A stretch of DNA of 64,000 bases from Podarcis bocagei (Eukaryota), in the NCBI GenBank assembly GCA_964188305.1, contig OZ076894.1; one strand, 5' to 3'. Below, in pieces: positions 1-64,000 of this stretch; position 1 is the stretch's first letter; every line of letters begins with the position of its first letter. The translations under genes and the position numbers were made by a program. A model generated the notes under the pieces. That model was not told the origin of the DNA and did not search any database. It worked only from the letters and a program-made list of their open reading frames with translations.

Positions 1-193
1 GTTTCCCTCCCCTTATGGTTTTGATCTATGGGCTATTATTAAAATGAGGCTGCATTTTAAATTGCATTTTTAACCTGTATTTTAAATTGTTTTCCCCCCT
101 ATTATGTTTTTGTTGTAATTTTACTGGTGTTAGCCACCCTGAGCCTGGCTCTGGCCAGGGTGGGTGGGGTATAAATAAAAATTTATTATTATT
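1..193 (+). mobile_element. L2-clade LINE 3' UTR/tail fragment, cut by the window edge
   Basis: GTTAGCCACCCTGAGCC...GGGGTATAAATAAAA followed by (TTA)n; similar to the L2 tail at about 54730-54840. Confidence 0.65.
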
Positions 194-196
194 AAT

Positions 197-197
<1 letters not shown>

Positions 198-233
<36 letters not shown>
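198..233. repeat. (GATA)n microsatellite
   Basis: Direct tandem repeat. Confidence 0.95.
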
Positions 234-299
234 CAATGACATTTGACCTTTGGGGGCCCAAGTGGCAATCTGGACTGGTAGAAATGACACAGATCTTAC

Positions 300-530
300 T
301 GTGGTGCGGTGGTTAGATGAGGACCTGGGAGACCCGAGTTCAAATCACCAGCTGGCCATGAAGCTCATTGGGTGACCTTGGGCCTGCCACAGTCTCTTAG
401 CCAGTTTTTGTGAGGATAAAATGGAAGGGAAGGGTTGTGAGTGGGGTTGGGGTGGGACTACGTATGCCACCTTAAGTTTTATGGAGGAAACTTTATGTAG
501 TATTTATGTAGTAAATAATAATAATAATAA
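300..530 (+). mobile_element. Old tRNA-derived SINE (Squam3/MIR-like)
   Basis: A-box-like GTGGTGCGGTGGTT, B-box GAGTTCAAATC, core GGGTGACCTTGGGC, TGTGAGGATAAAATG, A/TAA-rich tail. Confidence 0.55.
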
Positions 531-821
531 TTGGCCTCACCGACACGATTCTTTCACGCACATGTGAGGAAATGGGTGAGGAGAGCAGGCATTGCTCAGT
601 GGGGGCATTGCACATACATCACGTGCAAAAGGTCCCAAGTTCAGTGTTTAGTTAAAAGGGATCAAACGGGAGTAGTCAATGTTGTACCCTGTTGGACAAC
701 AGTTCCAATAATCTTTGGGATGCTAATAGGATGTGGAGTCCAATAGCATTTGGAGGTCATTGCATTGGCTGCAACTTTCAGATGTGGAAGACTTCAGATT
801 GTGAACTGCTGTCAGCCTGAA

Positions 822-1300
822 CCTTTCTTCTCTGGCGATCACTCATAGCCAAGTAAGCTTGTCTTCCATCGACAAGATTGTCTTCCATAGACATGGTTTT
901 AACAGTGAGTCCGTAAGTGACTGTGGAGGTCATTTCTGGATCCACACGTCCTTTCACAGTGGGGACATTGGTTTCTGGGCAGGAGTTGATCACCGTGTGG
1001 ATTTGCCTTCCTCTTAGGACATTTCTCCCTCTCATCCTGAGTTTGAGAGTCTTCAAAGTCCATGACACGTTTGGTAAAGGCTGTTCTCCCATTGGAGCAC
1101 TCGCAGGCCAGTGTTTCCCAGTTGTCTGTGTGTATACTATTTTTTTTTTTTTAGGTTTGCCTTGAGCGAGTCTTTGAACCTCTTTTGTTGGCCACCAGCA
1201 TTACGCTTTCCATTTTTAAGTTTGGAATAGAGTAGTTGCTTTAGAAGACGATAATCAGGCATCCGCACAACATGACCAGTCCAACGATGTTGAAGAATAA
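822..1300 (-). mobile_element. RTE-clade LINE 3' fragment (not BovB), degenerate ORF C-terminus
   Basis: Minus-strand translation gives RWTGHVVRMPDYRLLKQLLYSKLKNGKRNAGGQQKRFKDSLKANLK and a C2H2-like CPHCERTCGSRNDLHSHLRTH, typical of RTE C-termini; interrupted by a poly-A run. Confidence 0.8.
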
Positions 1301-2528
1301 TTGTTTCAACACTGGGGAGATGGCCAATATTGGGTAAATGGCCAATATCCTGACCTGGTATAAGACAGCTTCCTCTGAGCAGGAGACGATGATGCCTCGT
1401 TTAAGGGTCTTACACTGCACCTAGTAATGTAATTTGCCTCGTATATTGGGCAATCGGGACTGCCAACTCCCGACTTTCTGGCTTGTTTGTTGAGCTTCAT
1501 TCTAGCAATAGCCAATGAGGTGCCCTGCAGATGTTGTTGGGACTCCAACTCCCATCTGCTCCAGCCAGCATGGCCACTGGATGATGGGAGTTGTAGTCCA
1601 ACAATATCTGGAGGGGCACTGCATCAGCTACCCTGACTTTAGTCTATCCTGTTTATTGTGCCCTACCCTTCAGGAAGGCAGAAAAGCTTTTGATTGCTTG
1701 AGCAGAGAAGCCAGGCAGGCGTGTAGATCATAGCATAGCCAAGGTGTGGTCAAGGCAGGGGACAACCAGGAAGCAAGCTGAGGAGGCTGCCTCAGAGGTG
1801 ACAGGGAGTGGGCAGTACTGGGGTGTTGAAGGGCAGAGCTGTGTGTGGCATATGCCTTTCTCTGTGCCCCCTGAAGCAGCCTGTTGCTCTCAGATTCTGG
1901 GCAAGTCCTGCCAACAGTGCTGAAATCAGATGCAACTGTCAGCCCAGTAATATTCTGTATTTAGGAGGGCGGGGAGCCATCTTGTCCTTAGCCTCAGGCA
2001 GCGAAATGCGTTGTGCCAGCCTTGAACGGACAGCAGGAAGGTGGGTAGTCTGATGGAAGGCCGTGGAACAGTCCAATGAGCACACAGGACAGCTTAATGG
2101 CTTCTCCCAGCAATGTGCTGTGCAGATGGAGCGAGCACACCAGGCTTTGAAGCTGCAACACAGGAAATGGAGTGGGATTTGTTCTCTTCGATCGCTTGAT
2201 TCCTGAACTCACGATGCTTCCAGCTGGTGGTGATGTAGCTCAGGCTGAAATTCCTAAAATTCTGGTCGTAGGGGCTAAGAAGCCAGGAGCCAGAACTTTT
2301 ATCTGCAAGGCATCTGTATCAGCCCCGGCCAGTTTCTGTCATGCACCTGTTTGTGTTACCCTTTGACTTCAGGAATCACCAGGAATCACCAGAAAGAAAT
2401 CAGCTTGAGAGTGCAAAAGATGTTAAAGACCATTGCAAGGGGAAGAAACAAGATATTACAGTGGCAAACTGGGAGGAACAAATGGGGTAGTGGGGAATTT
2501 TTTTTGTAGGGGTACCTGTTCCCCCTTG

Positions 2529-2529
<1 letters not shown>

Positions 2530-2593
<64 letters not shown>

Positions 2594-3280
2594 TATTTAT
2601 AGCCCACCCATCTGGCTGGGTTTCCCCAGCCATTCTGGGCAGCTTCCAACAGAATATTAAAATACAATAGTCTATTAAACATTAAAAGTTTCCCTAAACA
2701 GAGCTGCCTTCAGATGTCTTCTAAAAGTCTGGTAGTTGTTCTTCTCTTTGACATCTGGTAGGAGGGCGTTCCACAGAGCGGGTGCCACTACCGAGAAGGC
2801 CCTCTGCATGGTTCCCTGTAACTTGGCTTCTTGCAGTGAGGGAACCGCCAGAACGCCCTTGGCGCTGGACCTCAGTGTCTGGGCAGAATGATGGAGATGG
2901 AGAAGCTCCTTCATGTATGCTGGGCCGAGGCTGTTTAGGGCTTTAAAGGTCAGCACCAACACTTTGAATTGTGCTCGGAAACGTACTGGGAGCCAATGTA
3001 GGTCTTTCAAGATGGGTGTTATGTGGTCTCGGTGGCCGCTCCCAGTCACCAGTCTAGCTGCTGTATTCTGGATTAGTTGTAGTTTCTGGGTCACCTTCAA
3101 AGGTAGCCCCAAGCGAGAGATAACTAGAGCATGCACCACTCTGGCAAGACAGTCTGCGGGCAGGTAGGGTCTCAGCCTGCGTACCAGATGGAGCTGATAA
3201 ACAGCTGCTCTGGACATAGAATTGACCTGTGCCTTCATGGACAGCTGTGAGTCCCTTCAGGGGCACAGTTACCCCATTCA
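2530..3280 (-). mobile_element. L2-clade LINE 3' fragment with (TTA)n tail
   Basis: ORF 2675-3238 has HALVISRL...LQLIQNTAARLV...HITPILKDLHWLPV...FKVLVLTFKAL, the L2 ORF2 C-terminus; (TAA)n at 2530-2592; small internal deletions. Confidence 0.9.
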
Positions 3281-3569
3281 TAATCCTTTTTCTCAGCCAT
3301 TTAATGTTAAGGGCTGTGATGTTGCCCCAGTCTGCATCATATAGGCCACTCTTAGTTCTTATATTTGAAGAATTAATAGCTCTGGGATATGTCTGCGTTG
3401 CTCCTCTTCTCCAGAGGCAATGTATTACCCATTGAAATGGGCAGCTTCTCTCTGTTTTTCCCTTTCTCCTTTTTTAAAAAACAACAACAACAAAACACCT
3501 CAGTCCTGAACAAAAGTAAAAAATGGTGCTGGCCCAATTGATGCCTCCCACTTTAGCTTTACACGTGAT

Positions 3570-3783
3570 ATATTTCTGGGGCTCAAGACCAGGACTAGCC
3601 ACCTGAGAAACAGTTTCTACGCAAATGCAATTCTGGTTCTAAACACAGCATTAGGAGTCTCTATAGTATATTGTATTTTAAAATGGGGTTTCAGAGTTTT
3701 TAGGGGTTTTTGAATGTCTTATGTAGATTTTCAGTTTCATTGTTCTGTATAGGACAATGACAATAAATATATCGTATCGTATC
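3570..3783 (+). mobile_element. Rex1/Babar-like LINE 3' end
   Basis: Translates RTSHLRNSFYANAILVLN (Rex/Babar-type C-terminus), then AATGACAATAAA and a (TATCG)n tail. Confidence 0.6.
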
Positions 3784-4699
3784 AGCTGCATTCCACTGGA
3801 GCAGATGCCACAGGTCGCCAAGTCAACCTCTGTGATTCTTACACCTCCATCTCTGAGCATCTTATCTTGCCTGTGGCATTGCCACAGTTCAGCTGTGGCT
3901 CTGCCTGTCCTGTTTGTGATCCTTGTCCCCCCAAACTCCCCACCACCTGTTCTGGGCAAAGACAAAAGGTTTCTTTCAAAGTGAAGGAAATAAATCCATA
4001 GCCCACTTTCCGTGGTTCACCCATTCTGCTTCCACAGCTACAAGAAAGGGCGCGTTGTCTGCTCTCTTGGAGCCAGCTGACATCGGTAGCAAACCCTGCG
4101 CCCAGCTGCCAAGCGCCTGTCTTATGCATTTCCTGACCCAAGCAAGCTGTTGCTCCTTCCCTTGAATATTAATTGCTGCATCGCGAAACGCTGCAGTTCG
4201 ATACCACTTGGAAGACTAGTAGGTGGGTGATAAATAATGCATGGGAGAGCAATGAAGGCAATGCAGTAGCCTTTATTTATTTATTTATACATAAAAATTA
4301 ATTGGTTTATGCACAAGGTAACGGCTCTCGGTAACACGATCAGCAAGGAGGAAGAACTATACTGATCTATCCTTCCGTACTGCTGCGGCTTGTGAATTAG
4401 CTCTCTAAACCTTGGATGGGTCATTTTAGGCCCCCTCTAAATGTGATTGCTGGTTGCTACAAATTCTGACCCCACAACTTTTTGCTGCTCGAGGCAAAAG
4501 TCAAGATGGCGCCTCCCCATTCTATGTGCAGAAGCAAACTGTGCCAGCAGTTGAATCTTATTTCCAGCAGTGGCAATATTGGTGGGATGGCACACCCAAA
4601 GGCATTAGACTCATTGAGAACACCCCCAGAGTGATGTATTATTATGTGTGTATTCTCCAATATGGATCTCAAACTTTTGATGAGTTAGAGACTTCCCCT

Positions 4700-5385
4700 G
4701 CATGTGAAGACAGGCTCCGGCTGGCGGATTGAGTGGACACAGTGGCGTAGTGTGGGTTGTCAGCACCCGGGGCAAGGCAAGTAGTTTGCGCCCCCTAACC
4801 CGTGGATTTGCGCCCCCTAACCCGTGGATTTCCACCCCCTAACCCTAACCCCCAGATGTTGCGCCCGGTGCGGCCGCCCCCCCTGCACCCCCCACGCTAC
4901 GCCACTGAGTGGACAAGACCGATAGCGGGTCCAACGGTCAAGAAGGCAGTTTCTGCACGTGCTGCAGAAGGAAGTGAGGGACAGATGACGCTCGCCAACC
5001 TGGGAAGGTGGCCCATCTTGGAGAAGGAAAACACTGATCCTAAACCTCCCATGCCTCCCATCTTTGGGAGACAAAAAGGCTAAGAAGTAAACCTTACACA
5101 AATCCAGAGGGGAGTCCCCAAAACGATTGGATGGCATCTTGTACACCTCCCCCTGGCAACACCTGCACCCAAGCAGATGCCAAATGTATTGCTCTTCTTT
5201 CCTTTGGACTACATCAGCAAGGCTGAGAGAGGGGTCTTGTCATCTGGGCAGCCCAAGATCTCCATACACACTGCCCAGGCTTGCGCCCTGGGGAAAGAGA
5301 CTTTGGTGCTGCTAGCACAGCAGTTTCACTTCACCCTTGGAGGTGCACTCCATTGTCTCTCAAGACAGATGGATGCCAGCAACAA
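4700..5385 (+). mobile_element. Non-coding RTE-associated retroelement (SINE-like), interrupted by a hAT MITE
   Basis: GGAGAAGGAAAACACTGATCCTAAACC resembles RTE 5' UTR motifs; ends ...GACAGATGGATGCCAGCAACAA; a reverse copy of the 3' end with a (CAA)n tail is at about 47480-47550. Boundaries approximate. Confidence 0.45.
4740..4907. mobile_element. hAT MITE, 168 bp, CAGTGGCGTAG TIR family
   Basis: TIRs CAGTGGCGTAGTGTGGG / CCCACGCTACGCCACTG; perfect 8-bp TSD AGTGGACA (4732-4739, 4908-4915). Confidence 0.92.
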
Positions 5386-5530
5386 TTCTGCAATATGTCT
5401 TTGGCACAATAATAATAATATATTGGTGGTGGATTTATTCTGCTTTAGTCCTGTGGTGCTTCCCCAGTGCTACCGCGTCATTGCTGTCTAGAGGGGCTAT
5501 ATATAACATAACAAGAGCGAGACAAAAATA

Positions 5531-5780
5531 CAGTAGTACCTTGGTTGTTGAACTTCATCCTTCTGGGAGTCCGTTTGACTTCTGGAACTGTTCAAAAACC
5601 AAGTCGCGGCCTCCAATTGGCTGCAGGAGCTTCCTGCACTCAAGAGGAAACCATGGAAGCTGCGTCAGACATTCAGGTTCCAAAAAACATCCGCAAACCG
5701 GAACACTTACTTCCGGGTTTGCAGCGTTTGGGAGCCAATTTGTTCAGGAGCCAAGCCATTTGACAACCAAGGTACCACTG
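5531..5780. mobile_element. Tc1/mariner (Tigger/pogo-like) MITE
   Basis: TIR CAGTAGTACCTTGGTTGT / ACAACCAAGGTACCACTG; TA on both flanks. Confidence 0.85.
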
Positions 5781-6290
5781 TAAACCAAAATATTTGTGGC
5801 ATTAAAAGTTGCAAGATTTCAGCAAGAAGTTATGGGATATGTACTCATTGCAAATGGAGCAGTGTGAAACCCGTTGACCGCCCCCCCCCCCGCTTTTGCA
5901 GGCACAAATGTCACATGTGGCTTCCTAGAGAAAATCCAGAGCAACATCAACATGATTGTCCAATGAAAAAGATGTCTGCAGGATGGCCACTTATGCATTG
6001 CCAAAAAATTACTTCCACTAAGTGAATGATTCAGCCTTTGTCTCTCCCTAAAAGTTTATTTTCATCTCACTTTTTAAATCTCAGCACAGAGAAGATGTGA
6101 CATTCAGTGTTATTGCAGTAATGAGCAAATTTCATTGTTAATGTTATTCAAGTAATCAACAAATTGGTTGCAAATCCCATTGATGATATTTGTCAACAGA
6201 GTGCCTTCTCAACTTGATTTGCAGGATCTACGTTTGTTCATCTTCACAGTGCGCCAAGGAAAGACATTTTTTACTCTCCAGAGATGTATT

Positions 6291-6315
6291 TGCAGTTATT
6301 ACCACTAGATGTCTC
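6291..6315 (+). promoter_or_regulatory. Candidate CTCF site with upstream motif
   Basis: TGCAG-N6-CCACTAGATGTCTC; motif match only. Confidence 0.3.
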
Positions 6316-7644
6316 CATGCTGTATTGAAATCCTAGAACCAGGGTTCTTGTAACCTTGTTATAGCAAAATCTCCCAAATCAGTGGGAGAAAAAACCAGCC
6401 CCCTTTTAAATCATTCCAATGCATGTGTTGCTCAGAGAGAAGTGTTCAATCTGTGATGTTCACGTGCACATGAAAGCCACCAGTGAAAAGTCATCAGTTG
6501 AGTATTAAACATGCATGTGTGAATCAACCCTTACTTCAATTTCTTTCTTGTGTTTCCCGAGAAGTGTGGTCTGTGTTAGATTGAGGGCTCGAGACTCTTC
6601 AGAACAAGAATCAGGATACAGAATAATCTTAGCATATACTGACTGTGTTCTGTTGCTGTGATAAACCATGGTTTATTGTGGCAGAAATGAGCTAGCTCCT
6701 TGTGGAAGTGTGTGTGTGTGCCCCATGCACATCCCTTCTCTTCTGCCACAGCTGCCAGGTGGAGTTCAGAAGCTTCCATTTTTTATTAACCCCAAATTGT
6801 CATATCGTTTGAACCTGGCAAATTGTGGTTAATCTTCACTGTGGCTTTTGTTTTGTTTTGTCTGAGACAAGCCAACTTCAAACCATGAAGCTGGCTTGTT
6901 TCAAGAAACAGTGAAGAAGATTGACCACAGTTTAGTATTTGGACCTAACACCAAACTGTGGTGAATCAAAACTGGGAATGAAAACTTTCGATTTCCCCCT
7001 TGTGGAAGAGGACAAGAGCGGAGGTGTTACCGGATCTGCTCGTGTCTGCGCAAAGGCACGCTTGAACCCGGGTCTTACAGATCTGTTCACAAAACTGTTA
7101 TTTTGGGATCTTTGCTGGAGCAAATGGTGTGCCACAGCTGTTATTGCAATGGGCATGATTGTACCACCCATCCATCATAGTTGGCCGACAAGGGGTAGGG
7201 GGAGAAGCTGATTTCGAAAGCTTCTCCACCCCTGCCTTAAATGTATCATTAAGTCTTCTGCAAGAACGTTTTTCCTAAGACACACACATTTCGGCTTAAT
7301 CCAATTACCAGGGAAAGGTGTTTGCTGGAGGCTATCCCTTGATTACTATCCAGAATCAAATAATTTATGTTAAGGAGGGGTGTTTACTTGCATTAGATAT
7401 GGCAGAGGTTCCAGAGACTAATTTGGCTTGTACTTGCATGATCCATTATGCATACCACTTTTTTGCAGGAAAATTCCCATGTATAGTTACCACAATGGAC
7501 TGGATGATTTAGCAGGAACCATTCAATATTTCCCTGAATAAATGGTTGAGCTCCCTCTGACTCCTTAAATTAGCAATGTTCTCACCGCTAAGCCAAAATA
7601 GACACACAGTCTTGGGGCACGTGCAGAGTTCCAGTTGAACCAAG

Positions 7645-7784
7645 CTTCTCGCTCAGATAGTAGAGCAGGAGACTCTTAATCTCAGGGTCGTAGGTATGAG
7701 CCCCATGTTGGGCAAAAGATTCCTGCATTTCAGGGGGTTGGACTAGATAGCCCTTGTGGTCCCTTCCAATTCTATGATCTATGA
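7645..7784 (+). mobile_element. tRNA(Lys)-like-head SINE with CR1-derived 3' tail
   Basis: Head GCTCAGATAGTAGAGCAGGAGACTCTTAATCTCAGGGTCGTAGG; tail GGGGGTTGGACTAGAT...CTTCCAATTCTATGATCTATG matches the CR1 end at about 63340-63406. Confidence 0.75.
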
Positions 7785-7978
7785 AAGTTGGAAGCATGCA
7801 AGTCTGAAGGGAGGCTAGGCTCATTCCCATAATTTATCGTCTATGGTATCTGAAGACAGCTGTAGTGTTCAGCTTTCATCATAGTGGACAGCAACAACCA
7901 GTCTCCCACTTCTTCCTTCTAGAATCCCCTCTGTCCTCCCCAGTCTATTATAAGTCTATAATAGTCCCCAGTCTATTA

Positions 7979-8312
7979 GGTAAAGGGACCCCTTAGGTCC
8001 AGTCGTGGCCGACTCTGGGGTTGCGGCGCTCATCTCGCTTTATTGGCCGAGGGAGCTGGTGTACAGCTTCCGGGTCATGTGGCCAGCATGACTAAGCCGC
8101 TTCTGGCGAACCAGAGCAGCGGAAACGCTGTTTACCTTCCCGCTGGAGCGGTACCTATTTATCTACTTGCACTTTGACGTGCTTTTGAACTGCTAGGTTG
8201 GCAGGAGCAGAGACCGAGCAACAGGAGCTCAGCCCGTCGCGGGGATTTGAACCGCCGACCTTCTGATCAGCAAGTCCTAGGCTCCGTGGTTTAACCCACA
8301 GCACCACCCCTG
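7979..8312 (-). mobile_element. Sauria SINE
   Basis: Minus-strand head GTGCTGTGGGTTAAACCAC...GGTTCAAATCC, tail GGGGTCCCTTTACC; TSD CCCAGTCTATTA. Confidence 0.92.
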
Positions 8313-9103
8313 CCCAGTCTATTAGTCTATGGCTAATCCAGAGCATGCTGAAGTGTTGGCTTTGAAGAAGGAGGGGATCTGTCACTAATATAAGTAAGAT
8401 CCTCAGAGTCAGGCTACAGAAAGTCAGAGAAGCTCGGAAACACTTAGAAGCATAAGATTAACTTGCGGTTTTGCAACACGCCATCCAGTTGAAACTATGT
8501 TTTGGGAAAACACTTATCTTAGGGCATGTGCAGTCATTCCCAAAATTATGAAGATAAAATGGTGCCCCCCTCATGACCAGGCAAAGAAAAGAAAATGAGA
8601 AGTATCCCTTCCAAAGAGCTCCGGATGCAGGCAAGAAGTTGGGTCATTTGCTCAATACAAGTAGTAATTCTCCACAAACATTACCAAATTGGTATGTGTT
8701 CCATCTACAGGGAGAAAGCTCACATGCTTCTTCAGTACATGAATCAGCCATGAAGCCTGGATTCTTCCATGTGTATTCTCCACTTGAAGGAAGAATAGTG
8801 CATTTTCATTTGGTGTCAATAATACTGATCTTGGTTGTATTTGGGATAAACTGGTAACAGCTGCATGCCTATAACATGTTTTATGTTTCATCAGCAGTGA
8901 CAGCTCCTGGCTGATAATTGATCCCCCCCCCAATCTAAATATCAATGTGAAATGTGTTAATTTATAATTAATGGAAAAGAATGGTCTAATCAAAATGCTG
9001 TAGAACTAGTTAAATGCACCATTGATTTTTGTTTTTAATTTTTACGCTATGCAGAGGTTGTTTTCCAGAGCAGAAGCACTCTCTCCATGCAAACTTACTA
9101 ATA

Positions 9104-9318
9104 CAGTGGTACCTCGGGTTAAGAACGTAATTCGTTCTGGAGGTCCGTTCTTAAGCTGAAACTGTTCTTAACCTGAGGTACCACTTTAGCTAATGGGGCC
9201 TCCCGCCGCCGCCACACGGTTTCTGTTCTCATCCTGAAGCAAAGTTCTTAACCTGAGGTACTATTTCTGGGTTAGCGGAGTCTGTAACCTGAAGCGTCTG
9301 TAACCCGAGGTACCACCG
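9104..9318. mobile_element. Tigger/pogo-like MITE (CAGTGGTACCTCGGGTTA family)
   Basis: TIRs plus TA flanks; eight similar copies in the window. Confidence 0.9.
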
Positions 9319-10980
9319 TACTGCATTTGCACAAATATATTTGAGTGGCTGGCTAAGCAGTTGATGGCTTATAGGTGGGGCAGGACAACAGAAAGATCCA
9401 CTGGATTGTGACTTACCCTATAAGGCTGTGGGTCCTTGAAGGTCACTGGGTCAGTCACTCAGCTGGTCTACCAAGTATCCCCTTAGTATCATGCCCCCAC
9501 CCAAAAACTCTCCTGCCCCCACCTGGTGAATTACGGAGGGCAGTAGGACACTCCTGTAACTTATTAAAGGTCAGCAAATTATGATGCAATTTTCTAGCTA
9601 TTTAATGAGTGAGCCCCAATGAACTCAATTTTGTAAGGAGATGTAGGATTGCACCATTCGTCTTCCATTCATTAAAAACCTGTTTTCTGAGCCCACAGTC
9701 CTTTGGTCTCCCCCTCGACTGGATAATCCACAACAGGAGATGTAGGGGCTCAGTTTTGGCTAATTGAACTAGTGTGAGAAGAAGGGCAAGATTCATTCTA
9801 GAAATTTTGAAACCACTAATGAACTAGTAGCAATTCAAAAATAGGTGAATTGCCAGCAAACAAGCTAGTGCAGACTTTTGGTTCGTGGCTGTGGCATGGC
9901 GATCCTTCTACTGAGATTTCTGGGTAATTACATGGAAATCCTCTCCCAGCAGTGCATTATATTAAAATAAATAAATACATTAGCACAGAGAAAATACAGA
10001 CTCCCAAGGCTAACCATTTTAAAAACTCGCCTCCTTCTCAAATGCATTGCTATGGTAATTTCATATCCCTCCTTTTTAAAGGTTTCAAACTCATTCCTCG
10101 AAATGCGGAGCAGCACTTAGAATAGCATCCTATTAACCGAAGCAACACTTCATTAATATTTTTCTCTCTGATTTCCTATCGGTATTATTATCACCATTAA
10201 AAACTGCCGACTCCTAAAATTCAGCTGCAGTGTAGATAACGGTGCATTTGTATGTGTGTTTCTCCTGCTTCCCCCGATACTGTTTTTTTTTAACCCCTCC
10301 TTGAATAAATTACTATTACTAGGTGGGATGTATTTCAAGAGAAATACTTTGCAGTCGAAACAGCAATTCCATTAAAACTACATCGCATCTGAGAAAACAT
10401 TCGGCCTTCCTTTGGGGAATTCGAAAGCAAATGTTTTCATGTGATTTAGAAGGCTCTGATGTTTTGCCACAGCAGTGTCTCCAGGGGCTAAGGGACACTC
10501 AGTAGCCCCCCCTTAAGCAGCAAAGGGTAGGATATATGTACTGAGATTTTCCCACAGATTTGGCATCAGAGATCAGTGTCACCAGACAGTTGCTGGTGCC
10601 CCCTACCTCTGCAAGAGGCCCATTGCTGACCACTCCCCTTACCCCCTAGCCACCATTGCTGCTCCAGCTCCTCTTTGTTGCCAGAGGCAGGGCTACTGAG
10701 AAGTGAAGTATAGAAGAGGCCAGGACTTTTGAGCTTTCATTAAAAAAATGTAAGCCTTTAGCCCTCCTAGAAGGACAGTTATGAAACAAAATGTGCAGGT
10801 ATCCTTCGAATCAGTTTCCTTGCCAGCTAGGCTGCTCTTGCCCTTCTGAGTTTTTTAGCCAATAAGTGAAGTCAGAGATGTGATTCACAAGTGAGTGGTT
10901 TGGGCAACAGGCTATATATAGGGATCCATGGAGTTCTAAAGACTGCCTGTTTTCTCCTCCCCTTTAGTGCACTTTTCGTT

Positions 10981-11231
10981 CCAGTGTGGTGTAGTGATTA
11001 AGAGCAGTAGACTCGAAATCTGGTGAACCGGGTTTGCGTCTCCGCTCCTCCACATGCAGCTGCTGGGTGACCTTGGGCTAGTCACACTTCTCTGAAGTCT
11101 CTCAGCCCCACTCACCTCACAGAGTGTTTGTTGTGGGGGAGGAAGGGAAAGGAGAATGTTAGCCACTTTGAGACTCCTTCGGGTAGTGATAAAGCAGGAT
11201 ATCAAATCCAAACTCCTCCTCCTCCTCTTCT
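10981..11231 (+). mobile_element. tRNA-derived SINE (Squam3-type)
   Basis: CCAGTGTGGTGTAGTGATTAAGAGC head, GGGTGACCTTGGGCTAGTCAC core, (CTC/CTT)n tail; near-identical to the copies at 27782 and 43642. Confidence 0.85.
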
Positions 11232-11407
11232 GCCTCATTTTCTAGTCTTTGGAATCCTGGACAGGATATCCTGTCTCTTGGTGTGTTGATATTTTCTAGA
11301 GAAGTGCACAGGGCTGGTTGAGTTGATTGCAGCAGGAATATGTGGCAAGGGATGATTAGATAGTGGAGTTCTTGGGGATGGGTTGTTGCTGCTGGTATAA
11401 ACACATA

Positions 11408-11772
11408 AAGGTAAAGGTAAAGGGACCCCTGACCATTAGGTCCAGTTGTGACAGACTCTGGTGTTGTGCGCTTATCTTGCTCTATAGGCCGAGGGAGCCG
11501 GCGTTTGTCTGCAGACAGCTTCCGTGTCATGTGGCCAGCATGACTAAGCCGGTTCTGGTGAACCAGAGCAGCGCACGGAAATGCCGTTTACCTGCCTGCC
11601 GGAGCAGTACCTATTTATCTACTTGCACTTTGACGTGCTTTCGAACTGCTAGGTTGGCAGGAGCTGGGACCGAGCAACGGGAGCTCACCCTGTCGTGGGG
11701 ATTCGAACCGCCGACCTTCTGATCGGCAAGCCCTAGGCTCTGTGGTTTAACCCACAGCGCCACCTGCATCCC
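11408..11772 (-). mobile_element. Sauria SINE
   Basis: Full length with (TACCTT)n tail; TSD ATAAAYACATA. Confidence 0.92.
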
Positions 11773-12569
11773 ATAAATACATAGATGGGTATATTAGTGC
11801 CAAATTCTCAAATCCTGTTTGCTCAGAATAGGGAAAAGGCACTGCTTGACCTGTGTGCCATTAACAATTTGCATCTTGACTTTATCCAGCATCTGAACAG
11901 GATTGCTGCAAATTTGAAATCTCTTTGGACTCCTTCCACCTGAAATATCACAGCTGGTCTTGCACTGACTGTAGCACTGCTAGCCTAAGATCAGTTGATG
12001 AAAGACCTACAGTGACACAACTGGTTTACAACTCAATGAAGCTTCTTTGCATAGTTTAGGACTGGCCCTGGTAGAAAGCAGGGTTAAGCCTTTTTGACAC
12101 TGGAAATGCATGCGCGACCGCCAGAACCCGGAAATAACCTGTTCTGGTACTTCCGGGTTTCGGCGCGTCTGTAACCTGAAAAAACGCAACCTGAAGCTTT
12201 ACCTGATCGCATAAGATATCTTATTACTACTTTGTGGCAATTGATTTAATTTGGGGTTCTCCAGTCCATCTGCAAAAGAGAACAGAAATCTGCACATGAC
12301 ACAAATCACGCGCTAATTTTATGCAAATATTCTTTTGCAAGTTGGGCAAGCTTTGACTCTTAACTTTTAATTTTGTACACTGCTGCCTTTGAGAGTGTTT
12401 TCATCTCATTTTAAGGGAATTTTGTTGAGCGTTATTGTGGTATTATTGTTTTTATGGTCAGAGATTTTAATTTTATTAAACCGTATAATATTTTCATTCT
12501 GGAAGTAGCATATAGCAGTGACTAGTGGTCATTGACTTTGATTAATCTCCCTTTAAAAACTACCTAAGC

Positions 12570-13043
12570 CAGTGGTCTTCAACCTTGGGTCCAGTGGCGG
12601 AGGAACCCTCTCTGGCTCCTGGGGCGGGACGCACTGCCCAGCAGTGCATGCGCAACATCCATACGGACTGCACATGTGTGGCATCCCGTATAGACTGTGC
12701 ACACACGGCAGCCCATACGGTTGCCGTGCAAGAGGCAGACTGTATGGATAGTGTGTACGAGTGGCAGCCCATACGGACGCCACGCATGTGGCGCTCATAC
12801 TAACTGCGTGTGTGCCCTCGGCTGCTCTACAGCTGGGGGGAGCCAGTGGGCCATCTTGTCCACCCCCCTCCAGAGTGGTGACCGGGGCAGACTGCCCCCC
12901 GCCCCCCTTCGTATGCCCCTGCTTGGGTCCCCATAAATTTGTGGACTACAACTCCTGTCATCCCCAACCAGCTTAGCCAATGGACATGGATGATGGGAGT
13001 TGTAGTCCAACAACATCTGGGGACTCAAGGTTGAAGACAACTG
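12570..13043. mobile_element. Charlie-like hAT palindromic MITE interrupted by a second hAT element
   Basis: CAGTGGTCTTCAACCTTG...CAAGGTTGAAGACAACTG ends; internal GGACTACAACTCC / GGGAGTTGTAGTCC hairpin. Confidence 0.8.
12592..12921. mobile_element. Non-autonomous hAT element with GC-rich repetitive interior
   Basis: Ends CAGTGGCGGAGGAA / TTCGTATGCCCCTG; perfect 8-bp TSD CTTGGGTC (12584-12591, 12922-12929). Confidence 0.85.
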
Positions 13044-13090
13044 CCTCATGGTGCTGAATTTCATAAATGGATGGTGCATTGTGTGAAGTA

Positions 13091-13304
13091 CAGTGGTACC
13101 TCGGGTTAAGTACTTAATTCGTTCCGGAGGTCCGTTCTTAACCTGAAGCACCACTTTAGCTAATGGGGCCTCCTGCTGCCACTGCGCGATTTCTGTTCTC
13201 ATCCTGAAGCAAAGTTCCTAACTCATGGTACTATTTCTGGGTTAGTGGAGTCTGTAACCTGAAGAGTATGTAATCTGAAGCGTTTGTAACCCAAGGTACC
13301 ATTG
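13091..13304. mobile_element. Tigger/pogo-like MITE
   Basis: Family TIRs, TA flanks. Confidence 0.88.
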
Positions 13305-14503
13305 TACTTCCTTTTATCTGTCTCGAGTCTCATGCCAATCAGTTTTGTTGGATTCCCCCCCCCCCAAAAAAAGGGAGCTGTGGCTCTTCATGACTTGCTT
13401 CCTCCTCCAGTTGCCAGTCCTTTCTTCTCTTGCAATAATGGGCAGGGCTCCAAATGTTCTGACCAGCAGTCACAGCAAGGGTGGGAATTACAGTCCGGGG
13501 GTGGGTGCCTGAAACAGTCAGGAGAAGCTGTGTCTGCCTCTTCATTCACATCGGGAGACTTAAAATTATATGCATGTTCTCCAGGTGGTCACCTAGCACC
13601 CCTCTGTTCCAGAAATCGTCTGCCGCAGCAACTCTACTGAGCTGCGTTAAATCTGATTTACTCTAGTAAGTGTAAGTGAGATGCGAAAATGAAGCCCCCT
13701 AGATGCACAATCATAATTCATGCTATTGTTCAGTTCCCCCACAATATCTGTGTTCTATTTTCCTCCCCATTTTCTGTTTTGAATGAGCAATAACAGCAAA
13801 TAAATTGGGAGACGTTGTAAGATATGACTGTAGGTGGCATAACAGAAACAGAAGCCGAACCTTATCTCGAGTGCATTGTTATGCTTTTATTACCCACTTA
13901 TTGTATTATTGAATCTATTTTTAGGCTCTTGCTTCTTTATCTTGGGTGTTTTGTGCCGATTTTTCTGTTTGTTTGGTTTTTGTGAGGCTGTTTCATGTAG
14001 GAGAAAACCAAGCCCACCCCCCAAAAACAAAACCATCGACTTCTTCTTTGTTTGCTTCTCCAAATCCAATTTCTTGTCATTAATGATGTTCCCAACATGA
14101 AAGGAGTCTCCCAAGAAATAATGAATGGCTCTTCACTGCAGCAAAAGCTCAGGAGCTTTTGTTTTCATTTTCGTTTAAGTATTGAAAGATTTCAGAGCGG
14201 AAGAGGGGGACTGCGGCTCCTCAGTGCTGTGTCCGCCAGTGATTTGACCTTCAGCCGGTCTCACAAAGCAGTAAATGTCGTGATCGCATTACACGGAAAC
14301 TGCGGGCTTAAACACAGCGAGATATCTAAGGCCCTTTTCACGTATGAACAATGAACCCGTTGAGGGGATGGTGACCACAGTCGCTCTCCTGACCTTGTCA
14401 GGGTTGGTCCATTGGCTGCAGTCTGAGGTGAGGCACCTCCAGAAGCCATGAGAACGAAGAGTAAGTCAGAACCAGAGTGCAAGTCTGGAGGAAGAGCAAA
14501 TTA

Positions 14504-14964
14504 CCGTATTTTTTGTCCTATAGAGCGCACCGGCCCATAGGACACACCTCGTTTTTTTGGGGGGGAAATGAATTTTAAAAAATTATTTCCCCCCCAGCCG
14601 CGGCTGCCGCCCCAAGCCTTGCGGACACCCACCCGAAGCCTCACGAGCCCGGCGGGGCCTCCCACCGGGTGCGCTAGGCTTGCGGACACCCGCCCAAAGC
14701 ACAGGGAGCCCTCCGGAGGGCTCCCCGTGCTTCGGGCTGCAGGCTGCTGCCCGCAAGCCTTGTGAGCCCGCGGGACCTCCCACCGGGCTTGCAAGGCTTA
14801 TGGATAGCTTCCTGAAGCCTGGAGAGCGAGAGGGGTTGGTGCACACCAATGCCTCTTGCTCTCCAGGCTTCAGCGAAAGCCTGCATTCGCCCCATAGGAC
14901 GCACACACATTTCCCCTTCATTTTTAGAGGGGAAAAAGTGTGTCCTATGGGGCGAAAAATACAG
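14504..14964. mobile_element. Tc2/pogo-like MITE (CCGTATTTT TIR) with GC-rich palindromic interior
   Basis: TA|CCGTATTTTT...AAAAATACAG|TA; subterminal sequence shared with 36647-36895. Confidence 0.8.
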
Positions 14965-15051
14965 TAGGTCTCTGAAGATGAAACTAGGCAACAGGGCTGA
15001 GGACCAAGGGATCGTCCACACGTCTGCTTGCCCAGGTTTCCCCCAGGGAAA

Positions 15052-15817
15052 TTTTGGACTCACAGCTGTCCATAGAGGTGCAGGTCATTTCTGTGTCCAG
15101 GGCAGCTGTCTGACAGCTCCATCTGGTACTCAGGCTGAGACCCTACCTGCCCGCAGACTGTCTCACCAGAGTAGTGCATGCTCTAGTTATCTCCCGCTTG
15201 GACCACTGCAATGTGCTCTACGTGGGGCTGCCTTTGAAGGTGACCCAGAAATTGCAGTTAATCCAGAATGCGGCAGCTAGACTGGTGACTGGGAGTGGCT
15301 GCCCAGACCATATAACACCGGTCCTGAAAGACCTACATTGGCTCCCAGTACGTTTCTGAGCACAATTCAAAGTGTTGGTGCTGACCTTTAAAGCCCTCAA
15401 CGGCTTCGGCCCAGTATACCTGAAGGAGCGTTTTCACCCCCATTGTTCAGCCTGGACACTGAGGTCCAGCTCTGGCAGCCTTCTGGCGGTTCCCTCACTG
15501 CAAGAAATCTCATACCAATAAAAAACTTAGTTGGTCTGTAAGGTGCTACTGGAAGGATTTTCTTTAGTTTGTTGCAAGAAGTGAGGTTGCAGGGAACCAG
15601 TGCCCCCCCACCCATGGAACACCCTCCAATAAGATGTTAAGGAAATAAACAACTATCTGACTTTTAGAAGACATCTGAAAGCAGCCCTGTTTAGGGAAGT
15701 TTTTAATGAATGATCTTTTATCGTGTTTTTAATATTCTGTTTTGGGAGCTACCCAGAGTGGCTGGGGAAACCCAGCCAGATGGGCGGGAAATAAATAAAT
15801 AAATAAATAAATAAATA
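15052..15817 (+). mobile_element. L2-clade LINE 3' fragment
   Basis: HALVISRLDHCNVLYVGLPLKVTQKLQLIQNAAARLV...DLHWLPV; (TAAA)n tail; same family as 2530-3280. Confidence 0.9.
15507..15572 (+). mobile_element. Short insertion in L2, Penelope-like terminal fragment
   Basis: Absent from the other L2 copies; flanked by duplicated TGCAAGAA; CTCATACCAATAAAAAACTTAGTTGGTCTGTAAGGTGCTACTGG resembles squamate Penelope ends as I recall them. Confidence 0.55.
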
Positions 15818-16896
15818 TTGGCGCATACATCAATTGGGTTTTCTCCAGATTGACATTTGCTCCGATTCAGCGCTAAAGAGCAGGTTATCAGGGGGGAAGT
15901 GGCAGTGCAAAGGCAAAACTATTTGGACTTGTGCTTAGAAAGGAAGGAAGAAGCAGAAAACCACTGGGACCCATGCTTTGTAGGCATCAGACAAGTAGAA
16001 GTGTGGATCAGACCCAGGCCAGGACCCAAAGAGTCTCCAATGGAAATCCAATTGTGGTGAAAGCTTCACAGTGATTGTACTCCCTCTGACCATGATGTTG
16101 TGCCATACCCTCCAATATTTCTCCGATGACCAGCGAACATGTCAGCAAACAAGCATAGGAATTTGCTATTAGAATCTCATCCATGTGGACATCTGAAGAA
16201 AGGCCCCTATGTAGGTGCTCACCCCCCCATCCAGATTGGAGCACCTTTTGGAACAAGGCTCCAGGTCTGTTTTTCTCTTTGCACTTTGCAGGTGAAGCAT
16301 CTGGATGCTCAGGCCAAGCAGCACATTACATTATTAAAAAAAGAGAACACTTTAATGATGTAATGTGTAATTTGGCCTCAGAACCCTGTCACTTTGCCTG
16401 CAGAGGCAAACACTGGATTCTGGTTTTTCGCCACACCTCAAGACTAAGTGTCTTTTCTATATTTTTGCTGAACATGCACTATTATCAAGCTAGGTTTTCA
16501 GAAGTTGCATTGCAGCAGGTTGATCACAACCTGTGGCAGCCTACCAGCAGTTCAGGAGCATCAGAAAGACCTGCTAGATCAGACCAAAGGTCTTTCTTGA
16601 CCATCATCCTGTTGTTGTTTTTTACAGATGCTACTGAAGGAAGCCCACAACAACATCTCTTGTTGCTTGCCAGCAAGCAATTCATACTCATAAGGCATCC
16701 TGCCTTTAAAGCTGAAGGTTCTATTTAGCTAAAGACCTGTTTTCCACCATCCATGGATGTTTCCAATCCATCTAAGGCTGCATTCACGCCACAGTTCATT
16801 TTCCCGACGTCTCCCTGTTAATTTAGGCATTATGTTTGAGCTTCCACGCAGTGTAAAAGCCACTTGCGCGAGGCTGCACTATCCTGTGCAAATAAT

Positions 16897-17406
16897 TTGT
16901 TGTTGTTGTTGTTTAGTCATTTAGTTGTGTCCGACTCTTCATGACCCTATGGACCAGAGCATGCCAGGCACTCCTGTCTTCCACTGCCTCCTGCAGTTTG
17001 GTCAAACTCATGCTGGTAGCTTCGAAAACACTGTCCAACCATCTCGTCCTCTATCGTCCCCTTCTCCTTGTGCCCTCCATCTTTCCCAACATCAGGGTCT
17101 TTCCCAGGGAGTCTTCTCTTCTCATGAGGTGGCCAAAGTATTGGAGCCTCAGCTTCAGGATCTGTCCTTCCAGTGAGCACTCAGGGCTGATTTCCTTCAG
17201 AATGGATAGGTTTGATCTTCTTGCAGTCCATGGGACTCTCAAGAGTCTTCTCCAGCACAATAATTCAAAAGCATCAATTCTTCGGCGATCAGCCTTCTTT
17301 ATGGTCCAGCTCTCACTTCCATACATTACTACTGGGAAAACCATAGCTTTTACTATATGGACCTTTGTTGGCAAGGTGATGTGTCTACTTTTTAAGATGG
17401 TGTCTA
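16897..17406 (-). mobile_element. BovB (RTE) LINE 3' fragment
   Basis: ORF PTKVHIVKAMVFPVVMYGSESWTIKKADRRRIDAFELLCWRRLLRVPWTARRSN; (CAA)n tail. Confidence 0.95.
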
Positions 17407-17992
17407 TCTTTCTTTAAATGTTGTTTGTCGTTAAAAACAGACCATGGCCACCCCCTTTCCCCACAAGAAATGGTTAAAGGCAGGTCATGTTCAAATCAGG
17501 GCAAACAGTTGCTGAGCTTCCTATTTCGAGGAAGTTGTCTTCCCTCCCCTCCTGGCTTAATACACAGAAATTATTTTCTTCCCTTGCCTCCCTGTGTCCC
17601 CAACTTGAATTCCATTGGAGTTTCTCGGCCTAAAGGACTTCATTGTGGTTTTTTTCTTTGTACTCCATGCCTTTGTGCTGCGTTATTGGAGCACCCGCCT
17701 GTCTGAAAGAACGTCCCTCAAGGCGATGAATGCTGGATGCATCTCGCTTTGGGACTCGTCAGTTGTCTGCCCTTGAATCGGATGTCGAAATTGCTGTGGG
17801 AGGAGGCGATGGCGCTGCTAGAGAGTCGAGAGGGAATAGGGATTTGAATTAGGTCGCCCCCAGTGTGGCAGCAGCTAAGCTGGGATCTGGCAGGCGTTAC
17901 TTTATGGTGCCAAGGAGCAGCGATGGTTGCTGCTGATCCCTTTAAATGTCCCCAGGCATCGCTTGGCCTGCCTCCTCATTCCTACTCCATGT

Positions 17993-18172
17993 CATAGGAA
18001 CATAAGAAGCTGCAGGTACTGAGTGAGACGGTCTAGCTCAGTGTTGCCTTCGCTGGCTGAAAGTCAGGATTTCAGGGGAGGAGTCTCTCTGAGCCCTGCC
18101 TGGAGTTTCCAGGGATTGAACCCAGGACCTTCTGCATCCAAAACAAATGCTCTACCAATGAGCTACGGCCTT
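17993..18172 (-). mobile_element. Old tRNA-derived SINE with CR1-like tail
   Basis: Minus-strand GGCCGTAGCTCATTGGTAGAGCATTTG...GGTTCAATCCCTGG head; CTTATGTTCCTATG end. Confidence 0.6.
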
Positions 18173-19287
18173 TCCCCAATAAGTAAGCCATAAATAAATA
18201 AGCATCAGTAGTTTACTGCCAAGAATTGCACCGTGAGAATGTTAGAGAAACGTAGAGGAAACCTGGTGAATGTTCTCTCTTTGTTTTAACATCGAGGAGT
18301 ACTGCAGACAAATTTCCGAGTAGTTATCTCTGGTTGAAAAAAGGTCTGAGATTTGTGTGTGTGTGGTAGAGAATGAGTTAATTGGCACTATTTCATGCAG
18401 TTTTGCTTCCATACTATGTTTATCTGCAAGGAAAAAAATAGGCAATAAGTCTTTCCATTTGTTTTTTCCTGTAATTAGTTGGATCAATTTTGTACAGAAA
18501 ACATTCGGTGCACAGTTACATTACACTAAGCAGAACAGCTCTCTGATGTAAACAAATTTGCAGGAAGCTTTGGAAAAGGAAATGCGGATGATAAAAAAAG
18601 AGTTGATGATAAAAGATCACGAGTTCTGCTTACAGAGGCCTGGTCTACATTATCAATATATATCAGATTTATACAACTTTACCTCTTGTGGCTATTCCTA
18701 AAGCATGGGTGGGGAACCATTTTCCACTTGGGGTCCACATTACATCACAGGCAACCTTTTGGGGGGGCCTCACACCAGTAGTGGATGGGGCCATAGGCAA
18801 ATGTGCATATGCTGTAACCTGAATGATCTCCATTCTGTCCAGCAATGCAGGCTTTACCCTTTGGAATTTTGCTGAACTTGAACTTTCTAGCCTAGACAGC
18901 TGTTCCTCTCTGAATGGTGGGGTACATTCCAGCCATGCAAAAAGTAGATGTTTCTATCTATGTACTCATCTTTCCATCCAGGCAATGCAAAAGGTAGTAT
19001 CACTGTTCATTGATACATCCCAACCAGGCAAATGTTCTCAAGGAGGGCAGAGAGCTTGGTAAGGAAAGGGCATGGTCTGGAGAAAAAGAGGTGCAGTCAG
19101 TCTTGAGGGACAGAGAGGGGCTTGAGGTTCTCCGTCCCTGCCCCAAAGGATTCTGGGAACTGTAGTTCATAAGGTACTAAGAATTCTTCCTTCGAGGTTC
19201 ATAGCCTCCACAAATGATGATTCCCAGGATTCCCTGGGAAAGGGAATAGTTCTTAAACTTAGTTTAAATCTTTAGCTTGGATATGCC

Positions 19288-19319
19288 AAGAAGAAGAAGA
19301 AGAAGAAGAAGAAGAAGAA

Positions 19320-19351
<32 letters not shown>

Positions 19352-19352
19352 A
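19288..19352. repeat. (GAA)n microsatellite
   Basis: Direct tandem repeat. Confidence 0.95.
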
Positions 19353-20139
19353 AGCCCAGGAAGTGAGTTGTGCTGAAGAATCACCTGAAACATGAATTTT
19401 TAATATGGAAAGCAATTCAGAACAAGAAGAAAAAGTGTGAAGAGGCAGTTTTGCTATAAGGACACAGAGAAACCACAGATTGTCAAGGTTTCCCAGCAGG
19501 TATCCACACAGAAAAATAGATGTGTTTGTAATTATCACATTTACAATCGGCGTGGCTGATGTTTTAATTCCCTGCATGGAAGTGCTTTCTGTGGAGGGAA
19601 TTCATAATATCTGAAGCAGCATTAAATCTCATTTAAATCCACGAGACTTAAATTTTGTCTACTGGCAAGATTAGCTCAACTCATGTTGCTTCTTGAGGCA
19701 GAGGACAAGATGGCGCCCAACTCATACCCCCCAGAGAAGCCAACCAGGTTGACTTTTGAGTCTTATTTCCAGCGCTGGTGATGAGACATTGCCCTCCATC
19801 TTACCTGAGGGCAGAAGGCTAGAATAGGGGGTGCAAGGCAGGCCGTGAGGTGCATGCACTCTGCCCCCCCAACACCATGCTGTTATTTCCTGATACCTAA
19901 CACCTGCCACCTGAGGTAGCTTCTTCACTCTGCCTAATAGTAGGGGCAGCTCTGTTGACTGGTGAACTTAACACTCTATGGGGGAAGACCCATAAAACTA
20001 TAGATCTATATGCAGATTCTAGTCGTTCCATGATGAGTTTTCTCGCATCAGAAAACATCTCCTTGCTTTTCCTTATTATGCTTCTCCTCATCCCATAAAC
20101 ATTGTTCCCCCCCCCAACCACACCTTGGAAGCTTTGTAC

Positions 20140-20254
20140 CATACCCTCCAACATTTCTCCGATGAAAATAGGGACGTCCCGTTCCATAATGATAATTTTA
20201 CTATTTATACCCCACACATCTTGCTGGGTTGCCCAACCATTCTGGGCAACTTCC

Positions 20255-20291
<37 letters not shown>

Positions 20292-20506
20292 CATAATAAA
20301 ACATTAAACTTTTAAAAAAACTTCCCTATACAGGATTGCCTTCAGACAGCTTGGGGGGGTTGGATAACTCCGTATCCTCCAACATTTCTCCAATGAAAAT
20401 AGGGACGTCCTAAGGAGAAGTGGGACATTCCGGGATCAAATCAGAAAACGGGATGGCTCCTCTAAATTAGGGACACCCCTGGAAAATAAGGACACTTGGA
20501 GGGTCT
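20140..20506. mobile_element. hAT (Blackjack-like) MITE containing an L2 tail piece and (CA)n
   Basis: Ends CATACCCTCCAA / TTGGAGGGTCTG; repeated AATAGGGAC motifs; left-end motif duplicated at about 20370-20410; TSD not clean. Confidence 0.65.
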
Positions 20507-21272
20507 GTTATACATCCAAAATATCCGTGTCAGCGAGCTCCTCCCCAACTTAGAATCCAAAACACCCGGAGAAAAATAGATGGTGAAAATACAGGAGAAG
20601 GTGTGCAAATATTCTTATTTCACCTACAGACCAATCCATACCCCTGATCTGCCTTGCTACAGAGGGTCAGGTTGCGGGTGAAGATGTCCCTCCACTGGCC
20701 TTCGCCATCAATGGAGCTCTTCATGATTGCTGACAGCCACCATTTTTCAATTGTTCACCACTTATCTATATACTAGGAAGTAGGCCGTTGAAATCAGAGA
20801 CCTGCCACCCTCTCCATAATTTTCTTTTAGGATAGCCTCAGAGTATTGCATCTTGCCAGCAATGCCTGTGCATTTCTGGAGTGTTTTTAACCTGTTCGCT
20901 GTGCTCTCAGTACAGTACATTTTCGGTCTGCATCCAACTCAATTATGGGCAGTATACGGAATGAATTTAATTAGATTTGCCATAGCCGAAAGGAAGTCTG
21001 TATAATGTAGAGTCAGGGGAGGCTGTCCATTGCTGTTGTTAAGATTTTGCAAAGAAAACCAGAGAAAGTTGATGGCTGATGCATTTTGCATTTTGATGAT
21101 GTATTTTGATGCAAAACCAAGGGCCAAATTGGATGTGAAAATAAATGCACCTGAATCTAATGAGCAGGGTATTTTTTTATTTTTATTTTTAAAAGGAAAT
21201 TGTATCGGTTGGAGCTAATAATATCAATGAGATTGAGCAGGCATGGGAGGGGGGGTGCGAAGACCCACCCTT

Positions 21273-21362
21273 CATAGCTGTCAACTTTCCCTTTTTCTTG
21301 TGAGGAATCCTATTCGGAATAAGGGAATTTCCCTTAAAAAAGGGGAAACGTTGACAGCTATG
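21273..21362. mobile_element. 90-bp hAT (Blackjack-like) MITE
   Basis: TIR CATAGCTGTCAAC / GTTGACAGCTATG; perfect TSD CCACCCTT. Confidence 0.9.
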
Positions 21363-22302
21363 CCACCCTTTTCTCTGCTGCAGTCCTGAGGAAAACAAGT
21401 CTTTGCTTTGGGGAAACCTCCTGTTAGCATTGCCTTTTGTTATGGGGTCCCAAGTATGCAAATCATATTAGTTGTTCTACATTGCAAGTTTTTCCCAGAT
21501 TGCAAGCTGATAGCAGAAAGCTGGGAATCAATTATGTACACTGATGGTGCTATATAAGTAATAGCGCACAGCAATAATAAGAAGAAGTGTGGGGTTTTTT
21601 GGGTGGGGGAGGAGAGCTTTTAATCTTAGCAATTGCCAGATTGAAGAGCTTAAATCAACCTCTCTTGGTTTCTCAAATGTTTGGCAGGTGTGAAACTGGG
21701 GATTCAAGCCCTCCCTGCATTGCCTTTTCTCTGAGCTCCAGATGAAGCGGAGACTTTGCAGACAAGAGCACCTAAGGAGGGAGAGCGGCAGCAGGAGGAG
21801 TTGGCGTTCAGCTGCAGAGCTTCAAGTCTTCCCATCCATAGGTGGCCAAGCACCAGCATTTTAAAGGTCTCCATCTCCCTTTCCTGCCTTTAGACACTAA
21901 GGTATGTCTCTTTTGCCGTAGGAATTTAGGTGGCGCTTGGCCATGTGGTCTCTGCCTCGGCATTGACGCCTCTTGCCTCCCTCTGCTTCTTAATTCCAAG
22001 CACTTAATACTTGGCTTGCTCATATTCTGCTTCTGCTGCCCTTCTCTTCCATGTGCCAGCTTGTTCCTCCCACTCTCCAAGCCAGCCCTTAGCACTGTGT
22101 GCTTTCAGTATGTTCCCACGCCCTGTCCTACACCCAGCGGTTTCATGGTAACGAAGATGGTTGCATTTCTAAACAGTAGGTTGAGGCTAGAGAAGGAGTG
22201 AGAGGAGCTGGCTGAGTGGCAGGTTCAGTACATACTTTCCCTGCAGAAGATCTCAGGTTCAGTCTCCAGCCTCTGCAGGTAAAGTTGAAAAAGTCCTCTG
22301 CC

Positions 22303-22773
22303 CATAGCTGTCAACTTACAGATTTGAAAATAAGGGACCCGCAGCCTCGAAAATAAGGGATCAGCAGCCAAAATAAGGGATTTTCCTAGCACAGGTATGT
22401 TCAACTTCTGAGCCCCTCCAAGCCAAAGGCAGAAAGCCCAGCCAACAGCCAAACGAAGCCTCAAGCGGTGGTTCCCACAGCGCAGCAACCCAGCAAAGGG
22501 GATGCAGCAAGGAAAACCACCGTCACCTCTCCGCTGGGAAGTGCTGAGCAAAGGCGAGTCCCCAGGCAACGCGGCTCATTTGATCAGCACAAGGCATGCA
22601 AACTCCACCCCCCAGTCATTCTTAGACTGGCCGGCAGGGAGGGAGGGAGGGAGAGGAGCTGCTTCCTTTGAAACCCAGGAAATTTAAGGGACATCATCAA
22701 TAAGGGACAGCAGCGGGACACGGCGCTGGGATAAGGGACTTTCCTGCCAAATAAGGGACGGTTGACAGCTATG
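22303..22773. mobile_element. hAT (Blackjack-like) non-autonomous element, inserted in an old SINE
   Basis: Same 13-bp TIR as 21273; ATAAGGGA subterminal repeats; perfect TSD CCTCTGCC. Confidence 0.9.
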
Positions 22774-23874
22774 CCTCTGCCCCCAAACCTGGAGGCTGCC
22801 TGTCAGTGTAGATAGCACTGTGCTATTTGAACCTGTGGCACAGCTTTTTATATTATTAATTTGTGTCTTTCTGCTTTCAAGCATCTGAAGCTCAAATGGC
22901 CTGTTCCAATAACAACAGAAATAATTCAAGAAGTAGCTTTATCTAGCTTGGATAAAGCAAAATTCATTTTAGTTCTTGCAAGGAACTCCAGTCATTTAGG
23001 GTGCTGAGCGCCGCAAGGAACTGGGAGTACAAGGCAGTTGCAAACAAAGCAGTTCCCATCCCTTGATCCTAGCCAGAATTCCTGGCTAGCTTGATTTATT
23101 CCAGCTTGTTCAATCAATCAATATTTCCTTAATGCACAGAAAGAAAATTGCCTAACAGGCTGCTCCATCCCAGGCTTTGTACTTGACTTGCAAGGCAGAG
23201 CTTGCTCGGGCAAAAAGAATTAAAGAGGTGGAGTTTGACTGTATGCAGATATGGAAGCTGAGACTTGTATTGGCCTCTTAGCATCAAGCTTTCAGCAGTT
23301 TCCAAGGTTCTTGGTGCACAGGGACACAACAAAGCCAGCCAGCTGTTGACCTGAGGACCAGACTGGATGCAGGACTGGGAGACCAACATCTGCTGAGGCC
23401 CATCTTATGGAGAATGGCCCATTTGCAGTCCCTGGAGCCTCTCAGGCTGCCCATCTCCTTTCTTACCTGACTTCCCTGAGCATATAACCAGAATTAAGAG
23501 GAAATAACTGGTGCAGCCACCTGTACCCAGCTTGCCATGTTGTTCAGGGTGGATTGGATCACTCACAAAAAAAAAACCAAAAACATATTTGAGGGGCCAG
23601 TGCTGCCAGGTGTGATAAGGTGAGCTCACTCAGTGAGGGGGTCCAAGGAGGGCATCTTGCCCCAACTCCCTGCTCCCAAGAACTTGCGTCACATATAAAG
23701 CTAGGAAGGGGAGATCTTGTAGCATCAAAAGGAAAAGTGTGCACAACTTTATCACCTCCTATGTCTGTTGCACCAGTCACTTTTCTCAATGCCTGGCTCC
23801 AGTCTCCTGCACATTCTTTTTTCTGCTGCTTAAAAACCTGCCCGTCCCCTTTTCTGGCTCCACTGCTTTGTGTG

Positions 23875-23875
<1 letters not shown>

Positions 23876-23920
<45 letters not shown>

Positions 23921-24222
23921 TTATTATTTATACCCCACCCATCTGGCTGGGCTTCCCCAGCCACTCTGGGCGGCTTCCAACAGAATATTAAAATACAATA
24001 GTCTATTAAACATTAAAAGCTTCCCTAAACAGGGCTGCCTTCAGATGTCTTCTAAAAGTCTGGTAGTTGTTTTCCTCTTTGACATCTGGTGGGAGGACAT
24101 TCCACAGGGCAGGTGCCACTACCGAGAAGGCCCTCTGTCTGGTTCCCTGTAACTTGGCTTCTTGCAGCGAGGGAACTGCCAGAAGGCCCTTGGCGCTGGA
24201 CCTCAGTGTCCGGGCAGAACGA
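23876..24222 (-). mobile_element. L2-clade LINE 3' fragment with (TTA)n tail
   Basis: Highly similar to 2530-2890; ...AFSVVAPALWNVLP...FRRHLKAALFREAF. Confidence 0.9.
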
Positions 24223-25034
24223 CACTGGAAGTGTTTACCCAGCATGGAAACCGCCTCCAACCATTTCATAACTGGAAGTGGCAGTGAGCCTCTCTAGATC
24301 GATGTTACTGGTTTTGTGGGGGGGTTTTGGAGGTGCGTTCTATGATAGGCTATTGGCACAATAATAGTGGTGGACCTAAACTAGGCTATCCGCACATCAT
24401 TCCAATTCATTAGTTGTTCTGTGATGCTTCCCTAAAGTTAGTGCATTACTGCCATATGAAAAGTTGCAGGGTTTCAGCAGAGAGTTAGGGGACGTGCAGC
24501 AAGTGGAAGTGAAGCAGTGTGTGTCTACCCTGAAACTTAAGCAATATTGAAAGCAGGATCATTAGTTAAGGCTAAAACAACAAAACAATGCCCCCCTCCC
24601 ACAAACACATTTAAAAGGCCTTAGAATATTAATTGTCCAAAGGCCTGGTTGAAGAGAACATGCACCAATTAGAAGTGTGTTTCTGCCCTGAAAGCATCCT
24701 GCAATACTGAAAATCGAATCGTATATAACTGCCCCAATACCACCTTGAGCAAAGATTGCAATGAATTCTTAATAAAAAGGACACAAGGAAGAACTCTGTG
24801 TTGGGGACTGCTGTATGAGCCCAAAGCAATTGTTTGGGAGGGGGCTTCCCATGGTAACTGACTTTCCTTTCTAAATGCAGTTTTATTTTTTAGTTTTTTC
24901 CCCACAGTTTAAAACTACTGGTAGCCACAGTGCTGCTGCTGTGCCCTTGAAATTGTCAGCAGACTCAGTGGCTTTTAAACTAGAAAAAGAAAAGGAAGGA
25001 AGCCTTGCCTCCCCAAGCACAAATCAGTGTGTCA

Positions 25035-25795
25035 CAGTGGCGTAGCGTGGGTTGTCAGCACCCGGGGCAAGGCAAGTAATTTGCGCCCCCTAACCAGTGG
25101 ATTTGCGCCCCTAACCCTAACCCCCAGATGTTGCGGCCAGTGCGGCCGGTGCGGCCGGGGCCCCCTGCACCCCCCACGCTACGCCACTCTGCAGCAGTAG
25201 CTTCAAAACCCACCTTGCCAGTTCCCAAAGGGCACCATGCACAGCAAAATCCAATGCCTTTCGTTTTTCTCATTTATTTTTATTATTACTATGTATCTTT
25301 AAAAGATAAACATTCAGCGTAACAAAGAACTTAAACCGGAAGCCTTTCTTTAGCGCGCACACACACACCCTTAGGGGGATGATCCACCACTCATTTACTC
25401 GTGAGCAAGCCCGCCAAACTTGCTGACGAAACTGAAAGCCTCTTAACCCGCTGGCGAGAGGCTTAGCCGGGCCTCGCCCGCCCACCGGCTTCCTCTCGGA
25501 GGTTTTTGGGGAGCGCAGGGCCCGGTGGCGCATCGGGGTGTGGAGGCTGCCCGTGCCGGCCAGGCGTCGGTGGCGGCGTCGGCGCTGCTGCTGCGGCTGC
25601 TCCTCCTGCGAGCAGTGAGTGGAGCGCAGCCGCAGCAGCGGCGGGGCGCGCGCGCGCGCTAGGGCGCAAGGCTGGCGGTGGCTGCGGGGAGCCCGGCGGA
25701 GGAAGGAACTTGTCCCTTCCCTCTGGACTCGCACCCCCCCAGATGTTGCGCCCGGTGCGGCCGGCACCCTTGGCACCCCCCACGCTACGCCACTG
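25035..25795. mobile_element. Compound (Pack-type) hAT element: MITE + captured CpG-rich cargo + second right end
   Basis: Left TIR at 25035, damaged right TIR ending 25188, intact right TIR ending 25795; perfect outer TSD GTGTGTCA (25027-25034, 25796-25803). Confidence 0.82.
25440..25735. promoter_or_regulatory. CpG-island-like segment (cargo of the compound hAT)
   Basis: Very GC- and CpG-rich; GC boxes (CCCGCCC, GGCGGGGC), (GC)n run, GCN-repeat 5'-UTR-like sequence. Confidence 0.55.
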
Positions 25796-26286
25796 GTGTG
25801 TCAAACAGTCTGGGCTGCTTTTGCCCTAATTCTCGCTTTGCCTGAAATGCTTAGAATGAGGTGGCTGCATAAGTGAGGCTCCATTCATGTCTATATTTTC
25901 CTTATAATTTGCTTAGGATTCTTTCAATTGCAATTGACACATAAGTAGAGAGGTGAAAGTCCGACCCATAATCTCTTATTAATTCTTATTAATCGTTTGC
26001 ATCAGCAGGGCTTCTGTGTTGCAGCTGCAGGCACCAAAGACATACTTTCCTGAGCATGTAATAGTACCCTTTGGGTCTGCCTTTTCTCCTGCCTGCTGTC
26101 CTCCATCCCCCCCCCCACTTCTCAGATGATTCCTTGGAATGTTGGAACAGTGATGGTAACAGCCTCAGGGGGAGAGCTTTCAGCAGGAGCTGCCATTAGC
26201 CACAAGCGGAAGCCATAATTTTTTACATTAATGCATGGCTCATTTTGGACGGAAGTAGCAGGGAGACGCTAGCTAACCTGTAGCAG

Positions 26287-26643
26287 GGTAAAGGTAAAAA
26301 GGTAAAGGGACCCCTGACCATTAGGTCCAGTCGTGGCCGACTCTGGGGTTGTGATGCTCATCTCGCTCTATTGGCCAAGGGAGCCGGCGTACAGCTTCCG
26401 GGTCATGTGACCAGCATGACTGAGCCGCTTCTGGAGAACCAGAGCAGCGCACGGAAACGCCGTTTACCTTCCTGCTGGAGCAGTACCTGTTTATCTACTT
26501 GCACTTTGACGTGCTTCCAACCTACTAGGTTGGCAGGAGCAGGGACCGAGCAATGGGAGCTCACCCCGTCGCGGGGATTCGAATCGCAGACCTTCTGATC
26601 AACAAGTCCTAGGCTCTGTGGTTTAACCCACAGCGCCACCGTG
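26287..26643 (-). mobile_element. Sauria SINE
   Basis: Near-identical to the copies at 7979 and 11408. Confidence 0.92.
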
Positions 26644-27474
26644 CTTGCAGGTATTTCAGGCAAACTCTGAAGGAGGTGACTCAGAGGGGGTTCTCTTCCA
26701 GCCTAACTCATATGTTTGCTTTCTTTCCTGTTTTACAGCTTGTGTATATTGCACGATTCTAATAAAACCTCAAAGAAGGCCAGAAAAAGAATAAAACATT
26801 CAAATTATCAGCAAAGAAACAGTTAGAAAGAAGTATTCCAAATAAAAATAAAATGAAATCGTCAGTAAGCTAAAACCAGATTAAAACCTACGGCAACTTA
26901 GACTTGCCAAAAGGAAAAAAAAAATGTTTTTAGCAGGTACTGAAAAAGAGCACCTGTCTGATATCAATAGGCGGAGAGTTCTGAAGTGTGGCTGCTGCTG
27001 CAGTAAATGATTTATTTGTTGCAAGGGCTAATGGGTATTATGTGACACATGTAACAGTGCCAGTTCTGTAGATCGAAGTGGTCAAGTTTGCACATACCTC
27101 GGAAGTCGAAGGGAATTTGTTCAGGAAGTCTGCCTGACTTCCAAAACTTTTGGAAACCAAGGCATTCCGATTGGCTGCAGGAAGCTCTCCTTAACAAACT
27201 ACAGTTCCCAGGGTTATTGGGGGATGACAACCCATGGCTGTCTAAGTGCTATAAGAATGCTTTAGACGTGTAGTGTGAATGTTGCCAGAAGGTCTATGTC
27301 TGGCATTAGGCAATGAGGCCAAAATCAAAGGGCCAGAAGGGGACCCAAAGGAGTATTCACAATGGCTGACCTCAGAAATAGGTCGCAGCCTTGCTGTGCA
27401 AGGTAGAGAGGCTAATGCAGAACTAAGATAAGGTATGGAAAGTTTGTGGAATTATCTGAAGCAAAATACAAATA

Positions 27475-27700
27475 CAGTGGTACCTTGGGTTACAGACGCT
27501 TCAGGTTACAGACTCTGCTAACCCAGAAATAGTACCTCAGGTTAAGAACTTTGCTTTAGGATGAGAACAGAAATGGTGTGGTGGTGGCGCGGTGGCAGCT
27601 AGAATCTCCATTAGCTAAAGTGGCACCTTAGGTTAAGAACAGTTTCAGGCTAAGAACGGACCTCCGGGACGAATTAAGTTCTTAACCCGAGGTACCACTG
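27475..27700. mobile_element. Tigger/pogo-like MITE
   Basis: Family TIRs, TA flanks. Confidence 0.88.
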
Positions 27701-27781
27701 TACCAAGGGCTGTTTTTGGTGTGTTGGTGTCCTGCCTTGTTGCTATTTTGAGCATACTTCAGGATTTTGAACATACTTCAG

Positions 27782-28031
27782 GAGAGCCAGTGTGGTGTAG
27801 TGGTTAAGAGCGGTAGACTTGTAATCTGGTGAACCGGGTTCGATTCCCTGCTCCTCCACATGCAGCTGCTGGGTGACCTTGGGCTAGTCACACTTCTTTG
27901 AAGTCTCTCAGCCCCACTCACCTCACAGAGTGTTTGTTGTGGGGGAGGAAGGGAAAGGAGAATGTTAGCTGCTTTGAGACTCTTTTGGGTAGTGATAAAG
28001 CGGGATATCAAATCCAAACTCCTCTTCTTCT
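27782..28031 (+). mobile_element. tRNA-derived SINE (Squam3-type)
   Basis: GAGAGCCAGTGTGGTGTAGTGGTTAAG A-box, GGTTCGATTCC B-box, (CTT)n tail. Confidence 0.87.
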
Positions 28032-28666
28032 AATTGTTTGAATAAGGCTTTGAGAGATAGAGAGAGAAAGGCTGCAATATTGTTATTCTGAAAAAAAGAG
28101 AAATATTTTTTTCTTGTAATGTCCTATTTCCTGCATTGTAATAGTGCTGCAACATTATAAGGGGTCATTTGGATCCTGCCTCGTTCTCCTGCTACATTGA
28201 ATGGGATGAATGTTTGAGCAGGAAACTTCAGAAACTCGCTGGTTCTCAATGCCTTAACTCCTCTTCTGTAGCAGAGTAAGCAGAGTCTGCCTTAGAGTGG
28301 GATTCTGACTAGCTACATGCCCTGTTAACCAAACTTCTCTTTCTCAAAGAAAACAGAGCAGTGCAGGCTTTCTTTGATTTCACAGAAGCTGCCAACGTTC
28401 GCCAGGAAAAGCTGACTCTGCATTTTAACACTTCCAGCAGTACTTCTGCGTTTTATACTTACTTCAGGCTTTGCATTTGCCGTGCTGCTGCAACAGTTAC
28501 CCGAAAAAGAAGGGAAGGAAGAAGCAATCTTGCTAGCCTGGCAAGGGCCATTCTCATGGCTGCTGGTTCCTCAGAATGGCCCTAAAGCAAATATAATTGT
28601 TTGCCATGGCTTTGGAAGATATATGGCTGCTGAAAATACACATGAACATATAAAGATGTCCTAGGG

Positions 28667-28804
28667 CAGTGGTTCTCAACCTGTGGGTCCCCAGATGTTG
28701 TTGGACTACAACTCCCATCATCCCTGAGCTCTAGCCTTGCTAGATAGGGGTGATGGGAGTTGTAGTTCAACAACATCTGGGGACCCACAGGTTGAGAAAG
28801 GCTG
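28667..28804. mobile_element. Charlie-like hAT palindromic MITE
   Basis: Fold-back structure TTCTCAACCTGTGGGTCCCCAGATGTTGTT and its reverse complement; TSD-like TCCTAGGG/CTCTAGGG. Confidence 0.85.
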
Positions 28805-28859
28805 CTCTAGGGTGTCTCATACTATTGTTACATCTAGCTCAGCATTGTATACAGGGATA

Positions 28860-29240
28860 TGGATGCGGGTGGCGTGGTGGTCTAAACCACCGAGCCTTTT
28901 GGGCTTGCAGATCAGAAGGTTGGCGGTTTGAATGCCTGTGATGGGGTGAGCTCCCATTGCTCTATCCCAGCTCCTGCCAACCTAGCAGTTCGAAAGCATA
29001 CCAGTGCAGTTAGATAAATAGGTACCGCTGTGGTGGGAAGGTAACCAGCGTTTCCGTGAGTTCTGGTTTCCATCACAGTGTTCCATTGTGCCAGAAGCAG
29101 TTTAGTCATGCTGGCCACATGGCCCGGAAAGCTGTCTGTGGACAAACGCCGGCTCCATTGGCCTGAAAGAGGAGATGAGCACCGCAACCCCATAGTTGCC
29201 TTTGACTGGACCCATCCAGGGGTCCTTTACCTTTACTTTT
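28860..29240 (+). mobile_element. Sauria SINE (divergent subfamily)
   Basis: GGATGCGGGTGGCGTGGTGGTCTAAACCAC head; GGGGTCCTTTACCTTTAC tail. Confidence 0.85.
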
Positions 29241-30218
29241 TGTATGCAGGAGTAAGAAATTGAGTGGAGGGCATTCAGATAAGTGAACAACCACACCCAT
29301 GCTTGATTTCTGGCCTCAGAATCCACTCACTTTGCAACCCCATGGCACCTGTTGAAACTACCACTTGTCAAGTGTCAATGTTTGCTCGGAAGATGTAATG
29401 ACAGGGGCAGGGTTTTTGGTGGTGGTGGGGAGGGTAATAAGCCTTCTGATTCCCTATCCTTAAATATTTGGTCTGACCACCAGCAGCTTTCCAGAGTCTC
29501 AAAGTTTTGCAGACTTATATGCCTGTCTCTCACCCTATGTGTTTACATTGCTTAGTGGGATCCAAACTGCAAAAGAAAGGCCATCACATCCCATTCCACT
29601 GACCATCCTTTGTAGGAGAAGTTACCTTACATTTGGAAAATTAGGCACTTAAGAGCTGGTTCACACATGCACATATATATCACTCAATTTCTCCTTGCAT
29701 TGACAAGCCCTGAAGACTTATATTCTGCAGTGCCTCATGAGCAATGTGATGCAAATTCTAATGTGCACCATTACGATATGTTTTAATGGTTCAACACTGT
29801 TCCAACTCTGAATGCAGACTTATTATTTTGCTGTTTTATACCTGGCAGATGAATGTAAGAACTGGCTCCATTGAAAAGCCTTTCCTTTGAGGCAGGCCTG
29901 AGGAACGTCCAGCCCAAGGGACTAATTCAGCCTGGCTCAGGTCCCAGTTTGGCCTGCAAGGCTCTTTCCTCCGAACAATGTCATAAGCAACATCTGGTGT
30001 CAGGCAGTTAAAGGTGTGGTGGGTAGTTAGAGGTGTAGGGGTTCAGGGTCACTGGGGGGGGGGTCAAAGACCCATTACCATTTCTCCAGCAAGGGTCACT
30101 GTTGACAGCTTCTGTTGACAGCCTCCTACAGCCTCCCAATCAGCATGAGAGCTATTTAGCTGTTAGAGCTAATCGGAATGAAAAGAGGTGAGTCAGTCAC
30201 TGAGGATTGGCATCTAGG

Positions 30219-30894
30219 TGTTGGGAGATCCTACACACAAGTAGAAATCTGGCAGAGACACATGCCCGACCGGCATGTTCTCTCCCTTCTGGTCAGTTGG
30301 GAGATTCAAAAGCTTTCTCCAGCCCGAACATCACAGCGACTGATACCAAGAGGCATCAGCACACTTCAGGATCAGCAGAGTATAGGCAGTCAGCGTTCAG
30401 ACTCAGTAGCGCAGCCTTTGGCTAAACTGCGTTTATTTACATATACAGTGGTACCTCGGGTTACATACGCTCCAGGTTACATACGCTTCAGGTTACAGAC
30501 TCCGCTAACCCAGAAATATTACCTCGGGTTAAGAACTTTGCTTCAGGAGGAGAACAGAAATGGTGCTCTGACGGCGCGGCGGCAGCAGGAGGCCCCATTA
30601 GCTAAAGTGGTGCTTCAGGTTAAGAACAGTTTCAGGTTAAGAACGGACCTCAGGAATGAATTAAGTACTTAACCTGAGGTACCACTGTACACACTCGGAG
30701 CATTGTAACTCAGCTCCTTCCTCTTTAGCATCAGACAGCAAAGAGAAAAAACAAAGGGACAAATGTCCTACATCACAGAAACACAGTAATAAAACATCCT
30801 GTCTCCGTCACTTCCCACAATGTGGAATGAAAACATACACCATCATGTGATGAAAACAATCCCATGACTGCAACATGGGGAATGAATCCTAACA
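30219..30894 (-). mobile_element. Solo LTR containing a MITE insertion
   Basis: TGTTGGGA...TCCTAACA termini, 5-bp TSD CTAGG (30214-30218, 30895-30899), minus-strand AATAAA near 30432. Confidence 0.8.
30446..30687. mobile_element. Tigger/pogo-like MITE nested in the solo LTR
   Basis: Family TIRs, TA flanks. Confidence 0.9.
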
Positions 30895-32896
30895 CTAGGG
30901 TCACTCTAGAGAAGGCATGTAGGAAGAACACTGAGCATTTAGTAACACTGAAAACAGCAGTTTCTTCAGTTACAAGAGAATGGTGGGCAAGTTCTGTTAT
31001 GTATAATGGAACTTAAAAAATAAATAACTTACAACTTAAATTACTCTGAAAAGTGATATTGGAGCACTCCAAATAATTTGCCCATGCACAGAAAATAGAT
31101 CTAGCTGAAGGAAAACGCATGGAGATCTGCATTGTTTGTTGCAATGTATCCCCAATGATTCTTACTGATTCTTATTATAAGTTTATTGTATAATATTAGA
31201 AGGTTCTATCATCTTAGATGGGTATGTGGTTGTGAGGGGGCGGGACTGTGACTGTCCTGAAGGGACACTGCTGCTGTCAGTGCACAATTGGGAGCCTTGA
31301 AGTGCCCTCCTGATTATTCATTGGCAAGAGAGGATTTGCTGTCAGCGCATATCAGCTGATAGGCAGTGACATCTAGTGTGTTGACTTCCCATGGGGATCT
31401 CTGTTGCTGATCCGTGCTCTTTATAGCATAGCTTGCTGCACTATGAAAGAGAAATTGGTCACCAGATGTCATGATAATATCAGGTCATGCGGCCTGCTGG
31501 GGTGGGGGTGGGGGTGGGGATCCAGGATTTGGCCTTCCGGCCTCATCCCGTTTCTCCACTCCTGATTTGAGGTGAAAGAAAGGTATCCCAAGATCTATCA
31601 TGGTCTGTTCACAAATACATGCAAATCCTTGATGCTGTAGTCTTCTAGCGATGAGCATGTGTGTACTAGCCCCAATACATTTGATTAATTCATTTAATTA
31701 TAATGGTGGTGACTCCAGCCTCTGAAAATAAAATTTCACCAAAATAAAACAGGAAAATAATAAGTCTGCATTCAGAGTTGAAACCGTGTTGAACAATGAA
31801 AACATATCATAATGGTGCACATAAGAATTTGCATCACATTTTTCATGAGGCACTGCAGAATATAAGTCTTCAGGGCTTGTCAAAAGACAGGAAGAGACGT
31901 GGCTTTGCTGAAGTTATACTACAGCTGCGGAGCCACCACTGAGAAGTCTTGTCAACATTGCCTGCAAAACTGGTCTTTGCTGATTGACAGGCCAGAAGAT
32001 GACAACCTTTGGGTTCAGGTAGATGCATATCCTTCAGAAAACCTGGCCCTAGGTCATATGGGACTTTAGAGTAAGTGTGAGGAACCTTTGGTCCTCTTAA
32101 TATTGCTAAACTACAGCTCCCATCAACCTGGCAAGCATGGTGAATGGCAAGGGATGATGGGAGTTGAAGTTCAGCAACATTGGGGGTGGGGCAGAGGTTC
32201 TTTAAACCTGTTTTAGAGGTTAACACCAGCACTTCAAGTTGAGCAGCCATCACACAGGTACCACAATGGGAATTAATTTCAGTTATTAGTGTCACTCTTG
32301 AAAACTAAAGGCACCACAGAACTGCCAGATTAAATTAAATTTATTGAGGTTCCCACCCCAATAATGTCAGATCATGGAAAGAGAAAATAGTGTACAGATG
32401 AATAATGTTCATAATTACCTGCTGGTGTCTGGCGTGGTTATATGTACATATAATTTGAGAAATAGGCTGTTCCTTATCTTGAAGGCACAATAAGATTCTG
32501 TAGACATTTTCTGTTGACATCAATGGAAACATAAGCAGGCCCCAGGCTCTGTTATTATAAAAACTTGTAATTAACCAGTAACATTTAAAAAACAAATGGA
32601 GATGAGGGTGATTTCCTTTGGATAACCTTCAAATCCGCAATGCATTCATAAATATAAAAATCATTCTGCAGACTTGATTCTCATTGAAACAGCTGATGAC
32701 ATTTTGTAGACTGCCAGAGGTTGTTGGGCCTTCCAAATAAGACTTTAGGATGCCTTTGTTGGAAATGACGCCAATCTATAATGAAACAAGTAAGCAGGCA
32801 AGACAGGACACGGTCTGGAAACAATGTTCTCTACTTGCTTTTAGAAAAAGGCAACAATGACAATGAACTCACCTGATTCTACAGCTGCTTTAGCAC

Positions 32897-33382
32897 TTGT
32901 TGTTTAGTCGTGTCCGACTCCATGGACCAGAGCACGCCAGGCACTTCTGTCTTCCACTGCCTCCTGCAGTTTGGTCAAACTCACGCTGGTAGCTTCGAGA
33001 ACACTATCCAACCATCTCATCCTCTGTCGTCCCCTTCTTCTTGTGCCCTCCATCTTTCCCAACATCAGGGTCTTTTCCAGGGAGTCTTCTCTTCTCATGA
33101 GGTGGCCAAAGTATTGGAGCCTCAGCTTCAGGATCTGTCCTTCCAGGGAGCACTCAGGGCTGATTTCCTTCAGAATGGATAGGTTTGATCTTCTTGTAGT
33201 CCACGGGACTCTCAAGAGTCTCCTCCAGCACCATAATTCAAAAGCATCCATTCTTCGGCGATCAGCCTTCTTTATGGTCCAGCTCTCACTTCCATACATC
33301 ACTACTGGGAAAACCATAGCTTTTACTATATGGACCTTTGTTGGCAAGGTGATGTCTCTACTTTTTAAGATGCTGTCTAGGT
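32897..33382 (-). mobile_element. BovB LINE 3' fragment
   Basis: ORF 32904-33347 encodes the BovB C-terminus (...QYFGHLMRREDSLEKTLMLGKMEGTRRRGRQRMRWLD...). Confidence 0.95.
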
Positions 33383-34445
33383 CATATGAAAGGGCAAATA
33401 GTTCACATGCTGCAGGGTGCCCAGCCCTGTTTCACTCATTTACTAAATTTCTTACACTTACACTGTTCTCTTCCTCTAGCCTGGATTTCCCAATTCATCT
33501 CTCCTTCCTGTAAACTTCAGTAGGCTGAGTTTTAGCCCTCGAGCTGTGCCACATGTCTTCAGAGTGATCTTACATTTTGGATTCTGATTTGCTCTGTGAG
33601 TTATTCAGGATGGCATGCCACACTTATGTACTTCTCATACACTATTTATGCATGTAAGAACTCCTTGCAGTGAACATCAACTTTAATCGAATTCATTAAG
33701 AGCTATCCCAGGACGCTCTGCTCTGAATTCTAAAGAGGACTTAATCGTTCTCTCTCTGGCTGGTAATGATACTCAGTGAAAATGAAGTATTATCAGAAAA
33801 TCAGGTAACTGCCTTAACTGGTCATCCACTACCTTTAGGAAGGATACCATTCAGTTCATGTTAGAAAAGATGAAAAGTCCACCACCTGATGCTTGTAATA
33901 TTGTCATGACAGGGAAATTGCTTCACTTAGCACATAAACCTGGTAACCAGGTGTTGTCTCTGCACACAACAATTTGTCTATATAATCAATGCTTAATTAT
34001 TTGAAAAAAAGTGGCAGTGGAGGTTCTCACCTTCTTGAAGTCACCTCCTGATATCATCCTACTTTCATGCCTAAAACATGGTCTGGCCGTTGGGAACACA
34101 CCTTATATGTGGGTTTCACATTTTGGTTTGGAAGTAAACCATGGTTTGCAAGAACTATTGCTTGTACAGATATCATAGCGAACTATGTTTAGCACCTATC
34201 ATTAATGCTGTTAGACCATGTGAAGGGAGAGGAAAGGGCTGGGATGCACACCTAAAGCATCTTCCCAGTGGTCAAGCCATGGTTGAGTTACGATCTCTGA
34301 ACTGAGCCATACCACAGAAACCCTCCTCCCTAATCTCTGTTGTGTAGACCATTTGTGGTCACACCTTGGTGAGGGAAATGTACTTTGGACATGGCCCAGG
34401 ATACTTTCTTACATCCTAGGGCTGTGCCAGATGGCTGGGTATGTA

Positions 34446-34499
34446 TTAAATTAAATTAAATTAAATTAAATTAAATTAAATTATTATTATTATTATTAA
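34446..34499. repeat. (TAAAT)n/(TTA)n simple repeat
   Basis: Direct tandem repeat. Confidence 0.9.
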
Positions 34500-34906
34500 A
34501 ACAGGTTAGGTGGCAGAACAGTGAGGAGAGCTGGCATGAATTAAGCCTTGCACAGAGTAAGATGATTGGTAAAGCACCTTTTAAATACAAACATTTATTA
34601 AATAAGTTCAATACTGCTGATACATATAGCAATGTGTGTGTTGGACTAGGACTGGGGAGACCTGGGTTCCAATGAAACTCATTAGGTGGCTGATTGAAAA
34701 GCTCGCTAAAATGCCTCAAATAAATAAAATTGCCCCCTGAAATTTATTTGTGAGAGCAGTTTAATGGAGCCTGGTCTTTACAACAGTGTATTCTTTAGCT
34801 TGCAGTCAGCCAAAGCTTCAGAATCATAGGGGATTGCTTGATAGAAGTGAACTGCTGTGATGCCACAGAAACCCTCATAGCCTACTGAGTGTCTGCTCAG
34901 ATTTCC

Positions 34907-35233
34907 TGAAATATACTCGGAGTCCTGTAGTGATTTCCTGCTCTTTATTGCAGCTTGTAAAACAGTGAATTAATTGCCCCCCAAATCTCAGGCTTTTATA
35001 TACATTATTTACACAATGAGTCCTGTTTGATTGGCTGATTCTGCTTCCCTCCTGAAGCCTGATTGGTCTTCTCGTGCAGGCCAATCAGTTGTTGCAGTCT
35101 ACGATCCTGCCAGCCTAATAGGCTGATTAACTTCCACCTGGTGCCTGATTGGTCTTTTCTGCAAGCCAATCAGTTGTTGCATTCTAGGATCCTACTTGCC
35201 TATTGTTCTAGGATCCAAGCTTAGTACATAACA
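34907..35233 (-). mobile_element. Solo LTR with promoter motifs in LTR order
   Basis: Minus strand begins TGTTATGTACT and ends AGTATATTTCA; TSD TTTCC (34902-34906, 35234-35238); CCAAT boxes, then TATATAAAA, then AATAAA. Confidence 0.75.
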
Positions 35234-36646
35234 TTTCCTTTGGTGCTCACTTGGTGGGAGATAAAATGGGGCCAGGGGAGAAGACTGAGAGGACAGGAGG
35301 GATACCAATATGTACAGTTCCATGTAGGACAGGTGTGGGGAACCTTTGGCCCTCCAGATGCTGCTGAACCACAACTCCCATCAGCCCCAGAAAGTGTGGC
35401 CAAGGAAGATGGGGCAACAACATCTGGAGATTCAAGGGTTACCCACACCTGCTGCAAGGACAACTGAGATTCCAGTCTGATCTGTCAGCTGATGAGGTAA
35501 ATTACCCTGCCTGAAAGACCAGCTGCTAGACAGGGGAAGATTTAGGAAGCTGACTGCTATAATGCCAAAGGTTTGAGGCTGTGTTCTCTGGGACTTTCTT
35601 GGAAAACATCCAGGAGTGAGTTTGCTGGCAATGGAGGGGGAGGGGGCACGCTCCAACAGCCTGTGGCAAAATCACCCCTCGTAACTTGAAAGACTCACAC
35701 CTGTCTTGCATCGTGTTGTGAAGCGAGCGGAATATTCTTTGGCGATCTTTTAATATAATTAAGTTTCCCGAGTAAAATTACTTTGTATATCTTTATGGCC
35801 CCATAACTCTTCAAGTTCAGGTAATAAATAAGCCGCGATGTCTCATAAAAAACAAAAACCCATTGTTAAATACGCGGCCTTTATTATTAAAAGACTTCAA
35901 GAGACTTTCCAGTGACTGATTGTGGCTCTGAATTTTGGCCTTAAAATTATTACCTTTGGCAGATGATAATTAAAACACTCACATCCATCCAGGTGACAAC
36001 TAGTGCCGACATTCCTTCGGCAACGTGACGAAGAGAAGGAATGACAATGTTCTGGATCTTTCTGGAAGCAGCAGGCCAGAAAGGACCCACTCAGCTTCCC
36101 CTCACACAGCCATTTTTGATGAGTCCTCCATGAGATCTTTAACATGATTCTCATGTAATCTTTTTATTTGTGGGGTTGAAACTTGGCAAAGCAATGACTC
36201 CCCTTTCCATTGTATTACCTGTTTATGAGAGCGCTCTTACAAGGATTTGTTTGCTTGTGGGTTTGAGTCTCCATTAAGTTGCTTTTTGAAATTTATTTAC
36301 AACCCCTAATAAACCTTACAACCACCCCACTTCTTTGAAGGAGAGAAACCACTTGTCTATAAGTCCTGAAACACCTTGGTATGCATATATGTCAAATTGC
36401 TACCATTAGAATACCACTTATGGGGTTTATAACCTGAATCCCCAGGAAATCTAATTGCCTTTTGTGGACAGAGAACCAAAATGCTTCTATATTTTATTTC
36501 TGCCCTGAACTCTTCATGACCAGACTGACTCTGGTTCGCAACCTCTGTCCAACAGCCATTTTGACCGATGTATACTGCCTGACATGAAGAATGAGGAGGA
36601 TATAGAAACCGTGTTTCTGGATGTGCCCTGTGGCTGAAAACAGTTA

Positions 36647-36895
36647 CCGTATTTTTCGCTCTATAAGACGCACCAGACCACAAGTTTTTGGAGGAGGAAA
36701 ACAAGAAAAAAAATATTCTGAATCTCAGAAGCCAGAACAGCAAGAGGGATCGCTGTGCAGTGAAAGCAGCAATCCCTCTTGCTGTTCTGGCTTCTGGGAT
36801 AGCTGCGCAGCCTGCATTCGCTCCATAAGATGCACACACATTTCCCCTTACTTTTTAGGAGGGAAAAAGTGAGTCTTATAGAGCAAAAAATACGG
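36647..36895. mobile_element. Tc2/pogo-like MITE with internal 25-bp perfect hairpin
   Basis: TA|CCGTATTTTTCGCTCTATAAGAC...GTCTTATAGAGCAAAAAATACGG|TA; stem 36726-36750 / 36772-36796. Confidence 0.88.
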
Positions 36896-39399
36896 TAGTT
36901 GGCTTGCATCCAGTAAAGTGAAGTGCAGAGGGATTAATGAAAGGTAGTCCTTTCCGTTTTATGGTGCCTTTATAAAACAGTGACTCAACCAAGCTCTTTT
37001 GTAATGGAAAGGAGATAGGAAGAGCAGGCCAATGACCCATCTAGTTTAGCATCCTGTTGTCACAGTAGATAACCAGATGCCTATGGCAAGCCCCAAAGCA
37101 GGACCTGAGACCTGCCAGTATTATTCAGTTGGATCTTGATAGCAAATGCATTGCTGCTGGAAGGGGTTGCTGTGATCTGGTGAGACCATAGATAGCAAGC
37201 GACAGCATGTAGGACACTAGCTCTGGCAAGTAAATTATGTGATAATGCAGCTTTCAAGTCTATTTGACACACAGAGATTGAAGAAAACAATCAAGCAGAG
37301 GCTAGTTACTTCCTCCCGTTTTCTTGGTTGGGGTTCTTGCTTCATTCTAGCAGTTTCAGTTCTTGCAAGATGGTTTGCATTTCTGCTCAGTGTTGCTGTT
37401 CAATTGACTAAAGATTCATTTGTTGTTGCTAAAGCTCAGTGTTTCTTACAGATTGAATTGACGCAGCCATATATAAGAATATGATTGCGATCATGTTGGA
37501 AGTACAGCAGCAGGGGGCATTCAGTGTGTGACTTGAGGGGCTAATTCTGCTATTGGTCTGGATGGCAGTAGACTTTGATCACTGAGACAACATTGAATAA
37601 CACCCACATGGGCTATGTATATATGCCAGTAAATATTTAACAATATTTTAATGAATTTATAGAGATTAGTGAGACCTAAGTTATAAGTCTTGTAAGTTAT
37701 AAGACCGAGTTATAAGTCTTGCATGTTAAAAGGGGGGCTTGATTTGGGGAGAAAGACTGTCTAGTCATTTCTCCAAACCATTCTGTATGCCAAAAAAAAA
37801 GCTAATATCTCTAAAAGCCAGACTTTTCTCTCAGCTTCTGTTCCCTCACCAGCCAAATCTTTAATACTAGAAAGAAAGATTCTTCTGTTTCGTTCAAGAC
37901 AGAAATTTAATCAAGAAAAGATGTTGTGGGGGAAAGCACTGGTCAAGTTCTGACATCCAGCTCTTCTGCAAAGATCCATCCCTCTTTAAATCTCTCCCCC
38001 CACTTTCTTTGAACTTAGAAAAATAATAATAATCCTGATGGAACAAAGGCAGTTTATGGGCAGAAGCAACCTTCTGTGGGCACCGTCAGTGGAGATGTAG
38101 CTGTGTCCCAGCATCCATATCTCCAGCCAGGATGCTGGCAGTGCTCATCAAGGCCAACCAGAATGATAATGGTGTGTCTCTTGATGTGCACACATCAGTT
38201 GTTCTGTGTGACTTACCATGACTGGTGTGTAGAGTTGGGTTTGGGCCAATGTTTGGATTTTCTTTTTAAAGGATACAACAACACCTCTGAAATAAATAAG
38301 GTTTCAACCAGTCGAAACCAAGCATACTCAGAAATTGAAGGATGCATTTTATAGCCATGGGATGTAGGGCTTGTGGTTAGGAAGCTTTGCAACATTGTGC
38401 CGAAGGCTGCCACATTAGCACCAAGTAAGAGCATCTCCTCACATTTCACCTACAATTCTATTCTCTGTTTCCCTCATGCACATTTCCAACACAATTTTCT
38501 CCTCCTTCAGATATATTCTGTGGCATCCTTGGGGATATAGTTCATAAAGGCAATTAGGTTTTTGTTTATGAAAGTGTGAGGGTATTTTTTGGCAGTTTTT
38601 CTCACAGAGCGAAAGGAAGGCTATTTCCACAAGTCACGTTTGATGCCAGCAGAGACATTTCACTAAATAGAATTAAGTATCATAGCTAAGGGCATTAATG
38701 TTGCAGAACAGATTATTCCATACACAAGATTTTATTTCGCACAGCAAGGTTTTCGGCCTCAAAACATATTTGGAGGTGGGCTGGAATAAACTAAAAATAG
38801 ACCGTAAAGAACTAATGAATATGGGGGAACTAGAGGCAGACAAGCAAGGCAGAAAATGGCAAATTAGGGCAAGGGAAATGCTCAGTATTAGAGCACATGG
38901 TTTGCAACAAAAAGGTCTCAGGCTGTCTCTCCAGATAGGCTGGGAAAGAGTCCCTAGTTTCAACCACCCTTATCAGAATTGTACTCACAGGCAATTTCTC
39001 TTCAGTATGGGAATACACATGAGCCCAGGGACTTCCAACAATATTATATTTCTCCCCACATACGAAAAAGGATCAGTGGTGGTACCAAACCTTTGTTGCA
39101 GTGAGCTAACCCTTCAGAGCCCTTCACTGCATCAAATAACTTGCAGAGTTGAGCATGGGGTCTCAATACTAAGCATGGTTATTGCTAATAAAGCTTCACT
39201 GTGTGTAAAATGCTTCACCTATCTCGGTCACCGCTGAAACCACCCAACGGCATAGGGCAGGTTGTGTTCCAGCCAATAAAAGGTAGCTTGGCAAAGGTCA
39301 TAGTTTGAAGGAATGACTTGAACTCAGGACCCATCTTTTCCCATCGCTACACTGCAGTAGTTATTATATCCACATCTCATGCTGCCACGTTGAGACTCA

Positions 39400-39620
39400 G
39401 ACAAGGATAGCCACCATCTTAATACAGAGTCCACCACTTCTTGTCGGAGTCTGTCAAACAGCTCTTACTGTCAGAAAGCTCTTCCTGGTGGTTAGTTGTA
39501 ATCTCCTTTCTTGTAACGTGAAGCCATTGGTTCAGGTCCTACCCTCCAGAGCAGGAGAAAACAAGGTTGCTCTATCCCTCATGTGACAGCCCTTTAGATA
39601 TTTGAGCTATCCCGTCTCTA
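39400..39620 (-). mobile_element. Old CR1 fragment
   Basis: Reverse complement resembles the CR1 at about 63070-63260 (TTGTTTTCTCCTGCTCTGGAG, TTTCTGACAGTAAGAGCTGTTTGACAG). Confidence 0.65.
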
Positions 39621-40085
39621 CCACTGAGCCATGGGCCTTCCCAGTCTGAGACATTTTTTGTCATGCTTGTGAACATGGTCAGCTGCAGAGTGCCAGGAAA
39701 GATGGACTTTGTTCTGATTGACCTTAAAAGCTGGGTTCTCCCATTTATTAGCTGATGCAGTAATTTTATGAGGGTGGTTGTTATGGTGTTTTCTCCTGGC
39801 GACCTAAAGATGTGCAGTGAAGACACCAGGTGAAATTTCCCGGGGAGAGCGTTGCACAAATGGGGAGCCACTGCAGAAAAGGTCCATTCTTGTGTTGCCA
39901 CCCTCTGGACCTCTCATGTAGGAGGCACACAAAGAAGGGCCTCAGATGATGATCACAATGTCCAAGTTGGTTCACGTACCATACTCCCATTTGGCCTCTG
40001 GGTTTGTGGCTTCAGTGACTGGGGACAATTGTCACCTGGAAGCACCTTCATTATTCCCTCTGTTGAGAAGCTCAGCTAGTGATTA

Positions 40086-40546
40086 CAGTGGCACCTCGGG
40101 TTAAGAACTTAATTTGTTCTGGAGGTCCATTCTTAACCTTAAACTGTTCTTAACCCGAGGTACCACTTTAGCTAATGGGGCCTCCCACTGCCGCTGCGCA
40201 ATTTCTGTTCTCATCCTGAAGCAAAGTTCTTAACTTGAGGTACTATTTCTGGGTTAGCAGAGTCTGTAACCTGAAGCATCTGTAAGCCGAGGTGTTGTTG
40301 TTTAGTCGTTTAGTCGTGTCCGACTCTTCGTGACCCCATGGACCAGAGCATGTCAGGCACTCCTGTCTTCCACTGCCTCCTGCAGTTTGGTTAAACTCAT
40401 GCTGGTAGCTTCGAGAACACTGTCCAACCATCTCGTTCTCTATCGTCACCTTCTCCTTGTGCCCTCCATCTTTCCCAACATCAGGGTCTTTGCCAGGGAG
40501 TCTTCTCGTAACCAGAGAACCACTGTGGTAACCCGAGGTACCACTG
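40086..40546. mobile_element. Tigger/pogo-like MITE with BovB inserted in its right TIR
   Basis: Family TIRs, TA flanks; right end split by BovB. Confidence 0.85.
40294..40507 (-). mobile_element. BovB LINE short 3' fragment
   Basis: Matches the other BovB 3' ends; TSD-like GTAA(G/C)CCGAGGT. Confidence 0.92.
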
Positions 40547-41543
40547 TATTTAATCATAAGCAAAATGAGAGTTGAGTTTAGTTTAGTTGAGAGACAACAA
40601 TGATACACACAGGGCAAGAAATGTGTGGTACATGAAATACACAGATACAGTTGCAATACATGAAATACACAGATACAGTATAAAATGATGCAACAGAGCA
40701 CTGATGTACCATAAAGTTCACACACACACACGATGAAATGCAAGGTAACCTCAGCATGTCAATATGTCAGGTCAGTGTTGAACACCTTATTATCAACCTT
40801 GTGCTTAGCTGAGCTTGAGGAACAATAGAGGCTAAATATCTTACAGACTGGTTTAACTTTGGCCGGTGCCAGCCAACACTGTGGCATTGTGTTTACAGAG
40901 GAAGGATGTGTTTTTCTTTCTCTTCAAGGGCAAGCAGAGATGCTTTGTATCCAAACCCTCCTGATTGCTTTAACTTTGCTGATACATCAGTGTGGCCAAA
41001 ATAGATACATCCCTTTGAGCATTTTCTTATTGCATGTCAGGACTATTGTATATGTGACATGGGAAGATGAGACAAATGACCTGTTATGCATCCAGCTAGC
41101 TCCTCTGGATCAAGAGGGGTGAGGTGCAAGGAATGTGTGAAATGAAGCAGATTAAATAGATGATTTCTCACAGAGAAGTGCAAGGAATTACAGCCTAATG
41201 TTACTGAGAGCCAGTGGCCACGTTCGCATCTGACACTTGGCCCATTCGCCCTTAACACTAATCCATAGTTCATTTTATTTAGGAAATTTACAAAGCAGCT
41301 TAATATTTAAAGAGGGGTCTACAGCAAATGAAAACAGCATAATCACAGTAAACAGATTGCACAGCAATCAGCTATATTTGTTGCTGGTATTAGCAATCCA
41401 GGAATGCATAAGAAGGTGTCAGAAACACAATGTGGTTGGTGCCTGTCTTACTATCTAGAGGAAGTTCCACAAAATGGAGCTGTAACACTGAAGTCTCTCC
41501 TCTGTGTGACTGCAAGATGTATATGGGAAGCATGTTTACCCTA

Positions 41544-42057
41544 TGTTGTTGTTGTTTAGTCGTTTAGTCGTGTCTGACTCTATGTGACCCCATGAACCAG
41601 AGCACGCCAGGTACTCCTGTCTTCCACTGCCTCCCGCAGTTTGGTCAAACTCAATGCTGGTAGCTTCGAGAACACTGTCCAACCATCTCGTCCTCTGTCG
41701 TCACCTTCTCCTTGTGCCCTCCATCTTCCCCAACATCAGGGTCTTTTCAAGGGAGTCTTCTCTTCTCATGAGGTGACCAAAGTATTGGAGCCTCAGCTTC
41801 ACGATCTGTCCTTCCAGTGAGTACTCAGGGCTGATTTCCTTAAGAATGGATAGGTTTGATCTTCTTGCAGTCCATGGGACTCTCAAGAGTCTCCTCCAGC
41901 ACCATAATTCAAAAGCATCCATTCTTCGGCGACCAGCCTTCTTTATAGTCCAGCTCTCACTTCCATACATCACTACTGGGAAAACCATAGCTTTTACTAT
42001 ATGGACCTTTGTTGGCAAGGTGATGTCTCTGCTTTTTAAGATGCTGTCTAGGTTTGT
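41544..42057 (-). mobile_element. BovB LINE 3' fragment
   Basis: TNLDSILKSRDITLPTKVHIVKAMVFPVVMYG...; (CAA)n tail. Confidence 0.95.
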
Positions 42058-43641
42058 TTGATTATGTGAACCCAACCCCGTGACTAACCATGGTATGTTT
42101 TCTACCAACAAAGCCATGGTTTGTTCTTGGCCTATGAGCCAAGGCTTGCTTTATAGTTTGGTGCTATTTTTGAACCACACATCTTTGCTTAATCACAGTT
42201 GTAGTTTGTTGAGAATTAGGGATGGGATCACCAAACAAAGGCATGAGGCAAGTGTAGCTGTAAAATGAACCAGGCTTTGGAGAAGGCGACTTGTGGTTTG
42301 TTGAACAAACTGTGGTTAAAAGAAACCATGACATAGTGTTATGTGTGAATGCAGTCAGTTTATGTGTGGTAAGTTTCACTTGGATTTATAAAACCTGTGC
42401 TCAAATCTGTCAAATTTCATAAAATAAAATGAATAAATATTCTATTAATCTGGAAGGCAAATCTAATTGCAGTTCCCAAACTGAAGTATATCAGCAACTA
42501 TTTATATAGCAGCTGTTATCTTTTCCACACTTCTGAGTGTCCTTGTTTTTGTCAACTCTTTGCCTGAGAGACAACTGTACTCTGGGCCAGCTGTCCGTTC
42601 CAGAGGTCCAGTCCTTTATAATCCAGACTGGAAACTGTGCCAAATATCTTGGCAGCTCTACAAAAATACAGCTTTTATGTTTTGGAGAAACAATGCATTG
42701 TGAAAGCTGTCAAGTTAAGTTGCCTTGATGGAGAAGCTGGCTAGAATTTACTGAGGCAGAATTCCCTTCAATAACTAATCATTTCAAGGGGGTGGGAATC
42801 TTTAGAACTAAAACCATAAAGTTTTGTAAGTGAACCCCCCAGGACTGGAATCACCAAATGGCCTCACTGGACAGCAATTGGCTCCTCAGAACCTACCACT
42901 GATAATCTGTCCAGGGCTTCGCTTAGCACTCAATGCGTGAGGAGCTACCATTTTGATTTTTTCACAATGCTGGGACATTGAAGAAAGTTAAAATAACTGG
43001 TGCCACCTATCATCACTGGTAAGCCTGTGAAGACCCACTGAAGTAGGAGTTAATGGAGGGCTCCACAAACCTCCTGATGGTGCTGAAAATTCCCAGTCCT
43101 CAACTACACAGTTCTGTTGGTTCAAGAATGGAGGTGACAGTATTCACAGTAGCATATAACAGTTGTTAAGTGAGTAGGCTGCAAAAGAGGAACTGTCTAG
43201 TTCAGATCTTGCCTGCACTGTGAACTTGCTAGTTGGACATAGACAAACTTTATCTCAACTCCTCTTCCCTGGGAAATCTCAATATGTGTCCTGACTTCTG
43301 CCCAGCATATGGAGACAGAGACTCTTACATGTAAGTAAAAAAGAGATCTTTATTGAGGAAAGTAATGGTACAGGTTCGGCAGCAGATGTAGGGTTCAGGA
43401 GTTGCAGTTCAGCAGGTGAGCAAATCAGCCAAGAAGTTTCAAATGGACGGAAGCAATGAAGATGTCCCAACAGCTTCCACACTCTGCCTCTGAAGCTTTT
43501 AACCATGAGGCATGGCACGCTCACTCACTCACTAGACTTGCTTGTTTTGTGGGGATGTCAGGATTGCAACTGCACCTTCCTTCTGGGTGGATGGGCCTGC
43601 TCCCACCTGTGTGGAAGTAGCACCTGGTTCTAGGTGACAAT

Positions 43642-43885
43642 AGAAGAGTTTGGATTTGATATCCCGCTTTATCACTACCCGAAGGATTCTCAAAGTGGCC
43701 AACATTCTCCTTTCCCTTCCTCCCCCACAACAAACACTCTGTGAGGTGAGTGAGGCTGAGAGACTTCAAAGAAGTGTGACTAGCCCAAGGTCACCCAGCA
43801 GCTGCATGTGGAGGAGCGGAGATGCGAACCCGGTTCACCAGATTATGAGTCTACCGCTCTTAACCACTACACCACACTGGCTCTC
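43642..43885 (-). mobile_element. tRNA-derived SINE (Squam3-type)
   Basis: Reverse complement of 27782-28031. Confidence 0.87.
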
Positions 43886-44662
43886 ATCCACCTCATGAGT
43901 TGCTGGTATCTCCTGTTTTGATGCTACCTTATTTTAGAAATTGAGCACTGCACCACTTTCATCTGAGTATCTCCAATAATGCACAGTTTATTGTAGTCTT
44001 TCTTGGTCAGAGTAGTGGTTGCGTATGGATGACATGGATTGGGGAAGTTTGCTCTGTGGCAGCTTCTTGAGTAACTGCTAATAGAATATCAATATTACTC
44101 TTGCAGTAAAGTTGGAGTGTCATTCATTAATTGCCTAATCGTTACTCCAGGTCCTTGAACAAACAGTATCTGAGAACCAGTGTGAGAAACAAGACATCAA
44201 TATCACTAAATATACATACATATATCCCATATTTAATTATAGCTGTGCACAGTAATTCCCAAGCCTTTATTTAATTCTCATTAATAACTCCCTGCACTCC
44301 GGAATGTAAATGCCAACTGTGTGCGCAAGTTTTTCAGGCTTACAGAATATATTGCAAAACAAGCCAGCACATTTTATATATAGCCCATGCGTGGAGTAAA
44401 ATGTCGGGAGCGTTGCAGTACAACAGTGAGCAGCCCTGTCCTGCACAAACAGCCACACCCTTTTCTTCCATTTGTTCACGAAATCCAAAGACTGCCTCTG
44501 CTAGAGCTATACTTGCACTAGTACTGAGAGGTGACGTGGCAAAGCGGAAGGAAAGGAAGCACAGAAGAGGAGCTAGCAATGCATAGGAGCCTTTTGCAGT
44601 ATTTTTTTTTTTAAGAAGGAAATGATGGACTTTAGGAAATGCAGAGACCTACTATGGCTTAG

Positions 44663-45107
44663 GTCCATATAGTTAAAGCTATGGTTTTCCCAATAGTGAT
44701 GTATGAAAGTGAGAGCTGGACCATAAAGAAGACTGGTCGCCAAAGAATTGATGCTTTTGAATTATGGTGCTGGAGGAGACTCTTGAGAGTCCCATGGACT
44801 GCAAGAAGATCAAACCGATCCATTCTGAAGGAAATCAGCCCTGAGTGCTCACTGGAAGGACAGATCGTGAAGCTGAGGCTCCAATACTTTGGCCACCTCA
44901 TGAGAAGACTCCTTGGAAATGACCCTGATGTTGGGGAAGATGGAGGGCACAAGGAGAAGGAGACGACAGAGGACGAGATGGTTGGACAGTGTTCTCAAAG
45001 CTACCAGCATGAGTTTGACCAAACTGCCGGAGGCAGTGGAAGACAGGAGTGCCTGGTGTGCTCTGGTCCATGGGGTTATGAAGAGTCGGACATGACTAAA
45101 CAACAAC
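44663..45107 (+). mobile_element. BovB LINE 3' fragment
   Basis: BovB C-terminal peptide; 12-bp TSD ACTATGGCTTAG (44651-44662, 45108-45119). Confidence 0.95.
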
Positions 45108-46323
45108 ACTATGGCTTAGACAGAATGATAAGTAGGTGATTGTTCCATGGGTTAAAATTCTTGTGTAACCAGGAGGATTTCTAAAATTAATTCCACAATT
45201 GGAGCATGGGCTGTAGCTTTCATTTCCTTTGCATCTTACCAACCCACACCCCATATACAAACACTGATGAAACACTGCAGTTTCCTTATATTTGTAGGGG
45301 AAGGTCTTTTCCGCGTCCTACTCATGGTGGATTTTCTGCTATGGCTAGGTTGTGGGACTCCATAGCAAGGGCAGCTCTCCTTTGACCTTATCTCTAGAGG
45401 TATTCTGTGATCTGCTCTCAGTGTTGCTATTCCACCACGCATTTGGCCAACCTGGCTCAGAAATCTGTTGTAGTGACCCTTTACTTTAAGGCTACTTCAT
45501 CTGCTGTGACGGCCCCCATAGATCTTTCTTTCACGTAGTTTCATGTGAAATTCGTAGTTTAAATTTTTTTCCTTGCTTGCTTGCCTTTTAGAGCAAGCCC
45601 TCACCAGGTTGTTAACTTTCAAGGTTAATACCATGACTTAGAGTTGAGTCCAGAAATGAATAAATAACCAATCCAATGATGAAAAGGCAGTATAATACAA
45701 TCAAACTACTTACTAGCCTCTAGTAACTGAATTTTGCACCACCTGAAATTTGGACAGGTCATCGTAATAGATTTCCCATCTCTGTGCTGGCCAGATGTAT
45801 TATGCCTCTCAGGCTTGATAATAGAACAATCTATGGCCCTTCTACTTGCTGGTTGAACATGATGAAAGCCTTGATCTGGCCAGTGGCCTATCTAGTCTAG
45901 CATCCTGTTCTCACAGTGGCCAATCAGATCCCTGTGGGAAGCACAGAAGCAGGCTCTGAACACTGCAGCACTTTGCCCATCGCTCCTCAGGCAAGACTTC
46001 TGATCAAGACAGGCCCTTTTGTTAGGCAGAATGGCAGAGAGCCTCAGGTGGCAGATACAAAGTGGTGGGGGCAGGTAGCTGCCCCTTCCTCTCCTCTCCT
46101 CTTCTTGAACCCCACTGGTCATTCCCCTTTCTCAGTGTACAGACCTGTGTGCGCCACATGACCTACCCTGCACCTCTAAGTTAGCACACCACTCTCATGT
46201 GCAGTGGAGCATGATGCGTTCCCGTTATCAGTGTCAAAGCAAGATTCAACTGCCACCCCAGTCATCTCATTTATGTGGAATGGAAAGGCATTATATTGTC
46301 CTTTCTCAAACTGGCCTTTAGAC

Positions 46324-46458
46324 CAGGGTTTCCCAAACCTGGGTCTCCAGCTGGTTTTGGACTACAGTTCCCATCATCCTTGGCTACTGGTCCTGCTAGC
46401 TAGGGATGATGGGAGTTGTAGTCCAAAAGCAGCTGGAGACTCAGTTTGGGAAATCCTG
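46324..46458. mobile_element. Charlie-like hAT palindromic MITE
   Basis: CAGGGTTTCCCAAAC / GTTTGGGAAATCCTG; perfect TSD CTTTAGAC. Confidence 0.9.
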
Positions 46459-49025
46459 CTTTAGACAGATAAAATGCAACCGCTAAGAACATTTCCACAC
46501 TGACTATTTCCCGCAGACTTTTAAAAAGTTGTCCTGAGAGTACAGTGTCCATCTCATCTTAGCTCCCCTCCTCCCCGCCACTGCTAGGTTAGTGTGGGAT
46601 TGCAAATCGCCCAGGGTACCTGCACCTTCCCAGTGACTGTGAGATATAAACACACTGAGTGCACTTGACAGGTTTTGACAGGTTCGTTCGAAGTCTGAGA
46701 GACGGGGGCAAAGGGAGCTCAAGTGAAAACAGGCACAAGATGAGCAATACATCTTTGAGGAAGAGGCACGGTTTGATGAGGTGAAGTGATGTTGCAGTTT
46801 CTGATGGCCTCCTGAAGATTGATGTCACAATGGTGCCCTTGCTGTGCACCAGCAGAGCTGCACTCATTGTCTTTCATGCTTACTTCTCAGGTGTGGGAGG
46901 GGACCATCTTCCTCAGAACCACCACATAGAACTGATTGTCAGGCTCCGTTGAGTGTCAGTCATGGAATGGCGTAATAAAGGCTACATTGAAGGCCAGCTT
47001 CTCCTTTCATATATATATATATATGTATACACACCTGTGGCAGTCTTCCTTCTGGGGGTGGGGTTCAAAGAACCTGTGTGGAATTCTCATGTGTTCTCTA
47101 GTCTGCTCACTGGCCAATCTAAGATGTACTTAGCTTTAACACCATTAAGAGTATACTCTGATCTCTGTAATCTCAGGGTATCTTGAAAGAGGCTCCGTTC
47201 ATTCTTGGTCATATTGTGAGGGAGAACTCATAGCTCAGTGGTAGCTTTATGTGCAAAAGCTACCAGTTCAGTCCTTGACATTTCCAGTTTAAACAGGAAT
47301 CATGTAGTGCGTGATATGAAAGGCCTGGACTAGATGAGTCCATAACCATGATATGAAATCATGGCAGTTGCTTATATTACTAAAACCACCACATGAATTT
47401 GGGAGTCTGGATGTCTCACCATTCAGAAACTTTGAAGAACACATGGGCTCATACAAAGCAGTGCCCAAAGGCTACTTAAATGTTGTTGTTGGCACCCGTG
47501 TGTCTTGAGAAACAATTGAGTGCACCTCTGAGGATGAAGTCAAATCGCTGGAGAAGACGACATGTACATCTATGCACCTAGTCATTTATAATTATCGTAC
47601 TTGGGCCCAATCCACTATGTGTACATGTGTTGGCAAGTCGTGAATGACAGCAGATTTTCAATCAGTGTCAACCCTTGTCACAATTTGTCACTTAATTGTC
47701 CCACACATTTTGCTCTGCTAAAGCAATTAACAATGTATAACAACCTTTATATTCCTGCTTGTGATGTCTTAGATGACTCCTTACAATTCTCTCTTTCTGT
47801 CCTCCTCCTGGGAACTCCCAGAATAAACACCTATGAGATGCCACCTCCCTCTTGCTTCAAATCCCTCCTCAAAAACCAGTATTTGCTGTAAAGCCTCTAT
47901 CTCAGCTCCTTAGTTTACATCCAACTGAAACAAAGTCTAATTATATGTGGCTGTACTTGCTGATATGCAAGGCTGGCTCCAGGTTTGAGGAGTTCCTGGG
48001 CAAACTCTGTGGTGGACCCTAGTGGGCTTGCTTGTCTGTAGTGGTTCAACTGCCCTAGGCAGCTGGTCTTGCCACTTCCACAATGCCACTGAATAATGCT
48101 TGGTCAGATGAATTTTGGAAATATAAGGAGTGGATAGATCCAGATTGCTGGCACTCGACAGAATTCTGCACCAGGAAAAACAAATTAAGGAGAGCCCAAG
48201 ACAGGTATTATGAATAGGCCCTTCTGGAGCCCTGGGATGCTGGCATCTGCCCCAGGATACCAGGTGCTGACTCTGGTCCTACTCATATTTCATTCCTTGC
48301 TACTACTGGCCTCTCCTTTTGCTATCTCTTCCAGTGTCAGAATTTAGACTGCAAGTTTCTGGGGGCAAGTGCCTGTCCTTTTTGTTGTTGCTTCTGTTCC
48401 ATGATATTGATGGCACTGGATTAATAGCAAGCCAGCAAAAATAAATAATACTTAGAGCTGAAAAGCTGGAAGTTCCCAATATGCCACCCTGAATTATCTA
48501 AGAAATACTGCCAATATTGTGCCGTTGCTGACAAAGGCTCCTTTTTAATGGCAACCCTTATTGGATCTAGAGGCAGGCATTAAGGACATGTGGAAGACAG
48601 TGTCATTTTACTGACAGAACATGCAGGAAGAATTAAGATCTTTGTCACCCTCTAATGGCAAAGGCGCTGCATACCATACAGAGAAAGAAGGAAATCTTGT
48701 ATTTCCTAGTCCTGATTCTCCATCTCCCTCTTGCCCCTTGTTGAAAGCTTTTTTAGTTTACATACATTTTGGTCAAAGTTTCAGTGATGAAATAGTTTAG
48801 AAACAATAAATTTACCAAAACAGTAATTTTTCAGGGGTTTCTCAGACCCTTACACCCCTTCGAGGGCTTCCTATCTACAGGTGGTTGCTTTGGCTCTCAG
48901 AATCTGGCAATATTTTGGTGGCAGGACTGTGTTAGTTGAATTTCCAATTACCTTCCGGGGATTCCTACCCCACAGTCACAAGGATCTGCTGAAGAGCTTA
49001 GTAGGACACAGAGGACAATAGAGTA

Positions 49026-50284
49026 CTGTATTTTTCCGTGTATTGGATGCCTCCATGTATAGGACACTCCCTATTTTTTGGGTCCCCAAATTAAGAAAAT
49101 GGGGGGAAATTGCCCTGACTTGTTGAAATTTTGGGGGAGAGGGTTGCCCAGAGGCTAAGAACCCCACACGTCTAACAGGCTGCCTATCACCTGTTCCCTT
49201 GTTGGCAATTGCTGAGCTTTTGGGGGGCAGAGTTGAGCTTTTTTTGGGGGGAGTGGTGAAGCTTTTCTTTCAATTACTTTTAGCACTTTTTGCCTTTCCT
49301 GCAGAGCCTCTGAACAGTATTGTTCTTGCCTCCTCCCACTCTGCCCGCCCTACGGCTGGGAGGGAGGCTGTAGGCAGTCCGTTTTTGCCGTGTGGTGTCT
49401 TTGCGTGGTTCCATTTGTGCACGGGCGGTGCAACGTTACACAGGAGGAGCATGGCGATTGAAGTAATACTCTTTGCCTTTAACACCAGCGAAACATTGCG
49501 CCTTGCGCTCCTCCTGTGTAACATTGCGCCACCCTCACACAAATGGAGCCATGCGAAGACTCTGCGCAGAAAAAACAGAATGCATGCAGCCTGCCCCACG
49601 CAGCCTCTGCCGGTAGGGCGGGCAGTGTGGGAGGAGGCAAGCAGACTGAGAATGCCCCATGGAAAGGGCGCAGAGGGGAGAGATATCTTCGATTGCCGCA
49701 GCCAACTGCAGAGGCAACGCCTCTCCCATGGGGTGCAATGTTAAAGGCCTGGGGGGTATTAATTCAATTGTCACGCTCCTCATGTGTAATGTTGCACCGC
49801 CCGCGCACAAATAGAGCCGCGTGAAGACACTGCACGGCAAAAACAGACTGCCTACAGCCTTCCTCCCCGCTGTAGGGCAGGCAGAGTGGGAGGAGGCAAG
49901 CAGACTACGGAGGCCTCGCGGCTCGCCACTGCCAGGAGCTGTGACTGCTAGAACAAGTTCCATACAGTGGTACCTCGGGTTACAGACGCTTCAGGTTACA
50001 GACTCCGCTAACCCAGAAATAGTACCTCGGGTTAAGAACTTTGCTTCAGGATGAGAACAGAAATCGCGCGGCGGTGGTGGGAGGCCCCATTAGCTAAAGT
50101 GATACCTCAGGTTAAGAACAGTTTCAGGTTAAGAACAGGCCTCCAGAACAAATTAAGTTCTTAACCCGTGGTACCACTGTATTTATTTATATATTTAATT
50201 GCTATATTCCTTGGGTAAGACGACCCACATTTTTAGACCTAAAAAATTGGGCAAAAACCTCATTTTATAGACGGGGAAATGCTG
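49026..50284. mobile_element. Larger Tc2/pogo-like non-autonomous element with internal inverted repeats and a nested MITE
   Basis: TA|CTGTATTTTTCCGTGTAT left end; degenerate right end ATAGACGGGGAAATGCTG|TA; three internal copies of a roughly 135-bp unit. Confidence 0.65.
49965..50179. mobile_element. Tigger/pogo-like MITE (nested)
   Basis: Family TIRs, TA flanks. Confidence 0.9.
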
Positions 50285-51183
50285 TAATCCATTCCAGGCG
50301 GATACCCTGTAGGTTGGTAGCACAATATCAGGACCTTGGTCAGCTCCCTGTTGAGCAAGTCTCAGGGACAGAAGACAGTGAGCTTGGAATGGTGCTCCAG
50401 CAATTATTTGGAGCTGACTGTAGGCTTCAGTACTCATGGTCCCAAGTTGTTCTCTCTAGCAACTTCTTTCCCAAGCATCAAGAGCCCATGCATAACTCAT
50501 AAATGTTGGCTCTTGTCAAACTGGGTGGTTTCCTACTTCTCTGATTGTTCCTTGGTCATGGCGGGATGTTTTCCTGCACTTCACAGGGTTCCAAGGAGGT
50601 GGAGAGTGGGTTGGACTGATATCAGTAGTGCTGGCCCTGTGACTCCCTGTCTCTGTGGTAGTCTTTGGCAAGGCAGGGGCTTCAGGCATGATTCCTACCC
50701 CTGGTCTTCCTTTTGTTGCTCCTTCTGTACTTTTTCTAACTCCGCAGCACCCTTTTTGATTTGGGAGCATCCAGAACTGCACTAGTGCATTAAATGTGGT
50801 TAGGGTGTGAATTGATGTAGTGACCTGGTCATACTTTCTGGTTTTAGTCCCTCTGTTCTGAATCCCTAACACTGAATTTTCCTCTTTTTTTGGGGGGGGG
50901 GTGCCATTTCACACCAACTATCCATCATGATCACATGAGAGAGATCCACACCATATATTTAAAGCAACAATTTAACCACCACGGCTTCCCCTAAATAATT
51001 CTGGGGGCTGTAATTTCTAAAGGGTGCTGGGTGTGTGTTTCCTGAAAATTCTCAACTACAGTTCCCATGATTCAGAAGGAAGTCACGACTGTTAAAGTGG
51101 CGTAAGAGTGCTTTGAATGTATAGATATAACGTCATCTTTTTTTCTGAGTAGCTGCAGTTGCCTTATACTCCATCTGCTGGTA

Positions 51184-51409
51184 CAGTGGTACCTCGGGTT
51201 ACAGACGCATCAGGTTACAGACTCCGCTAACCCAGAAATAGTACCTCAGGTTAAGAACTTTGCTTCAGGATGAGAACAGAAACTGTGCTCCGGCGGCATG
51301 ACAGCAGCGAGAGGCCCCATTAGCTAAAGTGGTGCTTCAGGTTAAGTACAGTTTCAGGTTAAGAATGGACCTCTGGAACGAATTAAGTTCTTAACCCGAG
51401 GTACCACTG
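51184..51409. mobile_element. Tigger/pogo-like MITE
   Basis: Family TIRs, TA flanks. Confidence 0.9.
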
Positions 51410-51978
51410 TATTGTGAAAGAAAGTGTCATTCCTTTCATCCATGTTCATCAGCCATTTTGTTTCCTATTCAGTCAGTTTGGAGAGATGCTTCTGGAACTC
51501 TTCACAATCTGCGCTGGATTTCAACCTTTCCTGGGTTAGCTTGCTGCTCTCCGATGAGACCTTTAGTCTGTTCTTATCTCCTGGCTAATTTTATTTATTT
51601 ATTTATTTCCACCCCACCTTTCCTTTAACGGCAAGTCTCGATATGCTTGGCAGATTTGGGCTTTAAAGTGGCTTAGAAGATTATGACAGTTTAATGAGTC
51701 AAAGCATCTTTAAATGCTTATCCTGTCCAAATGACTCAAGGCAGCTCAAGTATTTAATGTTGCCTGGAGGTATAAAACTGTATAAAGAAGTCTCCTTGTA
51801 ACCAGATCTGTCGTCATCACACATTTTCCCTTCCTTTCCTTTGAGATATGTGGGCAGGACCCATACTTGCGGTGTAACACCTTTTGACCACCTCCAGAAA
51901 CTTTTCTTTGGGGCCATTCTTTGACAAAATGCAACGTTTTGCTTGACGGCACCTGCCTGCACTAAAGGAAATGCAAGC

Positions 51979-52013
<35 letters not shown>

Positions 52014-52558
52014 TTTTATTTATACCCCAGCTAAGACTGGGCTCAGGGCGGCTAATACCAGGTATAAAAACAATTGATTGAAATACAACTTAAGAAACAA
52101 GATTAAAATACAACATTAAAATGCAGCCTCATTTCAGTAGAAACTCAAATAAAAAACTTTTGGGGGGATGAAAATGTCAAGTCTTCACCAAGGCTAACTA
52201 TCCAGACTGGTCCTACGTGGGCTAGAAAAAAGCCAGGGAAGTCCCCAAATAGGAGTTCCATCACAGAAGGAGAAAGGAAAAGAAAGAAAGAGGGGGAGGG
52301 GATCAAGTTGATTCTAAACCAAAGGCTAGGTGGAACAACTCTGTCTTACAGGCCCTGCAGAAAGAAATCAGATCCCGCAGGGCCGTGGTCTCATGAGACA
52401 GAGTGTTCCACCAGGCCGGAGCCAGTGTTGAGAAGGCCCTGGCTAATCTGACTTCCTTAGGGCCCGGGTCCTCTAGGGTGTTGCTATTTATGGACCTTAA
52501 GGTCCTCCGTCGGGCATACCAGGAGAGGCAGTGCTGTAGGTACGAGGGTCCTAGGCAT
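51979..52558 (-). mobile_element. L2-clade LINE 3' fragment (second subfamily)
   Basis: LGPSYLQHCLSWYARRRTLRS...AFSTLAPAWWNTL...FCRACKTELFHLAF; (TTA)n tail. Confidence 0.85.
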
Positions 52559-53698
52559 ACCAGAGCTCTTGCTGACATGAGACCATCATGTCCAAAGAAA
52601 GGAACATGGGTGTTGGGGTGGGGAGCACCCACCTCTGTATCTTTAAATTATGACCTAGGGAAAGTAGCATGTTTTCAGGCTGCAAGACATAATCAAAGTC
52701 TCGAAGACCTCCCTTCCTATGTAAAGTAGGGACAAGTGCTCAATTGAAATGGAACTGACTGGTAGTAGCTCTCCAGATTTCAGGTAAGGGCATTCCCAGC
52801 TCTACCTAGAGAAGTTGGGGGTTAAACCTCTCTCCTTCTAGCACTGAGCTGCAGCCTTTCTTCTTGGGGGCTTGCCTAAGGCCATTTGACTTCATGGCTG
52901 AGTTGACTTTGCACTGGACACTTTCTGGTTTCTGTCACAGTCTTATGCAGTACAATTCTCTATTCATACAGAAGCCCACCCTGCTGCGATCAATAGGACT
53001 TACTGCAGCTACCTGTGTATAGGATTGTAGCTTTAGTCAGTATTTCCATGAGCTGAACCAAACAAAACAAAAGTCCTGCCCATCTCCTCCAGGCAGCCTG
53101 AGAGTTAAATCTAGTTCCTCTCACCTTGCCACTGAATTCCAGCATTTGCTGATTTATAAACACACCCTTTGGAATTGTAAAGAATCTCATAAAGGTTTTG
53201 CACAATCCTTTAATCTTAATAGGTGTTTTATAACTTGGGCTACAAGATGCTTTATAGTTCCTAGTGGTTGCGTAGATGGTCTTACACCTGCCTGCTTTAA
53301 TGTAATTTCATGGCAGAATTCAGAGGATGCTGTGAAATGGCTGTAGGGTACTCTCTGGGTGGCTTTGAAAGCCCAAGTCGCATCAGATATTCAAATGGGC
53401 AGAGTGATAGGTTTTATGGTTCCAGCCTTTTGTAATGACCCAAGAAGCCAATGTTGAACCCGCTGTAGATCTTTAACTCTTCTGAGTAGTGGGATGCTGC
53501 CAATAAAAGGACCACGTGGGAAGTCATCTAGACTGTTTATGTGAAGGCCCTTGTGTCATTGTGTGTTGCTGATTTCTTCTTGTGACTGTCCAGTTGGGAT
53601 GTCGGAGGATACAGGCAAAAGCAGAAATGGGCATGGAAATTGCCAGTGTTCAATTACTCTTCCCACGCCTGGAGCAGAAACCAAGCCAGTGAATAATA

Positions 53699-53940
53699 CA
53701 GTGGTACCTCGGGTTAAGTACTTAATTCGTTCCGGAGGTCCGTTCTTAACCTGAAACTATTCTTAACTTGAAGCACCACTTTAGCTAATGGGGCCTCCTG
53801 CTGCCGCCGTGCCGCCAGAGCACAATTTCTGTTCTCATCCTGAAGCAAAGTTCTTAACCTGAAGCACAATTTCTGGGTTAGTGGAGTCTGTAACCTGAAG
53901 CGTATGTAACCTGAAGCATATGTAACCCGAGGTACCACTG
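53699..53940. mobile_element. Tigger/pogo-like MITE
   Basis: Family TIRs; left flank TA, right flank TC. Confidence 0.88.
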
Positions 53941-54266
53941 TCACGGCATTCATTTTCAGTCAGCAAACGATACACAGTTTGATTATGTGCCCTCAGCCCA
54001 TTCGCGTTGCATTTCCTTTGCATTTAAATGAATGGGGTGGAATCACATAATTATAACATAAGTTACGTAATCTATACATTCATTATGTACATTATGTATG
54101 TACATAATGTAAGTTGCAATATTCTTCCATCACGGAGAGTAAGACAGATAACGTCATTTTTGGTGGAAGAGGAACTGCAGAGGAATGGAAACAGCGCTGC
54201 AGGGTGGAATGGAAAGCGATCCCTTCTTACATCCTATTGGGGAAACAGAATGCCAGCAACCAGGAG

Positions 54267-54787
54267 TTGCTCTACGTGGGGCTGCCCTTGAAGCTGTCCC
54301 AGAAACTCCAGCGGGTGCAGAATGCTGCAGTGAGGCTCCTCACAGGGTCTATGCCATGGGAGCATATTCACCCAGTGCTTTTTCAGCTGCATTGGCTCCC
54401 GGTGAAGTACAGGGTCAGATTTAAGGTGCTGGTTTTGACCTTTAAAGCCCTTCATGGCCTAGGACCCTCGTACCTATGGGACTGCCTCTCCTGGTATGCC
54501 CCACAGAGGACCTTAAGGTCCATAAATAGCAACACCCTAGAGGTCCCGGGCCCTAAGGAAGTTAGATTAGCTCAATAGAGTTGTTCCACCAGGCCTTTGG
54601 CTTAGAATCAGTTTGATTCCCTCCCCCTCTTTCTTTTTCCTTTCTCCTCCTATGAAGAGATTGCACCCTAATGTTTTAATGCTGTATCTTGATCTTTTAA
54701 ATTGTAATTTAATCAACTTGTTTTTATTATTGGTTGTTAGCTGCCCTGAGCCCGATCTTGGCTGGGGAGGGCGGGGTATAAATAAAA

Positions 54788-54838
<51 letters not shown>

Positions 54839-54848
54839 CATTATCATT
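54267..54848 (+). mobile_element. L2-clade LINE 3' fragment (second subfamily)
   Basis: LYVGLPLKLSQKLQRVQNAAVRLL...HIHPVLFQLHWLPV...FKVLVLTFKALHGLGPSYL; internal deletion; (TTA)n tail. Confidence 0.88.
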
Positions 54849-56445
54849 ACACCTGATTTATTCCACATGACAGAAGCTTGCATAGGTCTCCATGGACCTT
54901 CACCCACACTGGGGCAAGGTAGGAGCTTAGAATGACTGTGGGGGAAGGCTTTTAGACAAGAGGACCCTCAGGACCCTCAGTAGAATAAGGGAGAATCCAG
55001 AGGTGATTGAGTGGGGTGAACCATTTCAGACAGCAGATGGGGAATGGCATTTTGGAGTGCTCTCTCATGAAAAAGCAAACCAGCAAGTAGAACAAAACAA
55101 AACCTTAGCACATCAGAAAGAAAAAAACCTGGTCCCTTCAGCTACCTGTTCCACTAATTATTTTTTACCTGCAAGGAGTTCTTTTTAAAAAATAAATAAA
55201 AAATGTAGTCTTCTTAATTTTTCATTGCATGCAGACCAGGCCTTAGCAGCTCTCTGTAATGGAAGAAAAAACTCATCTGAAATCTCCCATTTGTATACAG
55301 CACACCCAGTTATTCTTTTGTTTCCTAGACCCCACCCCCCACCCCTATTCTTGTCTTTATTTATTAATCACAGGAACTCCTCCCACCTTGGCCCACAACA
55401 GGTGTACTATTTGGGACGGTTAAGCAAAAAACAGAATTTTCAGGCTGCAATCTTATACCCACTTTGCAGTTTCCATTGAAAAGTATGGAGCCTTCTCCTC
55501 ATTATACCTGCACAGGATTACACTGTCAGCCTCCTTCTTGAGGACTAGTAACAGTGGAAGGATATCATCCTAATGCACCTGGGTGGGCTGCTGCCAATAG
55601 TCAGAAGACCAAGCTGACAGACTGCTGTTCTGACCCAGCGCGACGAGGCTGCATTTCACCAGTTTCGTGATTAGGAAGGCTGTTTAGTACACAAGAGCGG
55701 TTCTAGTTTTAGGAAACATTTGCTCAGGATCCGTTCTGAAATCTGCATGCAAAGACCCGGGCCTTTCAGGCCACTGAAGCCGTTTGTCAGACCACCATGC
55801 CCCCATTCTCTGCTCCCTTTAATAGCCTTTTGTACAGCTTCCTCCCGGTTCTGCTTTCTTCCCATCAGCAACAACAGCTGCTTTATGCTCTGCTGACGCT
55901 GCATGCCTTTGAAGAGCCAGAGTGCTGCTTCGGAAACTGTGCCGTTCTTTAACAATGGGAAGTGGCCCTCCCCGTTGAGCTGCTTGCTTTATTTTTATCT
56001 CCATTGAAGTGCAGCCAAGGCGAGTCATGAAACCATGGAGTGTGGAAATGTGTCTCTGTGGCTGGTTTAATGCAAAGGTCTGATTGAGAACCGGAGGAGA
56101 GAGGCTGCCCTTGATCGCTCTGCTCATTCCTTCTAATGACAGGAACTTCATTTATATGGCATCTGCTTCAGCCTATGGAAGTAATAGCTCTGTTTTGCTA
56201 ATGTTTCAGCAGAGGCCCATTCCCCTCTCCCTCCCTCCAAACCTTTCCAAGATGGATCGCAAGCTAATGGTTTAAACTCTGGTCCTTTAGCGATGCATAA
56301 TTGTGACAGAGAAGATGATGACTTGCCGTCAGAGAGCTAAGGCAAACCTTAGGAAGTATATCTGGTGAGTCCACCCTGATGTGATCAATGTCGGTTGCAC
56401 AGTCTATGGAGCCAAAAAGATTTATTGGCTCCAGAGAATCGTGCG

Positions 56446-56767
56446 CATGGGTAGGCAAACTAAGGCCCGGGGGCCGGATCAGGCCCAATCGCCTTCTAAA
56501 TCTGGCCCGCGGACGGTCCAGGAATCAGCGTGTTTTTACATGAGTAGAATGTGTCCTTTTATTTAAAATGCATCTCTGGCTTATTTGTGGGGCCTACCTG
56601 GTGTTTTTACATGAGTAGAATGTGTGCTTTTATTTAAATTGCATCTCTGGGTTATTTGTGGGGCATAGGAATTTGTTCATTTCCCCCCCTTCAAAATAAT
56701 AGTCTGACCCCCTACAAGGTCTGAGGGACAGTGGACCAGCCCCCTGCTGAAAAGTTTGCTGACCCTG
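56446..56767. mobile_element. Charlie-like hAT MITE with internal tandem duplication of about 70 bp
   Basis: GGTAGGCAAACT...AAGTTTGCTGACCCTG ends; GTGTTTTTACATGAGTAGAATGTGT...TTATTTGTGGGGC occurs twice; no clean TSD. Confidence 0.7.
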
Positions 56768-57631
56768 ATTTCTTGCCCCACCCAAAGTAGCTGTGCGTAC
56801 ATGCGCCAATCCTTCTTCCCTTTCTGCTTTGCCTACCCTGCCACTGCCACTCCCATGTCCACTCAGACTTCAGTTGCTGGTCTAGGATAATATATTCTCC
56901 TAGGAATGGAGACTAATTCCATAGGGCCCCCCAAGAATCTGCTGATTGTGGCAATGATGGCAAAGGGGGGAAATTGGACCTAGTGCTTGTCTGTGTGCAC
57001 ATGGGTGCACATGTGAGACTGGGGGATGGTCAAATGCACTGCTGGCCTGCGGCTCCTGGAGGTTAATGTGGCTCTCAGGCCTAAAATGCTTAACCACTCC
57101 TGTCCCAAGACAGGTGTGGGGAGCATATTGCCAAAATGCAACTCCCATTATCCAAGCTGTCAAGGACTAGCAGGAGTGTGTGCCGGGGAAGGGGCTGGAG
57201 TCGGACCCAGGAGAGCGGGCCAGTGATTTGTGGGGAACTGCCCTAGCCAGGAGGCAGAGTCAGGGGAAGTTTCAGAGCTGAAAGGTGGCACACAGGATGG
57301 ATTGGAAGAAGAGGCAGGTGAGGCCAGCGAAGGGTTGGGTGCTTCGCCACCCTCTCCTGTGCCACTGTCTCCCAGAACTAGGAGGGGATTGAACTAGGAG
57401 GGCATTCTTTTGGCCAGGTCCTGCTGGAAATGGGCACCGGTGCCAGTGCCACTTCTCTGCCAGCAGTGGAGGTGTTGGGGATGGCAGGGTGCCACCTTGG
57501 GGCTTCCACCACCTGAGATGCCATCTTCACCCAACTAGTGGCTCGGGTTGCACTCCTAGCCAACAGGGATGATGGGAGCCCCAGCACAACTGTTAACCTC
57601 TCCCTGGTTTAGATGCTGCTTCAGTGTAGGC

Positions 57632-57769
57632 CAGCCTTTCTCAACCTGTGGGTCCCCAGATGTTGTTGAACTACAACTCCCATCACCCCTAGCTAGCAAG
57701 GCCAGGGCTCAGGGATGATGGGAGTTGTAGTCCAACAACACCCGGGGGCCCACAGGTTGAGAACCGCTG
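57632..57769. mobile_element. Charlie-like hAT palindromic MITE
   Basis: Same family as 28667 in opposite orientation; perfect TSD GTGTAGGC. Confidence 0.9.
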
Positions 57770-59057
57770 GTGTAGGCTCTGATGGGGGAAGTGTCTTGTG
57801 CTGGGACAGCACTCGGCTGCTGGGACCAGTGGCTGGTTTCACCTGCAGAGGTAAGACAAGGTGATGGGCATGGTTCAGGCCACAGGCTGTACACACTGGA
57901 GCCCTCTGAAAAGCTCCCAGGAGAGATCAACTCTGCGTTATGACCATCCCAACCAACTCTTAATTATTCTATGTCTTCATCGACAACATTCATTATGCCA
58001 TTTATTTGCCTTACTAGCTTTATTTTAATGCTTTTGTTGTGGATTATGCCTTTATATTATATTATTTTTCGCAAACCGTCCTGTGGCTGTTTTCAGTGAA
58101 GGGCAGCATAGAAATCTATTAATAAATAAACTCCTTGCTTGTGGGCTGTATGCCTGCCCCTTTGAAGGAGGCTGCAAATTATCCCTTGGTTTTGTTTTTT
58201 CCCCAAAAAATCTTCAGATGCAGGGGACTTAATTATTGGCCCAACTCCAGTTCTCTGTTTTTCAGCAAGGTCATTGATAGTGGAGCAGCAGAACAACTCT
58301 TTTTTATTTTTTATTTCATGAAGCCAATTCCACTCACTTGCTTTTATTCAAACCTGCCCCCCACCCCCCGGGGTGTGTGTGTGTGTTCATCTTCCTGGAC
58401 AGTATACATTCCCACCCCAGCTGCAATATCCAGAACAATAATTCCCCTCCTGCAACAACTAGGCTTGGGAGAGGAGGAGAAACCCTTTGATTGGCCTCAA
58501 GCCTAAGCCCAATAGTAGTGGACGAGGGGTGATTTTGTGGGGTGGAGACAAAAAGTTAACCCTTATGTCCACAATTGATGCTCCTCCACCCTTCTCCTGT
58601 TGTAATTAGTCTTTTATTGGTTTTATCAGAGGGGTTCTTTCAAGCCTTATTGTGACACCGAAGGCATTTTTGGCTGGGGGTGGGTACAACTGGGGAGAGG
58701 AGGGGCTCCTCCCTCCACAGCTTTGACCTCCTGGAAATCACCTGCACTCCACTGTAAATAGGACTGAAAGCAATCCTTTATTGTTGCCCACAGAAATATG
58801 AATTTAAGTCTAATTGTGATATGGGGGGCATTTTTGGCAGGGAGAGTCCCAACTGGGGAAAGCTAACTTTCCACACCCCAGCTAGAACACCCACAATTGT
58901 CCCTGCACTGCAGTTATATTTGGGGAAAAAAGTCTTTTATTGGCTGTGTAAATTTTCGTATGTTAACAGACCTGGATGGCCTTTGGAGGTTAGGTGGGGT
59001 AAAATGAATAAATATAAACAATTTTTCTGCCAGCTTCACATTTTATTTTAAATGGTT

Positions 59058-59059
<2 letters not shown>

Positions 59060-59092
<33 letters not shown>
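59060..59092. repeat. (CA)n microsatellite
   Basis: Direct tandem repeat. Confidence 0.95.
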
Positions 59093-59093
<1 letters not shown>

Positions 59094-60099
59094 CCATTCA
59101 AAGTTTGCACACATTTACATGAATTGATATGTGAATGAGCACGTTTTCTCTTTGATAACCGTATTTTCTTCTCCAAGAGGCTTCCCTGTACTACAAAGCG
59201 TTCATAAATACCTATTTTATTACACCTACCATAGGTCAATGCAATTCAGCTATAGAATGCATGTAAAACATTACACCAGTACATATAAAACATATATCAA
59301 TATTATAATGCTGCATCCCCTCATAAACACAAAACACAGACTGCAGAGATCAATATATTTTGAATCAACATTATGTCAGAGGTCTCCTTTTTCTGCCTCT
59401 GGGATTGATCTTGTTGGCTGCCCAAGCGAACAGTGTCGCCATTGGTGTTGTGTCGGGGATCTTATTGCACAACAAAACAGATCACGGTTCTGGGTTGCCA
59501 GTCTTTTTGCGCCAGTGTACATACTTTGAGTTTTGAGGCAATGCCTTGGGCACCAGTCACAAAATGGCTGCCGTGAGGGCATGGCCTAGCACAAAATGGC
59601 TGTTGCATTTAAAAGAACAGGAAAAGAGACAGGACCACAAAATGATGTGGGCATGGCCTTCCCGCACCCCCGGGAAAAAGGCCACTGCTGCACTTAGACA
59701 CAAAGCAAAGCTCTTCACAGCCCAACTCTGTTCAAAAGAGGAGGGAACCTGGGTGTCTTCCTGGCAGAAGTGGCTGAGATAGTGGAAACAGGAACTGAGT
59801 AGGAAGAGTAAACAATCTCTCATGTACTGTGGATTTCTGAGGGGATACTACTGAGACCTTTCACAGGTGCCCTAGGACATAATGAGAAGCATGCTGCTGT
59901 CTGCAGGTGCCATGTTGGTAACACTTGGTAATAATCTGGGCAGCAGCTGGTAGCCCTGAAATTTTATTGAGGATTTGCCCCTAAGAGTCTGTAAATAAGC
60001 AGTATGCAGATGACCAGCTTACAGGGTAGCACAACACAATTTACACAACCATGTAGTGCAGCCCTTTCCCCCAGGAACAGTAAACATGTTTTCTTGTCA

Positions 60100-60140
60100 T
60101 ATCTATCATCTATCCATCATCTATCTATCATCTATCTATC

Positions 60141-60186
<46 letters not shown>

Positions 60187-60187
60187 G
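60100..60187. repeat. (TATC)n microsatellite
   Basis: Direct tandem repeat. Confidence 0.95.
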
Positions 60188-61145
60188 CTTTGGAGAGCCA
60201 CAAACTGGGGTGTGTGTTTGGCAAGGGCCTGCCAACTCACAATGCCTGACTGGTGGACTTCATTCAATCTGTTAGGGTAGATCTTCATTTGCCTCCATAT
60301 CACATAAACACAGACATTGCTGCTGATGAAATAAGGGCTGCTAAAAAGTAGGGCTGCAAAATCTGTCCCCTAAACTATTCAGGAATTACAGGCTCGTGTG
60401 TGTGTGTGTGTGTGTCCATTGCATTTTAGTGTTGTGAAGGCACAGAATAATAGACGGTTCTCCAAATGAGGGACATCTGGTTCTGGTAAATCCAGCTAAT
60501 TAGCTACCTGAGTGCTTCAAATATTGTGAAGGCTTTTTCTCTCTCTCCCCACTGCCCGCCCCCAAATCAGTATTTCAAACTAATGAGGAATTCATCTAAA
60601 TGTGGAGCAGTTCTTGGCAGAGAGAACTGGCCACCTGTCTCGAAGCTGACACCCCTTTCCCTCAACATTTGTTCGTGGTGCCCTTAAAACATCAACTGCG
60701 ATGTTTACATGGTGCTGTTTTGCTGCGCTGTACCCATGTATCTGTTCATATGCTCCAGTCTAAACTATTACGTAGCAAGTCTGGTCCTTGGATCGCTTGC
60801 TTGTGTTATTTGGAAATCTCTGTGGTCTTGGCACCTTGTTCTGCCCTTGCTCATGATAGCCGAGTGAGTTGTATGGGTGAGTCCCCGAGGAATAAATTCA
60901 CTGCATTTTTATTTAACAAAATGTATATACCCTCTCAATAACACCTCCAAGCGATTTACAGGAAATACTAAAAATATCAATAAAAAAGCATGTGCTTAAA
61001 ACGTTCAGAAATAATTAAAATGAACAACAAAAGAGATTAAGACACATCAAAATCTACGTGACTGGGCAGGCTTCCCAAAACAAAATTATTTTCAGCAGGC
61101 AACAAGAAAAGGACAGAGAAGGTGTCAATAGGCAGGGACTTCCAA

Positions 61146-62203
61146 ATTTTAAATTTTATTTATGCTTTCCAGATGGATAAATTTCCCTAATTTTACAATC
61201 GTAACATTTCAAACTTGTCTTCCTTCCCCCTCTTTCTGCAGTTCCTTCAATTTATTTTTAGTATCTTCTGCATATCCAAATTAACTTAATATGCTCATTT
61301 ATTCATCTACTTTAAATATATACTCTTATCAAACTGCAGGTTATTACAATAATCCTGCCAGTGTTCTTATCTGTTTACAATCTATCTGTAAATATTCAAC
61401 AAACCGTTTCCATAACATTCTTGCCACTGTAGTAGCGCACATGAATAAGTTTCTGTACAGTTTTGGTAGTTCCGTCCCTATAATTCCCAAAAGAAAAGTT
61501 TCTGGTTTTGTTTTGTTTTGTTTTGTTTTACAAACATCATTTTAAACATCCTTTTCAATTCATTATATATTTCCCAGTAAGCTTTAACCTTCTCCCTTCT
61601 TGGGAGAAAAGCAATGACAAACCTAGACAGCATCTTAAAAAGTAGAGACATCACCTTGCCAACAAAGGTCCGTATAGTTAAAGCTATGGTTTTCCCAGTA
61701 GTGATGTATGGAAGTGAGAGCTGGACTATAAAGAAGGCTGATCGCCGAAGAATTGATGCTTTTGAATTATGGTGCTGGAGGAGACTCTTGAGAGTCCCAT
61801 GGACTGCAAGAAGATCAAACCTATCCATTCTGAAGGAAATGAGCCCTGAGTGCTCACTGGAAGGACAGATCCTGAAGCTGAGGCTCTAATATTTTGGCCA
61901 CCTCATGAGAAGAGAAGACTCCCTGGAAAAGACCCTGATGTTGGGAAAGATGGAGGGTACAAGGAGAAGGTGATGACAGAGGACGAGATGGTTGGATAGT
62001 GTTCTTGAAGCTACCAGCATGAGTTTGACCATACTGCGGGAGGCAACGGAAGACAGAAGTGCCTGGCATGCTCTGGTCCATGGGGCCACGAAGAGTTGGA
62101 CACGACTAAGCTACTAAACAACAACAAGCTTTAACCTTACTACAAGACCACAACATATGATAAAAAAGAACCTTCTTTCTCTTTACATTTCCAACATTTG
62201 ATT
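61146..62203 (-). mobile_element. L1 LINE 3' fragment, interrupted by BovB
   Basis: Removing BovB restores KCWKCKEKEGSF-(frameshift)-YHMLWSCSKVKAYWEIYNELKRMF, a CCHC zinc knuckle typical of the L1 ORF2 C-terminus. Confidence 0.75.
61592..62125 (+). mobile_element. BovB LINE 3' fragment
   Basis: MTNLDSILKSRDITLPTKVRIVKAMVFP...; 13-bp TSD AAGCTTTAACCTT (61579-61591, 62126-62138). Confidence 0.95.
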
Positions 62204-62898
62204 TAGATTAATCAAGGACAGAGTTCTCAAGGACTGGATGAAGAGTCCTGCAGGTCTGCATTTGGCTGTTGGACCTGAGTTTCCTCATCCCTGAAATACA
62301 GGAAAGATCATAATGACCTTCTCCCGGGCCTTTGATTCCAGCTGTGTTCACTGTTGCTGTTCAGTGCAATATCTGATGCTGAACTACATTGATGGAGAGC
62401 CACCTTGAGAGTTTGCATATAGCAATCTGGTCTTTTGCATACGTGGCGATCTCGCTGAACGTTTGTCACCCATGTGACGTACGATCCGCTTCCTTCGTGT
62501 GCGTTCTTATTGATTCATTTTCTTTCTGGGATCCGATGCTGTTAAACTATTAGTGAGGGTGGGAGACGCAAGTCTTTCATTGGCCTGTCACTGTGAATAT
62601 CTACCAAAGTGTGGTTTCGTATGAGTGAGATAATTCATCACTGTCAGGGCAAGAATGGGCTGGCTGTAAATACATTTTTAAATGAAAAGAATTTAATGGG
62701 CTTTCTCCCCAACAACATGGGAGAATCAGCAAAATTTTTTTGTAGATTGAAGGGGAGAAGTTAAAAAACAACAACCACACACCAGAAGGACAAATTATTC
62801 AAGAGATGCATGCTGCCTTGGAGAGGGAATGAAATGATGGATAGAGTGGAATTGGAGCAGCAGGTATTTTGTATTAATCCCTTGTGCCAGCATGGAAT

Positions 62899-63719
62899 TG
62901 TTGGAAACTGGCCCCCTCGGGAAAGGCTGGCTCCTCTTCCCAGGCTTGTCGGGGCCTGTTGCCGGTGATCTACCCTGGCTGGTCTCCTGGCAGACCAGGG
63001 AGATCTGGAATAAGCGACACCTCGGAGCTGGGCATGTTTAGCCTGGAGAAGAGGAGGTTAAGGGGTGATATGATAGCCATGTTCAAATATATAAAAGGAT
63101 GTCACATAGAGGAGGGAGAAAGGTTGTTTTCTGCTGCTCCAGAGAAGCGGACACGGAGCAATGGATCCAAACTACAAGAAAGAAGATTCCACCTAAACAT
63201 TAGGAAGAACTTCCTGACAGTAAGAGCTGTTTGACAGTGGAATTTGCTGCCAAGGAGTGTGGTGGAGTCTCCTTCTTTGGAGGTCTTTAAGCAGAGGCTT
63301 GACAACCATATGTCAGGAGTGCTCTGATGGTGTTTCCTGCTTGGCAGGGGGTTGGACTCGATGGCCCTTGTGGTCTCTTCCAACTCTATGATTCTATGAT
63401 TCTATGACCTCCCTGATGAAAGGGGCACACCCCCTTCCCCCTTGCATAGCAGCAGGAGAAAGAAGACAGTCGGAAAGTAGTCTATTTCATTTCTACTTTT
63501 ATTCCTGACTATACACTGTACAAAAGCATGTCTTCTCACTCAGAAACCTCCGAGCAACTCACTGATTCCTCCTGGACACAAACAACAGGAAGGTCTCATG
63601 TTACACACAGAACATAACCCTGAGAATCGCCTGGAACATCCTGTCCCATGCTTAGTCCCATCATGTGATGTAAACATCGAACTGCTTGTTCGCAGCTGCG
63701 TAGTACTCATATCATAACA
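62899..63719 (-). mobile_element. Solo LTR interrupted by CR1
   Basis: TGTTGGA...TCATAACA termini; TSD GGAAT (62894-62898, 63720-63724); shares CATCATGTGATG with the LTR at 30219. Confidence 0.7.
63024..63406 (+). mobile_element. CR1 LINE 3' fragment
   Basis: ELGMFSLEKRRLRGDMIAMFKYIKG...FHLNIRKNFLTVRAV; (ATTCTATG)n tail; ACCTC duplicated at the flanks. Confidence 0.95.
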
Positions 63720-64000
63720 GGAATCTGGTAGCTGGGGTTTGAAACAAAGTTTCTAGCTCTCATGACGGATGAGAGGAAAAGCTTGGAACTGTGTTTGTTG
63801 AGGGCACAGATAAAATACACAAAATGTACCTGTCCATGATGACTCCTCATTTGGGGGTGAATGTGTCTTGCTTGCCACCATCAGGTATGCCAATTTGGTA
63901 CACTACCGCAAGCCAATACTTATTTGGGCTGGGCAGAGACATGACAAATTCCCACGATTATGACTTGCGGCAGGTCAACCAGACAACCTATTCCATTATG

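What the first reader, a model, noticed from the sequence alone, without database searches (positions are those of the whole stretch)
25027..25803. Pack-type hAT transposon that appears to have captured a host CpG-island promoter and first exon
Seen: a complete copy of the 4740-4907 MITE lies at 25035-25188, but its right TIR lacks the terminal G (GCCACT|C instead of GCCACTG) and no TSD follows it. After about 545 bp of unrelated DNA there is a second, intact right end of about 60 bp (25736-25795). This is followed immediately by GTGTGTCA, identical to the 8 bp before the left TIR, so the whole 761 bp inserted as one unit (a chance match is about 4^-8). Read on the minus strand, the cargo looks like a gene 5' end: GC boxes, a (GC)n run, an Inr-like CTCACTG, a GCN-repeat leader, an ATG at 25533 (MRHRALRSPKTSERKP), a donor-like CCG|GTGGGC at 25486, then AT-richer intron-like DNA. 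Established: Pack-MULE and Pack-CACTA elements in plants capture GC-rich 5' gene fragments, and hAT elements make 8-bp TSDs. Inference: the transposase skipped the damaged end and mobilised flanking host DNA, making this a vertebrate hAT system that shuffles promoters or exons.
Basis: partly seen in the sequence, partly recalled or inferred. Interest (0 to 1): 0.85.

Follow-up and report, generated by a model that had tools for sequence, protein, structure and literature searches.

The report
Compound hAT transposon carrying CpG-island DNA
A 761-base jumping-gene unit in a wall-lizard-type genome holds a small hAT transposon with a dead right end, 547 bases of promoter-like CpG-island DNA and a spare right end, so it is one more, unusually informative, example of transposon-mediated DNA capture, a process already known in animals.

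Summary
A perfect 8-bp duplication, GTGTGTCA, flanks 25035-25795. Inside lie three parts:
- a near-complete MITE (25035-25188) whose right end reads GCCACTC instead of GCCACTG;
- 547 bp that occur only once in the window (25189-25735);
- a 60-bp second right end (25736-25795).

The GC-rich half of the cargo is a sharp CpG island (GC 73%, CpG o/e 0.91, against 0.17 and 0.41 in the flanks) that ends exactly at the transposon ends.

The block is one transposon-bounded unit, and the cargo most likely was once the flank of the inner MITE. No donor gene could be found, and the tools hold no lizard genome to search. The "first exon" rests on a 16-codon ORF and a weak splice donor, and even the gene's direction is open.

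Two origins cannot be separated here:
- movement as a hybrid of two neighbouring insertions (end bypass or macrotransposon; favoured);
- repair synthesis that copied another MITE copy and ran on into its flank.

This scan has already noted more than a dozen Pack-hAT elements elsewhere in this genome, several with cargo verified by other agents. Pack-TIR elements in animals are published (PMC8277862). I file it as a new member of a known kind, of moderate interest for the preserved dead inner end.

The parts
25027..25034 (.). Left copy of the 8-bp target-site duplication GTGTGTCA
   Evidence: identical to 25796-25803. These are the only two + strand occurrences in the window. P about 1.5e-5 per position.
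25035..25051 (+). Outer left TIR, CAGTGGCGTAGCGTGGG (17 nt; begins CAGTG, which fits the hAT motif YARNG)
   Evidence: 0 mismatches., I3: 100% complementary to 25779-25795.
25035..25188 (+). MITE copy A: a complete non-autonomous element apart from the last base of its right TIR
   Evidence: aligns end to end with 4740-4907 and is 96% identical over the first 79 nt; it has 3 copies of the 9-bp unit TGCGGCCGG, where B and the reference have 2.
25173..25189 (-). Inner right TIR with a terminal lesion. It reads ...CGCCACTC instead of ...CGCCACTG, which can also be read as a CT duplication (CCACTCTG). No TSD follows it.
   Evidence: 1 mismatch, at the terminal base.
25189..25430 (.). Cargo, AT-richer half (GC 43%). 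Intron-like if the gene reads on the minus strand; upstream promoter region (CCAAT 25251, ETS core 25336, TGACG 25424) if it reads on the + strand.
25431..25735 (.). Cargo, CpG-island half: 305 bp, GC 73%, 37 CpG, o/e 0.91. It holds a (GC)n run, GCN repeats forming an 18-nt inverted repeat, and the only minus-strand ATG in this half (25533).
   Evidence: (I2).
25486..25533 (-). Candidate 16-codon start of an ORF (MRHRALRSPKTSERKP), followed by a GT at 25485-25484. Unverified.
   Evidence: This frame has the coding-like pattern GC3 0.82 > GC1 0.74 > GC2 0.64 and no stop across the GC half, but no homologue was found.
25736..25795 (+). Right-end fragment B: the last 60 bp of a family member, with an intact TIR (25779-25795). 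Its junction with the cargo lies in a run of C, where ACCCCC is shared with the MITE.
25796..25803 (.). Right copy of the target-site duplication GTGTGTCA
4740..4907 (+). Reference simple copy of the same MITE family, flanked by its own 8-bp TSD AGTGGACA (4732-4739 and 4908-4915)

Best explanation
The block 25035-25795 is a hybrid, non-autonomous hAT element.

At an earlier locus, two members of this GC-rich MITE family had inserted about 550 bp apart, in the same orientation, into a CpG island. hAT elements favour open, promoter-proximal DNA (established knowledge). The left copy (A) lost the use of its right end through a lesion at the terminal base. The right copy (B) was reduced to its last 60 bp, as happens after aberrant excision or incomplete repair. 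Transposase then paired A's left end with B's right end and cut and pasted everything between them into the present site, making the 8-bp duplication GTGTGTCA. On this reading the 547 bp of cargo are the chromosomal DNA that lay between the two insertions.

Shown here:
- the unit, its ends and its TSD;
- the lesion at the inner end;
- that the two right ends are different copies;
- the CpG-island nature of the cargo and its single-copy status in the window.

Inferred:
- the donor arrangement;
- that the unit moved with its cargo;
- that the cargo is a gene's 5' region.
For: 1. An exact 8-bp TSD sits immediately outside the outer TIRs and nowhere else on that strand of the window. No TSD follows the inner end.
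2. The one defect among the three TIR copies of the unit (51 positions) falls on the terminal base of the inner right end, the base a transposase must cleave at. If the position of a single lesion were random, it would fall within the last 1-3 bases of that end with a chance of only 2-6% (my arithmetic).
3. The cargo starts exactly at the boundary of A, as a former flank would.
4. The right ends of A and B are distinct copies: 88% identity over 48 nt, plus one extra 9-bp repeat unit in A. B is nearer to the reference copy at 93%.
5. The CpG island is confined to the unit: CpG o/e 0.91 inside against 0.17 and 0.41 outside, and GC drops to 0.38-0.43 at both edges. The island therefore came with the element.
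6. This exact route has been proposed from live observation in plants: closely spaced direct insertions plus complementary end loss give a hybrid Pack element (PMC6379663). Ac macrotransposons show a hAT transposase can do it (PMC9910405). P-element flank capture is the animal precedent (Tsubota and Huong 1991, cited in PMC8277862).
7. Other agents of this scan report the same lizard genome to be full of hAT elements with host 5' cargo. These are leads only and were not checked here.
Against: - Only one copy is visible, so movement with the cargo on board is not demonstrated.
- The model needs several prior events at the donor locus: two insertions, a terminal lesion and a truncation.
- The cargo/B junction lies in a C-run with 5-6 nt of shared sequence, the signature expected of template switching or microhomology-mediated repair.
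- No donor locus, empty site or second copy could be looked for. Metagenome scans and protein routes found nothing, and the tools hold no lizard genome.
- In animals, most single-copy Pack-TIRs are attributed to gap filling and not to end bypass (PMC8277862).
Confidence: 0.45

Rival explanations
1. Repair-synthesis capture (gap filling or FoSTeST). A plain MITE sat at this site, or was in transit. A break in it, or its excision, was repaired by copying a different, homologous MITE copy elsewhere. Synthesis ran off the end of that copy into its flank for 547 bp. The new strand then re-annealed to the resident right end through the C-run microhomology. On this reading the cargo is still the former flank of copy A, but no two-element donor and no skipped end is needed.
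For: - The cargo/B junction sits in a C-run sharing ACCCCC with the MITE.
- The left 120 bp are in perfect register with a normal MITE, as a homology-driven invasion would give.
- The two right ends differ, as expected if one came from the resident copy and the other from an ectopic template.
- One event suffices.
- Gap filling is the mechanism favoured for single-copy Pack-TIRs in animals (PMC8277862).
Against: - It gives no reason for the lesion at exactly the terminal base of the inner end. That must then be a coincidence of a few percent.
- Typical gap-filling products have internal breakpoints without duplicating a whole element end.
Confidence: 0.3
2. The 'cargo' is not host DNA but the internal, subterminal sequence of a longer (autonomous or long non-autonomous) member of the same hAT family, for instance its own promoter and first exon next to the right end. 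The unit would then be a rearranged transposon without any host capture.
For: - The MITE itself is GC-rich and CpG-rich (GC 67%, o/e 0.68-0.78), so a GC-rich subterminal region would be in character.
- Read on the minus strand, the promoter-like and ATG part sits just inside a transposon end, where hAT transposase genes begin (general knowledge).
- No host gene could be matched to it.
Against: - There is no second copy of any part of the 547 bp in a window that holds two loci of the family.
- No hAT transposase domain was found in any ORF of 70 codons or more in the window.
- The 16-codon ORF and the 87-codon read-through ORF match nothing.
- Other agents found unrelated, verified host cargos in what appears to be the same family (unchecked here).
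- It does not explain the complete copy A in front of the cargo.
Confidence: 0.1
3. Native promoter with two independent insertions: the CpG island belongs to this locus, and copies A and B inserted separately on either side of it.
For: CpG islands attract hAT insertions (general knowledge), and two insertions this close together are possible.
Against: - Copy A has no TSD of its own. The 8 bp before A reappear exactly after B, with a chance of about 1.5e-5.
- B has no left end.
- GC and CpG content fall to background exactly at the outer TIRs.
Confidence: 0.02

Closest known systems
Pack-TIR / Pack-hAT elements of animals (Tan et al. 2021, PMC8277862), e.g. Pack-hAT-N8_XT carrying the CAPSL 5' UTR in Xenopus tropicalis
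   Same: Non-autonomous hAT ends and an 8-bp TSD enclose a few hundred bp of non-transposon, GC-rich, 5'-type DNA in a vertebrate.
   Different: Here a whole extra element end, with a dead terminal base, is kept between the left part and the cargo. The parental copy is not identified, so formal Pack-TIR status is unproven. Lizards are not named in that paper's main text ('lizard' and 'Anolis' each occur 0 times).
Hybrid Pack-CACTA model (Catoni et al. 2019, PMC6379663): neighbouring direct insertions plus complementary loss of one end each
   Same: The architecture is what that model predicts: the left element has an unusable right end, the right element is reduced to its right end, and chromosomal DNA lies between them, all inside one TSD.
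   Different: The superfamily differs (hAT, not CACTA) and so does the kingdom. The left element lost only one base and not a terminal segment. Nothing here was observed in real time.
Ac/fAc macrotransposons and composite insertions of maize (Huang and Dooner 2008; Wang et al. 2022; PMC9910405)
   Same: A hAT transposase uses the 5' end of one element and the 3' end of another in direct orientation, moves the DNA between them, and leaves an 8-bp TSD.
   Different: The maize cases span kilobases to tens of kilobases and are shown genetically. This one is 761 bp, built from MITEs, and inferred from a single sequence.
End bypass / transduction: P-element flank capture (Tsubota and Huong 1991), L1 3' transduction, Helitron terminator bypass
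   Same: The element's proper end is passed over, and flanking DNA up to the next usable end travels with it.
   Different: The substitute end here is a genuine family right end, not a chance look-alike. The mechanism is cut-and-paste, not copy-out.
Pack-MULEs of rice and other plants
   Same: Capture of GC-rich 5' gene fragments between TIRs.
   Different: Different superfamily, with 9-10-bp TSDs and long TIRs. The parental genes are known for those elements, but not here.

Membership tests
hAT superfamily (non-autonomous member) | 8-bp target-site duplication | tested here: met
   GTGTGTCA flanks 25035-25795 and AGTGGACA flanks 4740-4907.
hAT superfamily (non-autonomous member) | Short TIRs (about 10-25 bp) beginning with YARNG | tested here: met
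   The TIR is 17 nt, CAGTGGCGTAGCGTGGG, and starts CAGTG. The YARNG consensus is from my own knowledge.
hAT superfamily (non-autonomous member) | Target preference nTnnnnAn | tested here: inconclusive
   GTGTGTCA has T at position 2 but C at position 7. AGTGGACA fits neither position. Two sites are too few, and the preference is weak in any case.
hAT superfamily (non-autonomous member) | Mobilised by a transposase with a hAT dimerisation domain whose element shares these ends | not testable with these tools
   No Pfam family was found in any ORF of 70 codons or more in the window.
Pack-TIR (transduplicating TIR element) | Non-transposon DNA enclosed by the two ends of one TIR family inside one TSD | tested here: met
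   The 547 bp have no similarity to the MITE or to any other repeat in the window. For the ends and the TSD, see the evidence for the first two hAT rows (8-bp TSD; short TIRs).
Pack-TIR (transduplicating TIR element) | A parental copy of the enclosed DNA exists elsewhere in the genome, outside any element | not testable with these tools
   No lizard genome is searchable. The 25-mer scans of metagenome contigs were blank and the protein routes were blank.
Hybrid element / macrotransposon (two-element origin) | The two outer ends derive from different element copies | tested here: inconclusive
   The inner and outer right ends are clearly different copies: 88% identity, and 3 versus 2 units of the 9-bp repeat. 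This is as required, but repair from an ectopic copy predicts the same.
Hybrid element / macrotransposon (two-element origin) | A donor locus with both elements in direct orientation, or several copies of the compound with different TSDs | not testable with these tools
   This needs a BLASTN search of the source genome.
CpG island (Gardiner-Garden and Frommer criteria) | At least 200 bp, GC at least 50%, CpG observed/expected at least 0.6 | tested here: met
   25431-25735: 305 bp, GC 73%, o/e 0.91. The whole window has o/e 0.31.
Gene 5' end (promoter plus first exon) | Homology of the exon to a known gene product | tested here: not met
   There were 0 hits for the frame holding the ATG, both in the 5.8-billion-cluster search and in the 1.84-billion-representative search. 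A 16-codon exon would, however, be below detection.
Gene 5' end (promoter plus first exon) | Transcription start and splicing evidence | not testable with these tools
   Only motif-level hints exist, and they point both ways.

The most novel reading that the evidence does not exclude
This copy is a preserved intermediate that shows how the lizard's Pack-hAT family gets its cargo. MITEs pile up in CpG-island promoters. One copy loses its terminal base, and the transposase then reaches for the next right end and carries the promoter or first exon away. That would give natural, sequence-level evidence in a vertebrate for the neighbouring-insertion (end-bypass) route to gene-fragment capture. It would also explain why the cargos of this family are so often gene 5' ends.
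Probability: 0.4. Interest if true: 0.55.

Novelty: new member of a known kind. Interest (0 to 1): 0.38.

Why it matters
How cut-and-paste transposons pick up host DNA is still argued. The candidates are gap filling, replication template switching and the joint use of ends from two neighbouring elements. Most captured elements have lost the traces of their origin. This one keeps the old boundary: an inner right end with a single-base terminal defect, directly followed by the cargo. The donor locus, once found in the genome, should therefore tell the models apart in one comparison. If the hybrid route is confirmed, it links the insertion preference of hAT elements for promoters to the 5' bias of their cargo. 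It would also add a young, possibly still active vertebrate system for moving CpG-island promoters. The high CpG content (o/e 0.91) means the cargo is either very recent or still unmethylated, and so possibly active as a promoter at its new site.

Tried and rejected
1. Donor by protein homology. The 168-codon frame across the cargo gave 0 hits. The frame with the ATG plus the B end gave 0 hits among 1.84 billion representatives. An exact look-up of the 87-codon ORF found nothing on record.
2. More family copies through a MITE-encoded peptide: 0 hits.
3. DNA scans of metagenome contigs with a cargo 25-mer and a MITE 25-mer: 0 matches each. That collection is unlikely to hold lizard DNA, so the blanks mean little.
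4. Structured RNA in or near the unit: nothing credible in Rfam.
5. Host gene, sought so that orthologous loci could be fetched for an empty-site test. No Pfam family was found in any of the 261 ORFs of 70 codons or more outside the unit. The window looks intronic or intergenic and rich in repeats.
6. Paralogous empty site: the target lies in unique DNA.
7. Extension of B into a longer degenerate MITE: rejected (P = 0.27-0.29).
8. Retroposition of the cargo: rejected, because neither strand has a poly(A) and the cargo has no TSD of its own.
9. Literature search for the TIR sequence: no paper holds it.
10. The last protein search was left unused. The remaining frames have no ATG, and the length window (0.55-1.75 times the query) would exclude any normal gene product.

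Full report
**1. What is in the sequence**

- GTGTGTCA lies at 25027-25034 and again at 25796-25803. On the + strand of the 64-kb window this 8-mer occurs only at those two places. A first-order Markov model gives 1.5-1.8e-5 for finding it at one stated position.
- Directly inside these copies are the 17-nt inverted repeats CAGTGGCGTAGCGTGGG (25035-25051) and their exact complement (25779-25795) (I3).
- The same search found a third TIR copy at 25173-25189 with one mismatch, at the terminal base: the DNA reads ...CGCCACTC where every other end reads ...CGCCACTG.
- It also found both ends of a plain copy at 4740-4907, which has its own 8-bp duplication AGTGGACA. In all there were five matches against 0.05 expected.

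**2. Anatomy of the unit**

*Copy A (25035-25188).* It aligns from its first base to its last-but-one base with the 168-bp copy at 4740. Identity is 96% over the first 79 nt. The lower overall figure (79% over 177 columns) comes mostly from copy-number differences in two internal tandem repeats: a roughly 22-bp unit on the left, and the 9-bp unit TGCGGCCGG on the right, of which A has three.

*The 547-bp cargo (25189-25735).* A sensitive BLASTN against the window finds nothing but the segment itself and one short internal inverted GCN-repeat match.

*Fragment B (25736-25795).* These are the last 60 bp of a family member, 93% identical to the reference right end. They are only 88% identical to A's right end, with two and not three 9-bp units. 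Homology to the MITE does not continue to the left of the C-run at 25729-25735 (local alignment against shuffles, P = 0.27-0.29). B is therefore a bare right-end fragment. Its junction with the cargo lies in a run of C in which ACCCCC is shared with the MITE.

*The lesion.* It can be read in three ways:
- loss of the terminal G;
- a G-to-C change;
- a CT duplication (CCACTCTG).

In each reading the last three bases of the inner end are abnormal, while the other 50 TIR positions in the unit are intact.

**3. The cargo**

- The right-hand 305 bp (25431-25735) have GC 73%, 37 CpG and CpG o/e 0.91. The left-hand 242 bp have GC 43%.
- The 2 kb on either side of the unit have o/e 0.17 and 0.41, and the whole window 0.31.
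- GC falls to 0.38-0.43 immediately outside the outer TIRs.

The island is thus confined to the unit and came with it. Its undecayed CpG content means either a very recent arrival or continued protection from germline methylation.

The "promoter plus first exon" reading on the minus strand is compatible with the sequence but weak.
- The ATG at 25533 is the only one in the GC half. It opens 16 codons before a GT at 25485.
- That frame has the coding-like pattern GC3 > GC1 > GC2 and no stop.
- There is only one canonical GGGCGG box, and it lies after the supposed donor. There is no TATA box.
- The + strand offers CCAAT (25251), an ETS core (25336) and TGACG (25424) just upstream of the island.

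The direction of any gene is therefore open. No Rfam family matches.

**4. Attempts to find the source**

The tools hold no lizard genome, so I tried indirect routes.
- Protein searches with the cargo frame, an exact ORF look-up and a MITE peptide were all blank.
- Two metagenome scans were blank.
- No Pfam domain occurs in any ORF of 70 codons or more in the window, so no host gene could be used to fetch orthologous loci.
- The target site is unique DNA with no paralogous empty site.

The three decisive facts therefore remain untested: the donor locus, further copies of the unit, and the state of the orthologous site.

**5. What it most likely is**

*Native promoter with two separate insertions.* The TSD excludes this, at about 1.5e-5.

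*The robust inference.* The cargo begins exactly at the boundary of a complete element. The simplest reading, shared by the two leading models, is that the 547 bp were once the chromosomal flank of copy A at another locus.

*Model 1 (favoured, 0.45).* This is the hybrid or neighbour-pair route. Two insertions lay in direct orientation about 550 bp apart in a CpG island. A's right end was dead and B was reduced to its right end. Transposase joined A's left end with B's right end and moved the lot. This is the route proposed from live Pack-CACTA mobilisation in Arabidopsis (PMC6379663). It is also the behaviour of Ac macrotransposons (PMC9910405) and the end-bypass capture seen with a P element (Tsubota and Huong 1991, via PMC8277862). 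Its main support is that the unit's one TIR defect sits on the very base the transposase must cut, a 2-6% coincidence otherwise.

*Model 2 (0.30).* This is repair synthesis. A plain MITE at this site, or in transit, was repaired from a different MITE copy. Synthesis ran on into that copy's flank and re-annealed through the C-run. It needs fewer events, it fits the microhomology at the cargo/B junction, and it is the mechanism preferred for single-copy Pack-TIRs in animals (PMC8277862). It leaves the terminal lesion unexplained.

*Third possibility (0.10).* The 547 bp are internal sequence of a longer family member. I could not exclude this because no autonomous element was available.

**6. Relation to what is known, and to this scan**

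Pack-TIR elements are catalogued in 100 animal genomes: 370 in all, of which 208 are hAT. They include a multicopy frog hAT that carries a 5' UTR (PMC8277862).

Notes from this scan describe the same genome as a wall-lizard (Podarcis-type) genome with many hAT elements carrying CpG-island or first-exon cargo. Other agents report several of these cargos as verified (SIX5, PACS1, GNAL, CDAN1, CDK5R2, ARHGEF33), and some copies are reported at more than one site. I did not check those claims, and I cannot confirm that they concern the same TIR family. They lower the novelty of the general claim.

What this copy adds is its architecture. The retained inner end marks the old element/flank boundary and makes the origin question directly answerable once the genome is searched.

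**7. Verdict**

- The element is a new member of a known kind, of moderate interest.

Noticed in passing
window 4732-4915: A plain 168-bp copy of the same MITE family with a perfect 8-bp TSD, AGTGGACA. Both TSDs of the family in this window end in CA and fit the usual hAT target consensus nTnnnnAn poorly.
   Followed up: partly
window 16903-17411, 32916-33382, 41587-42057, 44661-45109, 61617-62127: Five copies, on both strands, of a 250-500-bp repeat at 93-96% identity. The ORF at 17051-17374 (-) looks to me like the C-terminal tail of a LINE reverse-transcriptase protein (BovB/RTE-like, from memory only). Pfam gave no hit at E <= 0.001.
   Followed up: partly
window 18109-18165 (-): A tRNA-like match in Rfam (RF00005, 35.9 bits, model positions 8-63), probably the head of a tRNA-derived SINE and not a working tRNA gene.
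   Followed up: no
window 2531-2844 and 23876-24175: Two copies (93%) of a repeat that starts with a long (ATA)n run. One lies about 850 bp to the left of the insertion site.
   Followed up: no
window 7990-8308, 11515-11764, 26318-26640: A GC-rich repeat family (91-92% between copies). It accounts for several of the 'CpG-island-like' segments of the window, including the one about 500 bp to the right of the unit. Those segments are repeats, not promoters.
   Followed up: no
window 49317-49469 / 49756-49908: An inverted pair of 153-nt arms (86% complementary, 286 nt apart) inside a GC-rich stretch. ORFs on both strands there share peptide motifs, which suggests two head-to-head copies of one repeat.
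   Followed up: no
window 25583-25600 / 25626-25643: Inside the cargo, GCN-repeat arms form an 18-nt inverted repeat (94% complementary, 25-nt loop). It could fold as a hairpin in a transcript read from either strand.
   Followed up: no
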